Notes under the pieces: generated by a model
The model's input: only the letters and a program-made list of their open reading frames with translations
What the model was told of the DNA's origin: nothing
Databases searched by the model: none
In this document: one piece after another, positions 1-64,000 of the stretch
Numbering within the stretch: the first letter of the stretch is position 1
Layout of the letters: every line of letters starts with the position of its first letter
Assembly: GCF_013167455.1 (NCBI RefSeq)
Contig: NZ_CP038328.1
Direction: 5' to 3' (one strand)
Length of the DNA: 64,000 nucleotides
Origin: Escherichia coli O157:H7
GTDB lineage: Bacteria > Pseudomonadota > Gammaproteobacteria > Enterobacterales > Enterobacteriaceae
Translations under genes and position numbers: made by a program

Positions 1-5935
<5,935 letters not shown>

Positions 5936-6264
5936 TACTTACCCGCAGAAATCTTTCTGCGGGTATTAAGTTACCTTCTTATAAATTAATACAGATTAAT
6001 CCTGGTTATTTGCTTTATTTATCACCAGTCATCCGGTATAGTTCTTCATAATCTCTGCAAAATCATGGTGTTGTAATATTCTCTCATCACTCTCCATCAA
6101 ATTTTCTTTTTTTCTCCATAATTGGCGCAAAAGTGTTTTTTACACTTTCATTGTTTTACCGTTGCTCTGATTAATTGACGCTAAAGTCAGTAAAGTTAAT
6201 CTCGTCAACACGGCACGCTACTTAAGAAAGCCGTAATAAATAACTGAAAGGAAGGATATAGAAT

Positions 6265-6750
6265 ATGCGTAAATTAACTGCACTGTTTGTTGCCTCTACC
6301 CTGGCTCTTGGCGCGGCTAACCTGGCCCATGCCGCAGACACCACTACCGCAGCACCGGCTGACGCGAAGCCGATGATGCACCACAAAGGCAAGTTCGGTC
6401 CGCATCAGGACATGATGTTCAAAGACCTGAACCTGACCGACGCGCAGAAACAGCAGATTCGCGAAATCATGAAAGGCCAGCGTGACCAGATGAAACGTCC
6501 GCCGCTGGAAGAACGTCGCGCAATGCATGACATCATTGCCAGCGATACCTTCGATAAAGCAAAAGCTGAAGCGCAGATCGCAAAAATGGAAGAACAGCGC
6601 AAAGCTAACATGCTGGCGCACATGGAAACCCAGAACAAAATTTACAACATCCTGACGCCGGAACAGAAAAAGCAATTTAATGCTAATTTTGAGAAGCGTC
6701 TGACAGAACGTCCAGCGGCAAAAGGTAAAATGCCTGCAACTGCTGAATAA
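6265..6750 (+). CDS. spy: periplasmic ATP-independent chaperone Spy (spheroplast protein Y)
   Basis: 161-aa ORF with signal peptide (MRKLTALFVASTLALGAANLAHA) and charged helical body; preceded by a 329-bp promoter region. Confidence 0.92.
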   Translation: MRKLTALFVASTLALGAANLAHAADTTTAAPADAKPMMHHKGKFGPHQDMMFKDLNLTDAQKQQIREIMKGQRDQMKRPPLEERRAMHDIIASDTFDKAKAEAQIAKMEEQRKANMLAHMETQNKIYNILTPEQKKQFNANFEKRLTERPAAKGKMPATAE

Positions 6751-6773
6751 TCTTTCAGCCAAAAAACTTAAGA

Positions 6774-6836
6774 CCGCCGGTCTTGTCCACTACCTTGCAG
6801 TAATGCGGTGGACAGGATCGGCGGTTTTCTTTTCTC
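6774..6836 (+). terminator. rho-independent terminator downstream of spy
   Basis: Long inverted repeat (ccgccggtcttgtccac ... gtggacaggatcggcgg) followed by a T-rich run ttttcttttctcttc. Confidence 0.55.
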
Positions 6837-6874
6837 TTCTCAAACAGTTGTAAAAAAAGCCTGATCACCACTAA

Positions 6875-8375
<1,501 letters not shown>

Positions 8376-8390
8376 TGTTGACTCCGAATG

Positions 8391-8406
8391 CTGGTTATCT
8401 ATCCAG
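8391..8406 (-). promoter_or_regulatory. putative non-canonical LexA box upstream of cho
   Basis: CTGGTTATCTATCCAG is a CTG-N10-CAG palindrome 16-31 bp upstream of the cho start; cho belongs to the SOS regulon. Confidence 0.4.
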
Positions 8407-8466
8407 TGTAACAGCCGGGAAGCGATTAAAAAAGAGGCGGGTCGATGACAAAGGTTACACCGTCTG

Positions 8467-8575
8467 ACGTGCTACGCCTGTCAGGCCTATTCGACTCCTG
8501 CAATGTATTGAATTTGCATAGTTTTGTAGGTCGAATAAGGCGTTCACGCCGCATCCGGCGTGAACAAATTACTCT
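8467..8575. repeat. REP/BIME-type palindromic unit(s) between cho and nadE
   Basis: GC-rich imperfect palindromes of the REP type (gcctgtcaggcctattcgac ... gtaggtcgaataaggcgttcacgccgcatccggcgtgaac). Confidence 0.6.
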
Positions 8576-8604
8576 TTTTTGCACAATCCAATAGGTGCAA
8601 ATTA

Positions 8605-9432
8605 TTACTTTTTCCAGAAATCATCGAAAACGGTAATTGGCGGACGGCGTTTATGTTCGGTTTTCAGATACCAGTTCTCTATTGTTCTGGCGACCTGTTG
8701 AGGTACGTTTTTCCCTTCCAGATAGTCGTCGATATTGTCATAGGTCACGCCGAGTGCCACTTCATCTGGCAGAGAAGGGCGATCATCTTCCAGATCGGCC
8801 GTTGGCGCTTTCTTATAAAGGTGTTCCGGGCAACCTAATGCTGCCAGTAACTGTTTACCCTGACGTTTGTTGAGACGATACAGTGGATTAATGTCCGTAC
8901 CGCCGTCACCATATTTAGTGAAGAATCCGGTAATGGCTTCTGCTGCATGATCGGTGCCCACCACGACACCGCTGGTCATACCCGCAATGCTATATTGTGC
9001 TTTCATCCGCTCACGCGCTTTTTCATTGCCACGGACAAAATCGCTCAGTTCAATGCATGCTTCCCGCAATGCCTGCTCGCTAGCCAATACCGCGCCCTTG
9101 ATATTAACGGTTAATACGCGATCCGGTTGAATAAAGGCAATGGCATCCTGGCAATCTTGTTCGTCGGCCTGAACACCATAGGGCAGGCGTACGGCAATAA
9201 ATTGCAGTGATTCGTTGCCGGTTTCCTGGCGCAGCTCATTAATCGCCATCTGGCACAGCTTACCGGCAAGCGTGGAGTCCTGACCGCCGCTGATCCCGAG
9301 CACCAGTGATTTAATGAACGGATAAGTTTGCAGGTAGCTTTTCAGAAAATCGACACTACGACGAATTTCCTCTTCAGCATTAATCTGCGGTTTTGCGCCC
9401 AGCGCCTTTATTATTTGTTGTTGCAATGTCAT
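8605..9432 (-). CDS. nadE: NH3-dependent NAD+ synthetase
   Basis: 275-aa ORF; N-type ATP-pyrophosphatase motif SGGQDS in translation. Confidence 0.92.
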
Positions 9433-9633
9433 TGAACCCCTCCAGACAGAAAAGACAAAACTTCCTTAAAGCTAACCCGTTGCTACTGAAACGACAAGCG
9501 ACAGCGGGCTGAATGGTGGTTAAAACGTCATACAGGAATCCTCTGAAAGCGGAGCCGTTTCGTTCATGGGCTTGAAAAAGCGCCCAATGTATTCCAGGCT
9601 TATCTAACACGCTGATAAACAATAGGACGGAAT

Positions 9634-9972
9634 ATGAACAAGAATATGGCAGGAATTCTGAGTGCAGCGGCGGTATTAACCATGCTGGCGGGTTGTACGG
9701 CTTATGATCGTACCAAAGACCAGTTTGTACAGCCTGTGGTGAAAGACGTCAAAAAAGGCATGAGCCGGGCGCAGGTTGCACAAATTGCGGGTAAACCTTC
9801 GTCTGAAGTGAGCATGATCCATGCTCGTGGTACTTGCCAGACCTACATCCTGGGTCAACGTGATGGTAAAGCAGAAACCTACTTTGTCGCGTTAGATGAT
9901 ACCGGACATGTCATCAACTCCGGTTATCAGACCTGTGCTGAATACGACACTGATCCACAGGCTGCGAAGTAA
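9634..9972 (+). CDS. osmE: osmotically inducible lipoprotein OsmE
   Basis: 112-aa ORF with lipoprotein signal (LAGC lipobox). Confidence 0.9.
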
Positions 9973-10004
9973 TCACTTCGTCTGAAAGCTTGAGTAACAA
10001 CGGA

Positions 10005-10031
10005 AACCGGCCATTGCGCCGGTTTTTTTTT
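10005..10031 (+). terminator. rho-independent terminator of osmE
   Basis: Stem aaccggc/gccggtt followed by a T9 run, 30 bp after the osmE stop. Confidence 0.6.
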
Positions 10032-10073
10032 GGCCTGAGTTCTTAATTATCTTCGCGAATTATTTGCCCGAAA

Positions 10074-10089
10074 TGTGAAGAGGGTCATA
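10074..10089 (+). promoter_or_regulatory. putative CRP (CAP) site in the chbB promoter region
   Basis: TGTGA-N6-TCATA, a 9/10 match to TGTGA-N6-TCACA, about 190 bp upstream of the chbB start. Confidence 0.4.
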
Positions 10090-10271
10090 ACCGCAGGTCA
10101 AGGAGAGACAATTTATAAGGTCAAAGAAATACTATTGCTCAGGTCTATACCGTATACTCCTTTCAGCCACAAAAAAAGTCATGTTGGTTTCGCAAGTTAC
10201 CCAGAGCATGGAAGCAGGTTAAGGCTTGCGGAGTGTCTGGCTGACAGATAATCGTCGATGAGGGCAGTTTT

Positions 10272-10592
10272 ATGGAAAAGAAACACATTTATCTGTTTTG
10301 TTCTGCGGGCATGTCTACCTCTTTACTGGTATCAAAAATGCGCGCACAGGCAGAAAAATATGAAGTTCCGGTCATTATTGAAGCATTTCCGGAAACACTG
10401 GCTGGTGAAAAAGGTCAGAATGCCGATGTCGTGTTATTAGGGCCGCAGATTGCTTATATGTTGCCCGAAATCCAGCGTTTGTTACCCAACAAACCGGTTG
10501 AAGTAATTGACTCGCTGCTTTATGGCAAAGTCGATGGTTTAGGCGTGCTTAAGGCTGCGGTTGCAGCGATTAAAAAAGCCGCAGCAAATTAA
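10272..10592 (+). CDS. chbB: PTS chitobiose-specific EIIB component
   Basis: 106-aa ORF; Cys-containing N-terminus ([14 protein letters not shown]) typical of lactose-family EIIB. Confidence 0.92.
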
Positions 10593-10676
10593 TTTATTTT
10601 AAATTTTCCCGTCAAAGAGTTATTTCATAAATCAATACCGCAATATTTAAATTGCGGTTTTTAAGGGTATTTTTCT

Positions 10677-12035
10677 ATGAGTAATGTTATTGCATCGCTT
10701 GAAAAGGTACTCCTCCCTTTTGCAGTTAAAATAGGAAAGCAGCCACACGTTAATGCAATCAAAAATGGCTTTATTCGCTTAATGCCGTTAACCCTTGCGG
10801 GGGCCATGTTTGTATTAATTAACAACGTTTTTCTAAGCTTTGGGGAGGGGTCGTTTTTTTATTCCTTAGGTATTCGCCTCGACGCCTCAACCATTGAAAC
10901 ACTTAATGGTCTGAAAGGTATTGGCGGCAACGTATATAACGGAACATTAGGGATAATGTCTTTAATGGCACCGTTCTTTATTGGCATGGCGCTGGCAGAA
11001 GAGCGTAAAGTCGATGCGCTGGCGGCTGGGTTGTTATCCGTTGCAGCATTTATGACCGTCACCCCATATAGTGTCGGTGAGGCCTATGCGGTTGGCGCAA
11101 ACTGGTTAGGTGGGGCGAATATCATCTCCGGGATTATTATTGGCCTGGTGGTGGCAGAAATGTTTACCTTTATTGTCCGCCGCAATTGGGTCATTAAACT
11201 GCCCGACAGCGTACCTGCTTCAGTATCGCGTTCCTTCTCGGCATTAATTCCCGGCTTTATTATTCTTTCCGTGATGGGGATTATTGCCTGGGCGTTGAAT
11301 ACCTGGGGCACCAACTTCCATCAGATCATTATGGATACCATCTCAACCCCACTGGCATCGTTGGGTAGCGTGGTGGGCTGGGCCTATGTGATCTTTGTTC
11401 CACTGCTCTGGTTCTTCGGTATTCATGGCGCGCTGGCGCTGACCGCACTGGACAACGGCATTATGACGCCGTGGGCGCTGGAAAATATCGCGACCTATCA
11501 GCAATATGGTTCCGTCGAAGCGGCGCTGGCAGCCGGTAAGACCTTCCATATCTGGGCCAAGCCGATGCTGGACTCCTTTATTTTCCTTGGAGGCAGTGGT
11601 GCGACTTTAGGCCTGATCCTGGCTATCTTTATTGCCTCTCGCCGTGCTGATTATCGTCAGGTGGCAAAACTGGCGCTGCCGTCCGGCATCTTCCAGATTA
11701 ACGAACCGATTCTGTTTGGTCTGCCAATTATCATGAACCCGGTGATGTTTATCCCGTTTGTACTGGTACAACCGATTCTGGCGGCAATCACCCTGGCAGC
11801 GTACTACATGGGCATTATTCCTCCGGTGACCAATATTGCACCGTGGACCATGCCAACCGGTCTGGGAGCCTTCTTTAACACCAACGGTAGCGTCGTCGCA
11901 TTGCTGGTTGCACTCTTCAACCTTGGTATCGCAACGTTAATTTATCTGCCCTTTGTTGTGGTGGCTAACAAAGCACAAAATGCGATTGATAAAGAAGAGA
12001 GCGAAGAAGATATCGCTAACGCCCTGAAATTTTAA
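10677..12035 (+). CDS. chbC: PTS chitobiose-specific EIIC permease
   Basis: 452-aa polytopic membrane ORF. Confidence 0.92.
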
Positions 12036-12085
12036 TCGATGCCGGTACGGGTAATCGTGCCGGTAAGAAAAGAGAGGAACGATGT

Positions 12086-12436
12086 ATGATGGATCTCGAT
12101 AATATTCCCGATACGCAAACGGAAGCTGAAGAGCTGGAAGAAGTGGTGATGGGGCTTATCATCAACTCCGGACAAGCGCGCAGCCTGGCGTATGCCGCAC
12201 TGAAACAGGCGAAGCAGGGCGATTTTGCCGCAGCAAAAGCCATGATGGATCAGTCACGGATGGCATTGAATGAAGCGCATCTGGTACAGACGAAACTGAT
12301 TGAAGGCGATGCGGGCGAAGGTAAGATGAAAGTGAGTCTGGTGCTGGTCCACGCTCAGGATCATTTAATGACGTCCATGCTTGCGCGTGAACTGATTACT
12401 GAATTAATTGAGCTTCATGAAAAACTGAAGGCATAA
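12086..12436 (+). CDS. chbA: PTS chitobiose-specific EIIA component
   Basis: 116-aa ORF, lactose-family EIIA. Confidence 0.92.
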
Positions 12437-12443
12437 GGAGTCG

Positions 12444-13286
12444 ATGATGCAGCCAGTGATTAACGCGCCGGAAATTGCCACTGCCCGAGAACAGCAGTTG
12501 TTTAATGGCAAAAACTTCCATGTGTTTATCTATAACAAAACTGAGAGTATCAGCGGACTGCATCAGCACGACTATTATGAATTTACTCTGGTATTAACCG
12601 GGCGTTATTTCCAGGAGATTAACGGTAAGCGCGTGTTACTGGAACGGGGCGATTTTGTTTTTATTCCGTTAGGTTCGCACCATCAAAGTTTTTATGAGTT
12701 TGGTGCCACGCGCATATTGAACGTTGGGATCAGTAAACGCTTTTTTGAGCAGCATTACCTGCCATTGTTGCCTTATTGCTTTGTAGCTTCGCAGGTATAC
12801 CGGACCAATAACGCTTTTCTCACCTATGTGGAAACAGTGATTTCTTCATTGAATTTCCGCGAAACAGGGCTGGAAGAGTTTGTTGAGATGGTTACTTTTT
12901 ATGTCATTAACCGTTTACGTCATTACCGCGAAGAACAGGTGATTGATGATGTACCGCAGTGGCTGAAAAGTACGGTAGAAAAGATGCATGATAAAGAGCA
13001 GTTTAGTGAATCGGCGCTGGAGAATATGGTGACGTTGTCAGCCAAATCACAGGAATATTTGACGCGGGCGACTCAACGATATTATGGCAAAACGCCAATG
13101 CAGATTATTAATGAAATCCGTATTAATTTTGCCAAAAAACAACTGGAAATGACCAACTATTCAGTGACGGATATTGCGTTTGAGGCCGGTTATAGTAGCC
13201 CGAGTTTGTTTATTAAAACGTTTAAGAAATTAACGTCCTTTACGCCTAAGAGCTATCGTAAGAAATTGACTGAATTTAATCAGTAA
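12444..13286 (+). CDS. chbR: AraC-family dual regulator of the chb operon
   Basis: 280-aa ORF with C-terminal AraC-type HTH. Confidence 0.9.
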
Positions 13287-13391
13287 GTCGTTATACCTGA
13301 CAATTCACATATCTGTCCTGTTGCTGGATTATTTATGTCCGGGGGGGGCAGATATGCCAGATATCAGTATTCTGTACTGAAGGGAGAAATT

Positions 13392-14744
13392 ATGAGCCAG
13401 AAATTAAAAGTCGTCACTATTGGTGGCGGGAGCAGCTATACCCCGGAGTTACTGGAAGGATTTATTAAGCGTTATCACGAATTGCCGGTCAGCGAATTAT
13501 GGCTGGTGGATGTCGAAGGTGGCAAAGCTAAACTGGATATTATTTTCGATCTCTGCCAACGGATGATTGATAACGCTGGCGTCCCGATGAAGCTTTATAA
13601 AACGCTGGATCGCCGCGAAGCATTGAAAGATGCTGATTTCGTTACTACCCAACTGCGCGTTGGCCAATTACCGGCGCGTGAACTGGATGAACGTATTCCA
13701 TTAAGTCATGGTTATCTTGGTCAGGAAACCAACGGCGCGGGCGGTCTGTTTAAAGGTCTGCGTACCATTCCGGTGATTTTTGACATCGTAAAAGATGTCG
13801 AAGAACTTTGTCCGAATGCATGGGTGATTAACTTCACTAACCCGGCGGGAATGGTCACTGAAGCCGTTTATCGTCATACCGGATTTAAACGCTTTATCGG
13901 CGTGTGTAATATTCCGATCGGCATGAAGATGTTTATTCGCGATGTTCTGATGCTGAAAGACAGCGATGATTTATCTATCGATCTGTTCGGCCTCAACCAT
14001 ATGGTGTTCATTAAGGATGTGCTGGTAAATGGCAAGTCGCGCTTTGCCGAATTGCTTGATGGTGTGGCATCCGGGCAGTTAAAAGCATCTGGCGTTAAAA
14101 ATATTTTCGATCTGCCATTTAGCGAAGGCTTAATTCGTTCTCTGAATCTGTTGCCGTGTTCTTATTTGCTTTATTACTTCAAGCAAAAAGAGATGCTGGC
14201 TATTGAAATGGGCGAATACTACAAAGGCGGCGCACGAGCGCAGGTAGTACAGAAAGTCGAGAAACAACTTTTTGAGCTGTATAAAAACCCGGAGTTGAAA
14301 GTTAAGCCGAAAGAACTGGAACAGCGCGGTGGGGCTTATTACTCTGATGCAGCGTGCGAAATGATCAACGCTATCTACAACGATAAGCAAGCAGAACATT
14401 ACGTTAATATCCCGCATCATGGGCATATTGATAATATTCCGGCAGACTGGGCGGTAGAAATGACCTGTACGCTGGGGCGCGATGGCGCGACGCCACATCC
14501 GCGCATTACGCATTTCGATGATAAAGTGATGGGGCTGATTCACACCATTAAAGGCTTCGAGATTGCTGCCAGCAACGCCGCACTTAGCGGAGAATTTAAC
14601 GATGTGTTACTGGCGCTAAACCTTAGTCCGTTGGTGCATTCCGATCGCGATGCTGAGCTGCTGGCACGCGAGATGATTCTGGCGCACGAGAAATGGCTGC
14701 CAAATTTTGCCGACTGCATCGCAGAGCTTAAAAAAGCACATTAA
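13392..14744 (+). CDS. chbF: phospho-chitobiase (family-4 6-phospho-beta-glucosidase, NAD/Mn-dependent)
   Basis: ORF-track frame 13335-14744; start placed at ATG 13392 (MSQKLKVVTIGGGSSYTPEL, Rossmann motif) giving 450 aa. Confidence 0.9.
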   Translation: MSQKLKVVTIGGGSSYTPELLEGFIKRYHELPVSELWLVDVEGGKAKLDIIFDLCQRMIDNAGVPMKLYKTLDRREALKDADFVTTQLRVGQLPARELDERIPLSHGYLGQETNGAGGLFKGLRTIPVIFDIVKDVEELCPNAWVINFTNPAGMVTEAVYRHTGFKRFIGVCNIPIGMKMFIRDVLMLKDSDDLSIDLFGLNHMVFIKDVLVNGKSRFAELLDGVASGQLKASGVKNIFDLPFSEGLIRSLNLLPCSYLLYYFKQKEMLAIEMGEYYKGGARAQVVQKVEKQLFELYKNPELKVKPKELEQRGGAYYSDAACEMINAIYNDKQAEHYVNIPHHGHIDNIPADWAVEMTCTLGRDGATPHPRITHFDDKVMGLIHTIKGFEIAASNAALSGEFNDVLLALNLSPLVHSDRDAELLAREMILAHEKWLPNFADCIAELKKAH

Positions 14745-15515
<771 letters not shown>

Positions 15516-15525
15516 GTAAGGTGGT

Positions 15526-15553
15526 AAGGTCACTCCCCAGGGGACGTGACCTT
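15526..15553. terminator. bidirectional hairpin between convergent chbG and katE
   Basis: Inverted repeat aaggtcactcccc / ggggacgtgacctt between the two stop codons. Confidence 0.45.
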
Positions 15554-15561
15554 ATCCATAT

Positions 15562-17823
15562 TTACGCCGGAATTTTGTCAATCTTAGGAATGCGTGACCA
15601 CACGCGGTGTGCTGCCATCAGCGTTAACAGTTCATCCATAAAACTACCGTCGGCGCTGTCAGCTTCCACAATCCCTTCTTCACCCTGGTCAGCGACCTTG
15701 ATTGTTGCTTTAAACTTGCGCGCGTCTCCCGCCAGCGCAATCGGTTTAAGGTGTTTGTAGGCTTCCATCAGGTAGTAGTTGGCATCGCCGTTGTCAGCGA
15801 TATCCGCGATATTGCCGCAAGGGACAATGACCGCATCGACCGTCAGCGAAGGCGCACCGGCAAAGGTAGCGGCTATAGGCAACACCGTACCGTCATCCGC
15901 AGTCACTTCACCCATTCGGGAGTAGAGCAGTTTGGCATGAACGCCTTTGGCCTTCAGCGCCTTGAGAATGGCCAGAAGGTCTGCCGATCTCACTTCATCA
16001 TTAAGTAAAATCGCTACCACGCGACCTTTCACATCACCGTCAGGAATGGCGTACAAACTTAAGGATGGATCCTTTTTCAGACCGTTGACGTCCGGAGGTG
16101 GGGTGATATTCAGCTGGTCGTCAGTCAGTTCGATACCGAGATTTTTCGCCACCGCCTGGGCCAGAGTGAGATCAATATGCGCCAGCTGGTCAACAACGCG
16201 CTCACGAATATACGGACGAACGACTTTGCTTAACTCAAAACTGAAACCATCGACAATATGGCGCTGCTCGAATGGCGTCTGACTTAGCCAGAACAGACGC
16301 GGATGGGAATAATATTCGCCAAAAGATGGACTGCGCTCGCGAACTTTATTTCCTTCCACGCGTTCCTGATATGATTCAAAACCGCCGCGTTTCGGTCCCG
16401 GCGGTGTTTCGCGCGGCCAGTTATCGTTGATCGAGTTCGGTTCGTAATTCGCCGGGTTAGTGTCGATCCCCATACGATGCATGCCGTCACGCTGGAAATT
16501 ATGGTAAGGGCAGGTTGGGCGGTTAATCGGAATCTCATGGAAATTCGGCCCACCAAGACGACTGATTTGTGTATCGGTATAGGAGAACAAACGTCCCTGC
16601 AACAGGGGATCGTTGGTGAAGTCCAGACCAGGAACAATATGACCTGGATGGAATGCTGCTTGTTCGTTTTCGGCAAAGAAGTTATCCGGATTGCGATTGA
16701 GCACCATTTTGCCGACACGCTGAACGGGCACCAGTTCTTCCGGGATAAGTTTAGTTGGATCGAGAAGATCGAAGTCGAACTTGAATTCATCTTCTTCAGG
16801 AATCAACTGGAAGCCCAGTTCGTATTCCGGAAAATCGCCTGCTTCAATGGCTTCCCACAACTCGCGGCGGTGGAAGTCCGGGTCACGTCCGGTTAGTTTT
16901 TGTGCTTCATCCCAAACGAGTGAGGCTTTACCTGCCAGTGGTTTCCAGTGGAAACGTACAAACGTTGCCTTCCCTTCGGCATTAATCAGGCGGAAGGTAT
17001 GAATACCAAAGCCTTCCATGGTGCGGTAACTGCGGGGGATGCCGCGATCCGACATCGCCCACATCACGTTGTGCAGAGTTTCAGGTTGCAGAGAAACATA
17101 ATCCCAGAAAGTATCGTGGGCGCTTTGCCCTTGTGGAATTGCCCAGTGTGGTTCTGGTTTTACCGCATGAACAAAATCGGGGAATTTATGCGCATCCTGG
17201 ATAAAGAAGATTGGCGTGTTATTGCCAACGAGGTCAAAAATACCCTCTTCAGTATAGAACTTGGTGGCAAAGCCACGGATATCACGCACGGTATCGGCAG
17301 AGCCAGCACCACCCTGAACGGTAGAGAACCTAACAAATACTGGGGTGATTTTGTTCGGATCTGAGAGGAAATCCGCTTTGGTGATATCGCTTAAGCTTTT
17401 ATATGGCTGGAAATAACCGTGAGCGGCTGATCCACGTGCATGAACAATACGTTCCGGGATGCGCTCATGGTCAAAGTGGGTGATTTTCTCGCGCAGAATA
17501 AAATCTTCCAGCAGCGTTGGACCACGGCTACCGGCACGCAGTGAGTTTTGATCGTCGGCGATGCGCACGCCCTGATTAGTGGTCAGCGCATAATTTTCAC
17601 TGCCTTTGCGTACGTCTTCCAGAGAATTAAGTTTTTCGTTACGCGTATCAGGGGCTTTCAGGCTCCCTGAGGCGGTAGGTTGTGCACCTGGCGGTGTTGG
17701 TTCAGCCGCTGGACGATGAGAGCCGTCCTCAGGTGCCAGTGAGTCCATCCCCGGTTTCGCTTCGCTGGAATCGTGTAGTGGTGACTGGTGCTGATGTGGG
17801 TTCTTTTCGTTTTGTTGCGACAT
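15562..17823 (-). CDS. katE: catalase HPII (large-subunit monofunctional catalase)
   Basis: 753-aa ORF; catalase core plus C-terminal flavodoxin-like extension. Confidence 0.93.
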
Positions 17824-18026
17824 TGAACTCGTCTCCTTAATTTATTACTGAAAGGGCCGCTGTTTTGGTCAAAAAACTCTCTAACTATAGACCACCAGCC
17901 AGACCCCGCTTCGGAGACTATTCTGGAAACGGTGTTATGAAATACACGCAAAGCGGGACGTACAGGGGCTAAATCGGCTAAACTACAGTTTTTCTGATTT
18001 TTAATATGCGTTTAGTGAAGCCAGTA

Positions 18027-18269
18027 ATGAAGAAACCGCTCCGCCAGCAAAACCGCCAGATTATTAGCTATGTCCCACGCACGGAACCCGCGCCGCCAGA
18101 ACATGCGATAAAGATGGATTCGTTTCGTGATGTCTGGATGCTGCGTGGCAAATATGTTGCGTTTGTACTGATGGGAGAGTCATTTCTGCGCTCACCGGCG
18201 TTTACTGTGCCTGAATCCGCCCAGCGTTGGGCAAATCAGATCCGCCAGGAAGGGGAAGTGACTGAGTAA
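18027..18269 (+). CDS. cedA: cell division modulator CedA
   Basis: ORF-track frame 18006-18269; start placed at internal ATG 18027 (MKKPLRQQN) giving 80 aa. Confidence 0.85.
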   Translation: MKKPLRQQNRQIISYVPRTEPAPPEHAIKMDSFRDVWMLRGKYVAFVLMGESFLRSPAFTVPESAQRWANQIRQEGEVTE

Positions 18270-18545
18270 AGATTACGTACCTCCCGGTTTTGCCGGGAGT
18301 TACATGGCCTGAAATTCTCTATTTCATTGCTACATTCATTCAAACCACCTGTAACAAAAAGCTGCCTTTGACGATCTATTGCTATAAATAAGTGATCTTT
18401 TTTCTTTAATTGTTTATTTATTTTAAAATGGTTAAGTTTTGCTAATCATGATGAGCTATTTTTGATAGTTCATCCTGTGGCGTCGCTCTTAAACTTATAT
18501 TGTAAATGACTTAGATTTAAATGAGATAATAATTTTGTTAACAAT

Positions 18546-19313
18546 ATGAGGCGGGAGATGTTTTCTACAAACTTAATACAGAGTAATTATGGTGATTTAA
18601 ATATTAAAAGCCTGGCTTTCGACTCTTTTAAAGAAAGGCTGCAGTCTACTATGACAGCACTCACTTTCTTTATATCAACGGGTCAATGTGACTGCGATGA
18701 AATAGCAGAATCAAACTTTAATTATATGATTGCCTATATGTCTAACATTAACTATGATGCCTCAAAGCCAGGAGCGCCAGCACTTAGTTTTGATACATAT
18801 CTGCAGGACAATGTTAAATATAGAGTAATAATTAATAATCTTTATGGTAGTGAAATTCGGATAAGAGGTATAAATAAAGATTTTATTGGAATGGATGTCA
18901 CTTCTGTATTTCGCCCAGAAAAAATGACCAATTTGATCAGTATAAAAAACAGGTTGGTTATTCACTATTTAAGGACTATATACTATGAACAATATTATAT
19001 ACATCCTGTCGGGAGCATTTTTGCTGCGATTCAAAAAAATGAGAGTCTCCTAAAGTTTCCTTCGATAATATCAATGCTTAATATCAATCTTCTTTTTAAT
19101 CCACTAAATCTTCCGGGAATGGGAAGTGGTATACTTGAAGATATTATGAGTATTCCAGATAGTTCACTTAGAAAACGTCTCGGGTATGAGGTTTTAAGCT
19201 TCTCGCTACAGGCACATTCATTGAGCCAGGAATGTATTGATAAGTTGGACATTTTTTCGCTGACGATCTGTTTAAATATGAGTCAGTATGCATCGCCGCG
19301 ATGGAACATTTAA
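18546..19313 (+). CDS. ydjO: uncharacterised protein YdjO (AT-rich orphan gene)
   Basis: 255-aa ORF in a markedly AT-rich block; an in-frame stop at 18522-18524 limits any N-terminal extension; no recognisable domain. Confidence 0.7.
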   Translation: MRREMFSTNLIQSNYGDLNIKSLAFDSFKERLQSTMTALTFFISTGQCDCDEIAESNFNYMIAYMSNINYDASKPGAPALSFDTYLQDNVKYRVIINNLYGSEIRIRGINKDFIGMDVTSVFRPEKMTNLISIKNRLVIHYLRTIYYEQYYIHPVGSIFAAIQKNESLLKFPSIISMLNINLLFNPLNLPGMGSGILEDIMSIPDSSLRKRLGYEVLSFSLQAHSLSQECIDKLDIFSLTICLNMSQYASPRWNI

Positions 19314-19363
19314 AAAGTAAGGCAACGGCCCCTTTACAAAACGGACCGTTGCCAGCATAAGAA

Positions 19364-29119: not shown

Positions 29120-31048
29120 ATGCCTGTTATAACTCTTCCTGATGGCAGTCAACGCCATTACGACCACGCTGTAAGCCCCATGGATGTTGCGCTGGACATT
29201 GGTCCAGGTCTGGCGAAAGCCTGTATCGCAGGGCGCGTTAATGGCGAACTGGTTGATGCTTGCGATCTGATTGAAAACGACGCACAACTGTCGATCATTA
29301 CCGCCAAAGACGAAGAAGGTCTGGAGATCATTCGTCACTCCTGTGCGCACCTGTTAGGGCACGCGATTAAACAACTTTGGCCGCATACCAAAATGGCAAT
29401 CGGCCCGGTTATTGACAACGGTTTTTATTACGACGTTGATCTTGACCGCACGTTAACCCAGGAAGATGTCGAAGCACTCGAGAAGCGGATGCATGAGCTT
29501 GCTGAGAAAAACTACGACGTCATTAAGAAGAAAGTCAGCTGGCACGAAGCGCGTGAAACTTTCGCCAACCGTGGGGAGAGCTACAAAGTCTCCATTCTTG
29601 ACGAAAACATCGCCCATGATGACAAGCCAGGTCTGTACTTCCATGAAGAATATGTCGATATGTGCCGCGGTCCGCACGTACCGAACATGCGTTTCTGCCA
29701 TCATTTCAAACTAATGAAAACGGCAGGGGCTTACTGGCGTGGCGACAGCAACAACAAAATGTTGCAACGTATTTACGGTACGGCGTGGGCAGACAAAAAA
29801 GCGCTTAACGCTTACCTGCAGCGCCTGGAAGAAGCCGCGAAACGCGACCACCGTAAAATCGGTAAACAGCTCGACCTGTACCATATGCAGGAAGAAGCGC
29901 CGGGTATGGTATTCTGGCACAACGACGGCTGGACCATCTTCCGTGAACTGGAAGTGTTTGTTCGTTCTAAACTGAAAGAGTACCAGTATCAGGAAGTTAA
30001 AGGTCCGTTCATGATGGACCGTGTCCTGTGGGAAAAAACCGGTCACTGGGACAACTACAAAGATGCAATGTTCACCACGTCTTCTGAGAACCGTGAATAC
30101 TGCATTAAGCCGATGAACTGCCCGGGTCACGTACAAATTTTCAACCAGGGGCTGAAGTCTTATCGCGATCTGCCGCTGCGTATGGCCGAGTTTGGTAGCT
30201 GCCACCGTAACGAGCCGTCAGGTTCTCTGCATGGCCTGATGCGCGTGCGTGGATTCACCCAGGATGACGCGCATATCTTCTGTACTGAAGAACAAATTCG
30301 CGATGAAGTTAACGGATGTATCCGTTTAGTCTATGATATGTACAGCACTTTTGGCTTCGAGAAGATCGTCGTCAAACTCTCCACTCGTCCTGAAAAGCGT
30401 ATTGGCAGCGACGAAATGTGGGATCGTGCTGAGGCGGACCTGGCGGTTGCGCTGGAAGAAAACAACATCCCGTTTGAATATCAACTGGGTGAAGGCGCTT
30501 TCTACGGTCCGAAAATTGAATTTACCCTGTATGACTGCCTCGATCGTGCATGGCAGTGCGGTACAGTACAGCTGGACTTCTCCTTGCCGTCTCGTCTGAG
30601 CGCCTCCTATGTGGGCGAAGACAACGAGCGTAAGGTACCGGTAATGATTCACCGCGCAATTCTGGGGTCGATGGAACGTTTCATCGGTATCCTGACCGAA
30701 GAATTCGCTGGTTTCTTCCCGACCTGGCTTGCGCCAGTTCAGGTTGTTATCATGAATATTACCGATTCACAGTCTGAATACGTTAACGAATTGACGCAAA
30801 AACTATCAAATGCGGGCATTCGTGTTAAAGCAGACTTGAGAAATGAGAAGATTGGCTTTAAAATCCGCGAGCACACTTTGCGTCGCGTCCCGTATATGCT
30901 GGTCTGTGGTGATAAAGAGGTGGAATCAGGCAAAATTGCCGTTCGCACCCGCCGTGGTAAAGACCTGGGAAGCATGGACGTAAATGAAGTGATCGAGAAG
31001 CTGCAACAAGAGATTCGCAGCCGCAGTCTTAAACAATTGGAGGAATAA
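29120..31048 (+). CDS. thrS: threonyl-tRNA synthetase
   Basis: 642-aa ORF with TGS, editing and class-II catalytic domains. Confidence 0.95.
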
Positions 31049-31594
<546 letters not shown>

Positions 31595-31666
31595 GGCCTT
31601 CAAGTAGCACTGTCTGTGGAGCCTTCGGGCTTCACAGGCTTTGTTCGCCTTTGTTTCGTTTATTAA

Positions 31667-31888
<222 letters not shown>

Positions 31889-31913
31889 GCCGTTAACGTT
31901 TTTAACTTTTTAA

Positions 31914-32297
<384 letters not shown>

Positions 32298-32302
32298 GCC
32301 AG

Positions 32303-32340
32303 TTGAAAGAGGGAGCTAGTCTCCCTCTTTTCGTTTCAAC
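32303..32340 (+). terminator. rho-independent terminator after rplT
   Basis: Hairpin agagggagctagtctccctct within the outer stem gttgaaa/tttcaac, followed by a T-rich run. Confidence 0.6.
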
Positions 32341-32419
32341 GCCATCAAAACATTGACTTTTATCGCCGTAGCCTTTTCAATAAAGGTCTTTTGAAGAGTA
32401 CCAAAAGGTAACGCAAGCA

Positions 32420-32464
32420 ATGAATGCTGCTATTTTCCGCTTCTTTTTTTACTTTAGCACCTGA
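32420..32464 (+). CDS. pheM: pheST operon leader peptide (14 aa, five Phe codons)
   Basis: ATG AAT GCT GCT ATT TTC CGC TTC TTT TTT TAC TTT AGC ACC TGA = [14 protein letters not shown]. Confidence 0.85.
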
Positions 32465-32511
32465 ATCCAGGAGGCTAGCGCGTGAGAAGAGAAACGGAAA
32501 ACAGCGCCTGA

Positions 32512-32538
32512 AAGCCTCCCAGTGGAGGCTTTTTTTGT
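32512..32538 (+). terminator. pheST attenuator terminator
   Basis: Hairpin gcctccc-agt-ggaggc followed by T7, about 50 nt after the leader peptide stop. Confidence 0.65.
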
Positions 32539-32704
32539 ATGCGCGTTTTGAAAAATAAAAAGCCAGTCTATCAGGCGTAATTGTCGCAGCCAGTCTGGAT
32601 ACGGCCAGTGCGGAGAAACCGGAGCGTACTTAAGTACGTGAGGATTTCGAGCACTGCCCGGGACCAAAATGGCAAGTAAAATAGCCTGATGGGATAGGCT
32701 CTAA

Positions 32705-33730
<1,026 letters not shown>

Positions 33731-33741
33731 GGCAGGAATAG

Positions 33742-36132
<2,391 letters not shown>

Positions 36133-36136
36133 ACCT

Positions 36137-36436
36137 ATGGCGCTTACAAAAGCTGAAATGTCAGAATATCTGTTTGATAAGCTTGGGCTTAGCAAGCGGG
36201 ATGCCAAAGAACTGGTTGAACTGTTTTTCGAAGAGATCCGTCGCGCTCTGGAAAACGGCGAACAGGTGAAACTCTCTGGTTTTGGTAACTTCGATCTGCG
36301 TGATAAGAATCAACGCCCGGGACGTAACCCGAAAACGGGCGAGGATATTCCCATTACAGCACGGCGCGTGGTGACCTTCAGACCCGGGCAGAAGTTAAAA
36401 AGCCGGGTCGAAAACGCTTCGCCCAAAGACGAGTAA
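36137..36436 (+). CDS. ihfA: integration host factor alpha subunit
   Basis: 99-aa [34 protein letters not shown]... Confidence 0.95.
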
Positions 36437-36451
36437 TCTGATCTAACTAAA

Positions 36452-36479
36452 AAGGCCGCTCTGCGGCCTTTTTTCTTTT
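36452..36479 (+). terminator. rho-independent terminator after ihfA
   Basis: Hairpin aaggccgc-tctg-cggcctt followed by ttttcttttc. Confidence 0.65.
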
Positions 36480-36536
36480 CACTGTCGAAGAGTCACCGTA
36501 AAATCAACGCCATGACACTTCAGCAGAACGGATACC

Positions 36537-37517
36537 ATGCTGACACTTGCCCGCCAACAACAGCGACAAAATATTCGCTGGTTATTATGCCTGTCAGTTT
36601 TGATGCTGCTGGCGCTTCTCTTAAGCCTTTGCGCCGGTGAACAATGGATCTCGCCAGGTGACTGGTTTTCTCCTCGTGGCGAACTGTTCGTCTGGCAAAT
36701 TCGCCTGCCACGTACGCTGGCTGTATTGCTGGTTGGTGCGGCGCTGGCTATATCCGGCGCTGTAATGCAGGCGTTGTTTGAAAATCCTCTGGCAGAACCT
36801 GGACTACTTGGCGTCTCTAACGGCGCAGGCGTGGGGCTTATCGCCGCGGTATTGCTTGGGCAAGGGCAACTCCCCAACTGGGCGCTAGGGCTGTGTGCGA
36901 TTGCTGGGGCGCTTATCATCACTTTAATACTCTTACGTTTCGCCCGTCGTCATCTTTCGACCAGTCGGTTATTGCTGGCTGGCGTTGCATTAGGGATTAT
37001 CTGTAGCGCACTAATGACGTGGGCTATCTACTTTTCCACCTCTGTTGATTTACGTCAGCTGATGTACTGGATGATGGGCGGTTTTGGCGGCGTAGACTGG
37101 CGGCAAAGCTGGCTGATGCTGGCATTGATCCCCATGTTGTTGTGGATCTGTTGTCAGTCCAGGCCGATGAATATGTTAGCACTTGGCGAGATCTCGGCGC
37201 GGCAACTGGGTTTACCCCTGTGGTTCTGGCGCAATGTGCTGGTGGCAGCGACCGGCTGGATGGTTGGCGTCAGTGTAGCGCTGGCGGGTGCTATCGGCTT
37301 TATTGGTCTGGTGATCCCACATATTCTTCGGTTGTGTGGTTTAACCGATCATCGCGCATTACTTCCCGGCTGCGCGCTGGCAGGGGCGAGCGCATTGCTG
37401 CTGGCCGATATTGTAGCGCGCCTGGCATTAGCTGCCGCAGAGCTGCCTATTGGCGTGGTCACCGCAACGTTGGGTGCGCCGGTGTTTATCTGGTTATTGT
37501 TAAAAGCAGGACGTTAG
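36537..37517 (+). CDS. btuC: vitamin B12 ABC transporter permease
   Basis: 326-aa polytopic membrane ORF (FecCD family). Confidence 0.92.
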
Positions 37518-37579
37518 CCGCAAAAAGACGGTCTATGATTAAAAGCTAAGATTTTTACTGACCACACCCAGGAGAAACG

Positions 37580-38131
37580 ATGCAAGATTCCATTCTGACG
37601 ACCGTAGTGAAAGATATCGACGGTGAAGTGACCACGCTGGAGAAGTACGCCGGTAATGTGCTGTTGATTGTCAATGTCGCCTCAAAGTGTGGCTTAACGC
37701 CGCAATATGAGCAGTTGGAGAATATTCAGAAAGCCTGGGCCGATCGAGGTTTTGTGGTGCTGGGATTCCCGTGCAACCAGTTTCTGGAACAAGAACCGGG
37801 CAGCGATGAAGAGATTAAAACTTACTGTACCACCACATGGGGGGTGACGTTCCCGATGTTCAGTAAGATTGAAGTTAATGGCGAAGGACGCCATCCGCTG
37901 TATCAAAAATTGATTTCCGCAGCGCCGACCGCAGTCGCGCCGGAAGAGAGCGGATTCTATGCCCGTATGGTCAGCAAAGGTCGTGCACCGCTGTACCCTG
38001 ATGATATTTTATGGAATTTTGAGAAATTTTTAGTTGGCAGGGACGGATTGGTCATCCAGCGTTTTTCCCCGGATATGACGCCGGAAGATCCCATTGTGAT
38101 GGAAAGCATTAAACTGGCGTTGGCAAAATAA
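37580..38131 (+). CDS. btuE: glutathione peroxidase-family thioredoxin/glutathione peroxidase
   Basis: 183-aa ORF with catalytic Cys motif ([11 protein letters not shown]). Confidence 0.92.
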
Positions 38132-38880
38132 TGTCTATTGTGATGCAGTTACAGGATGTTGCGGAATCTACCCGCCTGGGGCCGCTTTCTGGCGAGGTTC
38201 GGGCTGGGGAGATCCTGCACCTGGTGGGGCCGAATGGCGCGGGTAAGAGTACCTTACTGGCGCGAATGGCCGGAATGACCAGCGGTAAGGGAAGCATTCA
38301 GTTCGCGGGGCAACCACTGGAAGCATGGTCCGCAACAAAACTCGCGCTGCATCGTGCCTATCTTTCACAACAGCAGACGCCGCCGTTTGCAATGCCGGTC
38401 TGGCACTACCTGACACTGCATCAGCACGATAAAACGCGTACCGAACTACTGAATGATGTCGCAGGGGCGCTGGCTCTTGATGACAAACTCGGTCGTAGCA
38501 CCAATCAACTTTCCGGCGGTGAATGGCAACGCGTACGTCTTGCTGCGGTGGTGCTGCAAATCACACCACAAGCCAATCCCGCAGGCCAATTGCTGCTTCT
38601 TGATGAGCCGATGAACAGTCTTGATGTTGCGCAACAAAGTGCGTTAGACAAAATTCTGAGCGCGCTGTGTCAGCAAGGACTGGCGATTGTGATGAGCAGT
38701 CACGATCTCAACCACACATTGCGTCATGCGCATCGGGCGTGGTTGCTAAAAGGTGGAAAAATGCTGGCCAGTGGACGCAGAGAAGATGTGCTCACGCCGC
38801 CAAATCTGGCGCAGGCCTATGGGATGAATTTTCGCCGTCTGGATATCGAAGGTCACAGAATGCTGATTTCGACCATCTGA
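38131..38880 (+). CDS. btuD: vitamin B12 ABC transporter ATP-binding protein
   Basis: 249-aa ORF with Walker A (GPNGAGKST) and signature (LSGGEWQR); start overlaps the btuE stop by 1 nt. Confidence 0.92.
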
Positions 38881-38957
38881 TTTCATTAGTATCTTGAAAA
38901 TCGGGTAATTACGACGCTAAATTAATGCAAGAATAAAAAACAGAGGAACCGTACGGA

Positions 38958-39422
38958 ATGCGTTTCTGCCTTATTTTGATCACAGCACTGTTTCTGGCCG
39001 GGTGTAGCCACCATAAAGCACCGCCGCCAAATGCCAGACTTTCTGATTCGATTACCGTTATTGCCGGTTTGAACGACCAGCTACAAAGCTGGCATGGCAC
39101 GCCGTATCGTTATGGTGGCATGACGCGGCGCGGTGTGGACTGTTCGGGATTTGTGGTTGTGACGATGCGCGATCGTTTCGATTTGCAGCTGCCCCGAGAA
39201 ACCAAAGAACAAGCCTCTATCGGCACGCAAATTGATAAAGACGAGTTGCTGCCTGGTGACCTGGTCTTTTTCAAAACGGGTTCCGGACAAAATGGTTTGC
39301 ATGTAGGTATTTACGATACCAACAACCAATTTATCCACGCCTCTACCAGCAAGGGAGTGATGCGTTCCTCACTTGATAATGTCTATTGGCAGAAAAATTT
39401 CTGGCAGGCGAGACGAATCTAG
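38958..39422 (+). CDS. nlpC: NlpC/P60-family lipoprotein (peptidoglycan endopeptidase family)
   Basis: 154-aa ORF with lipobox LAGC and a catalytic Cys (DCSGFV). Confidence 0.9.
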   Translation: MRFCLILITALFLAGCSHHKAPPPNARLSDSITVIAGLNDQLQSWHGTPYRYGGMTRRGVDCSGFVVVTMRDRFDLQLPRETKEQASIGTQIDKDELLPGDLVFFKTGSGQNGLHVGIYDTNNQFIHASTSKGVMRSSLDNVYWQKNFWQARRI

Positions 39423-39668
39423 TATGTCGAAAATTGGACGTCGATGATACATCGCCGTCCATTTACTCCAGAATACAGTAGTATTTTGCAGACAAAAATT
39501 CCGTAAATGGATTATTCGTTTATAATCAGGATAATCTAAAAAAAGGACCCCTGAAAAAGTGGTTAACATGGAACAAATGAAAGTTACTCCTTCTGTAATT
39601 GTTATGTCTTATGGCCTCATCCCTTTTAGCCGGATACTGAAAAACATCCTTCGAGAGGGACGGTTACC

Positions 39669-40382
39669 ATGAAGATTTTTTTGGAGAATCTTTATCATTC
39701 TGATTGCTATTTCCTGCCGATAAGAGATAACCAGCAAGTCCTTGTCGGCGTTGAGTTAATTACCCATTTCTCCAGTGAAGATGGCACGGTGCGTATCCCG
39801 ACGAGTCGGGTTATAGCGCAACTTACCGAGGAGCAACATTGGCAATTATTTTCAGAGCAGTTGGAATTACTAAAATCATGCCAACATTTTTTTATTCAAC
39901 ATAAACTCTTTGCCTGGCTTAATTTAACGCCACAAGTGGCTACATTATTATTAGAGAGGGATAATTACGCAGGCGAACTATTAAAATATCCGTTTATTGA
40001 ACTGTTGATTAATGAGAATTACCCGCATCTCAATGAAGGAAAAGATAATCGCGGTCTTTTATCCTTATCGCAAGTGTATCCCCTTGTGTTAGGTAATTTG
40101 GGAGCAGGCAACAGCACAATGAAAGCGGTTTTTGATGGTCTTTTCACCCGCGTAATGCTGGATAAAAGTTTTATTCAGCAACAAATCACGCATCGCTCCT
40201 TCGAACCGTTTATTCGTGCGATTCAGGCGCAAATTTCCCCTTGTTGCAATTGCATCATCGCGGGGGGCATTGATACGCCAGAAATATTAGCACAGATTAC
40301 CCCCTTCGATTTCCATGCTCTCCAGGGATGCCTGTGGCCTGCCGTTCCCATAAATCAGATAACGACGTTGGTTCAGCGATAA
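39669..40382 (+). CDS. ydiV: degenerate EAL-domain anti-FlhD4C2 factor
   Basis: 237-aa ORF, AT-rich. Confidence 0.85.
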   Translation: MKIFLENLYHSDCYFLPIRDNQQVLVGVELITHFSSEDGTVRIPTSRVIAQLTEEQHWQLFSEQLELLKSCQHFFIQHKLFAWLNLTPQVATLLLERDNYAGELLKYPFIELLINENYPHLNEGKDNRGLLSLSQVYPLVLGNLGAGNSTMKAVFDGLFTRVMLDKSFIQQQITHRSFEPFIRAIQAQISPCCNCIIAGGIDTPEILAQITPFDFHALQGCLWPAVPINQITTLVQR

Positions 40383-40405
40383 CCCTCCTGTTTGCTGGTG
40401 TTTAA

Positions 40406-41881
<1,476 letters not shown>

Positions 41882-41884
41882 AGG

Positions 41885-42076
41885 CTACTTGGTCAACAGC
41901 AGCTTGCCAGCCTGAGTTTTACGGAGCAGATATTCTTGCCCGTCATGATCGATAATCAGTTTGCCATCCGGACCTAACAGTGTCTGGCTGGAAATTCGCC
42001 GAATAGGCTGCGGGGAAGCGGTCTTGTGATTGGCATCCGTTTCAGGCGTGAGTTTTCTGCTATCCGTATAACGCAT
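41885..42076 (-). CDS. hemP: HemP/HmuP-family small protein
   Basis: ORF-track frame 41885-42103; internal Met ([14 protein letters not shown]...) giving 63 aa; synonym ydiE; convergent with selO, only 3 bp between the two stops. Confidence 0.7.
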
Positions 42077-42207
42077 AAAAATTAATAATAATTGATATAA
42101 CAATGATTCTTATTATCAATATTATGGCTGACCAGAGCAAGCAGTAATGTGTTGAGAAGACAACAAGTTGCGCAGAAATGCCCATCCCATCAGGAATGGG
42201 CACGCAT

Positions 42208-43254
42208 TCAGAAGCGGGTATCTACCGCAGAGGCTAGTTTTTCGACCAGGCGTTCGGTATCTTCCCAGCCCAGACACGGGTCGGTAATGGATTGACCGTA
42301 AGTGAGCGGCTGACCGCCGACGATTTTTTGCGTTCCTTCGCGCAGGAAACTTTCCGCCATAATTCCAGCAATCGCCGTAGAGCCATTGCGGATTTGCTGA
42401 CAAATATCCTCACAAACTTCTAACTGGCGACGGTGCTGCTTCTGGCAGTTACCGTGGCTGAAATCCACCACCAGATGTTCAGGTAAATCAAACTCGTGCA
42501 GCGTATCGCAGGCTGCGGCGATATCATCGGCATGATAATTCGGTTTTTTGCCGCCACGCATAATAATGTGGCCATACGGGTTGCCGCTGGTCTGATAGAT
42601 GGTCATCTGACCATTTTTGTCTGGCGAGAGGAACATATGGCTGGCGCGGGCTGCGCGGATAGCATCCACAGCAATCCGCGTATTGCCATCGGTACCATTT
42701 TTAAAACCTACCGGACAGGAGAGTGCCGAAGCCATTTCACGGTGGATCTGACTTTCGGTAGTACGTGCGCCAATCGCGCCCCAACTGATTAAATCAGCAA
42801 TAAACTGACCGGTCACCATATCGAGGAACTCAGTCGCGGTTGGGACGCCCAGCTCATTTACCTGTAAAAGTAATTTGCGCGCCAGCTCCAGACCGTGATT
42901 TATCCGATAGCTGCCGTTTAAATCTGGATCGGAGATTAGTCCTTTCCAGCCGACAACAGTTCGTGGTTTTTCAAAATAGGTGCGCATTACGATTTCCAGC
43001 CGTGACTGGTACTGGTTGCGCAGCGACTGCAGACGGGTGGCGTACTCCATTGCAGCGGTGAGATCGTGGATCGAGCAGGGGCCAATAATGACCAACAGTC
43101 GCTTATCTTCACCATTGAGTATTTTTTCAATTCTGCGGCGGGAGTCGGTGACATGGGTGGCGACGCCAGGCGTTACGGGATACCGTAGCGCGAGTTCGGC
43201 GGGCGTTACCAGGCTCTCAATACGCGCAGTACGGAGTTCGTCAGTTCTGTTCAT
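42208..43254 (-). CDS. aroH: DAHP synthase, Trp-sensitive isozyme
   Basis: ORF-track frame 42208-43377; start placed at MNRTDELRTARIES giving 348 aa; TrpR operator upstream. Confidence 0.92.
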   Translation of the reverse strand: MNRTDELRTARIESLVTPAELALRYPVTPGVATHVTDSRRRIEKILNGEDKRLLVIIGPCSIHDLTAAMEYATRLQSLRNQYQSRLEIVMRTYFEKPRTVVGWKGLISDPDLNGSYRINHGLELARKLLLQVNELGVPTATEFLDMVTGQFIADLISWGAIGARTTESQIHREMASALSCPVGFKNGTDGNTRIAVDAIRAARASHMFLSPDKNGQMTIYQTSGNPYGHIIMRGGKKPNYHADDIAAACDTLHEFDLPEHLVVDFSHGNCQKQHRRQLEVCEDICQQIRNGSTAIAGIMAESFLREGTQKIVGGQPLTYGQSITDPCLGWEDTERLVEKLASAVDTRF

Positions 43255-43399
43255 TACAAGTCTCAGAAATTTGTTGCTTCTACGGCAGGACTGCCGGGAA
43301 GTGATGCGCATCACGATAAACCAATCGCTGCTGATTTCAAGTGCGAGGTGTGTCACACCTCGCCGGGTGGTTAGCATGATAACAAAAAAATAAGCTAAT

Positions 43400-43417
43400 G
43401 CACTAGTTCTCTAGTAC
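43400..43417 (-). promoter_or_regulatory. TrpR operator of aroH
   Basis: Minus-strand GTACTAGAGAACTAGTGC is a near-perfect match to the trp-operator palindrome GTACTAGTT/AACTAGTAC; it overlaps the last codons and stop of ppsR. Confidence 0.65.
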
Positions 43418-44244
43418 ATTCGGCGACTAAGGCCCATGATATCGAGGATCTTGGTGGCAATCTCTTCTACCGAATAATTGGTACTGTTAATCCACGGGAT
43501 CTGATTTTTACGGTACAAGGCTTCCACTTCCGCGACTTCCATCCTGCACTGACGAAGCGAGGCATAGCGACTGTTCTCCCGACGTTCCTCGCGAATCGCC
43601 GCCAGACGTTCCGGGTCGATAGTCAGGCCGAACAATTTATGCTGAAGCGGTTTGAGCGACGCGGGTAGCACCAGATTATCCATATCGTCGGCAATAAAGG
43701 GGTAGTTTGCCGCGCGGATACCAAATTGCATTGCCAGATACAGACTGGTGGGGGTTTTACCACAGCGAGAAACACCGAGCAGGATCACCTGAGCCTGATC
43801 CAGATTGCGCAACGAAATGCCGTCATCGTGGGCGAGGGTGTAATCAATCGCCGCAATGCGCGCATCATATTTATTGAGATTATTAGGGTTAAGGCCATGG
43901 GTACGATGAGCAATCGGCGTTGGATCCAGTTTCATCTCTTGTTGTAGCGGGGCAACCAGCGCCTGAACGATATCCTGGCAAAAACCTTCACTTTGCAAGA
44001 TGATGGCGCGAATTTCCGGCAACACGATGGAGTAGAAGACCAGCGGACGCACGCCTGTCTGGTGATAAATTGCGTCAATCTGATCCTTCACTGCCCGTGC
44101 ACGGCTCTCATTTTCGACAAACGGCAGCGTGATGCTGCTGATAGTGACGGGAAATTGTGACATTACTGCGTGTCCTAATACCTCCGCAGTTATTGCCGTA
44201 CCATCAGAAATATAAAAAACGTGGCGATCAACAGCATTATCCAT
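43411..44244 (-). CDS. ppsR: PEP synthase regulatory protein (bifunctional kinase/pyrophosphorylase)
   Basis: 277-aa ORF with P-loop (GVSRCGKT); divergent from ppsA; synonym ydiA. Confidence 0.9.
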
Positions 44245-44474
44245 TTTGTTCTTCCCGTGATGCAGACATAATTCTATGAAAGCATAAATTAAAAACGCAC
44301 AGAAGCGTAGAACGTTATGTCTGGTTTATAAAATGAACCTTCAATTTTATTTTTTATGAAAACAGCATTTCATTTTTATGGTTTCGTTTATACCGATGGT
44401 TTATGTGGAAATTGTCGAAAAGAGCAGATTTGCGCAACGCTGGGATCAGTCTTAACAAGTAAAAAAATATATTT

Positions 44475-44490
44475 GCTTGAACGATTCACC
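44475..44490. promoter_or_regulatory. putative Cra (FruR) box upstream of ppsA
   Basis: GCTTGAACGATTCACC matches the Cra consensus GCTGAAACGTTTCAGC at 11 of 16 positions; ppsA is a Cra-activated gluconeogenic gene. Confidence 0.3.
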
Positions 44491-44576
44491 GTTTTTTTCA
44501 TCCGGTTAAATATGCAAAGATAAATGCGCAGAAATGTGTTTCTCAAACCGTTCATTTATCACAAAAGGATTGTTCG

Positions 44577-46955
44577 ATGTCCAACAATGGCTCGTCACCG
44601 CTGGTGCTTTGGTATAACCAACTCGGCATGAAGGATGTAGACAGGGTTGGGGGCAAAAATGCCTCCCTGGGTGAAATGATTACTAACCTTTCCGGAATGG
44701 GTGTTTCCGTTCCGAATGGTTTCGCCACAACCGCCGACGCGTTTAACCAGTTTCTGGACCAAAGCGGCGTAAACCAGCGCATTTATGAACTGCTGGATAA
44801 AACGGATATTGACGATGTTACTCAGCTTGCGAAAGCGGGCGCGCAAATCCGCCAGTGGATTATCGACACTCCCTTCCAGCCTGAGCTGGAAAACGCCATC
44901 CGCGAAGCCTATGCACAGCTTTCCGCCGATGACGAAAACGCCTCTTTTGCGGTGCGCTCCTCCGCCACCGCAGAAGATATGCCGGACGCTTCTTTTGCCG
45001 GTCAGCAGGAAACCTTCCTCAACGTTCAGGGTTTTGACGCCGTTCTCGTGGCAGTGAAACATGTATTTGCTTCTCTGTTTAACGATCGCGCCATCTCTTA
45101 TCGTGTGCACCAGGGTTACGATCACCGTGGTGTGGCGCTCTCCGCCGGTGTTCAACGGATGGTGCGCTCTGACCTCGCATCTTCTGGCGTGATGTTCTCC
45201 ATTGATACCGAATCCGGCTTTGACCAGGTGGTGTTTATCACTTCCGCATGGGGCCTTGGTGAGATGGTCGTGCAGGGTGCGGTTAACCCGGATGAGTTTT
45301 ACGTGCATAAACCGACACTGGCGGCGAATCGCCCGGCTATCGTGCGCCGCACCATGGGGTCGAAAAAAATCCGCATGGTTTACGCGCCGACCCAGGAGCA
45401 TGGCAAGCAGGTTAAAATCGAAGACGTACCGCAGGAACAGCGTGACATCTTCTCGCTGACCAACGAAGAAGTGCAGGAACTGGCAAAACAGGCCGTACAA
45501 ATTGAGAAACACTACGGTCGCCCGATGGATATTGAGTGGGCGAAAGATGGCCACACTGGTAAACTGTTCATTGTGCAGGCGCGTCCGGAAACCGTGCGCT
45601 CACGCGGTCAGGTCATGGAGCGTTATACGCTGCATTCACAGGGTAAGATTATCGCCGAAGGCCGTGCTATCGGTCATCGCATCGGTGCGGGTCCGGTGAA
45701 AGTCATCCATGATATCAGCGAAATGAACCGCATCGAACCTGGTGACGTGCTGGTCACTGACATGACCGACCCGGACTGGGAACCGATCATGAAGAAAGCA
45801 TCTGCCATCGTCACCAACCGTGGCGGTCGTACCTGTCACGCGGCGATCATCGCTCGTGAACTGGGCATTCCGGCGGTAGTGGGCTGTGGTGATGCAACAG
45901 AACGGATGAAAGACGGTGAGAACGTCACTGTTTCTTGTGCCGAAGGTGATACCGGTTACGTCTATGCGGAGTTGCTGGAATTTAGCGTGAAAAGCTCCAG
46001 CGTAGAAACGATGCCGGATCTGCCGTTGAAAGTGATGATGAACGTCGGTAACCCGGACCGTGCTTTCGACTTCGCCTGCCTGCCGAACGAAGGCGTGGGC
46101 CTTGCACGTCTGGAATTTATCATCAACCGTATGATTGGCGTCCACCCACGCGCACTGCTTGAGTTTGACGATCAGGAACCGCAGTTGCAAAACGAAATCC
46201 GCGAGATGATGAAAGGTTTTGATTCTCCGCGTGAATTTTACGTTGGTCGTCTGACTGAAGGGATCGCGACGCTGGGTGCCGCGTTTTATCCGAAGCGCGT
46301 CATTGTCCGTCTCTCTGATTTTAAATCGAACGAATATGCCAACCTGGTCGGTGGTGAGCGTTATGAGCCAGATGAAGAGAACCCGATGCTCGGCTTCCGT
46401 GGCGCGGGACGCTATGTTTCCGACAGCTTCCGCGACTGTTTCGCGCTGGAGTGTGAAGCAGTGAAACGTGTGCGCAACGACATGGGGCTGACCAACGTTG
46501 AGATCATGATCCCGTTCGTGCGTACCGTAGATCAGGCGAAAGCGGTGGTTGAGGAACTGGCGCGTCAGGGGCTGAAGCGTGGTGAGAACGGGCTGAAAAT
46601 CATCATGATGTGTGAAATCCCGTCCAACGCCTTGCTGGCCGAGCAGTTCCTCGAATATTTCGACGGCTTCTCAATTGGCTCAAACGACATGACGCAGCTG
46701 GCGCTCGGTCTGGATCGTGACTCCGGCGTGGTGTCTGAACTGTTCGATGAGCGCAACGATGCGGTGAAAGCACTGCTGTCGATGGCGATTCGTGCCGCGA
46801 AGAAACAGGGCAAATATGTCGGGATTTGCGGTCAGGGTCCGTCCGACCACGAAGACTTTGCCGCATGGTTGATGGAAGAGGGGATCGATAGCCTGTCTCT
46901 GAACCCGGACACCGTGGTGCAAACCTGGTTAAGCCTGGCTGAACTGAAGAAATAA
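44577..46955 (+). CDS. ppsA: phosphoenolpyruvate synthase
   Basis: 792-aa ORF with PEP-utilising enzyme domains and catalytic His region ([13 protein letters not shown]). Confidence 0.95.
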
Positions 46956-46963
46956 AATAAATC

Positions 46964-46990
46964 CCCGGCGGCGTTTTGTCGCCGGGTTTA
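46964..46990. terminator. bidirectional terminator between convergent ppsA and fadK
   Basis: Stem cccggcg / cgccggg with loop gcgttttgt, followed by ttta. Confidence 0.55.
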
Positions 46991-47011
46991 TGTGATCCCC
47001 GAAGATGAAAC

Positions 47012-48712
47012 TTATTCAATCTCTTCACAGACATCCTGCGTTAATCGCCGCATAATATCTTTCCGTAACAAAAACTTTTGTATTTTACCTGAGGCAGTGC
47101 GCGGTAGTTTTTCGATTACCACGATATGTTCAGGATATTTATATTTTGCGACCCGTTTACGGCTAAAAAAAGCCACCACCTCTTCCAGCGATAATGAATG
47201 ATGCGGCGCTTTCAGCACGACATAAGCGCATGATCGTTCACCTAAACGTTCATCGGGCATTGCAACCACACAGGCATCGTGAATTTTAGGATGCTGCAAT
47301 AAAATATCTTCCACTTCACGGCTGCTAATATTTTCGCCGCCGCGGACAATAATATCTTTTTTGCGTCCGGTAATTTTTATATAGCCAGCCTCATCCATAC
47401 GGCAGAGATCGCCGCTGTAATACCAGCCTTCTTCATCCAGGGCACGGGCGGTTAATTCAGGTTCATCAAAATATCCCATAAACACATTGGGGCCACGCGA
47501 GGCTTCTTCACCTTCGCAACCTGGCGGTAAGGTCTTGCGTGCGTCATCGACCACTTTAATCTCTACACCTGCGGCAGCGTAACCATCGGTGTGCATAAAG
47601 CGCGACAAAGGATCATCGAGATTCACCACCGCATGCGGCGAACTTTCTGTGGAACCATAAACACTTAATAATTTAATGCCGCGCTGCTGGCATTCACGCG
47701 CCACTTTTTTGGGGATTGTGGTACCGCCGCAAAGAAAGAAGCGCAGCGCTGAAAGGTCTGCGGGTTGTTTCTCTAGTAAATTCAAAAGATCATAGACAAA
47801 CGGCGTTGCGCCGAGCATACAGGAGCAACGCTGCTGCTCAAGCAGCGCGAGACACGCATCAGGAGTGAAAATATCTAACAACACGCTGCGAGCGCCAATT
47901 AAGAATGGTGCCGTTACGCCATGCAGAAAGCCCGTTGCGTGACCAAGTGGCGCAGGCATCATAAAGACATCCTGCCAGGTTAGATTCAGCCGCGCGCAAT
48001 AAGCCCGCTCACTGGCGAGAATATTGTTATGCGTAAGCATCACGCCCTTTGGCAGACCCTCGGTTCCGGAGGTAAACAGCACCGCAGCTAATTCATCGCC
48101 GTGGGTCGTTATCGCCGTGGTCAGTGGGGTATTGTCGGCGATAATCTGACTTAATGAGAGGGAAGAGGTGGCGGGAGCCAGTTTGTCCACGCCGACAATT
48201 TGTTGTAGTTGTGGAAGCTGATTTTGCAGCGGCAGGATTAAATCTACCGGACGCGTTTGTTTAAACAACGTCGGTGTAAAGAACATTTTTGCCTGACACT
48301 TATTAAGCACCCATACCAGTTCTGCTTCCCGCCAGGAAGGCAACAGCGGTACGGAAACCGCACCGATTTTCAGGCAGGCAAGATAGATAACGGTAAATTC
48401 ACACCAGCCTGGCAGTTGAAATGCTATGCGATCGCCTGATTCAATACCCTTCGCTAACATCCAGTTTGCCAGACAGCTCGCGGCGTGATCGAGCGCGCTA
48501 TAGGTGTACGATGCTCCATGATTATCGACCACGGCAATTTTGTCTGGCATCGCACGAGCGGTCTGCTGCCAGTAATCGGCCAGCGAAGCATCGCCCCATA
48601 GCCCTTGCTGACGATACGCCGCACGACGTTGTTCGTTAAACGTTAATGTCACTTTCATTTTGGACTCTCGAAACAGAACATCAGGCCCGAGATGCGGGCC
48701 TGTGGGATGCAT
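47012..48712 (-). CDS. fadK: short-chain acyl-CoA synthetase (AMP-forming)
   Basis: 566-codon ORF with AMP-binding motifs; the true start may be the internal ATG at 48658 (MKVTLTF, 548 aa) because the 48712 start lies only 2 bp after the ydiT stop, leaving no room for a ribosome-binding site. Confidence 0.82.
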   Translation of the reverse strand: MHPTGPHLGPDVLFRESKMKVTLTFNEQRRAAYRQQGLWGDASLADYWQQTARAMPDKIAVVDNHGASYTYSALDHAASCLANWMLAKGIESGDRIAFQLPGWCEFTVIYLACLKIGAVSVPLLPSWREAELVWVLNKCQAKMFFTPTLFKQTRPVDLILPLQNQLPQLQQIVGVDKLAPATSSLSLSQIIADNTPLTTAITTHGDELAAVLFTSGTEGLPKGVMLTHNNILASERAYCARLNLTWQDVFMMPAPLGHATGFLHGVTAPFLIGARSVLLDIFTPDACLALLEQQRCSCMLGATPFVYDLLNLLEKQPADLSALRFFLCGGTTIPKKVARECQQRGIKLLSVYGSTESSPHAVVNLDDPLSRFMHTDGYAAAGVEIKVVDDARKTLPPGCEGEEASRGPNVFMGYFDEPELTARALDEEGWYYSGDLCRMDEAGYIKITGRKKDIIVRGGENISSREVEDILLQHPKIHDACVVAMPDERLGERSCAYVVLKAPHHSLSLEEVVAFFSRKRVAKYKYPEHIVVIEKLPRTASGKIQKFLLRKDIMRRLTQDVCEEIE

Positions 48713-48714
48713 GA

Positions 48715-49008
48715 TTAGCCGTAGCGAAAATCAATACCGAAGGTGCCTGCGGGATATTGCCACTGTTCGAGAATAGTGTTACCGCACAGCACCCGACAGG
48801 TGCCGCACTCCAGACAACCGGCGGAATCAAAATGAATGTTTCCTGCGTCATCCTGCTTATAAAGTCCGGCAGGGCAGGCTTTCATTAATTTACGGAATTC
48901 ATTGATATCGGGATTTGCCGCCAAAATGATATGCGGGTGGCCCTCATCAACATGGAATTTATTGACGCCTAATTTGATGTCGACGTTAACCGTAGCGTTC
49001 TGGCTCAT
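48715..49008 (-). CDS. ydiT: FixX-like ferredoxin
   Basis: 97-aa ORF with Cys cluster (CLECGTCRVLCGN); start overlaps the ydiS stop by 4 nt. Confidence 0.85.
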   Translation of the reverse strand: MSQNATVNVDIKLGVNKFHVDEGHPHIILAANPDINEFRKLMKACPAGLYKQDDAGNIHFDSAGCLECGTCRVLCGNTILEQWQYPAGTFGIDFRYG

Positions 49009-50294
49009 AGCGCGGTTGCTCCCTTAATGCCATCTTTCAGCAAGTTGATCAGCCCAATTTTCTTCGCGTGTCCCATGATCATTTTGCGTACCGGCTGGTT
49101 AGGCTTACCGTCAATGGTGAACATCTCGTTCATGATGTCGGCTACCATTCGTGGGTATTGGCTAAACAGGCGCGGGTTTTCCATCAGCGCCGGGATCTTG
49201 CGAAAATGCTGCATATCACGCATGACGCAGCTTTGTTCCAGCTCACGTTTGTATTGCGCCAGACTGCTGGCGGAGAAATCCGCGCGTTCTTTGGCGGCGA
49301 TCACTGTTGTGGCGGCAGCCTGAGCCGATGCAATGGCTAAATCCATGCCGCGGACCGTAAAACCCAAATTCAGGCAGAAGCCTGCGGCGTCACCAACGAT
49401 CATCACGCCATCGTTAACCAGTTGCGGTACCATCGCCAGACCGCCTTCTGGCACCATATGCGCGGAATATTCAAGCAGTTTGCCGCCGCTAATCAGCGGG
49501 CGAATGGCGGGGTGTTGTTTAAAATCTTCCAGCATTTGCGGCACGCTTTTTTGCGCATGGGCGATATCAGCCAATCCACAAACCAGCCCCAAGGATATGG
49601 AATCCTTGTTGGTATAGAGAAATCCCCCGCCCATCAGGCCGTCAGAAGGGGAACCGGCAAACAGCCAGGCGGCACCTTCCTCGCCCGTAATATTAAAGCG
49701 ATCGTTGATCTGTTCTGGTGTGAGGCCAATAACCTCTTTAACACCAACAGCGTAATGATGCGGATCGGAAGCGGGAACCATTCCCAGCGAGCGGCCAAGC
49801 ATCGAGTTAACGCCATCGGCTAAAATCACCACATTGGCTTCGAGAATATCATCCCCGGCCTGGACTCCAGTGACCTTGTTTCCTTCACGAACCAACGCAT
49901 CGACGCGAACTCCCGGGATAAACTGTGCGCCCGCCTGCTCGGCTTGTTCCATCAACCACGGGTCCAGACGATTACGCAATACGGTATAAGATGCGTGTTG
50001 CGGAACATCTGGTTGCTCGCGGTGAAAATCGAGGGTAACGGCGCTCTCTTCGGTTAAGAAGGAGATTTTCTCGCGTGTGACCTTGCGTTCTACCGGCGCT
50101 GATGCTGCAAAGCCTGGAATGATTGCTTCAAGTGTGTGGGCATAAAGACGCCCGCCGGTCATGTTTTTACATCCGGCACTGTCGCCGCGTTCTATCACCA
50201 GGATATCCAGCCCGGCTCGCGCCATGACCAGTGCGGCAACGCTACCAGCAACGCCCGCACCGACCACAATGGCATCAAATTTGTCATCCGACAT
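49005..50294 (-). CDS. ydiS: FixC-like FAD-dependent oxidoreductase (ETF-quinone oxidoreductase-like)
   Basis: 429-aa ORF with N-terminal FAD motif (FDAIVVGAGVAGSVAA). Confidence 0.85.
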   Translation of the reverse strand: MSDDKFDAIVVGAGVAGSVAALVMARAGLDILVIERGDSAGCKNMTGGRLYAHTLEAIIPGFAASAPVERKVTREKISFLTEESAVTLDFHREQPDVPQHASYTVLRNRLDPWLMEQAEQAGAQFIPGVRVDALVREGNKVTGVQAGDDILEANVVILADGVNSMLGRSLGMVPASDPHHYAVGVKEVIGLTPEQINDRFNITGEEGAAWLFAGSPSDGLMGGGFLYTNKDSISLGLVCGLADIAHAQKSVPQMLEDFKQHPAIRPLISGGKLLEYSAHMVPEGGLAMVPQLVNDGVMIVGDAAGFCLNLGFTVRGMDLAIASAQAAATTVIAAKERADFSASSLAQYKRELEQSCVMRDMQHFRKIPALMENPRLFSQYPRMVADIMNEMFTIDGKPNQPVRKMIMGHAKKIGLINLLKDGIKGATAL

Positions 50295-50349
50295 GCGTTA
50301 TGCTCCCTTCCCGCTGCGTTTACAGCGGGAGATGTGGTTGAAAGGGGAA

Positions 50350-51288
50350 TTAGCGGCTCAACTGGCTAATCAGGGCAGGGACGACTTTGTAGATATCGCC
50401 CACCAGACCGTAGTCGGCATAGTTGAAGATTGGCGCATTTTTATCTTTATTGATGGCGACAATCACTTTTGCGCCGTTGCCGCCAACCATATGCTGGATC
50501 TGCCCGGAGATCCCTAGCGTCAGGTAGAGATCGGATTTCAGCAACACGCCGGAGACACCGATATAACGTTCACGCTCCATCCAGTTCTCGCCTTCGGCAA
50601 TTGGACGTGAACAGCCGACTTCAGCATTCAGCACCGCCGCCAGTTCGTGGACCATTTTCAGGTCATCCTGCGCTGCCAGACCACGACCGACGCCAACCAC
50701 ACGTTTTGCTTTGCTCAGGTCCACGCTGCTTGCGGCTTTCGCACGGCGTTCGCGACAGAGAATTTCATGACGCGGAGCAACGTAAGGTACCGTTTCTGTC
50801 GGGCACTGATGAGAGGTATCACTGGTGCACGGTTCCTGAACACCGGGTGCAAGGGTAATGATCGCCAGCGAGCTGTTGATCTTTTCCTGAGCGAACGCTA
50901 ACCCGCCATACATCCGGTGTTCGGCGCAAATGTGACCATCGACAATATCCACCGCCGTGGCATCGTTCACCAGCGCCGCATTCAGTTGCACACTTAACCG
51001 TGCTGCCAGCGCTTTACCACGTTTCGTCGCGGCCAGTAGCAACATAGCGGGGTGTTTATCTTTCAGCAGAGCAGCAATGCTTTCGGCGTAATTTTCAGTG
51101 CGTTGCAGCGCGTCGTTTTGCTCAAGAACATAAATACATTTTGGACCATAAGGCATAACTGCCTGCGCCTGGTCGGTATTTTGTACAATGGCATACACCT
51201 GTTGGCCCCATTGCTGAGCGCCGCCAAACAGTTCAGCATAACGTTCAGGATTATCGCTAAAGACCCAGACGCTGTTTAATTGACTCAT
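50350..51288 (-). CDS. ydiR: electron transfer flavoprotein alpha subunit (FixB-like)
   Basis: 312-aa ORF. Confidence 0.85.
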   Translation of the reverse strand: MSQLNSVWVFSDNPERYAELFGGAQQWGQQVYAIVQNTDQAQAVMPYGPKCIYVLEQNDALQRTENYAESIAALLKDKHPAMLLLAATKRGKALAARLSVQLNAALVNDATAVDIVDGHICAEHRMYGGLAFAQEKINSSLAIITLAPGVQEPCTSDTSHQCPTETVPYVAPRHEILCRERRAKAASSVDLSKAKRVVGVGRGLAAQDDLKMVHELAAVLNAEVGCSRPIAEGENWMERERYIGVSGVLLKSDLYLTLGISGQIQHMVGGNGAKVIVAINKDKNAPIFNYADYGLVGDIYKVVPALISQLSR

Positions 51289-51307
51289 CGTTTCTTCTCC
51301 GTAGGCT

Positions 51308-52072
51308 TCAGTTCAGGGCTTTCTTCAGATGTTCCGCCAGCTCGGCAATGGCCTCCGGCGAATCGTTATCGAGAATGATGTGCTTACGTTCTGTTTGCGG
51401 CGGTACGCGAATGCCGGTCAGTTCAGCAAGTGGTGCGCTCTGGCTCCAGCCAATATCACTTGCCTGCCACTGATTTACCGGTTTTTTACCCGCGCCGAGA
51501 ATGGCTTTCATCGAAGGAATGCGTGGCACGTTAATATCGGAGGTGACGCAGAGCACGGCTGGAACAGAGAGTTCAATAACTTCAACGTCATCTTCAAGCG
51601 TGCGTTCAATCACCAGTGTATTGCCCTGACGCTGAATAGCACTCACTGCATTAATCACCGGAAGTTGCAGAATTTCTCCGACCAGCAAGCCAACCTGCTG
51701 GGCATAAAGGTCGCCGGAACCTTTACCAAAGATCAGTAAATCGAAGCCGATCTTTTCAACTGCTGCCGCCAGCGCTTTTGCGGTATCGAGAGGCAGTGCA
51801 TGCTCAAGTTGTGCATCCTGCACCATATACAGGCTGTGCGGCCCGCGGGATAGCACGTCTTTGCGCACTTTCGAGTTCTGCAACAATGAGCCGCCAACGG
51901 TCAGCGCGGCTATCTCATCGTCATCTGTTGCAAGCTGGCTTGCAGCTTCAATGGCATTGAGATCGAACTGGCTGATTTTGGCGTCGGCATTGTCGAAATT
52001 CAGGGTGTATTCTGGAGTGACAACAATGTCCTGTTCTTCAGGCACCAGCTTAAAGCAGGTTATTATTTTCAT
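51308..52072 (-). CDS. ydiQ: electron transfer flavoprotein beta subunit (FixA-like)
   Basis: ORF-track frame 51308-52171; start placed at MKIITCFKLVPEEQD giving 254 aa. Confidence 0.85.
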   Translation of the reverse strand: MKIITCFKLVPEEQDIVVTPEYTLNFDNADAKISQFDLNAIEAASQLATDDDEIAALTVGGSLLQNSKVRKDVLSRGPHSLYMVQDAQLEHALPLDTAKALAAAVEKIGFDLLIFGKGSGDLYAQQVGLLVGEILQLPVINAVSAIQRQGNTLVIERTLEDDVEVIELSVPAVLCVTSDINVPRIPSMKAILGAGKKPVNQWQASDIGWSQSAPLAELTGIRVPPQTERKHIILDNDSPEAIAELAEHLKKALN

Positions 52073-52387
52073 GATTTCTCCTGTGAGTCGCATACGGAAC
52101 CATCTCCGATGGAAGGTAAAAATGGCCTGAAAATAGTGTGCGATAGCGGTGCGGGGTTTTCGACGGAGCAAGCTGTTTTCCTTGCCAACAATCTTGCAAA
52201 AAAAATGCGATCGCTAAAACAAAAGTGCAATTTGCGGCAATATAGTTATTCCATGACCGTACAATCTTGCATTCAGTGTAAATAATCTTGTTTAGCTCTC
52301 GCTAAACGCGGTTGTATAACCGCAATACACGCCGTATTTTATCCGGCATATATTGTTTTTGCTTGCTCATGGAATAGGGAGGTTGTC

Positions 52388-53299
52388 ATGTATCAACGCT
52401 GTTTTGATAATGCCAGTGAAACGCTGTTTGTCGCTGGTAAAACGCCACGGCTTTCACGTTTTGCATTTAGCGATGATCCAAAATGGGAGTCTGGACATCA
52501 CGTTCATGACAATGAAACCGAGCTGATTTACGTCAAGAAAGGGGTGGCAAGGTTTACCATCGATTCTTCGTTATATGTCGCGCATGCAGATGATATAGTG
52601 GTGATAGAACGCGGCAGGCTGCATGCGGTGGCCTCTGACGTTAACGATCCGGCAACGACGTGTACTTGTGCGCTGTACGGCTTTCAGTTTCAGGGGGCTG
52701 AGGAAAATCATCTACTGCAACCGCATTCTTGTCCGGTAATTGCCGCGGGGCAGGGAAAAGAAGTCATTAAAACCTTATTTAATGAGCTAAGTGTGATTTT
52801 GCCGCAAAGTAAAAATAGCCAAACATCTTCGTTATGGGATGCATTTGCCTATACATTAGCAATTCTTTACTACGAAAACTTTAAAAATGCTTATCGTTCG
52901 GAGCAGGGGTATATTAAAAAAGATGTTCTGATAAAAGATATTCTTTTCTATCTGAATAATAATTATCGCGAAAAAATCACTTTAGAACAGTTATCGAAAA
53001 AATTTCGTGCCAGCGTCAGTTATATTTGCCATGAATTTACCAAAGAGTATCGTATTTCCCCTATTAACTATGTTATTCAACGGCGTATGACGGAAGCAAA
53101 ATGGTCACTCACTAATACTGAATTATCACAGGCAGAGATCTCCTGGCGTGTGGGTTATGAAAATGTCGATCACTTTGCCAAACTGTTTTTGCGCCATGTC
53201 GGCTGTTCGCCCAGCGATTACCGCAGGCAATTTAAAAACTGTTTTGCGGAACAAGAAATCCTATCTGAATTTCCTCAACCGGTAAGTCTTGCCGGATAA
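52388..53299 (+). CDS. ydiP: AraC-family transcriptional regulator
   Basis: 303-aa ORF with C-terminal AraC-type HTH; divergent from ydiQ. Confidence 0.8.
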   Translation: MYQRCFDNASETLFVAGKTPRLSRFAFSDDPKWESGHHVHDNETELIYVKKGVARFTIDSSLYVAHADDIVVIERGRLHAVASDVNDPATTCTCALYGFQFQGAEENHLLQPHSCPVIAAGQGKEVIKTLFNELSVILPQSKNSQTSSLWDAFAYTLAILYYENFKNAYRSEQGYIKKDVLIKDILFYLNNNYREKITLEQLSKKFRASVSYICHEFTKEYRISPINYVIQRRMTEAKWSLTNTELSQAEISWRVGYENVDHFAKLFLRHVGCSPSDYRRQFKNCFAEQEILSEFPQPVSLAG

Positions 53300-53341
53300 A
53301 TCTGGCGGCGCAGTTTGTTAAGAAGCTGCGCCGCCTGCAGA

Positions 53342-54493
53342 TTATTTGTTCTGATAGTCTTTCAGGATCTGCCGACCTGCTACGTAAATCATAATTTCGT
53401 CTGTACCGCCGCCAATACGTTCACAACGGACATCACGCCAGAAGCGGGAGACGCGCGCCTCATCGGTATAGCCCAGACCGCCCATGATTTGAATCGCATC
53501 ATCAATGACTTCCATTGCGGTACGTGCACAGTACAGTTTTGCCAGCGCCGCGCTGGTGCGCAGTGATTGATGCTGATCGGCTTGCCATGCCACTTTCAGC
53601 ACCATGTTGCGCATGTTGTCAATCTTAATCGCCATCAGCGCCAGTTTTTCCTGGATCATCTGGTTATGACCAATGGGTTTACCAAAAGCGATACGCTGGT
53701 TGGCATAGCGAGCGGCATCTTCAAAGGCACACTCGGCAAAGCCGGTGCTGCGCGCGGCGTTGATCAGGCGCTCCATCTCAAAGTTGTACATCACATTGAG
53801 GAAACCCATTCCTTCTTCGCCCACCATGTCGCTCTCTTCAACTTCCACGTTGTCGAGATAGACTTCGCAGGTGCTGAGCATATGCCAGCCGATTTTATGC
53901 AGCGGGTTAATCTTAATGCCGGGCTTACTGGAGTCGACCCACCACAGGGTGAAGGCTTTTTTGGGATCTTTCGGTTGCGGATCGCGCGCCAGCACCAGCA
54001 TATACGGGTACTCTTTCGCACCGGTAATAAAGGTTTTCTGTCCGTTGATGTAAACCTTGCCGTTTTTACGCGTGTAAGTGGTAGTGGCACTGTTGTTATC
54101 TGAGCCAGCACCTGGTTCCGTCAACGCCAGGGCATAGGCGGGATCACCCGTTTCCAGGGTGCTTTCTGCCGTTTTACGTAGCTGCTCTGCAGAACCGAAA
54201 CGGCGCATACTGTGAATACATTGACCGTTGGTAATTAAAAATGCCGGAGCACCGCATTTTGACACTTCCATCAGCGCCAGCATTTGGGTGACGTAATCAG
54301 CAGGGATACCACCAAATTCTTCCGGCACGCCAAGCATGGAAATACCGTTATCCGCCAGTGCCCGCATAAACTCACGCGGATATGTCCCGTTTTGATCGCA
54401 GGTGCGGAAATACTCTTCCGGAAAGTTAGTCGTAATCAGTTCGCGAATACTGGCCAGCAGCAGTTCTTGTTCTTCAGTTAAAGAAAAATCCAT
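53342..54493 (-). CDS. ydiO: acyl-CoA dehydrogenase-family protein (putative enoyl-CoA reductase)
   Basis: ORF-track frame 53342-54547; start placed at MDFSLTEEQELL giving 383 aa; ACAD fold. Confidence 0.85.
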   Translation of the reverse strand: MDFSLTEEQELLLASIRELITTNFPEEYFRTCDQNGTYPREFMRALADNGISMLGVPEEFGGIPADYVTQMLALMEVSKCGAPAFLITNGQCIHSMRRFGSAEQLRKTAESTLETGDPAYALALTEPGAGSDNNSATTTYTRKNGKVYINGQKTFITGAKEYPYMLVLARDPQPKDPKKAFTLWWVDSSKPGIKINPLHKIGWHMLSTCEVYLDNVEVEESDMVGEEGMGFLNVMYNFEMERLINAARSTGFAECAFEDAARYANQRIAFGKPIGHNQMIQEKLALMAIKIDNMRNMVLKVAWQADQHQSLRTSAALAKLYCARTAMEVIDDAIQIMGGLGYTDEARVSRFWRDVRCERIGGGTDEIMIYVAGRQILKDYQNK

Positions 54494-54506
54494 CGTGATA
54501 CTCCTG

Positions 54507-56102
54507 TTAATGAGCCGCTTCAGGCAGGACAAAACCCATCGCCGCATCGATAAATAATCTTTCGTCCATCAGTTTGAGTTCTGGCGAAATCACTGGGGTG
54601 AAATCCATTTTGTCGAGAATATCTTTTTGTAAATCGACGCCAGGGGCGATTTCGATTAAATGCAGTCCGTCTTCTTTCAGCGTGAATACGGCGCGCTCAG
54701 TGATATAACGAACATCCAGCCCTCGCTCGAGAGCGATTTTTCCGCTAAAAGTAATTTCCGGTAGTTCCCGAATAAATTTCTTCACCCGTCCTTCCTGGAC
54801 GATATTCAATTTGCCATCGGCAATTTCTGTTTTTAAACTGCCCGCAGTTAACGTGCCGCAGAAAATAATTTTCTTCGAGGTGGCACTGATATCAATAAAT
54901 CCACCGGTACCCATGATTTTGCCATTGAATTTATGCACGCCGACGTTACCGTGCTGGTCGACTTCAGCAAAACTCAAATAACAAACATCCAGACCACCAC
55001 CGTGATAAAAATCAAACTGGGACGTCATATCCAGAATGGCACGGGTATTCACGTTCGCGCCAAAGGCGATACCCTGTGAAGTAATTCCACCAATCGGACC
55101 TGTTTCTACCGTCAGAATAAAGTCATCAGCACAACCTTCTTCCCGGGCGACCAGGCCAATGCCGTCAGCAATACCGACGCCGACATTCCCCACCGCGCCT
55201 TTACGCATTTCGAATAATGCACGCCGTGCAACTAATTTACGTTGGTTTAGGGGCAGGCTAAGTTTGGTGCTGTCATCAAGGGTGAAGTCACCAGAAATAA
55301 AGCGGTTAACCGGCGCACCGCCATATAGTTGGCTTTGATCCGGATCGACCACCACAATATCCACCAGATAACCCGGAATACGGACAGATTTAGGATGCAG
55401 TGTGGCTTTCTTAACCATTTTCTGCACCTGCATCATCACAATACCGCCGTTATTGTGCACCGCCTGGGCAATAACCAATGCGTCGAGATACATCACCTCA
55501 TCTTCAAAAGTGGCGTAGCCTTCACTGTCGCAGGTGGTAGCGCGAATGAAAGCAATATCTGGCGCAATTGCTTTGTAATAGAGATATTCTTTGTTATCAA
55601 ACTCGACCAGTTTAATCAGGTCTTCTTTAGTGACTTCATTCAGTTTGCCGCCTTGCTGGCGTGGATCGACAAATGTCCCGATGCCAATATCACTAATAAT
55701 ACCAGGCTGGTGGGCTGCGGCGGCGCGTAAGGTTTGTGTAAGTACACCTTGTGGATAGTTATAAGCAATAATTTTATTTTGTTCTGCGAGATCAGAAATA
55801 CGCGGCGATTGTCCCCAGTGACCGCATAATGCCCATTTCACCAGACCTTCTTGCGCCAGCGGACTAATACCGCGGTCGGCGCGATCGCCAAGCCCTGTTG
55901 GACTAATAATCGATAAATTACGTGGCGTTTGAGTCTGTTTATATTTATCAGCAAGAGCAGTAATTAACGTGGTGGCTTCCAGAATACCGCCGCCAGCGCC
56001 TAACACACAAAGTGTTGCTTCGTCGGGAATATAATTCACCGCTTCCTGTGCCGACAGGACCGGCACTCGTCCATTAATACGAGGTGGTTTTACAGGTTTC
56101 AT
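54507..56102 (-). CDS. ydiF: family-I CoA-transferase (acetate/short-chain acyl-CoA transferase, fused subunits)
   Basis: 531-aa ORF. Confidence 0.85.
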   Translation of the reverse strand: MKPVKPPRINGRVPVLSAQEAVNYIPDEATLCVLGAGGGILEATTLITALADKYKQTQTPRNLSIISPTGLGDRADRGISPLAQEGLVKWALCGHWGQSPRISDLAEQNKIIAYNYPQGVLTQTLRAAAAHQPGIISDIGIGTFVDPRQQGGKLNEVTKEDLIKLVEFDNKEYLYYKAIAPDIAFIRATTCDSEGYATFEDEVMYLDALVIAQAVHNNGGIVMMQVQKMVKKATLHPKSVRIPGYLVDIVVVDPDQSQLYGGAPVNRFISGDFTLDDSTKLSLPLNQRKLVARRALFEMRKGAVGNVGVGIADGIGLVAREEGCADDFILTVETGPIGGITSQGIAFGANVNTRAILDMTSQFDFYHGGGLDVCYLSFAEVDQHGNVGVHKFNGKIMGTGGFIDISATSKKIIFCGTLTAGSLKTEIADGKLNIVQEGRVKKFIRELPEITFSGKIALERGLDVRYITERAVFTLKEDGLHLIEIAPGVDLQKDILDKMDFTPVISPELKLMDERLFIDAAMGFVLPEAAH

Positions 56103-56246
56103 TGTTAATTCCTGATTCAGGTGTGATTTTCCCTACGCCAGATGGATAATTAGCGCACAGAGACTCACGAAATATTTTTATTAAATACGGTTGAATATAT
56201 TTTTTTAGTTCGGCGGGGGAGGATATTCCCGCCGAAATATTATTGC

Positions 56247-57005
56247 TTATGCCTGATGTAAAATAGTTAATACTGTGCGCAAATCATTTACCGAGATTTG
56301 CCCTGGCGCAGAGGCTTTTTTTACCGCACCAAAAGTTGCCGCCGAGCCAAATACTTCACCAGCCAGACGAGAAATTACGCCAGTTTTTGCCATTGACATC
56401 GTGATGATTGGACGATCGGCATACTGCTCCTGCATCTCCAGGGTCGCGGCAAGCAACGCCAGCACATCGCTGGTACTTTGCGGCATCAGCGCAATCTTAG
56501 GAATATCGGCGTCGAAGGACTGCATTTTGCGCAGACGGGCAATGATTTCTTCGGCTTCCGGCGTTTTATGGAAGTCATGGTTGGACATGACAACTTTCAC
56601 ATCATGCGCGTGGGCGTAGGCGACGGTTTCTTTAACCTGATCATCGCCGGTAAATAACTCCAGATCGATCATATCAACCAGGCCGCTGTCGATGGCTGCA
56701 CGATTGAGAGCAATATAAGCCTCGGTGGAAATCGCCTGCTCGCCGCCTTCTTTGGCACTGCGGAAGGTAAACAGCAGCGGTTTTTCTGGCATGGTTTCAC
56801 GGAGAATTTTTGCCGCCGCCATGACAGACTCCACATTGGAGAGGTCGGCAAAGTGGTCCACACGCCATTCCAGAATATCAAAGTCCGCTTCACGATAGGC
56901 GAGAGCTTCGGATTTCACTCGGGCGATATCTTTCGCCATCAGCGAGACGATGATTTTAGGTGCGCCCGTACCAATGACGAGATCTTTTACAGTTACGGTT
57001 TTCAT
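56247..57005 (-). CDS. aroD: 3-dehydroquinate dehydratase type I
   Basis: 252-aa ORF. Confidence 0.92.
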
Positions 57006-57035
57006 TTTTTACCCTTTCTGCACGCGGTCAGCCTG

Positions 57036-57902
57036 TCAGGCACCGAACCCCATGACCTGTTTAACATATTCCAGAGGGAAATCTTTGCCAGTCCATAACG
57101 TGAACTGTTCAGCCCCTTGCCACAACAACATGCCGTATCCATCAATCGTTTTGCAACCAGCTTGTTGCGCCTGCTGCAATAACTTCGTCATATGCGGGTT
57201 ATACACGCATTCAGTGACCAGCAGTCCCGGATGTAACAGACTGATATCATTAACCAATGATTTATTCTCAAGGGGTTTCATACCCACTTTTGTGCCATTG
57301 GTTAAAATGTCGGCGGAAGCCAGGGCTTCAGCAAAGGCTTGCTGATCGGCGAGATCGGTAACCGTGACGACACAATCGGTGTTTTCGTTAACCCGCTGCG
57401 CGAAGGCGAGGGCTTTATCGAAGAACTTATCCCGACGGTTAAAGAGTTTAATTTCTTTTAAACCTTCAATTGCCCCCTGCGCGCCAATCGCCGTTGAGGC
57501 ACCTCCGGCCCCTAACAGCACCATTGTTTTGCCTTTGATATCAAAACCGCTCTCTTTAATGGCGCGAATATGGCCCGTGCCGTCGGTGTTATAGCCGCGC
57601 AGGTAGCCATCATCATTAACGATGGTGTTGATGGCACCCACCAGTTTGGCTGCTGGCGTTAATTCATCAACATATTCACACGCCAGTTGTTTGTTCGGCA
57701 TTGATACACCAGTTCCGCGCATTTTTAGAGCTTTTAATCCTTCAATTGCTCCGGGAAAGCTATCGTTATCCACTTCGAAGGCCATATAGGTAAATGGCAA
57801 TCCCGCTTTTTCTAAGGCTTTATTCTGCATTTCAGGCGATAAACTGTGGCGGATAGGATAAGCCATCAACCCAATCAATTCGTATTTTGCGGTAACATCC
57901 AT
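57036..57902 (-). CDS. ydiB: quinate/shikimate 5-dehydrogenase (NAD(P)-dependent, AroE paralog)
   Basis: 288-aa ORF with Rossmann motif (LLGAGGAS). Confidence 0.9.
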
Positions 57903-57913
57903 AATTAACTCCT

Positions 57914-64000: not shown

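Follow-up and report, generated by a model that had tools for sequence, protein, structure and literature searches.

The analyses presented here make it nearly certain that the palindrome in front of cho, in the 64-kb stretch of Escherichia coli O157:H7 DNA analysed as a whole (the window), serves the cho promoter as its LexA operator (SOS box), a conclusion based on published identity, matrix score, conservation and published LexA-dependent, damage-inducible expression. From the sequence we also infer the exact cho promoter and start site, and hence that LexA probably acts there by occlusion rather than as a roadblock. The operator is already known and this exact sequence is in the literature; the site has been described since 2000–2002, will not surprise a specialist and has little import beyond annotation. 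It does explain why synthesis of Cho, the back-up nuclease for 3' incision in nucleotide excision repair, awaits the inactivation of LexA.

METHODS

LexA sites were scored by the Berg–von Hippel heterology index (HI), using a matrix derived from the 17 other LexA boxes of Table 4 in PMC3009722, with cho left out; the functional limit for an E. coli-type SOS box was taken as an HI of about 13–15. Conservation was followed in a scan for the Cho protein with one genome per species, which gave 80 loci, all from Enterobacteriaceae and with 70–98% identity, of which 79 had upstream DNA.

RESULTS

The cho gene and its surroundings

Excinuclease Cho is a homologue of the N-terminal region of UvrC. Its gene, cho (ydjQ), occupies 7488..8375 on the minus strand and encodes 295 aa from a GTG start at 8375, as judged from the open reading frame, RefSeq and NCBIfam: the frame matches the NCBIfam Cho equivalog NF007833 with 579.6 bits (cutoff 367) over residues 1–287, and RefSeq annotates it, at 100% DNA identity, as excinuclease Cho. 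The RefSeq genes in the surrounding 2.1 kb (7400–9500) are ves, cho and nadE, and this segment matches E. coli O157:H7 strain PV15-279 at 100% identity and recurs with 97–99% identity in essentially all of 5,426 complete E. coli genomes. nadE (8605..9432) lies on the same strand as cho, 230 bp upstream, and ves converges on the cho 3' end. The 3' ends of cho and ves overlap by 41 bp (window 7488..7528; in K-12, cho 1823515..1824402 and ves 1824362..1824937), so that the two transcripts are necessarily antisense to each other at their ends. A Shine–Dalgarno sequence, GGAG (8382..8385, minus strand), can be read from the sequence 6 nt before the GTG and is present in 78/79 orthologous loci.

The nadE–cho spacer carries REP-type elements at 8483..8525 (minus) and 8529..8565 (plus). 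One of them matches the Rfam sRNA family ES036 (CssrF) with 42.9 bits against a gathering score of 37.6, and the other gives a sub-threshold match to naRNA4 (CssrE) over a perfect hairpin, GTTCACGCCGGATGCGGCGTGAAC (8565..8542). The spacer (185 nt) folds far better than its shuffles (z = -3.89). Most other genera lack these REP-type elements and have a simple hairpin with a T-run terminator directly before the cho promoter.

The palindrome is the published SOS box of cho

The palindrome CTGGTTATCTATCCAG lies at 8391..8406, which is 16–31 bp upstream of the cho GTG start (8375, minus strand), exactly where the earlier note had placed it. Its core, CTGG-N8-CCAG, sits within a 20-bp SOS box, CACTGGATAGATAACCAGCA (8389..8408, minus strand), which we assign to cho from published identity, HI and conservation; the core of this box reads CTGGATAGATAACCAG and conforms to CTG-N10-CAG. 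The 25 nt printed for the cho box in Table 4 of PMC3009722, TACACTGGATAGATAACCAGCATTC, among the LexA motifs upstream of UV-induced genes, to which cho belongs, are letter for letter those of the minus strand here, and the proposal that a LexA operator stands in front of cho is borne out. A 2019 SOS review places cho (ydjQ) under ‘known SOS box’, the box of K-12 cho (ydjQ, b1741) goes back to Fernandez de Henestrosa 2000 and Courcelle 2001, as cited in PMC6590174 and PMC11228462, and LexA is stated to regulate uvrA, uvrB, cho and uvrD (PMC3820734).

Weight-matrix scoring, which the earlier note had named as a check, makes the cho 20-mer (8408..8389, minus strand; leave-one-out HI 7.93) the best LexA match on both strands of the 64-kb window (about 128,000 positions), and in Markov-simulated windows of the same first-order composition sites as good as this are expected by chance at 0.01 per window. 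With the same matrix its neighbours are ruvA (7.36), ftsK (8.13), polB (8.39), dinB (8.67) and dinG (9.35). The window holds four copies of the bare pattern CTGG-N8-CCAG, for which shuffles give an expectation of 0.66, and since the other three, with GC-rich spacers and an HI of 17–23, are not LexA sites, the bare pattern by itself is no proof.

Several further matches were considered and set aside. An overlapping register, CTATCCAGTGTAACAG (8399..8414), has one mismatch to CTGT-N8-ACAG and was tried as a second box; its HI is 22–27, its CTGT contains the TGT of the extended -10 element described below, and most genera have CTGC there, so that a second box was rejected. The next-best match in the window after the cho and ydjM boxes is TATTTTTTATGAAAACAGCA at 44348..44367 (plus strand; HI 10.76), in the spacer that separates divergent open reading frames of 277 aa and 792 aa, to judge by size apparently ppsR and ppsA. 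This site (HI 10.8) has no left CTG, is not credible and probably matches by chance because it is AT-rich; a site at 22922 (HI 12.2) is likewise not credible.

Half-sites, predicted affinity and induction

Both half-sites do deviate at the fourth base from CTGT/ACAG, as the earlier note had observed in calling the site non-canonical, but its atypicality was overstated: ruvA carries both substitutions, the site belongs to the textbook set of the regulon and, of the 17 other published boxes, two have G at the fourth base on the left and six have C on the right. G or C at this position is thus normal for SOS boxes.

The further description of cho as weakly bound and late-induced does not hold. 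Its HI of 7.5–7.9 is mid-range, the published value being 7.5 (from Courcelle 2001) beside 7.4 for lexA and 7.6 for ruvA (PMC11228462 Table 1), and after ciprofloxacin cho mRNA has already risen by log2 0.92 at 10 min, reaching 1.59 at 75 min (PMC11002266). In that study the onset for cho was the same as for most SOS genes and its amplitude modest, and HI followed the amplitude of SOS induction after ciprofloxacin, not its timing. The step from weak binding to late induction also runs against the classical SOS model, in which tightly bound, low-HI genes such as umuDC (published HI 2.1–2.8) are the last to come on, and weak boxes come early. The cho box is therefore middling, not weak, and a weak box does not imply late induction.

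Expression has been measured under other conditions as well. Expression of cho is 5.1-fold lower in a non-cleavable lexA3 background (PMC11228462); in the same study AZT gave no induction of cho (0.77-fold), although the gene depended on LexA there. Salmonella ydjQ has one box, with an HI of 6.69, and nalidixic acid induces the gene 3.3-fold (PMC8072944).

Conservation of the operator

When the 120 bp ahead of each start codon were scored with the LexA matrix, the top match in all 79 loci that include upstream DNA was a 20-mer beginning 31–36 bp upstream, with an HI of 3.0–9.8; CTG-N10-CAG is present in every one (79/79), and the mean AT content of the spacer is 78%. The fourth bases of the half-sites are less constant, CTGT/ACAG occurring in 28 loci, CTGG/ACAG in 24, CTGG/CCAG in 22 and other combinations in five. 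They vary independently, which fits the site of a dimeric protein. An alignment of 77 of the sequences becomes unalignable beyond about -60, and the spacer of the box and the stretch from the T-tract to the -10 element are variable; the conserved blocks are the CCGCCTCTTTTTT tract, TGnTAYACTG, CAG, GGAG and GTG.

Boxes with ‘perfect’ CTGT/ACAG half-sites and a GC-rich spacer, CACTGTATGCCTGAACAGTA, occur at about -33 in cho loci of Enterobacter, Leclercia and Lelliottia (loci L018, L021, L026, L027, L031 and others). These have the worst HI of the set, 9.77, and the CTGG/ACAG boxes of Klebsiella and Raoultella reach down to 3.5; across genera, the canonicity of the half-sites is thus uncoupled from overall predicted affinity.

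Within E. coli, the cho box is intact in six of seven sampled haplotypes. In isolate 538 (L084:61-134) the left half-site reads CTTG in place of CTGG, the change corresponding to window position 8403, so that the invariant G is lost and the HI goes up to 11.5 from 7.9; this haplotype is rare, with exact matches over its 74 nt in 4/5,426 complete genomes. Such CTTG haplotypes could be natural, partly derepressed cho variants. At window position 8415, which is -17 of the inferred cho promoter, O157:H7 has G on the minus strand, and six other Escherichia sequences sampled have C. This SNP lies upstream of the extended -10 element and outside any recognised element, and the 75-nt upstream stretch is matched at ≥99% by only 357/5,291 E. 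coli genomes.

A putative extended -10 promoter overlapped by the operator

Conservation also points to a putative extended -10 element, TGTTACACT (8405..8413, minus strand), with TG at 8413..8412 and the hexamer TACACT at 8410..8405, which overlaps the first 4 bases of the cho SOS box. TAnACT is present in 79/79 orthologous loci and is preceded by TGn in 73/79, and the sequence further upstream has diverged. Since the TA and the TG lie outside the LexA 20-mer, LexA does not explain their conservation. The geometry of an extended -10 promoter, the sole basis for this placement, would put the transcription start about 7 nt past the hexamer, inside the SOS box (8397..8399, minus strand); a start at about 8398, equivalent to about 1823492 in K-12 MG1655, would make the leader about 23 nt long, with GGAG at 8385..8382 ahead of the GTG.

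A generic sigma-70 scan of 8300–8700, which needs a -35 hexamer, found no promoter, so that it is conservation that must carry the occlusion geometry. The genome-wide start-site table of Kim 2012 has no entry between nadE and ves, an absence that repression and weak expression of the gene might lead one to expect.

The conserved CCGCCTCTTTTTT tract of the 77-sequence alignment (8428..8440, minus strand) lies some 15 nt ahead of the -10 element and is ‘motif 2’ upstream of cho in Table 5 of PMC3009722. In many genera this tract is the 3' arm and T-run of the nadE terminator, and in E. coli, where a terminator scan of the nadE–cho interval gave no match, it fills the -35/UP position of the putative cho promoter.

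DISCUSSION

Alternative explanations

That the palindrome is a chance inverted repeat of no regulatory role might be suggested by the three further bare copies of CTGG-N8-CCAG in the window, none of them a LexA site. The full 20-mer, however, is expected only 0.01 times per window, the box keeps its position in 79/79 genera or species in spite of diverged flanks, and cho expression depends on LexA (PMC11228462); chance is thus extremely improbable, and we regard it as effectively refuted by the conservation and expression data. It is also very improbable, if slightly less so, that the repeat works through a hairpin of RNA or DNA in the cho leader or is bound by some regulator other than LexA. 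Being perfect (4+4) and expected to lie in or close to the 5' UTR, it would suit such a role, yet the segment 8370–8420 has no folding advantage over shuffled sequence (z = -0.70; 47/200 shuffles fold as well), on which ground an RNA hairpin in the cho leader was rejected. Moreover, a hairpin would need coordinated changes of the fourth bases, and in 24/79 orthologues these would form a G–A mismatch, so that no compensatory pattern is seen, and the conserved letters are exactly the CTG and CAG contacted by LexA.

A different matter is how LexA acts at this site. Transcription might begin at an upstream promoter or read through from nadE, with the operator serving as a roadblock at which the elongating polymerase is halted at about +15 to +30. 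Hexamers for such a start are present upstream of cho (TTGTCA-N15-TTTAAT, at about 8449..8423), nadE is co-oriented and only 230 bp away, the interval between the two genes in E. coli contains no canonical terminator that the scan could find, and the start-site table is without a cho entry. Against this, TGnTAYACT is conserved from genus to genus, but the TTGTCA region not beyond Escherichia; sigma-70 is poorly served by a spacer of 15 bp; and the strong REP-type hairpins of the nadE–cho spacer (z = -3.89) should limit read-through. We therefore consider a roadblock quite unlikely and favour occlusion of the promoter by LexA.

Proposed mechanism

In the undamaged cell, a LexA dimer would occupy CTGG-N8-CCAG with one winged-helix domain on each half-site. 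Because the box begins inside the -10 hexamer and covers the predicted start, bound LexA would exclude RNA polymerase. Exclusion of polymerase by LexA at the promoter is the usual SOS arrangement. Upon DNA damage, RecA filaments would promote self-cleavage of LexA and so free the cho operator, allowing synthesis of a cho mRNA with a leader of about 23 nt, GGAG as its ribosome-binding site and a GTG start. In nucleotide excision repair that depends on UvrAB, Cho would then provide an alternative 3' incision. The cleavage of LexA and the biochemistry of Cho are established knowledge.

It is conceivable, though rather unlikely, that selection and not drift keeps the cho operator at intermediate affinity. 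The toggling of the fourth base across genera and the GC-rich spacers that often raise the HI in ‘perfect’ lineages (9.8 in Enterobacter) suggest this reading. If true, the double substitution of Escherichia, Salmonella and Citrobacter would be one of several equivalent settings of a moderate basal Cho level, and the CTTG genomes would then be natural constitutive-cho variants.

Comparison with known operators

The closest known system is E. coli K-12 cho itself, which shares with the window the 25 nt, the gene that follows them and the nadE–cho–ves context, without any difference in the operator; upstream of the extended -10 element, O157:H7 has the one SNP at 8415 (G versus C in the other sampled E. 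coli, minus strand).

The ydjM promoter, 13 kb away, belongs to the same regulon and is likewise LexA-regulated, with boxes just upstream of the start codon; the view that the window holds a second SOS gene, ydjM, is confirmed by two LexA boxes at 21493..21530, which overlap by 2 bp. Box 1, TACTGTACGTATCGACAGTT (21512..21493, minus strand; HI 9.94, second among the sites of the window), has perfect CTGT/ACAG half-sites and a GC-containing spacer, and box 2, CACTGTATAAAAATCCTATA (21530..21511, minus strand; HI 10.0, third), is without the right CAG. The sequence of box 2 is the one printed for b1728 ydjM in PMC4576408, and the published HI of ydjM is 9.0 (PMC11228462). The ydjM reading frame spans 20888..21490, and the NCBIfam alignment makes 21478 its probable true start. 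Unlike ydjM, cho has one box instead of two overlapping ones, and both ydjM boxes score worse than that of cho.

The ruvA box, CGCTGGATATCTATCCAGCA, resembles that of cho, sharing the CTGG...CCAG half-sites, an AT-rich 8-bp spacer and a near-equal HI (published 7.6). It differs in serving the ruvAB operon, in the sequence of its spacer and in its distance to the start codon. Since ruvA carries the same double substitution at the fourth base, this substitution is compatible with control by LexA.

Follow-up and report, generated by a model that had tools for sequence, protein, structure and literature searches.

Between chbR and chbF, in the chb operon of Escherichia coli O157:H7, lies an uninterrupted run of eight G residues that is probably a near-neutral, E. 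coli-specific mononucleotide microsatellite, derived from the expansion of a conserved GGG in an intercistronic RNA stem and driven by slippage. The run is longer than the minimum of 6 for such a repeat and lies in non-coding DNA; its length is polymorphic among strains while its flanks are conserved (5,405 genomes and 55 metagenome contigs); and it has changed recurrently and stepwise at a level well above point mutation (at least 7 changes, compared with 0.10 per flanking site, and length series of G10-G9-G8-G7 and G7-G9-G12-G13). We infer slippage as the mechanism from established homopolymer indel mutagenesis, and we infer near-neutrality as well.

The chbR-chbF spacer

The stretch of DNA analyzed here (64,000 nt, called the window) carries a chb operon of the O157:H7 type, with chbB, chbC and chbA upstream of chbR and, 3' of chbF, chbG followed by katE on the opposite strand. 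The chbR-chbF spacer is 100% identical to that of an annotated O157:H7 genome, where all 105 nt lie between chbR and celF. The sequence at 13338-13349 reads tcc-GGGGGGGG-c, and the initial annotation's placement of a G8 run, preceded by CC, within this spacer is exact. Its estimate that the run lies about 45 nt upstream of the chbF start is close to the measured distance, which is 43 nt from the last G of the tract to the ATG. The Shine-Dalgarno sequence of chbF, AAGGGAG, is nearly invariant in 26 enterobacterial spacers. The features discussed below are collected in Table 1.

Table 1. Features at the chbR-chbF junction, in window coordinates.
Feature	Position	Strand	Basis and remarks
chbR, AraC-type regulator of the chb operon, upstream neighbor, 280 aa	12444-13286	+	ORF and RefSeq
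chbR-chbF intercistronic spacer, 105 nt	13287-13391	+	RefSeq annotation of identical O157:H7 sequence
Predicted two-level RNA stem-loop	13308-13356	+	MFE fold and covariation
Outer stem (predicted)	13308-13319 with 13345-13356	+	Compensatory changes in Escherichia, Citrobacter and Salmonella
Inner stem (predicted), CUGGAU/GUCCGG	13324-13329 with 13337-13342	+	Predicted fold
Upstream ATG in the loop of the inner stem	13335-13337	+	Opens an ORF, 13335-14744, through the tract
G8 homopolymer tract	13341-13348	+	Sequence; CC precedes at 13339-13340; length polymorphic (G5-G13) in E. coli
Second small hairpin (predicted), UCAGUAU-UCU-GUACUGA	13364-13380	+	Predicted fold; just upstream of the chbF Shine-Dalgarno sequence
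chbF translation initiation region	Shine-Dalgarno AAGGGAG 13380-13386; ATG 13392-13394	+	
chbF (celF), 6-phospho-beta-glucosidase, downstream neighbor, 450 aa	13392-14744	+	ORF and RefSeq

In the O157:H7 strain PV15-279 (L001, 767-1980), the IS3-family element IS1203 is inserted in chbA, leaving two pseudogene fragments; chbA is intact in the window (12086-12436). The chb operon is disrupted in at least this one O157:H7 strain.

The chbR-chbF tract is the only G8 or C8 run in the whole 64-kb window. Dinucleotide-preserving shuffles give an expectation of 1.10 such runs per 64 kb, with at least one present in 63 of 100 shuffles, and thus the presence of a G8 is no more than composition would produce by chance. 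Across 1,346 genomes, G and C runs of 6 or more in Escherichia have a mean length of 6.22 and a standard deviation of about 0.57 [PMC8928963, Table 1], placing a length of 8 in the upper tail but not among the exceptional. The same survey counts 11.6 A/T runs in Escherichia for every G/C run and already documents general homopolymer length variation in the genus [PMC8928963]. The sole other G/C run of 7 or more in the window is a G7 on the minus strand (C7 on the plus strand) at 62213-62219.

Tract length across E. coli

Used as a query, the 105-nt spacer has matches in 5,405 of 5,426 complete E. coli genomes, with match lengths of 105, 104, 103 and 102 nt. The number of Gs (8, 7, 6 or 5) is the sole systematic difference among the aligned representatives, and the flanks are otherwise near-identical. 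We counted alleles with queries of 93-97 nt, each consisting of 45 + 43 nt of consensus flank around a fixed number of Gs; at lengths below 100 nt a threshold of 99% or more is an exact match, and approximately 830 genomes with a flank SNP or other variant fall outside the exact counts given in Table 2. Among the complete E. coli genomes the G11 query found no G11 allele, and a G3 query found no tract below G5 (G4 or less) in the 5,405 genomes. In an evenly spaced sample of the match ranking, the overall shares are approximately 61% G7, 19% G6, 14% G5 and 7% G8, and G5-G7 tracts are found in about 93% of genomes. The initial annotation had called the tract slippage-prone and had named a length invariant across strains, with no effect on chbF expression, as the outcome that would refute it; the observed range in the 5,405 genomes, G5 to G13, with variation also inside O157:H7, bears out the expectation of slippage.

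Table 2. Tract-length alleles in complete E. coli genomes.
Allele	Genomes	Query	Remarks
G5	711	Exact match	
G6	851	Exact match	
G7	2,731	Exact match	K-12 included
G8	278	Exact match	Mostly O157:H7
G9	6	Exact match	
G10	2	G11 query	ST648; O55:H7 DEC5B
G12	1	G11 query	2013C-4830
G13	1	G11 query	2012C-4227

Metagenome contigs, searched with the flanks and a variable gap between them, provided an independent and mostly short-read sample of 55 matches: 28 with G7, 17 with G6, 6 with G5, 2 with G8 and 2 with GGAGGGG. The two contigs with the interrupted GGAGGGG allele in place of a pure G run are L026, whose flanks rank with the most divergent ones sampled, and L047, which is too short for placement in the tree; the interruption should stabilize the tract. 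Two of the spacer matches in the genome set are on plasmid-labeled records, and the locus is absent from 21 of the 5,426 genomes.

Tempo and lineage distribution

To place the length changes on a phylogeny, we used a neighbor-joining tree built from 2.6 kb of flanking sequence and a Fitch count of changes; the IS1203-bearing L001 was excluded because its insertion had distorted a first version of the tree. With recombination ignored, the tract needs at least 7 changes among 30 unselected metagenome haplotypes, while the 2,539 flanking sites need an average of 0.10 and a maximum of 5. Including the long alleles raises the minimum for the tract to 16 changes. No other character in the surrounding 2.6 kb is as homoplastic, and haplotypes that are only 0-1 differences apart over 2.6 kb carry different tract lengths.

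The O55:H7/O157 haplotype group contains DEC5B (O55:H7) with G10; 493/89 (a sorbitol-fermenting O157), LSU61 and F3113 with G9, the length of early O157; and the window and typical (Sakai-like) O157:H7 with G8, which also share a T at 11896. A second haplotype includes L030 with G7, 90-3040 with G9, and the G12 and G13 genomes. A 1,370-nt query carrying the O157 haplotype and G7 has 100% matches in at least 40 O157:H7 genomes; among these are TW14359, EC4115, SS17 and SS52, which belong to lineage I/II and are distinct from Sakai and EDL933 [PMC5552260]. Within a single serotype, the tract length shifts about as fast as sublineages diverge, and the long alleles appear to be the least stable. 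Position 11896, in chbC, is the sole difference in 2.6 kb between DEC5B, 493/89 (O157:H-), LSU61 and F3113, which have a C, and the window and STEC799, which have a T; the four C strains carry G9 or G10, the window G8 and STEC799 G9.

Length is mostly clade-structured, with G7 in K-12 and the O111 strains, presumably representing phylogroups A/B1, and G5 or G6 in Nissle 1917, NC101 and the ST95 strains, presumably representing B2. There is no scrambling inside lineages, as hundreds of genomes share G8 or G7. The fixation of G8 in 278 genomes and of the O157 G7 in at least 40 argues against very high slippage rates for these two lengths. Such a pattern is what replication slippage would produce; its rate rises steeply with homopolymer length, and mismatch repair holds it down.

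A conserved, predicted stem-loop in the spacer

We compared the chbF loci of 80 other species. Only E. coli proper has the G run; in Escherichia sp. MOD1-EC7003, the nearest Escherichia outside that species, TTGGAAC stands in its place. The homologous position in Citrobacter, Salmonella and other Escherichia is occupied by GGG(C/U)..., which pairs with GCUUGCCC. The E. coli sequence ...AUCUGUCC...GGGGGGGCAGAU... aligns to ...GCUUGCCC...GGG(C/U)(A/U)GAGC... in Citrobacter and Salmonella; the counterpart in E. whittamii is GGCAGGC. Single-sequence MFE folds of 19 species show a two-level hairpin, with these two blocks paired as its outer stem. The predicted fold of the G8 allele has the first two Gs of the tract closing the inner stem and the last four paired with UCCU of the 5' arm, with 13343-13344 as a bulge; more generally, at most four Gs of the tract pair with UCCU in the predicted E. 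coli fold, and extra Gs bulge at the junction.

The outer stem, named by hand on a 21-sequence alignment derived from the same sequences, has 91% of its cells paired, compared with 26-44% in controls with the 3' partners slid by 1-3 columns. Double compensatory changes are seen at pairs 34-91 (G-C/A-U), 35-90 (C-G/U-A) and 36-89 (U-A/C-G), representing perhaps one or two events. In the small hairpin, pair 107-114 is A-U in 8 sequences and G-C in 13 (alignment A3). RNAalifold recovered no hairpin from the raw MAFFT alignment of 26 spacers (A2), which we attribute to a one-base bulge and a repositioned Enterobacter 3' arm that shift the register. Within E. coli, 2 of 62 non-tract spacer sites segregate (with the bases of the search pattern excluded), compared with approximately 15% of the third codon positions in chbR and chbF, and this low polymorphism suggests purifying selection on the non-tract spacer. 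A hairpin that recurs across species with compensatory changes points to a conserved, unannotated intercistronic RNA structure between chbR and chbF. Its GGG pairs with the conserved CC(C/U) of the 5' arm, and the E. coli run is an expansion of this GGG.

Other genera vary the arrangement. In the Enterobacter group the 5' arm (GCUUGC) is retained, but with a nearer 3' arm as its partner. Enterobacter and Lelliottia (L080, L083, L084 and L086-L095) have an extra GC-rich hairpin after the chbR stop codon, for example GGCGGAUUAUCCGCC, which is absent from Escherichia and Citrobacter and could be a partial terminator or a stabilizer. Approximately 30 nt upstream of chbF, a UUUCCU motif is present in Escherichia sp. 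E1V33 (L065), E. whittamii (L066), E. albertii (L067) and "E. coli" SCPM-O-B-8794 (L068), at the place where E. coli and Citrobacter have the CAGU...ACUG hairpin instead. The motif pairs with the Shine-Dalgarno sequence of chbF (AGGGAG) in the MFE folds of L065-L067, and the pairing is weaker and partial in L068; occlusion of the ribosome-binding site in L065-L067 is a possible reading of these folds.

On the near-neutral reading, the conserved GGG at the start of the 3' arm in the chbR-chbF stem-loop would have expanded in E. coli, with replication slippage then altering the tract one unit at a time. Tract length would change far faster than the neighboring bases, yet slowly enough for lineages to be fixed at one length; alleles of G9 or more are rarer and would be more unstable, and G5 would be the floor. 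Because the tract lies outside the annotated ORFs and the ribosome-binding region, changes in its length would be tolerated, and chbF expression is probably affected little or not at all, beyond small shifts in hairpin stability.

Predicted effects of tract length and alternative explanations

The G3-G11 alleles of the spacer were folded with ViennaRNA in a context of 44 nt from chbR and 36 nt from chbF. All share the same architecture, with total energies of -43.6 kcal/mol for G5, -47.8 for G8 and -52.3 for G10, and the hairpin fold is the same for G3-G13. The predicted probability of being unpaired is identical from G3 to G11 for the Shine-Dalgarno sequence (0.59), the AUG (0.47) and the region from -20 to +15 (0.58), and thus there is no thermodynamic reason to expect altered chbF translation initiation. 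The hairpin alone has a predicted energy of -21.4 kcal/mol for G5, -23.4 for G6 (which is perfectly stacked), -25.6 for G8 and -30.1 for G10; length is predicted to alter stem stability only modestly. The initial annotation had suggested that a length change could alter either the initiation of chbF translation or the structure of the mRNA. The first suggestion is unsupported by the folds, and the second is partly sustained, in that the predicted stability of the hairpin shifts with length but its fold does not. The annotation had also stated that no reading frame would be shifted, and this holds for the annotated frames, although the ORF opened by the ATG at 13335 had been overlooked.

Other roles considered for the tract or its hairpin were rejected. 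A Rho-independent terminator or attenuator does not fit, as the hairpin is followed by CCAGAUAUCAG rather than by a U tract and a scan of 12900-13700 found 0 terminator-like sites. A G-quadruplex was dismissed because there is only one G run, and transcriptional slippage because it would be without coding consequence. A search against Rfam 15 gave no match to the spacer at an E value of 1 or below and, over 9500-16000, a single match to an irrelevant lncRNA at E = 0.83.

In the main alternative, tract length would set the stability or geometry of the stem-loop and, through it, the processing, decay or ribosome loading of chbF-chbG relative to chbBCAR, so that lineages would differ in their ratio of enzyme to transporter. 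The tract does belong to a conserved and covarying stem, the non-tract spacer is constrained, the predicted hairpin energy spans the range from G5 to G10 given above, and the lengths cluster within one unit of the structurally optimal G6, with nothing at G4 or below. We nonetheless consider this explanation unlikely, as the predicted fold and the accessibility of the initiation region stay constant with length, the fold z-score of the spacer is just -1.85, the operon is dispensable in some strains (the IS1203 insertion in PV15-279 being the example), and length-dependent slippage rates explain the length distribution equally well. Our searches of the literature on chbF/chbR, celF/celD, E. coli mononucleotide repeats and O157 homopolymers found no paper on the chbR-chbF tract or tying the spacer to regulation. 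It may be that length affects mRNA processing or stability by way of the constrained spacer and the conserved structure, and the excess of G5-G7 around G6, with its perfectly stacked junction, could reflect stabilizing selection rather than a mutational equilibrium. We are more doubtful that the sequence from G10 through G9 and G8 to G7 along the path from O55:H7 to O157:H7 represents adaptive retuning of chitobiose or cellobiose catabolism via the stem-loop instead of neutral drift.

A promoter internal to the operon seems to us very improbable. In this explanation TTCACA-17 nt-GATTAT (13304-13332, plus strand) would direct transcription from a +1 at about 13339-13341, so that tract length could influence initiation, by reiterative transcription for instance, and chbF-chbG would be expressed independently of the chbB promoter. 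Nine of the 12 hexamer positions match, and the promoter-like match is conserved in Escherichia sp. MOD1-EC7003, but conservation of the hexamers does not extend to other species and 800 nt hold three such sites where 2.0 are expected by chance; no report of a transcription start here was found in the literature.

The ATG at 13335 is the sole route by which tract length could act as a switch. The ORF that it opens shares the reading frame of chbF only at G5, G8 and G11, and thus in the allele of the window; with G7, G10 or G13 the ATG begins a uORF of 14 to 16 codons, and with G6, G9 or G12 an overlapping ORF of 43 to 45 codons. Slippage could then toggle between an extended ChbF and an upstream ORF, turning chbF on and off within a clone as a phase-variable contingency locus does, and the variation of the long alleles among near-identical haplotypes would be in keeping with such toggling. 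The ATG, however, lies in the hairpin loop, lacks a convincing Shine-Dalgarno sequence and is a CTG in MOD1-EC7003, the closest non-coli Escherichia, while the canonical chbF start has a strong and near-invariant one; RefSeq never annotates the N-terminal extension; and the 278 genomes fixed at G8, with at least 40 O157 genomes fixed at G7, are a misfit with high-frequency switching. The ATG is probably not used, and we give the switch hardly any credence.

That the length differences are sequencing or assembly artefacts is the least credible explanation of all and is already refuted for G5-G9: long-read assemblies do miscount G runs, and the outliers (G12, G13 and the G9 of STEC799) rest on one assembly each and may be wrong, but across all technologies each common length is represented by hundreds to thousands of genomes, the exact G8 with identical flanks is found in 278 complete genomes and 2 metagenome contigs, the short-read metagenome assemblies give the same proportions, the lengths follow phylogeny, and a MAGE oligonucleotide published for the chbF ribosome-binding site, which reads ...CTGCCCCCCCGGACAT, confirms the G7 of K-12 [PMC4488073]. 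The length polymorphism is real, although single rare alleles are possibly miscounted.

Comparison with known systems

The near-neutral reading places the tract closest to the non-coding SSR and MNR loci of E. coli, of which Gur-Arie (2000) and Diamant (2004) reportedly made surveys, with MNR-based strain typing. Like these, the chbR-chbF tract is an uninterrupted run of 6 or more that differs stepwise between strains within identical flanks, and it is phylogenetically informative yet homoplastic. Unlike the typical locus, which lies in a promoter region or between operons, it is a G run inside an operon and within a conserved (predicted) RNA stem.

Phase-variable poly-G and poly-C tracts are found in genes and promoters of Neisseria, Haemophilus, Campylobacter and Bordetella. 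The chbR-chbF tract shares with these contingency loci a slippage-prone run of G and, for G9-G13, variation among near-identical haplotypes. It differs in lying outside any annotated ORF or demonstrable promoter spacer, with no on/off consequence predicted, and in having lengths fixed in lineages of hundreds of genomes. Inspection of the ORFs, the promoter spacer and the ribosome-binding region did not find the repeat placed where it would switch expression.

In the malEFG and pap operons, among others, intercistronic stem-loops give the parts of a polycistronic message different stability or processing. The chbR-chbF structure resembles them as a stable predicted hairpin in an operon-internal spacer, between functionally different genes and with compensatory changes across genera. 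In contrast to them, it is not a REP element, and it has a variable homopolymer in one arm, which is unusual.

Implications

If the near-neutral reading is true, the tract is of practical value only. It would serve as a cheap length marker, as it separates E. coli phylogroups and also O157:H7 sublineages in which 2.6 kb of flanking sequence has 0-1 SNPs, and it marks a site of likely long-read assembly error. The length also needs to be taken into account in the design of oligonucleotides or fusions for the chbF ribosome-binding site, with G7 in K-12, G8 in Sakai-type O157 and G5 or G6 in Nissle 1917 and NC101. If tract length does tune the operon, this would be a rare case of an E. coli homopolymer adjusting intra-operon expression through RNA structure. 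The unannotated chbR-chbF stem-loop may itself merit attention in studies of chb operon regulation.

Follow-up and report, generated by a model that had tools for sequence, protein, structure and literature searches.

The DNA that separates two convergent core genes, cedA and tcyP, in an Escherichia coli O157:H7 strain (18252–19363 of the window, the 64-kb stretch that was analysed as a whole) is likely an inserted, low-GC segment that is restricted to Escherichia, bound by H-NS, polymorphic for its presence and the carrier of a decaying but real gene, ydjO. The foreign, H-NS-bound status of the ydjO spacer is already published for K-12, and the locus is minor as a discovery because it has been catalogued in that strain as a foreign, H-NS-bound promoter island. 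Added here are the extent of the segment, the pseudogene state and coding status of ydjO, its relative in Escherichia albertii, and a correction to the use of the gene as a marker.

A variable low-GC segment

The interval 18270–19330 has a GC content of 0.339 compared to 0.493 across the window (z = -3.5), and is the lowest-GC 1061-bp stretch in the 64 kb with 0.1% of sliding windows equally low. The genes katE, cedA and tcyP have values of 0.515, 0.523, and 0.527, respectively, whereas the cedA-ydjO spacer is at 0.312 and ydjO itself at 0.348. The latter is the minimum among 44 mapped coding sequences, as are the GC3 (0.310; z = -4.0) and codon adaptation (0.397; z = -2.7) values for ydjO, the second of which was calculated relative to a window-internal set of highly expressed genes, those for translation among them. 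The YdjO protein is enriched in Asn (7.1% vs. 3.9%), Ile (10.5% vs. 6.5%), and Tyr (5.2% vs. 2.8%), and Ser likewise is raised (10.1% vs. 5.7%). The first-pass annotation had described ydjO and its upstream DNA as far richer in AT than katE and tcyP, had noted the abundance of Asn, Ile, and Tyr in the product, and had proposed that GC content and codon adaptation be calculated. The calculations bore out both descriptions. GC content lies far below that of the flanks, ydjO is not universal and no relatives of known function emerged; neither outcome that the first-pass annotation had named as refuting its interpretation was thus observed. The low GC of 18270–19330 thus stands, although the stretch that actually varies extends from 18252 to 19363 (Table 1).

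Table 1. Features of the cedA-ydjO-tcyP locus, in window coordinates.
Feature	Position	Strand	Basis or remark
cedA, cell division activator, left flank	18006..18269	+	Pfam PF10729 7e-46; NCBIfam equivalog
Last 6 cedA codons, part of the variable segment	18252-18269	+	...QEGEVTE; ...QENEVEE in ydjO-lacking genomes
Lineage-variable AT-rich segment, 1112 bp, GC ~0.34	18252..19363	.	Alignment to empty-site genomes L004, L006
Hairpin CTCCCGG-TTTTG-CCGGGAG, just 3' of the cedA stop	18281..18299	+	RNA fold -17.5 kcal/mol, z = -3.4
AT-rich ydjO upstream region, equivalent of K-12 promoter island 1811053_320 / H-NS binding region	18300..18557	+	
12-nt direct repeat TGACGATCTATT, left copy	18369..18380	+	Repeat family D5
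Invariant 21-nt block GATGAGCTATTTTTGATAGTT with imperfect palindrome TGAGCTAT-N5-ATAGTT	18450..18470	+	
Sigma-70 promoter-like site ATGACT-16-AATAAT for ydjO	18506..18533	+	Consensus scan
ydjO, frameshifted pseudogene in the O157:H7 strain	18558..19360	+	RefSeq, K-12 alignment, translation
A7 run within ydjO	19033..19039	+	A8 in other lineages
T6 run in ydjO (T7 in K-12)	19252..19257	+	Inactivating frameshift; stop 19311-19313
12-nt direct repeat TGACGATCTGTT, right copy	19261..19272	+	Partner of 18369-18380
tcyP intrinsic terminator hairpin	19321..19353	-	Fold -23.4 kcal/mol, z = -5.1, then U-rich tail
tcyP (ydjN), cystine/sulfocysteine symporter, right flank, convergent with ydjO	19364..20755	-	RefSeq

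Among the cedA loci of GTDB species representatives, 52 other enterobacterial ones have tcyP as well; in 46 of these the two genes are convergent and separated by 45–119 bp. Short-spacer loci, which include those of Citrobacter, Salmonella, Enterobacter, Kluyvera, and Escherichia whittamii, possess a single hairpin and a QENE...-type CedA tail; this hairpin and tail are shared by E. whittamii and three more Escherichia representatives (L008, L010–L012). TcyP is 89–99% identical in amino acid sequence among Enterobacteriaceae loci. Of 5426 complete E. coli genomes, 1124 (~21%) likewise have a short-spacer empty site with this hairpin and tail, among them Nissle 1917, ATCC 25922, APEC O18, and IMT5155, and ydjO was present in 4264–4300. 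That roughly one E. coli genome in five lacks the gene was overlooked in the first-pass annotation. Alignment to two empty-site genomes (L004 and L006) shows 97% identity in the flanks of the O157:H7 segment, the left flank running to 18251 and the right one beginning at 19364, with sharp breakpoints, and cedA mismatches relative to the empty-site haplotype are concentrated at 18252–18266. As the spacer elsewhere is short, the 1.1-kb segment is an insertion or replacement. This distribution, together with predictions published for K-12, supports the earlier suggestion that the DNA is foreign. Several of the named strains that lack ydjO are known members of phylogroup B2, and the link to B2 is drawn from those few strains. 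Phylogroup B2 contains major extraintestinal pathogens.

As the first-pass annotation had stated, the segment is not bordered by an integrase or direct repeats: no integrase was found among the annotated neighbors, no tRNA in the interval 8–30 kb, and no direct repeats at the boundaries. The segment differs from a classical genomic island or integrative element, which is recognized by an integrase, a tRNA site and flanking repeats, in being a single-gene insert that lacks all three. Instead, its AT content and its restricted, inserted distribution are those of xenogeneic DNA. Phage records contained no match to the segment, and plasmid matches were confined to three records each of which consists of 4.8–4.9 Mb of E. 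coli sequence. No donor was found, and the case for a 'horizontal' origin is therefore made from composition and insertion geometry. The view that any acquisition must be old agrees with synonymous divergence between ydjO alleles (dS as high as 0.44 for the whole gene, and ~0.8 in the N-terminal two thirds, or first 170 codons) and with the presence in E. albertii, also at this site, of a copy that is 39% identical.

The latter copy, a fragment located 3' of cedA in E. albertii NBRC 107761 on a contig that stops within the gene, was recovered by tblastn (2e-17), and the adjoining cedA tail (QEGEVAE) is of the same type as in ydjO-carrying E. coli. At the DNA level the fragment matched nothing in E. 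coli genomes, and as a protein query it returned one 79-aa fragment. A phmmer search of 1.84 billion representative proteins with YdjO produced matches only in Escherichia plus one artefact, and no homologue outside the genus was found in 5.8 billion clusters. The artefact (P0034, 299 aa, E = 1.5e-36) was rejected as a remote homologue because its contig is E. coli cedA-ydjO-tcyP DNA in which A and G have been exchanged (508 A>G, 369 G>A). Within the genus the distribution is patchy, with a homologue in E. albertii, a remnant in Escherichia sp. MOD1-EC7003, and empty sites in E. whittamii and others, and is not explained by one clean gain.

The ydjO gene and its product

In K-12 ydjO comprises 804 nt and specifies 267 aa. 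The conserved start is the ATG at 18558, which has GAGG six nucleotides upstream, and the ATG at 18546 reads CTG in a divergent allele. The anatomy assigned in the first-pass annotation needs correction accordingly: the gene starts at 18558 and ends at 19360, not at 19313. The stop at 19313 is due to a 1-bp deletion that leaves T6 in place of T7 at 19252–19257 and that makes ydjO a pseudogene in the O157:H7 strain, a state that had escaped notice. RefSeq labels ydjO as 'frameshifted' in a 100%-identical O157:H7 record. The tcyP terminator hairpin, which is terminator-like in the consensus scan and corresponds to inverted repeat I2, falls within the final 13 codons of the unbroken frame.

Decay of ydjO is widespread. 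The exact T6 allele, scored as a 71-mer, occurs in 304 of 5426 complete genomes. The A8 variant of the run at 19033–19039 produces the sequence ...AAIQKK* and ends YdjO at approximately codon 162; this truncation corresponds to a protein cluster (P0011) of 2273 member sequences, and the exact A8 81-mer is present in 645 of the 5426 genomes, so that at least 645 possess the A8 frameshift. The T6 and A8 exact alleles combined give at least 949 frameshifted copies among ~4290 carriers. Further lesions comprise Q262* in ATCC 8739, several changes in Ec1117, an IS1 insertion in H56, IS1-associated loss of ydjO in strain ES4, and an 892-bp deletion in Escherichia sp. MOD1-EC7003 (L007) which lies exactly between the copies of the 12-nt repeat. 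The literature also describes IS-interrupted ydjO in a K-12 derivative evolved under heat and in O104:H4. Being dispensable, the gene has decayed repeatedly across lineages. Six alleles with an unbroken frame nevertheless yielded dN/dS values of 0.13–0.32 in 15 pairwise comparisons, and the 267-codon frame persists even where dS between alleles reaches 0.44. Such dN/dS values identify ydjO as a real coding gene, intact copies of which are under purifying selection and encode a real protein.

AT-rich, fast-evolving ORFan genes of E. coli were reportedly described by Daubin and Ochman in 2004. The ydjO gene likewise is AT-rich, taxonomically restricted and without homologues, and outpaces its neighbor tcyP for which dN/dS is mostly 0.00–0.09. 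However, it differs from these genes in its precise replacement site and in the intact ancestral allele that still segregates. YdjO, at 267 aa, also is longer than typical ORFans.

No domain was detected in YdjO with Pfam, NCBIfam, PHROGs, or PADLOC, in agreement with the first-pass annotation, and neither the family searches nor a profile search of the PDB returned anything under E = 0.3. The AlphaFold2 model, built from a six-sequence alignment, has a mean pLDDT of 46.9 with only the region ~190–258 at 65–84, and a Foldseek comparison of the model with PDB structures yielded nothing better than E = 0.25 and no TM-score that exceeded 0.3. The remote-homology and structure checks that had been proposed therefore disclosed no known relative. 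YdjO is a cytoplasmic-looking, mixed alpha/beta protein without identifiable fold or function. Paralogy with YahL or YjfZ, the other E. coli-specific 'signature' proteins of ~265–270 aa, was considered and rejected as there is no similarity (BLASTP E = 0.22 and 2.1, respectively); YjfZ (DUF2686) matches PF10887 at 1.6e-156 and YdjO matches no family.

The upstream region

H-NS effects xenogeneic silencing of low-GC acquired DNA, as reported in 2006 by Navarre, Lucchini and Oshima (cited in PMC3946193). The segment likewise is low in GC relative to its host, lineage-restricted and H-NS-bound in K-12 ChIP and SELEX experiments, and ydjO likewise has an RNA polymerase-competent promoter that probably is kept quiet. 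TpA steps, A/T tracts, and TANNNT hexamers in 18300–18557 each occur at ~2.2-fold the window average. The H-NS nucleation motif TCGATAAATT was found at 2.7 vs. 1.6 per kb with up to two mismatches, which is not convincing. A search of 17700–19500 with Rfam produced a sub-threshold match to a eukaryotic snoRNA and nothing else. The hairpin 3' of cedA is kept in all E. coli alleles aligned; it has a weak U-tail and was not called as a terminator by the consensus scan, and probably is the cedA terminator brought by the inserted segment.

Shavkunov, Panyukov, Ozoline and colleagues listed 78 'promoter islands' in K-12, defined as regions of at least 300 bp with unusually dense promoter-like sites, and the homologous ydjO/cedA spacer (1811053, 320 bp) is among them (PMC3661553). 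It is AT-rich and transcriptionally quiet, and is tied to genes predicted to be foreign by Nakamura and by Lawrence and Ochman; its code 'K' in Table 1 of that study denotes H-NS binding in the Kahramanoglou and Oshima ChIP data, thus in two of the three compiled studies, binding being absent from that of Grainger (not code 'A') (PMC3661553). The O157:H7 copy is 99% identical to that of K-12 and does not differ in kind, although a composition-controlled consensus scan found no excess of promoter-like sites in it (4 vs. 4.2 expected from dinucleotide-preserving shuffles). Genomic SELEX placed an H-NS site in the spacer and identified an RpoD-holoenzyme 'constitutive promoter' of ydjO flagged HNS (Table 2 of PMC3946193). 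The consensus scan independently recovered the sequence of this promoter at 18506–18533. An RpoS-holoenzyme SELEX peak lies at K-12 position 1811050 (PMC5493296). All H-NS data derive from K-12 and none from O157:H7, and no report of ydjO expression in an hns mutant was found in the retrieved papers that mention the gene. Induction of ydjN and ydjO in serum has been reported (PMC4145685). We infer that H-NS probably silences the ydjO promoter region.

The 21-nt block at 18450–18470 is situated ~40 nt upstream of the -35 hexamer. All five E. coli alleles share it without a single difference, as does E. albertii, the rest of the E. albertii spacer being unalignable to that of E. coli. The block is a candidate regulator-binding site, and offers a testable lead on control of a silenced orphan gene. 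A mini-ORF within it (ATG AGC TAT TTT TGA) was dropped because no usable Shine-Dalgarno sequence precedes it.

Origin of the segment and ydjO as a marker

The favored history is one in which the 1.1-kb segment would have entered between cedA and tcyP and displaced a short, shared-terminator spacer of 46 bp along with the last six cedA codons. Its cargo would have consisted of the orphan gene ydjO with its own AT-rich promoter region and a hairpin or terminator at each end. The promoter region, H-NS-bound in published work and probably silenced, can still be bound by RNA polymerase alone in vitro. Having no mobility genes, the segment may spread or be lost via homologous recombination in the flanking core genes, a process which would generate the observed presence/absence polymorphism. 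The T7-to-T6 frameshift has inactivated ydjO in the O157:H7 strain, with intact copies elsewhere maintained by purifying selection.

Alternatively, ydjO may be ancestral to Escherichia and have been deleted in B2 and other species, its AT-richness reflecting relaxed selection. E. albertii is a deep branch of the genus, and its homologue in the same position, QEGEVAE cedA tail and shared 21-nt block fit this history, as does the deletion remnant in MOD1-EC7003. However, the empty sites are not scars: they carry the hairpin and QENEVEE CedA end of other Escherichia representatives in a layout that matches at least 40 loci of other genera, whereas two true deletions (L007 and L003) show recognizable remnants. 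The gene also was found in no genus other than Escherichia, and ancestral presence is quite improbable. There is similarly a slim chance that ydjO was not imported as a gene but originated inside the genus, either de novo or through runaway divergence, out of AT-rich DNA that was non-coding. Although this origin would accommodate the lack of homologues in either protein collection, the failure to match any family, structure or mobile element, and the low mean pLDDT, an ancestral spacer of only ~46 bp cannot supply 1.1 kb, which needs a source regardless. Moreover, the different cedA tail and two new hairpins resemble allelic replacement from a cedA-ydjO-tcyP donor, and purifying selection over highly divergent alleles implies a long coding history.

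It is highly improbable that ydjO is a chance ORF in an AT-rich, H-NS-coated spacer with, at most, an architectural or regulatory role toward the neighboring genes. A frame of 267 codons at 35% GC is improbable by chance, yet has been kept across dS of 0.15–0.8 with low dN/dS in every comparison and with conserved Shine-Dalgarno sequence and start codon, and is retained also in E. albertii at 39% identity. These properties weigh against the frequent frameshifts, nonsense mutations, IS hits and deletions, the terminator hairpin that accounts for the last 13 codons, the low-confidence structure prediction, and the lack of a ydjO phenotype in the retrieved literature on the gene, all of which a chance ORF would explain. 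At the opposite pole, dS of ~0.8 within E. coli and the E. albertii homologue, coupled with purifying selection, are the basis for viewing YdjO as a functional, regulated, genus-restricted protein, with the 21-nt block as the operator for a dedicated factor, an activator or anti-silencer, which would turn ydjO on in a niche where non-B2 Escherichia require it; this seems unlikely. As a further lead tied to this reading, an absence of ydjO from B2 would resemble how the ETT2 type III secretion cluster is distributed, and the Ser/Asn-rich N-terminus of YdjO would suit a secreted effector. The locus provides a case of orphan-gene turnover in which ancestral empty, intact, and mosaic alleles, homopolymer frameshifts, IS hits, and repeat-mediated deletion occur at one site.

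YdjO has been put forward as a 'conserved signature protein' of E. coli/Shigella and ydjO as a qPCR marker for water quality (PMC11057252). The gene is the same as that studied here, and has no DNA-level or close protein match beyond Escherichia. The claim that this marker is universal in E. coli is wrong, as the empty-site genomes, Nissle 1917 and ATCC 25922 included, demonstrate. Nor is YdjO strictly exclusive at the protein level because of the E. albertii homologue, which has no nucleotide-level match and therefore leaves PCR specificity unaffected. The ydjO assay showed a lower detection rate (93%) and a weaker correlation with culture counts (r = 0.65) (PMC11057252), to which absence of the gene may be related. 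The published probe ends at the T-run frameshift site in ydjO.

The ydjO segment and its boundaries

The region matches E. coli O157:H7 chromosomes at 100% identity. Neither the ATG at 18546 nor the stop at 19313 marks a native end of ydjO. The ATG at 18546 is not kept in a divergent allele, and the conserved start is the ATG at 18558 with GAGG six bases upstream. The stop at 19313 arises through loss of a single base pair, which leaves T6 at 19252–19257 compared to T7 in K-12. Consequently, the last 35 ydjO codons are out of frame in this strain, as established by translation and comparison with K-12, and RefSeq labels the gene as 'frameshifted'. Intact YdjO of K-12 comprises 267 amino acids and its reading frame stops three bases short of the tcyP stop. 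Separately, the chb operon (~12320) of the O157:H7 annotation reference PV15-279 (L071) is interrupted by a 1.3-kb IS1203 copy, reflected in its annotation by a split PTS lactose/cellobiose IIA gene. The window lacks this insertion and thus derives from another O157:H7 strain.

Features of the cedA-ydjO-tcyP region
Feature	Coordinates	Strand	Remarks
chbG	14757-15515	+	
katE	15562-17823	-	
cedA	18006-18269	+	
Hairpin 3' of cedA	18281-18299		supplied by segment; -17.5 kcal/mol
ydjO	18558-19360	+	frameshifted in this strain
tcyP terminator (strong)	19321-19353	-	supplied by segment; -23.4 kcal/mol, z = -5.1
tcyP/ydjN	19364-20755	-	
ydjM, then hxpB			beyond tcyP in gene order

The AT-richness noted previously was borne out quantitatively: GC content is 0.339 across 18270–19330 versus 0.493 for the whole window and 0.515–0.527 for flanking genes, making this the lowest-GC kilobase within the 64 kb (z = -3.5). 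Of 44 mapped coding sequences, ydjO ranks last in GC, in GC3 (0.310, z = -4.0) and in codon adaptation to a window-internal reference set. TpA steps, A/T tracts and TANNNT hexamers each occur in the region at ~2 times the window-wide frequency. The described enrichment of YdjO in Asn, Ile and Tyr is real, and Ser is enriched likewise. The type III secretion effector gene espL1 (26699–28597, minus strand; GC 0.394) forms the other large AT-rich block in the window and has the next-lowest GC3 (0.374).

Identity to ydjO-lacking E. coli genomes is ~97% in the left flank, which ends at 18251, and in the right flank, which begins at 19364; everything between differs. The C-terminus of CedA reads ...QENEVEE in the ydjO-lacking genomes versus ...QEGEVTE in the window. 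The empty site consists of a 46-bp spacer with a single hairpin, ACACCTGTC-GGGAT-GACAGGCGT, that leads directly into the tcyP stop. Among 54 cedA loci from species-representative genomes, cedA and tcyP both are present in 52, and 46 of these 52 possess a 45–119 bp gap, a single hairpin and a CedA tail of the QENE type. These loci include Citrobacter, Salmonella, Enterobacter, Kluyvera, Leclercia and Atlantibacter, and the hairpin type of the empty E. coli genomes is common to E. whittamii and three further Escherichia representatives. The comparison identifies the short spacer as the ancestral arrangement, and the 1112-bp segment 18252–19363 therefore is an insertion or replacement. Enlarged spacers of 240–905 bp also occur in Siccibacter colletis (L054), Klebsiella indica (L051) and two further loci (L040 and L057), but with a GC content of 0.51–0.55 are not AT-rich.

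The final 13 codons of ydjO contain the intrinsic terminator hairpin of tcyP, which in intact YdjO is translated as KATAPIQNGPLPA. As the cedA tail is changed, a donor with a pre-existing cedA-ydjO-tcyP arrangement may have supplied the segment through homologous recombination. In agreement with the earlier description, the locus possesses neither an integrase nor a boundary repeat, and a tRNA search was likewise negative; in these respects it differs from a classical genomic island. The locus fits the xenogeneic-silencing pattern in every feature testable here, with in vivo H-NS occupancy taken from the K-12 literature and silencing presumed.

Distribution and decay of ydjO

The segment is present in 4264–4300 of 5426 complete E. 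coli genomes and 1124 have the short spacer without ydjO. Presence/absence mapping, which the first-pass annotation had proposed, thus revealed that the gene is not universal. Nissle 1917, ATCC 25922, APEC O18 and IMT5155 are among the empty-site genomes, and these four strains belong to phylogroup B2. The exact T6 allele of the window recurs in 304 genomes of the collection, and an exact A8 allele (A7 in the intact frame) that truncates the protein near codon 162 is found in 645. No fewer than 38% of the complete E. coli genomes therefore lack an intact ydjO, a figure that, with biased sampling, describes the collection and not population frequency. The gene clearly is dispensable. YdjO, a signature protein and qPCR marker, has been claimed to occur in every E. 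coli and in no taxon other than E. coli and Shigella (PMC11057252), which is contradicted by the 1124 genomes and by a homologue in E. albertii.

Further lesions in carriers include several in Ec1117 and Q262* in ATCC 8739, which cuts off YdjO within the terminator-encoded tail. IS1 is inserted at ydjO in one genome (H56), and in strain ES4 (L003 890–2986) an IS1-associated deletion, in which IS1 copies replace the chb operon interior through the ydjO 3' end, removes katE, cedA and most of ydjO. In the literature, insertion sequences also interrupt ydjO in O104:H4 and in a K-12 derivative evolved under heat. Direct repeats of 12 nt (18369–18380 and 19261–19272; 11/12 identical) bracket most of the gene, and Escherichia sp. 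MOD1-EC7003 (L007 4265–4461) has an exact 892-bp deletion between them that leaves a 32-codon 3' remnant.

Coding status and relatives of YdjO

Six ydjO alleles with unbroken reading frames were compared in 15 pairs. The dN/dS values were 0.13–0.32 in all pairs, and those for tcyP were 0.00–0.09 in 14 pairs and 0.23 in one near-identical pair. The dS of ydjO was 2–4 times that of the flanks. A rare mosaic allele (P0006; L062 3001–3804), 76% identical, shows dS of ~0.8 with the common alleles over the first 170 codons, and its last 97 codons are nearly identical to them, a pattern that points to recombination within the gene involving a lineage of deep divergence. The maintenance of 267 sense codons in 35% GC DNA despite divergence, and conservation of the Shine-Dalgarno sequence and start codon, argue for a translated protein.

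Matches to YdjO were all from E. coli when 5.8 billion protein clusters were searched by word index, and from E. coli alone, plus one artefact, in an exhaustive phmmer search of 1.84 billion representatives. The apparent remote homologue P0034 (L061, Logan SRR33321306; E = 1.5e-36) was rejected: its contig is E. coli cedA-ydjO-tcyP with A and G exchanged (508 A>G and 369 G>A systematic differences), an artefact that could mislead homology searches. The co-proposed E. coli signature proteins YahL and YjfZ displayed no relationship to YdjO on comparison. The earlier statement that the protein has no recognizable domain stands for Pfam and NCBIfam, and PHROGs, PADLOC, PDB sequences and phage records also yielded no match; plasmid-record matches were limited to three 4.8–4.9 Mb E. 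coli records. A low-confidence AlphaFold2 model has two helices at the N-terminus and a four-strand sheet, is helical throughout the C-terminal half, and retrieved nothing with Foldseek. The sole genuine distant relative comes from E. albertii NBRC 107761, in which the ORF downstream of cedA is 39% identical over residues 22–135 and runs off the contig end; this ORF is almost unrepresented in protein databases.

Promoter region and H-NS

PMC3661553 (Table 1) lists the ydjO/cedA spacer of K-12 among 78 'promoter islands', with associated genes that Nakamura as well as Lawrence & Ochman predict to be foreign, and with H-NS binding in the ChIP data of Kahramanoglou and of Oshima. Genomic SELEX detected an H-NS site and RpoD-holoenzyme binding at ATGACT-16-AATAAT in the spacer (PMC3946193), and an RpoS-holoenzyme peak at the ydjO 5' end (PMC5493296). 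A promoter scan of the window recovered the same hexamers at 18506–18533. The low GC content, the insertion relative to empty sites and published H-NS binding in K-12 support the first-pass reading of acquired, H-NS-associated DNA. This interpretation already is published and not new, and the significance of the finding is low to modest. The sole hint of ydjO expression found is co-induction of ydjN (tcyP) and ydjO during exposure of an ExPEC strain to serum (PMC4145685), which could equally be antisense read-through as tcyP is convergent with ydjO. Weak evidence comes from long-term evolution lines, in which a correlation with H2 production is based on two SNPs.

A 21-nt block, GATGAGCTATTTTTGATAGTT (18450–18470), is invariant across the ydjO alleles of E. 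coli and is shared with E. albertii, the remaining spacer of which is unalignable. The block contains the imperfect palindrome TGAGCTAT-N5-ATAGTT, is situated ~40 nt upstream of the promoter -35 hexamer, and may be a regulator-binding site or operator. H-NS filaments over the AT-rich DNA would keep a polymerase-competent promoter quiet, and ydjO would depend on an anti-silencing signal for its expression, perhaps exerted via this block.

Follow-up and report, generated by a model that had tools for sequence, protein, structure and literature searches.

The phenylalanine-rich leader ahead of pheS-pheT in Escherichia coli O157:H7 is almost certainly the known pheM attenuator

What is the role of a very short, Phe-rich reading frame, followed by a hairpin and a run of Ts, that lies ahead of the genes pheS and pheT in Escherichia coli O157:H7? 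Since the 1980s it has been known that a synthetase operon can use a Phe-rich leader to monitor how well its own tRNA is charged. We analysed the locus within a 64-kb window, which is the whole stretch of DNA under study and to which all positions refer. An earlier note, made from the letters alone, had read positions 32420-32538 as an attenuation arrangement sensing charged tRNA-Phe. Our analysis indicates that the element is, almost certainly, the E. coli pheM leader peptide and transcription attenuator of pheS-pheT, a ribosome-mediated system of the trp type whose output is set by the supply of charged tRNA-Phe. The element is already known and not new, because published work attributes attenuation control to exactly this E. 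coli sequence (PMC4082710, PMC5371410), and it is captured both by Rfam and by routine genome annotation.

The RefSeq annotation gives the gene order thrS-infC-rpmI-rplT-pheM-pheS-pheT-ihfA. The features between the end of rplT and ihfA are as follows.

32308-32336, + strand: hairpin with a T-rich tail after rplT, read from the sequence (fold -15.8 kcal/mol, z = -2.7)
32353-32382, + strand: pheST (pheM) promoter, with the -35 element TTGACT at 32353-32358, a 17-nt spacer and the -10 element TTCAAT(A) at 32376-32382
32405-32409, + strand: weak Shine-Dalgarno-like AAGGU, read from the sequence, 10 nt before the pheM ATG
32420-32464, + strand: pheM leader peptide with its TGA, from translation and the RefSeq CDS pheM (WP_001386830.1)
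32747-33730, + strand: pheS, phenylalanine--tRNA ligase alpha subunit, from the ORF list and RefSeq
33745-36132, + strand: pheT, phenylalanine--tRNA ligase beta subunit, from the ORF list and RefSeq
36137-36436, + strand: ihfA, after pheT, from the ORF list and RefSeq

Further upstream, the infC CDS at 31052-31594 (mapped from L001) exceeds the longest ATG/GTG/TTG ORF there (31160-31594), and the longer annotated CDS is consistent with AUU, the non-canonical codon at which infC is known to start.

The identity of the element was examined by comparison with Rfam and RefSeq. The Rfam model RF01859 (Phe_leader) matched 32414-32538 on the + strand with 75 bits against a gathering score of 55 (E = 3e-12). 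The match spans model positions 1-125 of 125, that is, the full length, and was recovered again in a scan of the whole window, in which four gathering-level Rfam matches were found in total, Phe_leader among them. Furthermore, several E. coli chromosomes in the RefSeq comparison match 32300-32760 with 100% identity, and on this identical DNA RefSeq carries the labels "Phe leader region" and "pheM: pheST operon leader peptide PheM", followed by pheS, pheT and ihfA. Of 5426 complete E. coli genomes, 5425 contain the promoter-plus-leader segment (32350-32540) exactly once at >=95% identity. The coordinates first given for the element proved exact, running from the pheM ATG to the final base of the Rfam match. 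PMC4082710 places the pheST promoter under attenuation control with reference to Fayat 1983, Trudel 1984, Springer 1985 and Mechulam 1987, and in PMC5371410 pheM is presented as a peptide rich in Phe, with alternative stem-loops for termination and readthrough. Compared with the annotated E. coli pheM-pheST attenuator (RF01859; Fayat et al. 1983 and Springer et al. 1985, as cited in PMC4082710), the element in the window is the same one: peptide, promoter position, structures and gene context agree, and the attenuator is without differences. The Rfam match, the RefSeq annotation, the antiterminator described below and the literature thus all bear out the original reading.

Elsewhere in the window, Rfam placed STnc540 at 36378-36536 (+ strand), where it overlaps the end of ihfA and runs ~100 nt past it. 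RprA sRNA (61212-61319, - strand) and ES036/CssrF sRNA (8483-8525, - strand) were gathering-level matches.

The leader appears to have a transcription start of its own. PMC4082710 gives "TTCAATA", 368 nt upstream of the pheS ATG, as the native pheST promoter described by Fayat et al. (1983); counting back from 32747 leads to 32379, inside the TTCAATA heptamer at 32376-82. The arrangement TTGAC[A/T]-17 nt-TTCAAT is present in 54 of 78 orthologous loci. A consensus promoter scan reported no promoter at pheM, because its rule demands an A at position 2 of the -10 element. Between this promoter and the end of the rplT ORF at 32297 lies the hairpin at 32308-32336, with the stem strands AGAGGGAG (32308-32315) and CTCCCTCT (32321-32328) around the loop CTAGT and with the tail TTTCGTTT. 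It was not flagged by the terminator scan, and its form suggests that it is likely the terminator of the upstream rpmI-rplT unit. Since it would end the preceding unit, the pheM leader would start a transcription unit of its own. Downstream, the description of the attenuator as lying upstream of pheST holds in that pheS and pheT are the next genes, with the qualification that the pheS ATG (32747) is 210 nt past the T tract.

Translation of 32420-32464 agrees with the 14-codon mini-ORF with five Phe codons reported before. The pheM ORF consists of 14 codons and a UGA stop at 32462-64, and its Phe codons are at 32435-37, 32441-49 and 32453-55. Among the 787 ATG mini-ORFs of 8-30 codons in the window, only pheM has <=16 codons and >=5 Phe, and the chance expectation for such a Phe-rich mini-ORF is 0.02 per window (100 block shuffles). 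The AAGGU at 32405-32409 is a putative ribosome-binding site of pheM, although a weak match.

Downstream of and across this reading frame, we found three structures that compete for the same segments of RNA.

32426-32507, + strand: protector ('1:2' structure), from the MFE structures and also the Rfam consensus structure
32470-32519, + strand: antiterminator ('2:3'), from folding with the leader masked
32510-32536, + strand: intrinsic terminator ('3:4'), from the terminator scan and folding

The terminator consists of the arms GAAAGCCUCC (32510-32519) and GGAGGCUUUU (32524-32533) around the loop CAGU. The terminator scan reported a stem at 32510-32533 with 10 pairs, of which 5 are G-C, a 4-nt loop and a T-rich tail, and direct reading of the sequence places a T7 tract at 32530-32536. 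Taken by itself, the hairpin has a folding energy of -14.9 kcal/mol (z = -4.4), and none of 200 shuffles was as stable. Of the strong GC hairpin with a T7 tract that had been described here, the 10-bp hairpin and the T7 tract stand, and the description as G+C-rich applies to the 6-bp core GCCUCC/GGAGGC only; outside this core there are four A-U or G-U pairs, to which the T tract contributes its first Ts.

In the protector, the Phe-codon strand at 32426-32452 pairs with 32482-32507 to give a helix of ~27 paired positions. The helix encloses a small hairpin (32454-32478), which itself ties up the motif GGAGGCU, and in the predicted fold both strands of the antiterminator are sequestered once the protector is formed. 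For all 121 nt taken together, the folding energy is -52.2 kcal/mol (z = -6.2; 0/200 shuffles as stable), and the MFE structure is the protector together with the terminator. The thermodynamic optimum of the full-length RNA is thus the terminated form, which implies that readthrough depends on kinetic, co-transcriptional trapping.

The earlier note had called for a folding check for mutually exclusive structures, and an alternative pairing with the left arm of the terminator does exist. For this fold the leader was masked as it would be by a ribosome stalled on the Phe codons, and the RNA was cut before the right arm of the terminator. Under these conditions the left arm at 32513-32519 (AGCCUCC) has an alternative partner at 32470-32476 (GGAGGCU), with an extension of 32477-32483 pairing to 32504-32509. 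Written out in full, GGAGGCUAG-(C)-GCGU (32470-32483) pairs with GCGCCU (32504-32509) and AGCCUCC (32513-32519). The antiterminator reaches -17.0 kcal/mol, which is slightly better than the terminator hairpin, and its stability is only moderately unusual (z = -2.6; 3/200 shuffles as stable). Since the terminator's left arm is engaged in it, and the base of the protector helix as well, neither of the two other structures can form alongside it, so that the three pairings are mutually exclusive. With a mask that reached as far as 32471, where a ribosome at the UGA would be expected to extend, the alternative pairing fell to -9.9 kcal/mol. These masking results indicate that the antiterminator can form when a ribosome stalls on the Phe codons, but not when one sits at the stop codon or when the leader is unoccupied. 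Taken together, the parts that define a leader-peptide attenuator were all found at this locus: a Phe-rich ORF, a terminator, an antiterminator, a protector and Phe-linked downstream genes. None of the results speaks against this reading.

The length of the protector helix bears on a different reading of the locus, namely that the long leader helix serves above all for processing by RNase III and so governs the stability of pheST mRNA, with tRNA-Phe sensing secondary or absent. In vitro, RNase III cuts inside the pheM attenuator structure, with cleavage mapped by 5' RACE to the termination structure, and the downstream transcript decays faster in the wild type than in an rnc mutant (PMC5371410). 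Both observations, together with the extent of pairing in the helix, favour this reading. However, the same study itself treats the cleavage as a layer added to a known attenuator, and a processing site would leave the conserved Phe codons, the terminator and the antiterminator unexplained, and we consider it very unlikely to be the main function. The long helix at 32426-32507 is the RNase III substrate of that publication. RNase III cleavage is a known extra layer on top of pheM attenuation and is consistent with the long double-stranded helix.

The attenuator reading was examined further in orthologous loci. A scan with the PheS protein, taking one genome per species, yielded 80 Enterobacterales loci with PheS 89-100% identical, covering ~35 genera from Escherichia to Yersinia, Dickeya, Erwinia and Lonsdalea. 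The leader was found at all 80 pheS loci; 78 leaders are complete, and the other two, truncated where the retrieved sequence stops, match a purpose-built covariance model over its 3' part. The peptide core FRFFFYF is kept in 78/78 full-length leaders, two of them with one substitution (FRFSFYF in one, FRFFFDF in the other). Among the 74 distinct orthologous leaders, terminator, protector and antiterminator were each predicted in every one, with mean energies of -19.6 kcal/mol for the antiterminator and -14.3 kcal/mol for the terminator. The 5' arm of the antiterminator starts 4-9 nt, usually 7-9, past the first base of the stop codon in these 74 leaders. The core of the terminator stem is essentially invariant across them, and its loop is variable.

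Pair counts depend on the alignment used. A plain MAFFT alignment of the 74 leaders (A1) had the terminator arms off by one column in many rows and was excluded from the counts. The leaders were realigned with a covariance model (R1) built on a gap-free alignment of 12 sequences (A2). A search with the model at E <= 0.01 added 47 weak minus-strand matches at the same sites, which are the reverse complement of the long hairpin and polluted the resulting alignment (A3); the pairs were counted on the model-based alignment A4, which comes from a search at E <= 1e-10. In A4 the terminated conformation has 94.3% of its cells paired and nine pairs changed on both sides, and none of 500 shuffles reached the observed covariation score. 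The antiterminator, to whose structure A4 had not been fitted, has 93.6% of its cells paired, compared with 28-67% when the partners are slid by 1-3 columns. The shuffle control for the antiterminator was not exceeded on four of five measures (for percent paired, 298/500 shuffles were as high). Covariation is weak because the orthologues are closely related and most paired columns are invariant. The comparative support consists mainly of conserved pairing potential and spacing, and not of covariation.

One pair of columns in this alignment showed a pattern of its own. At A4 columns 25/101 (window positions 32437/32497), the first Phe codon changes from TTC to TTT, a synonymous change that covaries with a G-to-A change on the opposite strand in 10 sequences. 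The same protector pair is a C.A mismatch in 39 of 74 sequences, indicating that the protector helix tolerates a defect at these columns.

The conservation data also bear on a simpler explanation, in which the hairpin and T tract form a constitutive terminator or insulator between rpmI-rplT and pheST and the Phe-rich mini-ORF is coincidental, with no regulatory translation. Terminator-like hairpins are common, at 0.9 per 600 nt in shuffled sequence, and the weak Shine-Dalgarno match before pheM would also suit an ORF of no consequence. Against this stand the published attenuation control (PMC4082710, PMC5371410) and the low chance expectation for such an ORF. Furthermore, rplT already has a hairpin and T-rich tail of its own upstream of the pheM promoter, and the FRFFFYF core is kept at a fixed distance from the antiterminator arm in all full-length orthologues, across ~35 genera. 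We regard a constitutive terminator beside a chance ORF as extremely unlikely, and in effect excluded, because of the conservation of the ORF, the fixed spacing and the terminator that rplT has for itself.

Many aminoacyl-tRNA synthetase genes are controlled by a T-box or a protein operator, in other organisms or in neighbouring genes, which lends some plausibility to an untranslated leader that senses directly, either T-box-like through uncharged tRNA-Phe or through a protein operator as in thrS or rpmI-rplT, but this is extremely unlikely, since the sole significant Rfam match in 31000-34000 is Phe_leader and the conserved feature is a run of codons in a fixed frame with a start and a stop, which neither a T-box nor a protein operator needs. 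With the Rfam models, no T-box or other riboswitch family matched at E <= 1 in window positions 31000-34000. Weak Rfam matches to sX9, mir-5444 and Dictyostelium class I RNA (E = 0.2-0.4) were dismissed as chance.

For the pheM attenuator, the pairings suggest the following course of events, in which we infer, or take from the literature, where the ribosome sits, in what kinetic order the RNA folds and how the system responds in vivo to tRNA-Phe charging. Transcription would start from the promoter TTGACT-17 nt-TTCAAT (32353-32382), and a ribosome would translate the 14-codon leader while RNA polymerase makes the next ~70 nt. With ample Phe-tRNA-Phe, the ribosome would reach the UGA at 32462-64, with its footprint over the start of GGAGGCU, a motif whose first base lies 8 nt past that of the stop codon. 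The other possibility is that the ribosome would depart and the protector helix (32426-52 with 32482-507) would re-form. In either case the antiterminator would be blocked, the terminator at 32510-33 with its T7 tract would fold and transcription would stop ~210 nt short of pheS. Under a shortage of charged tRNA-Phe, the ribosome would stall on the Phe codons at 32435-32455 and hold the 5' strand of the protector. It would thereby leave the RNA from 32470 onward free, and 32470-83 could pair with 32504-19 before the right arm of the terminator exists. With the left arm of the terminator sequestered in this way, the polymerase would read through into pheS-pheT.

This scheme places the element among known systems. 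The trpL, hisL, thrL, leuL and ilv leaders have the same four-segment architecture of protector or pause helix, antiterminator and intrinsic terminator, with the regulatory codons in a short ORF. The pheM leader differs from them in its Phe codons and in its target, an aminoacyl-tRNA synthetase, which is unusual among enterobacterial attenuators; moreover, unlike in those leaders, its antiterminator encloses the 3' strand of the protector as a loop. The pheL-pheA system shares the sensing logic, with a Phe-rich leader peptide, a competing terminator and antiterminator and a Phe-tRNA-Phe readout. It differs in that a biosynthetic enzyme and not a synthetase is regulated, in that it lies at another locus, outside the window, and in that the pheL peptide is not the pheM peptide. 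Regulation of pheA by PheL attenuation is described in PMC8262941. In Gram-positive bacteria, T-box leaders of pheS-pheT respond to the same signal, tRNA-Phe charging, with the same output, a terminator or an antiterminator upstream of pheST. T-box RNAs bind uncharged tRNA directly and do not need translation, whereas the pheM leader is without a T-box match.

Compared with other E. coli pheM-pheST loci, the strain in the window has a long allele of the spacer between attenuator and pheS. The 282-nt spacer from the pheM stop codon to pheS holds a strain-variable palindromic repeat of ~144 nt (~32556-32701), an allele shared with 4781 of 5426 complete E. coli genomes, in which the median number of related copies per genome is five; one related copy lies between rlmKL and ycbX. 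The repeat ends in inverted repeats, forms a single long and imperfect hairpin of -60 kcal/mol, and is absent at the pheST leader of E. coli L002 and of Salmonella L004. In its form the repeat resembles ERIC/IRU elements, a lead and not an established membership. Compared with the ERIC1R and ERIC2 primers, it showed only short central matches of 8-10 nt, and a literature search for ERIC together with pheS returned nothing relevant.

PMC4082710 proposes an 'alternate promoter', TCTAAGT, ~45 nt upstream of the pheS ATG. This motif maps to 32700-06, exactly on the right junction of the repeat insertion, where the short allele reads ATTAAGT, and the alternate promoter, if real, may be allele-specific. 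It is conceivable, but very unlikely, that the repeat alters pheST control in a strain-specific manner, by stabilizing or destabilizing the readthrough mRNA or by supplying a promoter (TCTAAGT) that is independent of the attenuator. The synthesis of PheRS would in that case follow tRNA-Phe charging more tightly in some strains than in others, depending on whether they have the insertion.

The value of the present result is that of a positive control: a reader given only the sequence recognised a leader-peptide attenuator with exact coordinates. Because the element is in Rfam and in routine annotation, no open question is made newly testable by its recognition. For the bacterium, its meaning is that when charged tRNA-Phe is low, the attenuator raises the synthesis of phenylalanyl-tRNA synthetase, a regulatory response that rests on the published work.

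Follow-up and report, generated by a model that had tools for sequence, protein, structure and literature searches.

The Escherichia coli gene aroH belongs to the trp regulon, in which TrpR operators lie at trpEDCBA, trpR, aroH, aroL, and mtr, and it is usually described as being controlled by TrpR alone. Grove and Gunsalus reportedly described in 1987 the binding of TrpR–tryptophan at aroH and the repression of the gene, and Hudson et al. are said to have described in 1991 two tandem aroH promoters, P1 and P2, one of them regulated and the other constitutive. The locus analysed here is of the same type. Its TrpR site is the aroH operator itself and shows no difference from the site known from the regulon. 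Its promoters follow the P1/P2 tandem arrangement, with an upstream repressor-controlled promoter (aroHp1, p1) and a downstream promoter (aroHp2, p2), which are approximately 65–67 bp apart and both direct transcription into aroH.

Literature or databases already contain the operator and its overlap with ppsR, as well as the two promoters and a CRP peak at this locus. Between the promoters there is, in addition, a perfect palindrome, which lies outside the main aroH mRNA, fronts the conserved and dominant promoter p2, and coincides with one of two strong CRP-type sites. We consider it probable, while keeping real reservations, that aroH is served by two promoters and two regulatory inputs, and that the palindrome is a composite of a CRP site and an older, GC-rich stem-loop. 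Positions throughout are those of the window, that is, the whole 64-kb stretch of DNA that was analysed, and the features are collected in Table 1.

Table 1. Features of the ppsR–aroH region, with positions in the window
Feature	Position	Strand	Basis or remark
ppsR CDS, 277 aa	43411..44244	-	ORF list; ppsR annotation in matching E. coli genomes
aroH CDS, 348 aa; true start MNRTDEL at 43254	42208..43254	-	
TrpR operator of aroH, GTACTAGAGAACTAGTGC	43417..43400	-	over the aroHp1 -35 region and the ppsR Tyr and stop codons
aroHp1 extended -10, TG-T-TATCAT	43384..43376	-	read from sequence; poor -35, where the operator sits
Palindrome, perfect 10+1+10, GCGAGGTGTG-A-CACACCTCGC	43343..43363	-	central T on the + strand (GCGAGGTGTG-T-CACACCTCGC)
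CRP-type site 2, TGCGAGGTGTGTCACA, TGCGA-GGTGTG-TCACA	43342..43357	+	centre 43349.5 = -44.5 of p2, ~+22 of p1; inside the palindrome
aroHp2 -35 hexamer, TTGAAA	43340..43335	-	promoter scan; 2 nt downstream of the palindrome
aroHp2 -10 hexamer, TATCGT	43318..43313	-	promoter scan and conservation
CRP-type site 1, CGTGATGCGCATCACT / AGTGATGCGCATCACG	43300..43315		centre -2.5 of p2; overlaps p2 -10 and start
aroHp2 transcription start (A), 51-nt leader	43305	-	two genome-wide maps and guide table
Small stem-loop, +5 to +29 of p2 mRNA, CUUC-C-CGGCA-GUCC-UGCCG-UA-GAAG	43277..43301	-	folding

The ppsR–aroH interval and its TrpR operator

Across the aroH control region, the window does not differ from E. 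coli K-12 MG1655, and the region is part of the E. coli core genome. The genes ppsR and aroH are separated by an intergenic region of 156 bp; ydiE lies further downstream on the minus strand, and ppsA is divergent, on the plus strand. The compactness of this intergenic region accounts for the overlap between the operator and the ppsR stop codon. Specifically, the 3' end of ppsR reads ATG TAC TAG (43419..43411), and both the Tyr codon and the stop codon fall within the operator.

On the plus strand of the window, positions 43400–43417 read GCACTAGTTCTCTAGTAC, which is GTACTAGAGAACTAGTGC when read on the minus strand. The operator is a palindrome with two CTAG cores and has three mismatches to the symmetric TrpR consensus GTACTAGTTAACTAGTAC. 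When up to three mismatches to this consensus were allowed, the operator was the sole match in the window, and matches were obtained in none of 100 shuffles. An earlier note on this DNA had claimed that the end of ppsR, comprising its last codons and stop, shares bases with the TrpR operator of aroH, and the unique consensus match with the Tyr and stop codons inside it bears this out. Both the operator and the overlap are textbook knowledge, and there is nothing new in them.

Relative to the back-calculated p1 start, the operator extends from about -47/-45 to -30/-28. In most Enterobacteriaceae, it is located 64–70 bp upstream of the p2 -35 hexamer, and in two Cedecea-like genomes this distance is 81 bp. 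The left half of the operator, GTACTA, also supplies the Tyr and stop codons of ppsR; in most species without the operator, ppsR ends in Phe-stop. The hairpin formed by the operator, together with a run of seven T residues (T7), was flagged by the terminator scan and was rejected as a terminator, since its stem is AU-rich, the T-run follows 6 nt later, and no 3' end is mapped to it.

Two promoters and a palindrome between them

Both aroHp1 and aroHp2 were used as catalogued promoters in a CRISPRa study (bioRxiv 10.1101/2022.07.14.500123). The guides listed at -70 and -91 in its Table S3 allowed the p1 start to be back-calculated to approximately 43370–43372, and the same procedure placed the p2 start at 43305–43306; guides on the two strands differ by 1–2 nt, and the p1 start rests on such catalogued positions. 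No direct genome-wide evidence for the p1 start was found in published start maps.

For p2, Kim et al. 2012 (PMC3415461) list a single aroH transcription start site, at 1786408 (NC_000913.2), which is supported by 414 reads and gives a leader of 51 nt. The promoter string given in that paper (PMC3415461) ends in ...GTGATGCGCA, and the p2 start is therefore position 43305 of the window. The cells were grown in M9 glucose without tryptophan, and starts with at least 50% of the strongest signal were listed, which for aroH was p2 only (Kim et al. 2012, PMC3415461). As p2 alone passed the 50% cut-off, p1 is a minor start even in the absence of tryptophan. The dRNA-seq data of Romero et al. 2014 (PMC4681348, Table S2) give the same p2 coordinate, where an overlap with RegulonDB is flagged, and aroH does not appear among the entries listed from the TSS tables of Ettwiller 2016 and Mendoza-Vargas 2009. 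Promoter p2 is thus the dominant aroH promoter in wild-type cells.

These starts fix the position of the palindrome, which corresponds to about +8/+10 to +28/+30 of p1 RNA and to -38 to -58 of p2. The earlier note had placed the palindrome in the aroH 5' leader and had raised the question of where transcription starts relative to it. A leader position holds for p1 transcripts, the back-calculated start of which is upstream of the palindrome, but not for p2 transcripts, which begin at the only start in two maps; most aroH mRNA therefore starts downstream of the palindrome.

The age of the two promoters differs. A total of 80 aroH loci from representative genomes were compared, and the p2 layout, comprising a -35 hexamer TTGAAA or TTGAAT, a 16-bp spacer, a -10 hexamer, and a leader of approximately 50 nt, was found in about 45 Enterobacterales. 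Examples include Yersinia, Serratia, Rahnella, Erwinia, Hafnia, Proteus, and Providencia. Among the same 80 loci, the TrpR operator and p1 occur in Enterobacteriaceae only, plus Hafnia and Edwardsiella at another spacing. This distribution of the operator agrees with a comparative study in which TrpR control of aroH was confined to close relatives of E. coli. Because p2 is widespread and the operator and p1 are narrowly distributed, p2 is regarded as the ancestral promoter, and p1 with its operator as an add-on at the end of ppsR.

The p2 leader itself contains a small stem-loop (Table 1), the inner stem of which is conserved, with weak covariation in the form of double changes in two of four pairs. 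A 389-aa ORF that extends aroH upstream was dismissed as a mechanical artefact, its ATG being located in the p1 -10 element, upstream of both starts. Through the leader there is a single open frame, which continues in frame into aroH.

The perfect 10-bp inverted repeat that had been noticed at 43343–43363 was confirmed in the sequence. Perfect 10-bp inverted repeats with a loop of 0–8 nt gave 12 matches at eight distinct loci in the window; the mean over 30 dinucleotide shuffles was 0.83, so that such repeats are expected to be about ten times rarer than was observed. Most of the other inverted-repeat loci in the window resemble terminators or REP elements. A 35-bp stretch that contains the palindrome is the same in 5365 of 5422 complete E. 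coli genomes, and common E. coli polymorphisms flank the palindrome on both sides (43329, 43293, and 43391–43399). Invariance over 35 bp within E. coli is mild evidence of constraint.

CRP-type sites over p2 and within the palindrome

A high-confidence CRP ChIP-seq peak at aroH was reported for ETEC H10407 by Haycocks et al. 2015 (PMC4287617 Table 1), and the same table gives two MEME-predicted CRP sites under this peak, AGTGATGCGCATCACG and TGCGAGGTGTGTCACA. CRP occupies the aroH region in vivo. The resolution of the peak cannot separate sites 1 and 2, which are 42 bp apart, and we infer that site 2 is probably occupied as well. The spacing of 42 bp between the site centres corresponds to four helical turns.

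To score the sites, a CRP weight matrix derived from the other 105 ChIP-seq sites of the PMC4287617 table was used, with the aroH sites excluded; the sites used for training had a median of 12.8 bits. Site 1 ranked first with 14.8 bits and site 2 third with 12.9 bits among the 63,985 positions of the window. The two 16-mers agree with TGTGA-N6-TCACA at 8/10 and 9/10 half-site positions. Cra, PdhR, TyrR, and the LacI family were considered as binders of the dyads and were dropped, as none of them matched.

The dyad GTGATGCGCATCAC covers the p2 -10 hexamer and start, and its core is the CRP consensus core GTGAT-N4-ATCAC. In several genera, this dyad recurs at the place that the palindrome takes in E. 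coli. The dyad over p2 is conserved out to Proteus and Yersinia, and site 1 scores 13–17 bits at the same position in approximately 40 Enterobacterales. A CRP dyad over an ancestral promoter in about 40 Enterobacterales, combined with CRP occupancy, suggests a carbon-status input to aroH. At -2.5 of p2, site 1 overlaps the core promoter and is placed as a repressing site would be. Site 2, at -44.5 of p2 and approximately +22 of p1, matches no canonical activation position (-41.5 or -61.5). No published effect of CRP on aroH expression was found in the literature search.

Site 2 comprises one arm of the palindrome, its centre, and four bases of the other arm (16 of 21 bases), and the two symmetry axes differ, being 43349.5 for the CRP site and 43353 for the palindrome. 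Positions 43358–43363 are outside the CRP 16-mer and yet perfectly complementary to 43343–43348; therefore, CRP does not explain the whole palindrome. That the symmetry would reach 6 bp past the 16-mer about another axis has a chance of approximately 1 in 4096. The idea of a protein-binding palindrome, also raised in the earlier note, accordingly gains support in part: the repeat contains the predicted CRP site TGCGAGGTGTGTCACA of the ChIP-seq table, but this site takes up only 16 of the 21 bases and has an axis of its own.

Site 2 is shared by E. coli, the sister lineage L001, and the Citrobacter-like contig L190. A CRP dyad of 16–18 bits, centred at -50.5, takes the slot of the palindrome in Pluralibacter, ESNIH1-like, and ENT03 genomes. 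No CRP-like site was found within the stem in E. albertii, Enterobacter, Lelliottia, or L194, and the slot is likewise without a site beyond the family.

The stem-loop in other genera and its possible role

As RNA, the palindrome folds with a free energy of -14.2 kcal/mol (z = -5.06), and none of 200 shuffles was as stable. A stable RNA hairpin, as had been proposed earlier, can thus form, and compensatory changes in other genera speak for it as well. The folded RNA is a GC-rich stem-loop with nine pairs and a 3-nt loop (10 bp as a DNA dyad), and it lies 48 nt beyond the ppsR stop codon. In the p1 leader, it is the single dominant hairpin and is present in both the MFE and the centroid folds.

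A metagenome scan with the query TTGAAANNNNNNNDGATTGGTTTA yielded 120 loci, nine of which were true aroH contexts; Salmonella and Klebsiella were not recovered. One of the contigs, L190, encodes an AroH that is 96% identical to that of Citrobacter youngae, and it carries the same 21 nt as the E. coli palindrome. Between L190 and E. coli, the 12 nt that separate the p1 -10 element from the palindrome are almost unrelated, and the operator and the p2 -10 hexamer also differ. The stem of L194, which represents another genus, is GCAGGGCG-GATAA-CGCCCTGC, and that of Enterobacter and Lelliottia is (T)CGGGGCG-loop-CGCCCCG(A). All 3' arms stop exactly 2 nt before the p2 -35 hexamer TTGAAA.

In a structure-blind MAFFT alignment, the stems of E. 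coli, L190, L194, Enterobacter, and Lelliottia are in register. Pairing was found in 90.5% of the alignment cells, compared to 36–52% when the partners were slid. Five of nine pairs are altered on both sides, and the covariation score was reached by none of 500 shuffles; this covariation rests on three to four independent lineages, and template switching at quasi-palindromes can give paired changes without selection. G·U pairs are ambiguous with respect to the RNA strand, since some positions that do not pair on the aroH strand would be G·U when read on the opposite one. Base for base, the bottom six pairs of the E. coli stem can be matched to those of Enterobacter and L194, with paired substitutions at three pairs. 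On this alignment, these six pairs are homologous to a stem that other lineages form without any half-site for CRP; the TGTGA/TCACA half-site sits at the top of the E. coli stem.

The free energy of the stem lies between -13 and -16.8 kcal/mol in E. coli, L001, L194, Enterobacter, and Lelliottia; where other genera have only the CRP dyad, this would make a poor hairpin (-3 to -4 kcal/mol). In L001, the substitution G43364T extends the stem to 11 bp. Both the stem (-6.3 kcal/mol, z = 0.03) and the CRP site have disappeared from E. albertii, which retains an intact p1, p2, and operator, and in Citrobacter youngae the 3' arm is deleted along with the p2 -35 hexamer. Due to these losses, the element must be considered dispensable in some lineages.

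Strong stems at the same position, kept by compensatory change in lineages without CRP half-sites, raise the question of whether the palindrome is purely an RNA stem-loop. It might act in the early p1 leader on elongation, stability, or translation, or serve as a 3' structure of ppsR read-through RNA, in which case its likeness to a CRP site would be incidental and the ChIP signal would come entirely from site 1. The presence of the stem in both the MFE and the centroid folds of the p1 leader, its lengthening to 11 bp by G43364T in L001, and the inability of ChIP-seq to resolve sites 42 bp apart are all in line with this. We nevertheless find it rather doubtful. A match that, with 12.9 bits, equals the median score of genuine sites, ranks third in the 64 kb, and lies 42 bp from the top-ranking one is unlikely to be an accident, and several genera have a better CRP dyad in the slot together with a poor hairpin (-3 to -4 kcal/mol). 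Furthermore, most aroH mRNA starts downstream and is without the palindrome, and the stem has neither a mapped 3' end among the PMC7815308 entries listed nor an Rfam family.

The opposite view, in which the palindrome is only a CRP site, treats the extra symmetry as a by-product, for example of a one-step template switch, and the stems of Enterobacter and L194 as unrelated insertions. It would be hard to reconcile with the 21/21 nt, including six outside the 16-mer, that E. coli and L190 share next to 12 diverged nucleotides, with the base-for-base match of the bottom six pairs to the Enterobacter and L194 stems and its paired substitutions at three pairs, or with the fact that every 3' arm ends 2 nt before the p2 -35 hexamer. 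We hold this view to be unlikely, even though it draws on the published CRP peak and site call and on the matrix score, E. albertii and C. youngae manage without the stem, and the covariation comes from few independent lineages. That the palindrome is a chance feature without function is highly improbable. Chance alone would give approximately 0.8 perfect 10-bp inverted repeats in 64 kb, but this one is fixed in E. coli, identical in another genus (L190), and overlaps a ChIP-supported CRP site, and its orthologous stems covary.

Several described classes of RNA element were compared with the stem. An Rfam scan of 42900–43800 with E-values up to 10 gave no relevant match and one spurious microRNA match elsewhere. 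Hairpins that protect the 5' end, such as that of ompA, must begin within a few nucleotides of this end, which is sensed by RNase E and RppH. A role of this type was ruled out by the 7–9 unpaired nucleotides ahead of the stem in p1 RNA. A trp-type attenuator was rejected, as there is no separate short leader ORF, no terminator, and a single dominant hairpin. Control of the leader by the sRNA GcvB was excluded by a 2025 study, in which aroH was not regulated by GcvB. A canonical intrinsic terminator found no support either: no U-run is present in the tail ACUUGAAAUC, and the terminator scan, for which at least 5 T in 8 are required, called only the operator hairpin. Among the entries listed in the supplementary tables of PMC7815308, there is no RNA 3' end at 17882xx–17883xx, and neighbouring positions are present.

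In Serratia, Erwinia, Pantoea, and Yersinia thracica, which have no operator and no p1, an obvious terminator hairpin separates ppsR from the conserved aroH promoter. As species without the operator and p1 have one here, the interval was probably occupied by a terminator in the ancestor, and a GC-rich stem of 9–10 bp, 48 nt past the ppsR stop, could accordingly be a weak intrinsic terminator or insulator that ends ppsR transcription and limits read-through, including that from p1, into p2. For the E. coli stem, this seems improbable to us. Its tail ACUUGAAAUC has no U-run and was not called by the scan, no 3' end at 17882xx–17883xx is found among the PMC7815308 entries listed, control of aroH by TrpR requires p1 transcripts to read through the stem, and genera with only a CRP dyad in the slot have no stem.

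Our preferred reading remains that of a CRP site superimposed on an older stem-loop, with two promoters and two inputs. TrpR with tryptophan would block p1, which is the classical tryptophan input, and p2 would give basal expression independent of TrpR. CRP–cAMP would bind over the p2 core and probably at the palindrome too. Its likeliest effect would be repression, in which site 1 would occlude p2; site 2 may either cooperate with site 1 on the same face of the helix or hinder polymerase arriving from p1. The full 10-bp dyad would represent an older stem-loop that was kept by compensatory substitutions in several Enterobacteriaceae, with or without CRP half-sites. RNA that carries such a stem would have to come from p1 or from ppsR read-through, and the ancestry of the stem is plausibly a ppsR terminator hairpin, as in species without p1. 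As to its role, our guess is that it acts on upstream-derived transcripts ahead of p2, as a modest barrier or as a 3'-end structure. A more specific version, which is possible and which we offer tentatively, is that the stem is a functional insulator at the RNA or DNA level, kept by compensatory evolution, the top of which was co-opted as a CRP half-site in Escherichia and Citrobacter, with cAMP–CRP as a second input to aroH.

If CRP acts in this way, cAMP–CRP would make the tryptophan-sensitive entry step of aromatic biosynthesis responsive to carbon status, and a carbon-status input of this kind would be relevant to the engineering of the shikimate pathway. The compensatory evolution of the stem, for its part, may offer a small, clean case for the role of a hairpin between tandem promoters.

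Compared to known systems, the locus adds to the P1/P2 system of Hudson et al. 1991 that p2 is conserved over Enterobacterales, and that only a few others besides Enterobacteriaceae have p1 and the operator. With intrinsic terminators and REP-like stem-loops, the aroH stem shares the form of a short, GC-rich, perfect intergenic stem past a stop codon, the sequence of which drifts while pairing is kept. It differs from them in that it is without a U-tract, a 3' end mapped among the PMC7815308 entries listed, or likeness to the REP consensus, and it is located inside a unit that requires read-through. With known CRP–cAMP sites at two-site or core-overlapping promoters, aroH has in common two consensus 16-mers under a ChIP-seq peak; unlike them, site 2 of aroH sits off-axis in a longer palindrome that CRP does not need.

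Leader stem-loop and CRP-type dyad of p2

Across the Enterobacterales, the small stem-loop at the head of the mRNA from p2, the downstream promoter of aroH, is conserved mostly in sequence, with a few compensatory changes. Compensatory pairs are UGGCA/UGCCA in E. albertii, CGGU/ACCG in Shimwellia, and GGGUA/UACCC in Proteus, and a common E. coli polymorphism in the stem-loop, C43293T, retains a G·U pair. The p2 spacer is also polymorphic, as E. coli is split approximately 40:60 between A and T at one position; A is the rarer allele and is the one present in both the window and K-12, and the substitution has no obvious consequence.

A predicted CRP-type dyad lies over p2. It scores 13-17 bits in approximately 40 Enterobacterales, including Yersinia, Serratia, Proteus, Providencia, and Hafnia, and is carried at the equivalent position by the aroH loci L001-L050 and L079 from other genomes. 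A published CRP ChIP-seq peak covers the dyad, and a literature search turned up no work on how the dyad affects aroH expression.

Features of the aroH region in window coordinates
Feature	Position	Description
ydiE	41885-42130	directly downstream of aroH
aroH, mechanical ORF list	42208-43377	41 codons longer
p2 leader stem-loop	43277-43301	CUUC-C-CGGCA-GUCC-UGCCG-UA-GAAG; starts at +5 of p2 mRNA
CRP-type dyad, predicted	43300-43315	GTGAT-N4-ATCAC; centre at -2.5 of p2
p2 spacer polymorphism	43329	A/T
Equivalent of E. albertii slot	43343-43375	
Operator palindrome and T7 run	43397-43420	AGCTTATTTTTTT
ppsR end, operator left half	43411-43419	GTACTA

The operator and the gene boundaries

The left half of the TrpR operator also serves as the final sense codon (Tyr) and stop codon of the upstream gene, ppsR. 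Since PpsR ends in Met-Phe-stop (ATG TTC TAA/TGA) in most operator-less species (L023-L031 and others), a single Phe-to-Tyr codon change may have helped to create this half-site. By consensus scan, the operator palindrome and the T7 run after it are terminator-like, with 10 pairs, only 3 of them G-C. They could act as a weak ppsR terminator, but the T-run lies 6 nt away from the stem and there is no mapped 3' end at this position.

The longer aroH in the mechanical ORF list is open through the entire leader without a stop. This 41-codon N-terminal extension is not real, because transcription from both promoters starts downstream of its ATG, which falls within the p1 -10. For ydiE, a separate start is mapped at 1787609 in NC_000913.2 (184 reads, 28-nt leader), and a genomic SELEX study lists the spacer between aroH and ydiE as bound by H-NS and as containing a constitutive promoter.

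Divergence between p1 and p2

In Escherichia albertii (L002), the 35 bp from the p1 -10 to the p2 -35 are only approximately 51% identical to E. coli, whereas the flanks are approximately 95% identical, and both the palindromic stem and the CRP-type site of this interval are lost. This pattern suggests replacement or rapid turnover restricted to the segment. Citrobacter youngae (L039, about 1400-1500) has a deletion of approximately 45 bp from the palindrome centre to the p2 -10 (...GAGTGTGA/TATTGTGATG...), which removes the 3' arm of the palindrome and the p2 -35. Apparently p1 is the sole promoter left in this species, unlike in a Citrobacter-like metagenome contig (L190), where the arrangement is intact.

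Follow-up and report, generated by a model that had tools for sequence, protein, structure and literature searches.

The 64-kb stretch of DNA that was analysed, called the window here, carries two divergently transcribed genes separated by a control region of 332 bp. The minus-strand gene, ppsR (ydiA; 43411-44244), encodes the regulatory kinase/phosphorylase of phosphoenolpyruvate (PEP) synthetase, a protein of 277 amino acids that matches the NCBIfam equivalog NF049928 (E=2e-129) and corresponds to b1703 of K-12. The plus-strand gene, ppsA (44577-46955), encodes the 792 amino acid phosphoenolpyruvate synthase, which matches the equivalogs NF005057 and TIGR01418 (E=0) and corresponds to K-12 b1702. 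PpsR is, in work ascribed to Burnell in 2010, reportedly an ADP-dependent kinase and Pi-dependent pyrophosphorylase, which inactivates and reactivates PpsA. The neighbours of the gene pair are aroH, fadK and selO, as in E. coli. The intergenic region (44245-44576) has an A+T content of 66.9%, as opposed to 50.7% in the whole window. A first-pass annotation, made from the sequence alone, had described an AT-rich divergent region of 332 bp at this place, with ppsR transcribed in the direction opposite to ppsA. The open reading frames and the NCBIfam models gave exactly the same boundaries, and the equivalog matches bore out the identities of both genes.

The ppsR-ppsA spacer is 100% identical to that of O157:H7 genomes, and among 5426 complete E. 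coli genomes, 5420 have it at an identity of at least 95%. In K-12 MG1655 the spacer is also 332 bp long and differs from the window in two of the 332 bases, 44420 and 44456, both of which lie outside the Cra box and the ppsA promoter described below. Because the K-12 spacer differs only at these positions, experiments performed in K-12 are directly applicable to the window. Of 5417 E. coli genomes, 4555 carried the 81-bp segment from the Cra box to the predicted transcription start site at an identity of 99% or more. With E-values up to 1, an Rfam scan of 44100-44750 returned no match, indicating that the spacer contains no known RNA element, and a promoter/terminator scan of the spacer region did not call any terminator. 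The small RNA ArcZ has been reported as an activator of ppsA (PMC11331407).

The Cra (FruR) operator of ppsA maps to 44475-44490, which corresponds to positions 1787199-1787214 of K-12 (NC_000913.3). Its minus-strand sequence is GGTGAATCGTTCAAGC; the plus-strand form, GCTTGAACGATTCACC, has a single occurrence in the 64-kb window. The minus-strand segment GGTGAATCGTTCAA (44477-44490) agrees without mismatch with the 14-bp Cra consensus RSTGAAWCSNTHHW, as quoted in PMC5829826, and this is the only match to the consensus in the whole window. The two halves of the site are unequal: the promoter-proximal strong half-site, GTGAATCG (44482-44489), is perfect, and the distal weak half-site (44475-44481) is degenerate. 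In the canonical Cra register four of the eight position pairs are complementary. The ppsA Cra site is asymmetric and half-palindromic, and it is no true palindrome. The first-pass annotation had spoken of a 'Cra-like palindrome', which was correct with respect to Cra, the match to RSTGAAWCSNTHHW being exact, but not with respect to the symmetry. An alternative reading of the site as a TGAA-N3-TTCA dyad was dropped because the left arm varies across spacers; in Enterobacter-type spacers the sequence is TTACACGATTCA.

The site was also scored with matrices that were independent of ppsA. The upstream regions of 15 other Cra targets of K-12 (fruB, pykF, pfkA, tpiA, icd, aceB, pck, fbp, edd, epd, ptsH, mtlA, adhE, ppc and gapA) were subjected to a de novo search for a palindromic motif, with ppsA left out, and Cra matrices were then made from 14 sites. 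Thirteen of these upstream regions yielded the Cra box, including those of fruB (GCTGAAACGTTTCAAG), epd (ACTGAAACGCTTCAGC), pfkA (CCTGAATCAATTCAGC) and fbp (GGTGAATCGCGCCAGC). With the oriented matrix the ppsA site scored 15.65 bits (leave-one-out range of the source sites 7.1-21.8 bits) and ranked first among 127,970 positions. A matrix scan had been proposed as a check in the first-pass annotation, and its outcome is that the ppsA box is the top oriented-matrix match in 64 kb. With the palindromic matrix the score was 14.1 bits (leave-one-out range 4.6-20.7 bits), which made the ppsA box the third distinct site in the window. The leave-one-out median was about 14-15 bits for both matrices, and the ppsA site is inside the range of bona fide sites.

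Taken alone, the sequence and matrix matches are not convincing, because 0.49 matches to RSTGAAWCSNTHHW are expected per 64 kb, with at least one match in 39 of 100 shuffles, and because scores as high as that of the ppsA site were obtained in 22-35% of shuffled 64-kb windows. Chance is excluded by the combination of three observations: a Cra score of the same level has P ≤0.001 in shuffled spacers, the site is conserved across genera, and its spacing to the extended -10 element is fixed.

Further matches to the Cra matrix, at 27988-28003, 41794-41809, 30670-30685 and 21026-21041, scored 11-15 bits and occurred at about the frequency predicted by shuffling. The matches at 27988, 30670 and 41794 lie within long open reading frames (41794 in selO) and were rejected as Cra sites, since they are probably chance matches. 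The match at 21026-21041 is probably also due to chance, like the other secondary matches.

For the analysis of conservation, a scan with PpsR, using one genome per species, yielded 80 Enterobacteriaceae loci, 78 of them with both gene starts, and 77 distinct Enterobacteriaceae spacers were aligned with MAFFT. The spacer length was 327-341 bp in most of the 78 species. In the alignment of the 77 spacers the identity to the window was 0.95 for the Cra box, as compared to a spacer mean of 0.64. The Cra box and the adjoining T-run form the best-conserved stretch of the spacer: the only windows that exceeded the 16 columns of the Cra box were those overlapping it. TGCTT and ACGATTCA were invariant in the 77 distinct spacers, and CGATTCA was found in all 78 loci. 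The strong half-site did not vary, and the single common variation, GA to AC, fell in the weak half. Longer spacers were present in Intestinirhabdus alba (575 bp), a Buttiauxella sp. (451 bp) and Siccibacter (392 bp). The extra length suggests insertions, and all three retained the Cra box and the -10 element.

Conservation of the site extends beyond the Enterobacteriaceae. In Serratia, Dickeya, Yersinia ruckeri, Erwinia and Pantoea, where the spacer is 262-472 bp long, the top Cra-matrix match of each spacer was found at the homologous place. These sites, which read GGTGAATCGATCAACC, GGTGAATCGATCAAGC, GTTGAATCGATCAAGC and GTTGAATCGTTAAAGC, scored 12.4-15.7 bits and were followed, at equal spacing, by TGTGCnAGnCT, while the remaining part of the spacer was unalignable. 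The depth of this conservation is consistent with a report that the FruR regulon has expanded to central metabolism in Enterobacteriales (PMC4052901).

The Cra box abuts the ppsA promoter. An extended -10 element, TGc followed by AAAGAT, was assigned to 44513-44521 on the plus strand; the assignment of the hexamers is putative, and the -35 position was placed by counting a 17-bp spacer from the -10 element. At this -35 region there is a T-run, GTTTTTTT (44491-44498, plus strand), which directly adjoins the Cra box, has a conservation of 70-100% and makes a poor -35 hexamer. T44513, G44514, A44517 (position 2 of the -10 hexamer), T44521 (position 6) and G44528 were invariant across the 77 spacers, and the remaining positions of the hexamer were variable (AAAGAT, CAGGAT or CAGTAT). 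In 69 loci the Cra box was separated from the TG by 31 nt, and in nine loci by 32 nt; the distance between the Cra box and the ATG ranged from 87 to 218 nt across the 78 loci. In the window 94.5 bp separate the centre of the Cra box, 44482.5, from the ppsA ATG downstream of it. According to PMC7897506, Nègre et al. (1998) located the centre of the operator at -45.5, and adding 45.5 to the centre would place the ppsA transcription start near 44528 on the plus strand, at a G situated 7 nt past the -10 hexamer. We infer, with little latitude, that the published -45.5 geometry and this sequence coincide. The 5′ UTR would then be about 49 nt long, with a Shine-Dalgarno sequence, AAGGA, at 44565-44569 (plus strand). 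The AAGGATTGT block around the Shine-Dalgarno sequence was conserved in the spacer alignment.

The ppsA promoter was not among the calls of a generic sigma-70 scan, which missed it because of the weak -35. The scan called only two minus-strand candidates, at the frequency expected from shuffled sequence, and for this reason it was not accepted as evidence in either direction.

[quoted passage not shown] Its identity with the footprinted operator is supported by the -45.5 geometry, by the motif match and by the Ramseier/Nègre operator sequence; the ppsA operator listed by Ramseier et al. is reportedly GGTGAATCGTTCAAGC, the same as the site in the window. A full-text literature search with the literal operator sequence of both strands found no relevant paper in which the sequence was printed. 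The known K-12 operator (Nègre et al. 1998 J Mol Biol 276:355; Ramseier et al. 1993/1995) and the site described here have the same locus, sequence and regulator, the same activation and the same effectors, and the window differs merely in being that of an O157:H7-type strain.

Published work documents the control of ppsA by Cra in some detail. According to PMC7897506, which describes the results of Nègre et al. (1998), E. coli FruR acts at ppsA as a class I activator that strengthens the binding of the alpha C-terminal domain of RNA polymerase, the promoter keeps a basal level of transcription without FruR, and FruR activates it in vitro. Binding of Cra, and its release by fructose-1-phosphate or fructose-1,6-bisphosphate, were reported for K-12 by Nègre 1998 and Ramseier. 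The ppsA promoter was induced 16-fold on acetate relative to glucose, and a promoter with a scrambled Cra site served as the constitutive control (PMC5555440). PpsA was among the most strongly decreased proteins after deletion of cra (PMC8363753), and fructose-1,6-bisphosphate largely explains the activity of the ppsA promoter across conditions (PMC5293157). Synthetic promoters and biosensors make use of the operator, O_ppsA, as a module for Cra binding (PMC9948231).

These data point to the following mechanism. Cra, a member of the LacI/GalR family, would bind the asymmetric 16-bp site with the strong half directed toward the ppsA promoter. The core promoter appears to combine a good extended -10 element (TGcAAAGAT) with a T-run in place of the -35 hexamer, and it is presumably weak alone because of this replacement. 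Bound Cra would offset the weak -35 by helping RNA polymerase to bind through its alpha C-terminal domain. At high glycolytic flux fructose-1-phosphate or fructose-1,6-bisphosphate would release Cra and transcription of ppsA would decrease, while on acetate or pyruvate Cra would remain bound and ppsA would be induced. The ppsR gene, whose product switches PpsA off and on by phosphorylation, would be transcribed divergently from its own promoter at the opposite end of the spacer. Of the elements of this scheme, the match, the matrix rank, the conservation and the spacing to the -10 element were computed here, and the binding, the -45.5 position, the role of the alpha C-terminal domain and the effectors were taken from the literature. 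The first-pass annotation had regarded the sequence as consistent with gluconeogenic activation of ppsA, and the site is indeed upstream of the core promoter, in agreement with the published -45.5 geometry. It had put the likeness to a Cra/FruR operator as a mere resemblance, which understated the case in view of the exact consensus match, the independent matrix and the conservation.

The ppsA site fits well among the known Cra operators. Those of fruB (O1/O2), pykF, pfkA, epd, aceB, fbp, pck, ptsH and ppc are of the GCTGAAWCGWTTCAGC type and likewise consist of a strong and a variable half. The operators of fbp (GGTGAATCGCGCCAGC) and pck (GGTGAATCGATACTTT) resemble that of ppsA in having a GGTGAATCG start and a poor second half. 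In this small sample the activated gluconeogenic targets of Cra tend to have the more asymmetric sites. In the repressed genes fruB, pykF and pfkA the site is, according to the literature, over or downstream of the promoter, whereas the ppsA site is upstream and activating. The arrangement is also similar to class I activation of the CRP type, in which an upstream dimeric activator likewise aids RNA polymerase where the promoter has a weak -35. The two differ in that the centre of the ppsA operator, at -45.5, lies farther upstream than the classical class II position (-41.5) but not as far as that of class I (-61.5), and in that Cra belongs to the LacI family whereas the regulator of the CRP system belongs to the CRP family.

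The end of the spacer next to ppsR contains a highly conserved block, TAATTCTATGAAAGCATAAATTAAAA (44268-44294, either strand), upstream of the ppsR start codon at a distance of 25-50 bp. The conservation of the block is 80-100%, and a44281, g44282 and t44285 are invariant. The block is probably the ppsR core promoter. The invariant bases fit a minus-strand -10 element, TATGCT (44286 to 44281), and equally a plus-strand TGn-AAGCAT; the minus-strand reading would put the predicted ppsR start near 44274. Another candidate ppsR promoter, ATGAAA-18-TAAAAT, would place the start at about 44337. A repeat search found only short A+T-rich pairs, and one of these consists of 44275-44289, within the block, and 44511-44525, in the -10 region of ppsA, with 12 of 15 bases identical. 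It is because of this pair that the strand of the block is ambiguous.

Other regulators have been connected with the region. A PdhR box, AGTTGGTTATACCAAAG, known from genomic SELEX, was reported to be located between ppsA and ppsR (PMC7660256). An exact match to this string is present at 44607-44623 on the minus strand. The box is actually intragenic, 31 nt past the ppsA ATG, and covers codons 11-16 of the ppsA coding sequence. Binding of CRP near ppsA was also reported by genomic SELEX (PMC3105977). The sole CRP-like sequence in the spacer, TGTGGAAATTGTCGAA (44404-44419), has three mismatches to TGTGA-N6-TCACA and is poorly conserved.

The second conserved zone of the spacer is in its centre (44330-44378). 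It includes a dyad, ATGAAA-N6-TTTCAT, whose arms are conserved and whose centre is variable. A KdgR matrix (motif AATRAAACANTGTTTYAWT) was derived de novo from the K-12 sites of kdgT, kdgK, kduI (two sites) and tabA. The best match to this matrix in the window was a candidate KdgR-like box, box B, ATGAAAACAGCATTTCATT (44356-44374), with 16.4 bits, less than any of the five bona fide K-12 KdgR sites obtained in leave-one-out scoring (19.9-27.4 bits). A score of this level has a P of about 0.08 per 64 kb and of 0.002 per shuffled spacer. A second position, box A, AATGAACCTTCAATTTTAT (44332-44350), is 25 bp from box B in the direction of ppsR. In E. coli it is degenerate and scores 0.1 bit. In most other genera the aligned position has a sequence of the AATGAAACnnTnTTTTTAT or AATGAAACGGTATTTTTAT type, which scores 11-27 bits and is usually the best match there, and the spacing of 25 nt was found in 34 of the 34 loci scored; Citrobacter and Pluralibacter are examples with a strong box A. 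We regard 44356-44374 and 44332-44350 as candidate KdgR boxes, and, judged from its score, box A appears to have decayed in E. coli. PMC6127512 cites Rodionov 2004 for the control of ppsA and ydiA by KdgR in Dickeya dadantii, where the two genes were reportedly both predicted and tested as targets. The middle of the spacer is similar to members of the pectin/KDG regulon, which is controlled by the IclR-family repressor KdgR through boxes of the AATRAAAYRNYRTTTYA type, in that it has one or two KdgR-like 19-mers at conserved positions; it differs in that box B of E. coli ppsA is weaker than the bona fide K-12 sites (19.9-27.4 bits) and box A has probably decayed. In the Enterobacteriaceae the distance is 52-54 nt from the ppsR-proximal block to box A and 124-128 nt from box B to the Cra box, despite a mean identity of only 64%. 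The first-pass annotation had correctly recognized the Cra element of the spacer but had missed the KdgR-like boxes and the ppsR-proximal block, as well as the PdhR box within ppsA.

Could the Cra-like sequence be a chance match in a block that is conserved only as the ppsA core promoter, as a -35 or UP-like T-run, without any binding of Cra? The 0.49 consensus matches expected per 64 kb and the equal scores in 22-35% of shuffled windows would be in keeping with such an explanation, and the block does abut the -35 region, where part of the conservation could be related to the promoter. The invariant bases, however, are exactly those of the Cra strong half-site (ACGATTCAC) and do not make up a -35 hexamer. 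A score of this level has P ≤0.001 in the spacer, the site is kept in distant Enterobacterales amid unalignable sequence, and direct control by Cra has been established in published genetics and biochemistry (PMC7897506, PMC5555440, PMC8363753). We consider a chance match highly improbable. It is just as hard to believe that the site is mainly bound by a different LacI-family paralogue and that the control of ppsA by Cra is indirect. The matrix that ranked the site first in the window was made exclusively from Cra targets, deletion of cra strongly lowers PpsA (PMC8363753), scrambling of the Cra site abolishes the flux dependence (PMC5555440), and in vitro activation by FruR was reported (Nègre 1998, in PMC7897506). 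These results outweigh the features that might favour a paralogue, namely the central CG and the TGAA-like arms, which are common to LacI-family operators, and the good fit to Cra of one half only of the ppsA site.

A further question is whether the Cra box works in both directions and controls ppsR as well, so that the enzyme and its regulator would be co-induced by a single operator. The genes are divergent and functionally coupled, the spacer length and the spacings of the elements are strongly conserved in the Enterobacteriaceae, and both genes were reported to be regulated by KdgR in Dickeya (PMC6127512). The centre of the box is, however, separated from the ppsR start codon by 238 bp and from the two candidate ppsR promoters by roughly 145-210 bp, and because of these distances it is too far away for a simple activator of ppsR. 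Moreover, the conservation of the spacer length does not hold outside the Enterobacteriaceae (262-472 bp), and the literature examined contained no report that Cra controls ppsR. Bidirectional control is therefore unlikely in our view, and the preferred reading is that the box is the Cra operator of ppsA.

The operator has been known since the 1990s, when its position, mode of action and physiological role were worked out. The Cra operator couples glycolytic flux, sensed by Cra through fructose-1-phosphate or fructose-1,6-bisphosphate, to the step that first commits pyruvate to gluconeogenesis, and the ppsA Cra site is widely used as a flux biosensor part. The comparison presented here makes modest additions to this knowledge: the geometry between the operator and the extended -10 element is invariant in Enterobacterales, and the strong half of the operator is invariant while the weak half drifts. 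To these can be added the remaining part of the spacer, in which the KdgR-like boxes and the block next to ppsR are conserved and have putative roles in E. coli. Rather speculatively, and with a low probability in our view, the approximately 330-bp spacer might be a multi-regulator module of fixed geometry, composed of the ppsR-proximal block, two KdgR-like boxes and the Cra box, which would coordinate ppsR with ppsA across the Enterobacteriaceae and of which E. coli would have lost the stronger KdgR box. If this were true, the loss of box A in E. coli would mean that in this particular lineage the pyruvate/PEP node was rewired away from KDG/pectin sensing.

Follow-up and report, generated by a model that had tools for sequence, protein, structure and literature searches.

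Positions 47012 to 56102 of the window (the whole 64,000-nucleotide stretch of Escherichia coli O157:H7 DNA that was analysed) hold the known, already annotated ydiF-ydiO / ydiP / ydiQRST-fadK locus of E. coli. The reading that we favour, with a probability of roughly 0.7, is that this locus is a paralogue of caiABC-fixABCX: a redox module for the C=C bond of CoA thioesters, wired to the quinone pool. New here are a conserved linkage of the cluster to AroD, YdiB and YdiN, and the substrate that this linkage suggests, a quinate/shikimate derivative; no such proposal was found in the searchable literature.

The region matches E. coli O157:H7 chromosomes at 100% identity, and its two ends coincide exactly with the fadK stop codon and the ydiF start codon. 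Gene coordinates (Table 1) come from an ORF listing and from the RefSeq annotation of an identical O157 chromosome, which together contain all eight genes of the unit described in the initial annotation, with the five genes ydiQRST-fadK running in one direction and ydiP divergent from ydiQ, as stated there; ydiP is also convergent with ydiO. The overlapping stop and start codons that had been ascribed to the ydiQRST-fadK genes are found at one junction, ydiS/ydiT (4 nt, ATGA), the sole overlapping pair in the cluster. The remaining junctions have gaps of 13 nt (ydiO-ydiF), 19 nt (ydiR-ydiQ), 55 nt (ydiS-ydiR) and 56 nt (ydiT-fadK), the last shrinking to 2 nt with an alternative upstream fadK ATG at 48712, which would give a protein of 566 aa; a 73% identical FadK orthologue from Pectobacteriaceae starts at the short-form Met. 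The RNA of 48650-48720, which covers the GC-rich hairpin at this junction, folds with -21.3 kcal/mol (z -2.2).

Table 1. Features of the ydi locus and its flank, with positions counted from the first nucleotide of the window.
Feature	Position	Strand	Description
fadK (ydiD)	47012..48658	-	AMP-forming acyl-CoA synthetase, 548 aa
GC-rich hairpin, ydiT-fadK junction	48682..48702	-	from terminator-like scan
ydiT	48715..49008	-	FixX-type ferredoxin-like protein, 97 aa
ydiS	49005..50294	-	FixC-type ETF:quinone oxidoreductase-like flavoprotein, 429 aa
ydiR	50350..51288	-	large FAD-binding ETF subunit, FixB-like, 312 aa
ydiQ	51308..52072	-	small ETF subunit, FixA-like, 254 aa
ydiP-ydiQ divergent control region	52073..52387		315 bp
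ydiP	52388..53299	+	AraC-family regulator, 303 aa
FNR ChIP-chip site, inside ydiP	52523..52536	-	K-12 sequence TTGACGTAAATCAA, listed in PMC1802558
ydiO	53342..54493	-	CaiA-like acyl-CoA dehydrogenase or enoyl-CoA reductase, 383 aa
ydiF	54507..56102	-	family I fused alpha/beta CoA-transferase, 531 aa
aroD-ydiF intergenic region, AT-rich	56103..56246		144 bp; hairpin 56209-56236
aroD (beyond the eight genes)	56247..57005	-	type I 3-dehydroquinate dehydratase; proposed unit member
ydiB	57036..57902	-	NAD(P)-dependent quinate/shikimate dehydrogenase; proposed unit member
ydiN	57914..59179	-	MFS transporter (RefSeq annotation); proposed unit member

Profile-HMM searches against NCBIfam and Pfam support the family assignments of all eight proteins, the YdiT match to FixX (144 bits) falling under its NCBIfam cut-off of 166. 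The redox proteins have families of their own, with YdiO scoring 787 bits against PRK12341 (cut-off 537) and 452 against CaiA, YdiQ 498 against PRK12342 (cut-off 338), YdiR 691 against PRK11916 (cut-off 528), and YdiS, with GAGVAG at residues 12-17, 976 against PRK10015 (cut-off 466) and 642 against FixC; YdiT has weak Pfam matches to Fer4_9 and Fer4_ETF_QO. The parallel to fixABCX-caiA drawn earlier is borne out by identities to the E. coli proteins of 56% (YdiQ/FixA), 45% (YdiR/FixB), 61% (YdiS/FixC), 63% (YdiT/FixX) and 48% (YdiO/CaiA). Judged by sequence, the ydi redox proteins are thus CaiA/FixABCX paralogues (45-63% identity) and not paralogues of clostridial Bcd/Etf.

The second parallel in the initial annotation, with the clostridial electron-bifurcating Bcd/Etf complexes, breaks down at the motifs. 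In YdiO, the invariant Glu241 aligns with Glu254 of human isovaleryl-CoA dehydrogenase (IVD), and residues 361-364 are GGGT (context IGGGT) where MCAD and Bcd have YEGT, so that YdiO lacks the MCAD/Bcd-type catalytic Glu. Residues 121-126 of YdiQ are DLYAQQ, invariant within its clade; bifurcating ETFs have DGDTAQ at this position (Thr 100% conserved) and canonical ETFs DDDSNQ, and of the two Thr residues that a second FAD requires, one is replaced by Pro in the alignment. YdiT has five Cys (45, 65, 68, 71 and 75) versus nine in EtfX, which points to one [4Fe-4S] cluster rather than two, ligands for the second being absent.

A flavin-based bifurcating complex at this locus would use NADH to reduce either an enoyl-CoA together with ferredoxin, as in Bcd-EtfAB, or quinone together with ferredoxin or flavodoxin, as in diazotroph FixABCX/EtfABCX. 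Among solved structures, whole-sequence scores do put bifurcating ETFs (CarDE, LctBC and C. difficile EtfAB) nearest to YdiQ and YdiR (PDB relatives of YdiR are the large subunits 5OL2_A, 7QH2_A and 7KOE_B), and EtfCX of 7KOE nearest to YdiS and YdiT: 7KOE_C (FixC) matches YdiS at 242 bits, followed by pig ETF-QO 2GMH at 90 bits, and T. maritima EtfX 7KOE_D is the sole PDB relative of YdiT. Engineered reverse beta-oxidation models have also assumed ferredoxin coupling. Against these stand the motifs just described and the absence of a ferredoxin or flavodoxin partner gene from the cluster, and we consider bifurcation highly improbable.

As a quinone-wired module of the cai/fix type, the locus would first have a carboxylic acid converted to its CoA ester by FadK, as an ATP-spending primer like CaiC, and/or by YdiF, the latter recycling CoA from product to substrate as a family I CoA-transferase. 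YdiO, with Glu241 as base, would then interconvert the saturated and 2-enoyl thioesters. Electrons would pass from YdiO to the YdiQ/YdiR ETF and on through YdiT, with its one predicted cluster, to YdiS, a putative membrane-associated flavoprotein, and so to or from (mena/ubi)quinone, with no bifurcation step. We infer this electron path and its non-bifurcating character; the latter, like the single cluster, rests on motifs. For the ETF/FixCX/FadK half of the E. coli locus, the nearest counterpart (67-76%) is in a Pectobacteriaceae cluster, where it is paired with a different acyl-CoA dehydrogenase (ACAD), suggesting that the ETF module may serve several dehydrogenases.

Control would lie with YdiP, acting on the divergent promoters in response to a putative ligand. 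YdiP has the Pfam domains HTH_18 (E 1.6e-20), Cupin_2 and AraC_binding, and no NCBIfam equivalog match. The 315 bp between ydiP and ydiQ are 100% identical in O157 and K-12, with five differences in the adjoining 173 bp of ydiP; a motif scan of this control region found no promoter or operator motif above chance, and no FadR-like or CRP-like sites above chance were found. The FNR site has one extra mismatch in the window, 52523 being C versus T in K-12.

Both CoA-activating enzymes have intact motifs. YdiF, for which a crystal structure exists, aligns over all 531 residues (1193 bits) with PDB 2AHU/2AHV/2AHW, 'putative enzyme ydiF'; it matches Pfam CoA_trans (E 4e-49) and has the Glu333 motif ETGPIG at 333-338 and GTGGF at 398-402. 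In published work it moves CoA between short acyl, acetoacetyl and lactyl groups, and in vitro it is reported to act as an acetyl- and lactyl-CoA transferase (PMC9636275). One possibility raised by the lactyl-CoA activity, and by motifs shared with Pct enzymes (PMC9636275), is a module like the acrylate pathway, in which YdiF would be a Pct-type lactate/propionate CoA-transferase and YdiO-YdiQR an acryloyl-CoA reductase forming propionyl-CoA. Against the C. propionicum models, YdiO does score 234 bits (AcrC), YdiR 144 (AcrA) and YdiQ 75 (AcrB), well under the cut-offs of 640, 600 and 475; a lactoyl-CoA dehydratase gene is absent from this and related clusters, the clostridial system has no FixCX-type quinone link, and this pathway too seems very unlikely.

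FadK matches NCBIfam PRK06087 at 1088 bits (cut-off 736) over residues 1-547 of 548, with its adenylation motifs TSGTEGLPKG (196-205), YGSTE (334-338) and SGKI (523-526) intact, and is a characterised C6-C8 acyl-CoA synthetase. Published genetics tie ydiO, ydiQRST and fadK to the oxidation of fatty acids or butyrate under anaerobic conditions with nitrate or tetrathionate present: a fadD fadK double mutant has been studied, ydiO is required in a fadE background, the title of Gulevich 2016 counts in support of an anaerobic beta-oxidation role, and in Salmonella a network analysis groups ydiFO, ydiQRST and fadHIJK as an anaerobic beta-oxidation set, with ydiQRSTD linked to butyrate use. The earlier view that neither substrate nor inducer is firmly established holds in part: these assignments exist, but the y-ome paper of 2019 and a review of 2022 call the evidence limited or lacking. 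According to the 2022 review, experimental evidence for YdiQR in growth on fatty acids is lacking, the fatty-acid activity of FadK is low, and anaerobic induction of fadK and its control by FadR/CRP are not seen; a 2023 review calls the relevance of YdiQRST to catalysis in engineered reverse beta-oxidation unclear. No reconstitution of YdiO with YdiQR/YdiST was found in the accessible literature.

If the cluster were solely an entry module for anaerobic beta-oxidation, FadK and YdiF would activate C4-C8 acids, YdiO would be the anaerobic counterpart of FadE, its electrons would reach the quinone pool through YdiQRST and feed nitrate, tetrathionate or DMSO respiration, and FadIJ, encoded elsewhere, would finish the cycle, with aroD, ydiB and ydiN incidental neighbors. 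In addition to the genetics, the best foreign NCBIfam match of YdiF, FadX of the S. aureus fad operon, speaks for this. It sits poorly with the low fatty-acid activity of FadK, the regulatory findings, and a YdiO of CaiA/IVD type rather than Bcd/SCAD type; apart from a MaoC gene in one locus (L093), no hydratase, dehydrogenase or thiolase gene occurs in any version of the cluster. It also leaves unexplained the retention of YdiB, AroD and MFS orthologues beside and within the cluster in different taxa, and as a complete account we regard it as rather unlikely.

This linkage emerged from a survey of 97 ACAD-centred loci, ten with a YdiO at least 76% identical to that of E. coli (from E. coli, Citrobacter, Sutterella and four further contigs, with GC of 0.42-0.59 and five gene orders) and 87 others. 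YdiB-like and AroD-like genes are confined to the ten and absent from all 87 others, an association kept through all five gene orders. Every locus with such a YdiO and enough flanking DNA has YdiF/YdiO/ETF together with AroD and YdiN orthologues. AroD orthologues (64-80% identical) are co-localised in all YdiO-orthologue loci examined, YdiB orthologues (74-92%) occur in nine of the ten, the exception being L095, and in every orthologous cluster YdiN-related MFS genes (45-85%) directly adjoin YdiB or YdiF. In L010 the ETF genes are separated from FixCX by YdiB and AroD, in L095 by AroD alone, and in L093, which has no FixCX, YdiB and AroD come directly after the ETF genes; the embedded copies are orthologues, with 77% (YdiB) and 69% (AroD) identity to their E. 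coli counterparts. The window's aroD scores 292 bits against TIGR01093 and its ydiB 668 bits against NCBIfam PRK12749, and the Sutterella YdiB exceeds the YdiB equivalog cut-off. The entire set is common to E. coli and the betaproteobacterium Sutterella at 54-84% identity, implying transfer as a unit. Both Enterobacterales and Desulfovibrio have the core of YdiO-like ACAD, ETF, FixCX and FadK-like ligase; the Sutterella locus has ACAD, ETF and FixCX, with no FadK-like gene within the available DNA. The eight-gene extent proposed at first was thus correct in its members and too narrow: with aroD, ydiB and ydiN orthologues kept beside YdiF/YdiO/ETF across loci, the functional unit probably reaches 59179.

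The native substrate may then be a cyclohex-1-ene-carbonyl-CoA derived from quinate or shikimate, instead of or beside straight-chain acyl-CoA, and hydroaromatic acids, mentioned in passing in the initial annotation as inducers, appear to be the best lead. In such a CoA-dependent quinate/shikimate respiration, YdiN would import quinate or shikimate; YdiB and AroD would turn quinate into shikimate, with 3-dehydroquinate and 3-dehydroshikimate as intermediates, so that on balance an alpha-hydroxy acid loses water to become a 2-enoate; after priming by FadK, YdiF would form shikimoyl-CoA; YdiO, drawing electrons from quinol through YdiST and YdiQR, would reduce the C1=C2 bond of this ester; and YdiF would hand the CoA to the next substrate, freeing 3,4,5-trihydroxycyclohexane-1-carboxylate. 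The logic would parallel the conversion of carnitine to gamma-butyrobetaine at each step.

Besides the gene context, several observations are consistent with this route: the second-best NCBIfam family of FadK, and its best foreign one, is cyclohexanecarboxylate-CoA ligase (419 bits), YdiO weakly matches cyclohexane-carbonyl-CoA dehydrogenase models, and a C7 alicyclic acid is of a size to fit the C6-C8 optimum of FadK. Going by its term counts (shikimate 11, 'trihydroxycyclohexane' 1, 'respiratory electron acceptor' 29), a gut-respiration preprint seems to report shikimate reduction, from which we infer that gut anaerobes reduce the shikimate C=C bond. In a shikimate-accumulating strain the largest expression differences include those of ydiQRST (20-32 fold), a change ambiguous in direction and cause. 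The proposal is based on gene context and chemical logic, and several points weigh against it: aroD is the housekeeping dehydroquinase of E. coli and may have other reasons for its location; it is 144 bp from ydiF, with a hairpin in the gap (termination there is uncertain, since an A-run and not a U-tract lies 3' of the hairpin on the coding, minus strand); the published phenotypes relate to the use of fatty acids and butyrate; assays of YdiF were limited to short acids; and L093 and L095 lack FixCX and YdiB, respectively. On balance we hold this route to be a tentative candidate, at somewhat under even odds.

Among known systems, FadK-FadIJ anaerobic beta-oxidation (Campbell and Cronan) and butyrate use by Salmonella ydiQRSTD involve the same genes under their published label, which leaves the conserved YdiB/AroD/YdiN linkage unaccounted for. 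Going by the preprint's term counts, the putatively shikimate-respiring gut bacteria appear to differ from ydi in that their flavin reductases would not be ACAD/ETF systems, neither term being mentioned in its text. Bifurcating EtfABCX/FixABCX (T. maritima 7KOE; A. vinelandii) has the same four-subunit architecture, and 7KOE_C and 7KOE_D are the best solved relatives of YdiS and YdiT; it differs in the ETF motif and Cys number given above, and nothing in ydi points to NADH/ferredoxin partners. The clostridial Bcd-EtfAB, CarCDE and C. propionicum AcrABC systems likewise join an ACAD to a heterodimeric ETF acting on short enoyl-CoA, and it is in this group that the ydi ETF subunits have their highest whole-sequence similarity among solved structures; YdiO is distant from it (163 bits to 5OL2_C) and lacks the YEGT Glu, and the clostridial complexes, unlike ydi, are soluble and without a quinone link. 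In Streptomyces collinus and Alicyclobacillus, a CoA ligase and ACAD-like enzymes (ansJKLM-chcA) act on shikimate-derived CoA esters on the way from shikimate to cyclohexanecarbonyl-CoA. From caiTABCDE-fixABCX, which reduces carnitine to gamma-butyrobetaine anaerobically, ydi differs in its CoA-transferase (family I YdiF versus family III CaiB), its transporter (MFS versus the BCCT protein CaiT), its regulator (AraC-type versus CaiF), its lack of a crotonase (CaiD), for which AroD could stand in as a dehydratase on the free acid, and its published phenotypes, which are oxidative (fatty acids) rather than reductive. The two systems have in common an ACAD-type enoyl-CoA reductase with an IVD-type catalytic Glu, an AMP-forming ligase, a CoA-transferase, a transporter, a dedicated activator, and a FixX-type protein that has lost the Cys ligands of the second cluster.

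The redox core of the ydi locus is of a familiar kind: with a probability of roughly 0.7, the locus shares the mechanism of the E. coli carnitine system (caiTABCDE-fixABCX), as a quinone-linked redox module of Cai/Fix type that acts on CoA thioesters. A substrate would be activated to its CoA ester by a ligase or a transferase, the CaiA-like flavoenzyme YdiO would act on the alpha,beta bond of the thioester, and a FixC-like flavoprotein and a FixX-like protein with one cluster would connect the ETF to the quinone pool. The roles of the individual families are well established; the path of the electrons through the module we infer from sequence.

The eight genes fill window positions 47012-56102 exactly, in both the ORF list and the RefSeq annotation, in agreement with the coordinates of the initial annotation; curated HMMs, the check it had called for, confirmed the family of each cluster protein. 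The overlapping stop and start codons it described hold for ydiS/ydiT only (ATGA, mirroring fixC/fixX), the remaining junctions having gaps of 13-56 nt. Many E. coli O157:H7 chromosomes contain these 9.1 kb at 100% identity. Of 5426 complete E. coli genomes, 5346 cover at least 80% of this query, which places the stretch in the core genome; the K-12 proteins of the locus are 97-100% identical to those of O157 (tblastn matrix). The aroD stop codon is followed by a hairpin with an 11-bp stem (56209-56236) and then, on the coding strand, by an A-run rather than a U-tract, so that the separation of the aroD and ydiF transcripts is uncertain. Elsewhere in the window, matches at the Rfam gathering threshold are the RprA sRNA (61212-61319, minus strand), the phenylalanine leader (32414-32538, plus), the STnc540 sRNA (36378-36536, plus) and the ES036 (CssrF) sRNA (8483-8525, minus), all features expected of this E. 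coli region.

Genes of the ydi locus and its neighbors, in window positions
Gene	Position	Strand	Basis	Remark
fadK	47012-48658	-	ORF list (44-59 kb) and RefSeq annotation of identical chromosome	
ydiT	48715-49008	-	ORF list and RefSeq annotation of identical chromosome	
ydiS	49005-50294	-	ORF list and RefSeq annotation of identical chromosome	
ydiR	50350-51288	-	ORF list and RefSeq annotation of identical chromosome	
ydiQ	51308-52072	-	ORF list and RefSeq annotation of identical chromosome	
ydiP	52388-53299	+	ORF list and RefSeq annotation	sole plus-strand gene of the eight
ydiO	53342-54493	-	ORF list and RefSeq annotation of identical chromosome	
ydiF	54507-56102	-	ORF list and RefSeq annotation of identical chromosome	
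aroD	56247-57005	-		directly upstream of ydiF, same strand; gap to ydiF 144 nt
ydiB	57036-57902	-		gap to aroD 30 nt
ydiN	57914-59179	-		gap to ydiB 11 nt

The catalytic base of human isovaleryl-CoA dehydrogenase (IVD) is Glu254. Aligned with it is Glu241 of YdiO, which is invariant across YdiO relatives and CaiA (the IVD fragment was verified against PDB 1IVH), while YdiO residues 361-364, aligned to the YEGT of PDB 5LNX in which the catalytic Glu of Bcd, SCAD and MCAD lies, read GGGT. With 48% identity to CaiA, Glu at the IVD/LCAD position and Gly at the MCAD position, YdiO has the features of a CaiA-like acyl-CoA dehydrogenase (ACAD); in that comparison the YEGT position is occupied by IGGGT and VSGGS. 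GGGT in place of YEGT, together with Glu241 at the position of IVD Glu254, therefore makes YdiO an enzyme of CaiA/IVD type and not a clostridial butyryl-CoA dehydrogenase. Of the two likenesses initially drawn, the clostridial one thus finds no support in YdiO, and that to caiA-fixABCX is borne out across the redox core: identities are 56% for YdiQ/FixA, 45% for YdiR/FixB, 61% for YdiS/FixC, 63% for YdiT/FixX and 48% for YdiO/CaiA. The FixA/FixB-type ETF, FixC and FixX are encoded together, at 45-63% identity and with NCBIfam matches to FixA, FixB and FixC.

Does such a chain bifurcate electrons? The second-nucleotide site of the small ETF subunit reads DGDTAQ in 216 bifurcating ETFs, with a Thr conserved at 100%; in 449 canonical ETFs it reads DDDSNQ (PMC8958531). 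In YdiQ the corresponding residues 121-126, aligned gap-free to the DGDTAQ of CarD, LctB and C. difficile EtfB, are DLYAQQ: this departs from the bifurcating (group 2) motif, and agrees with the canonical (group 1) motif at the first and last positions only. DLYAQQ is invariant in five members of the clade, including E. coli FixA and the Desulfovibrio, Pectobacteriaceae and E. albertii relatives, and one of the two Thr residues required for the bifurcating FAD aligns with Pro. For the large subunit, the residue considered was the conserved EtfA Arg of the bifurcating site (R165 in R. palustris, R146 in A. fermentans): YdiR has H124-R125 there, giving His in ungapped alignments and Arg with a one-residue gap, and E. 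coli FixB has H-M. Among solved structures, YdiS and YdiT come closest to FixC and EtfX, respectively, of the Thermotoga maritima EtfABCX complex (7KOE). YdiT has five Cys residues, E. coli FixX four and Thermotoga EtfX (7KOE_D) nine, and the N-terminal CxxxC...C..CC block of FixX/EtfX proteins with two [4Fe-4S] clusters was not found in YdiT; judged solely by Cys count, YdiT and E. coli FixX can ligate one such cluster only. Given DLYAQQ, the Pro at a Thr position and the Cys counts, the YdiQ clade fits neither the bifurcating nor the canonical definition. Electron bifurcation by the ydi chain appears unlikely from these motifs, and the chain is probably Cai/Fix-like and non-bifurcating. This motif-level argument is a new element, and such a chain would matter for reverse beta-oxidation designs using YdiO or YdiQRST, in which the role of YdiQRST has been called unclear (2023 review).

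The CoA-activating enzymes are of two kinds. YdiF aligns over all 531 residues with the crystallized YdiF (PDB 2AHU/2AHV/2AHW; 1193 bits), and belongs to family I of the CoA-transferases (Pfam CoA_trans), with ETGPIG at 333-338 (EXGXXG, catalytic Glu333) and GTGGF at 398-402 (GXGGF); in vitro it acts on acetoacetyl-CoA, giving acetyl-CoA and lactyl-CoA. FadK has the adenylation motifs and C-terminal catalytic Lys of the ANL superfamily (TSGTEGLPKG, YGSTE, SGKI), scores above the cut-off of its NCBIfam equivalog, and is only 29% identical to CaiC. Its start differs between records: 548 aa in O157 RefSeq (ATG at 48658) and 566 aa in K-12 NC_000913.3 (ATG at 48712, 2 nt past the ydiT stop). The shorter form is the probable one by the family model and by an orthologue of 73% identity, and leaves a gap of 56 nt after ydiT (48659-48714) containing a GC hairpin (48682-48702; -21.3 kcal/mol, z -2.2).

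One of two serious candidates for the substrate, with experimental support that is mostly indirect, is straight-chain C4-C8 acyl-CoAs. According to the work cited in a 2022 review (Campbell 2003; Morgan-Kiss 2004), loss of both fadD and fadK abolishes fatty-acid use, and FadK, whose activity is low overall, works best on C6-C8 acids. Anaerobic beta-oxidation is the function given to Salmonella ydiFO, ydiQRST and fadHIJK, which decay in extraintestinal serovars, and reviews citing the work state that ydiQRSTD confers anaerobic butyrate utilization and is deleted in S. Typhi. The same 2022 review notes that nearness to fadK was the sole ground for proposing a role of YdiQR in anaerobic growth on fatty acids, for which “experimental evidence is lacking”. 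It adds that fadK is not known to be controlled by FadR or CRP, and that transcriptomes do not confirm its anaerobic induction. In the RefSeq annotation, the locus has no hydratase, dehydrogenase or thiolase genes, as a member of the fad regulon might be expected to have, and a crude consensus scan of the control regions returned no FadR-like site with five or fewer mismatches. We consider fatty acids as sole substrate less likely than not. Other published data include the listing of ydiO as poorly evidenced (y-ome paper) and the transcriptome of a shikimate producer, in which ydiQRST change 20-32-fold, direction and cause being ambiguous in the tables. The locus is known and partly characterized, and already known as a sequence feature.

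YdiP is an AraC/XylS-type protein with a cupin/AraC ligand domain at its N terminus and a double HTH at its C terminus (Pfam Cupin_2, AraC_binding, HTH_18, HTH_AraC). The 315-bp intergenic region between ydiP and ydiQ (52073-52387) is 100% identical between K-12 and O157, the next 173 bp of ydiP having five substitutions, which hints at constraint on it as a control region. An FNR ChIP-chip peak has been reported at ydiP/ydiQ; the reported site maps inside the ydiP coding sequence (52523-52536), some 450 bp away from the start of ydiQ. In O157 it is the weaker site, C instead of the K-12 T at 52523 being a second mismatch to the FNR consensus. An FlhDC SELEX peak also lies inside ydiP, and a preprint reports PtrR binding inside ydiF. 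Over 46.9-56.4 kb, sigma-70 promoter and terminator scans showed no excess over shuffled sequences (12 sites against 11.5, and 15 against 11.4, respectively), and consensus scans for FNR, CRP, FadR and ArcA in four control regions gave weak, chance-level matches only.

Contigs encoding relatives found in a homology search with YdiO were inspected, and fall into two groups of loci (labeled here by L numbers). In the first, a sister group with YdiO 62-67% identical (Desulfovibrio desulfuricans, L004; Pectobacteriaceae CE70, L006/L007; E. albertii, L008/L014; metagenome contig L011), the ACAD is accompanied by a second ACAD and an MFS transporter, and by a CaiB-type CoA-transferase (CoA_transf_3) except in the Pectobacteriaceae; some loci have ETF, FixCX or FadK-like ligase genes, which L011 lacks, and some a desulfoferrodoxin-domain gene. 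YdiF, YdiB and AroD were found in none of these sister loci. Their MFS and AraC genes were considered as candidates for YdiN and YdiP and rejected, at 21-22% and 20% identity. In E. albertii the sister cluster forms an island, flanked by ung on one side and by the SpoU-methylase/trxC genes on the other.

In the second group YdiO is 76-97% identical, and each locus has orthologues of YdiF, YdiN (MFS) and AroD (type I dehydroquinase); YdiB, the quinate/shikimate dehydrogenase, is present in all except L095. The order is fluid: Citrobacter and L092 resemble E. coli; in Sutterella and L094, FixX-FixC-ETF diverges from MFS-YdiB-AroD-YdiF-YdiO; L010 has MFS-YdiF-YdiO-ETFbeta-ETFalpha-YdiB-AroD-FixC-FixX; in L095, AroD sits between ETFalpha and FixC; and in L093, which has no FixCX, YdiB-AroD follow the ETF genes. 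The embedded YdiB and AroD, 77% and 69% identical to those of E. coli, are by sequence real orthologues, the Sutterella YdiB passing the curated YdiB cut-off. In a tblastn matrix of 97 loci, YdiB- or AroD-like genes occur in all 10 with YdiO at least 76% identical and adequate flanks, and in 0 of the 87 others (the sister group, cai loci, Eggerthellaceae loci and generic ACADs). Eighty loci among the matches listed in a scan of genome contigs served as the negative control in this matrix; those matches were mostly generic ACADs, with only Citrobacter, E. albertii and Eggerthellaceae informative. Clustering is not universal near the YdiO family boundary, since one homologue of 74% identity (L009) is solitary.

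Some loci carry additional genes. In L092 (YdiO 87-88% identical), NiFe-hydrogenase genes (1-4573) lie directly upstream of MFS-YdiB-AroD-YdiF-YdiO, and a YdiL-family gene (19716-20072) follows FadK, E. coli ydiL being on the opposite side, beyond ydiM. In L093, YdiB-AroD are followed by an ApbA-like reductase, a MaoC-type dehydratase and a glyoxalase-fold gene (15197-17125), which suggests further CoA-ester processing in that organism.

The hosts of the orthologous loci span a GC of 0.42 to 0.59 and, with Sutterella, include a betaproteobacterium; the YdiF/YdiO/ETF and YdiB/AroD/YdiN genes have therefore travelled together from one lineage to another. YdiN, YdiB, AroD, YdiF, YdiO, ETF and FixCX are common to E. 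coli (49005-59179) and Sutterella (L096/L097) at 54-84% protein identity, with YdiO at 84%, implying that gut Proteobacteria have exchanged the cluster horizontally. A plasmid search for the cluster returned only mislabeled chromosomes and cai loci.

Shikimate and 3-dehydroshikimate are cyclohex-1-ene-1-carboxylates, and quinate is the corresponding alpha-hydroxy acid. Their CoA esters (those of the two enoates) are therefore 2-enoyl-CoAs. Together with the gene context this, tentatively and at somewhat less than even odds, suggests a CoA-dependent hydroaromatic (quinate/shikimate) pathway encoded by a larger unit, ydiN-ydiB-aroD-ydiF-ydiO-ydiP-ydiQRST-fadK, at approximately 47012-59179. YdiB, AroD and YdiB again would turn quinate into the 2-enoate shikimate without radical chemistry, YdiF and FadK would form the CoA ester, and YdiO would reduce the ring double bond with quinol electrons arriving via a non-bifurcating FixABCX-like chain. 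A hydroaromatic substrate is what the linkage to YdiB, AroD and YdiN predicts, and it is hinted at by the FadK preference for C6-C8 acids and by the next-best NCBIfam family of FadK after its own, cyclohexanecarboxylate-CoA ligase. A gut-respiration preprint, by term counts, mentions shikimate, “trihydroxycyclohexane” and respiratory electron acceptors, and neither ACADs nor ETFs; in the literature searched, no functional link of ydiO or ydiF with shikimate was found. Through the extended unit, quinate or shikimate from plants might serve gut Proteobacteria (E. coli, Salmonella, Citrobacter, Sutterella) as electron acceptor in the absence of oxygen, though this is less likely than not. Substrate and direction we infer throughout.

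The hydroaromatic and fatty-acid pathways are not mutually exclusive: in the tblastn matrix, the closest match to the half of the E. coli locus that encodes ETF, FixCX and FadK is a Pectobacteriaceae module that pairs with a different ACAD, so the electron conduit may be generic. The physiology of the locus is still disputed, and the comparative data narrow the question. In the form first described, the cluster belongs to the well-known, annotated core genome of E. coli. It is no discovery by itself, having already been the subject of a crystal structure, a paper on enzymology, use in metabolic engineering and work on Salmonella pathogenesis; the comparative evidence that the unit includes quinate/shikimate genes is new. 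Conserved, rearranged and co-transferred, this linkage could lead to an explanation of the roles of YdiB, YdiN, YdiF, YdiO, YdiP and YdiQRST, and makes the old question of what their genes do directly testable. If the hydroaromatic pathway is real, a physiological role would be found for some ten y-genes of E. coli and for YdiB, long a puzzle, and a dietary plant acid could be added to the gut electron acceptors of Enterobacteriaceae and Sutterella.

By its redox core, the ydi locus is of the Cai/Fix kind. It differs from the carnitine system in its CoA-transferase, YdiF being of family I and CaiB of family III, and in having no ECH/crotonase (CaiD-type) gene at 47-59 kb in the RefSeq annotation; nor does YdiQ carry the DGDTAQ motif of a bifurcating ETF. 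On the hydroaromatic pathway, each gene of the extended cluster would nevertheless have a carnitine-pathway parallel: YdiN would correspond to CaiT, AroD and YdiB to CaiD, YdiF to CaiB, FadK to CaiC, YdiO to CaiA, YdiQRST to FixABCX and YdiP to CaiF, and the “CoA-ester respiration” design of the carnitine type would have a second example in this locus.
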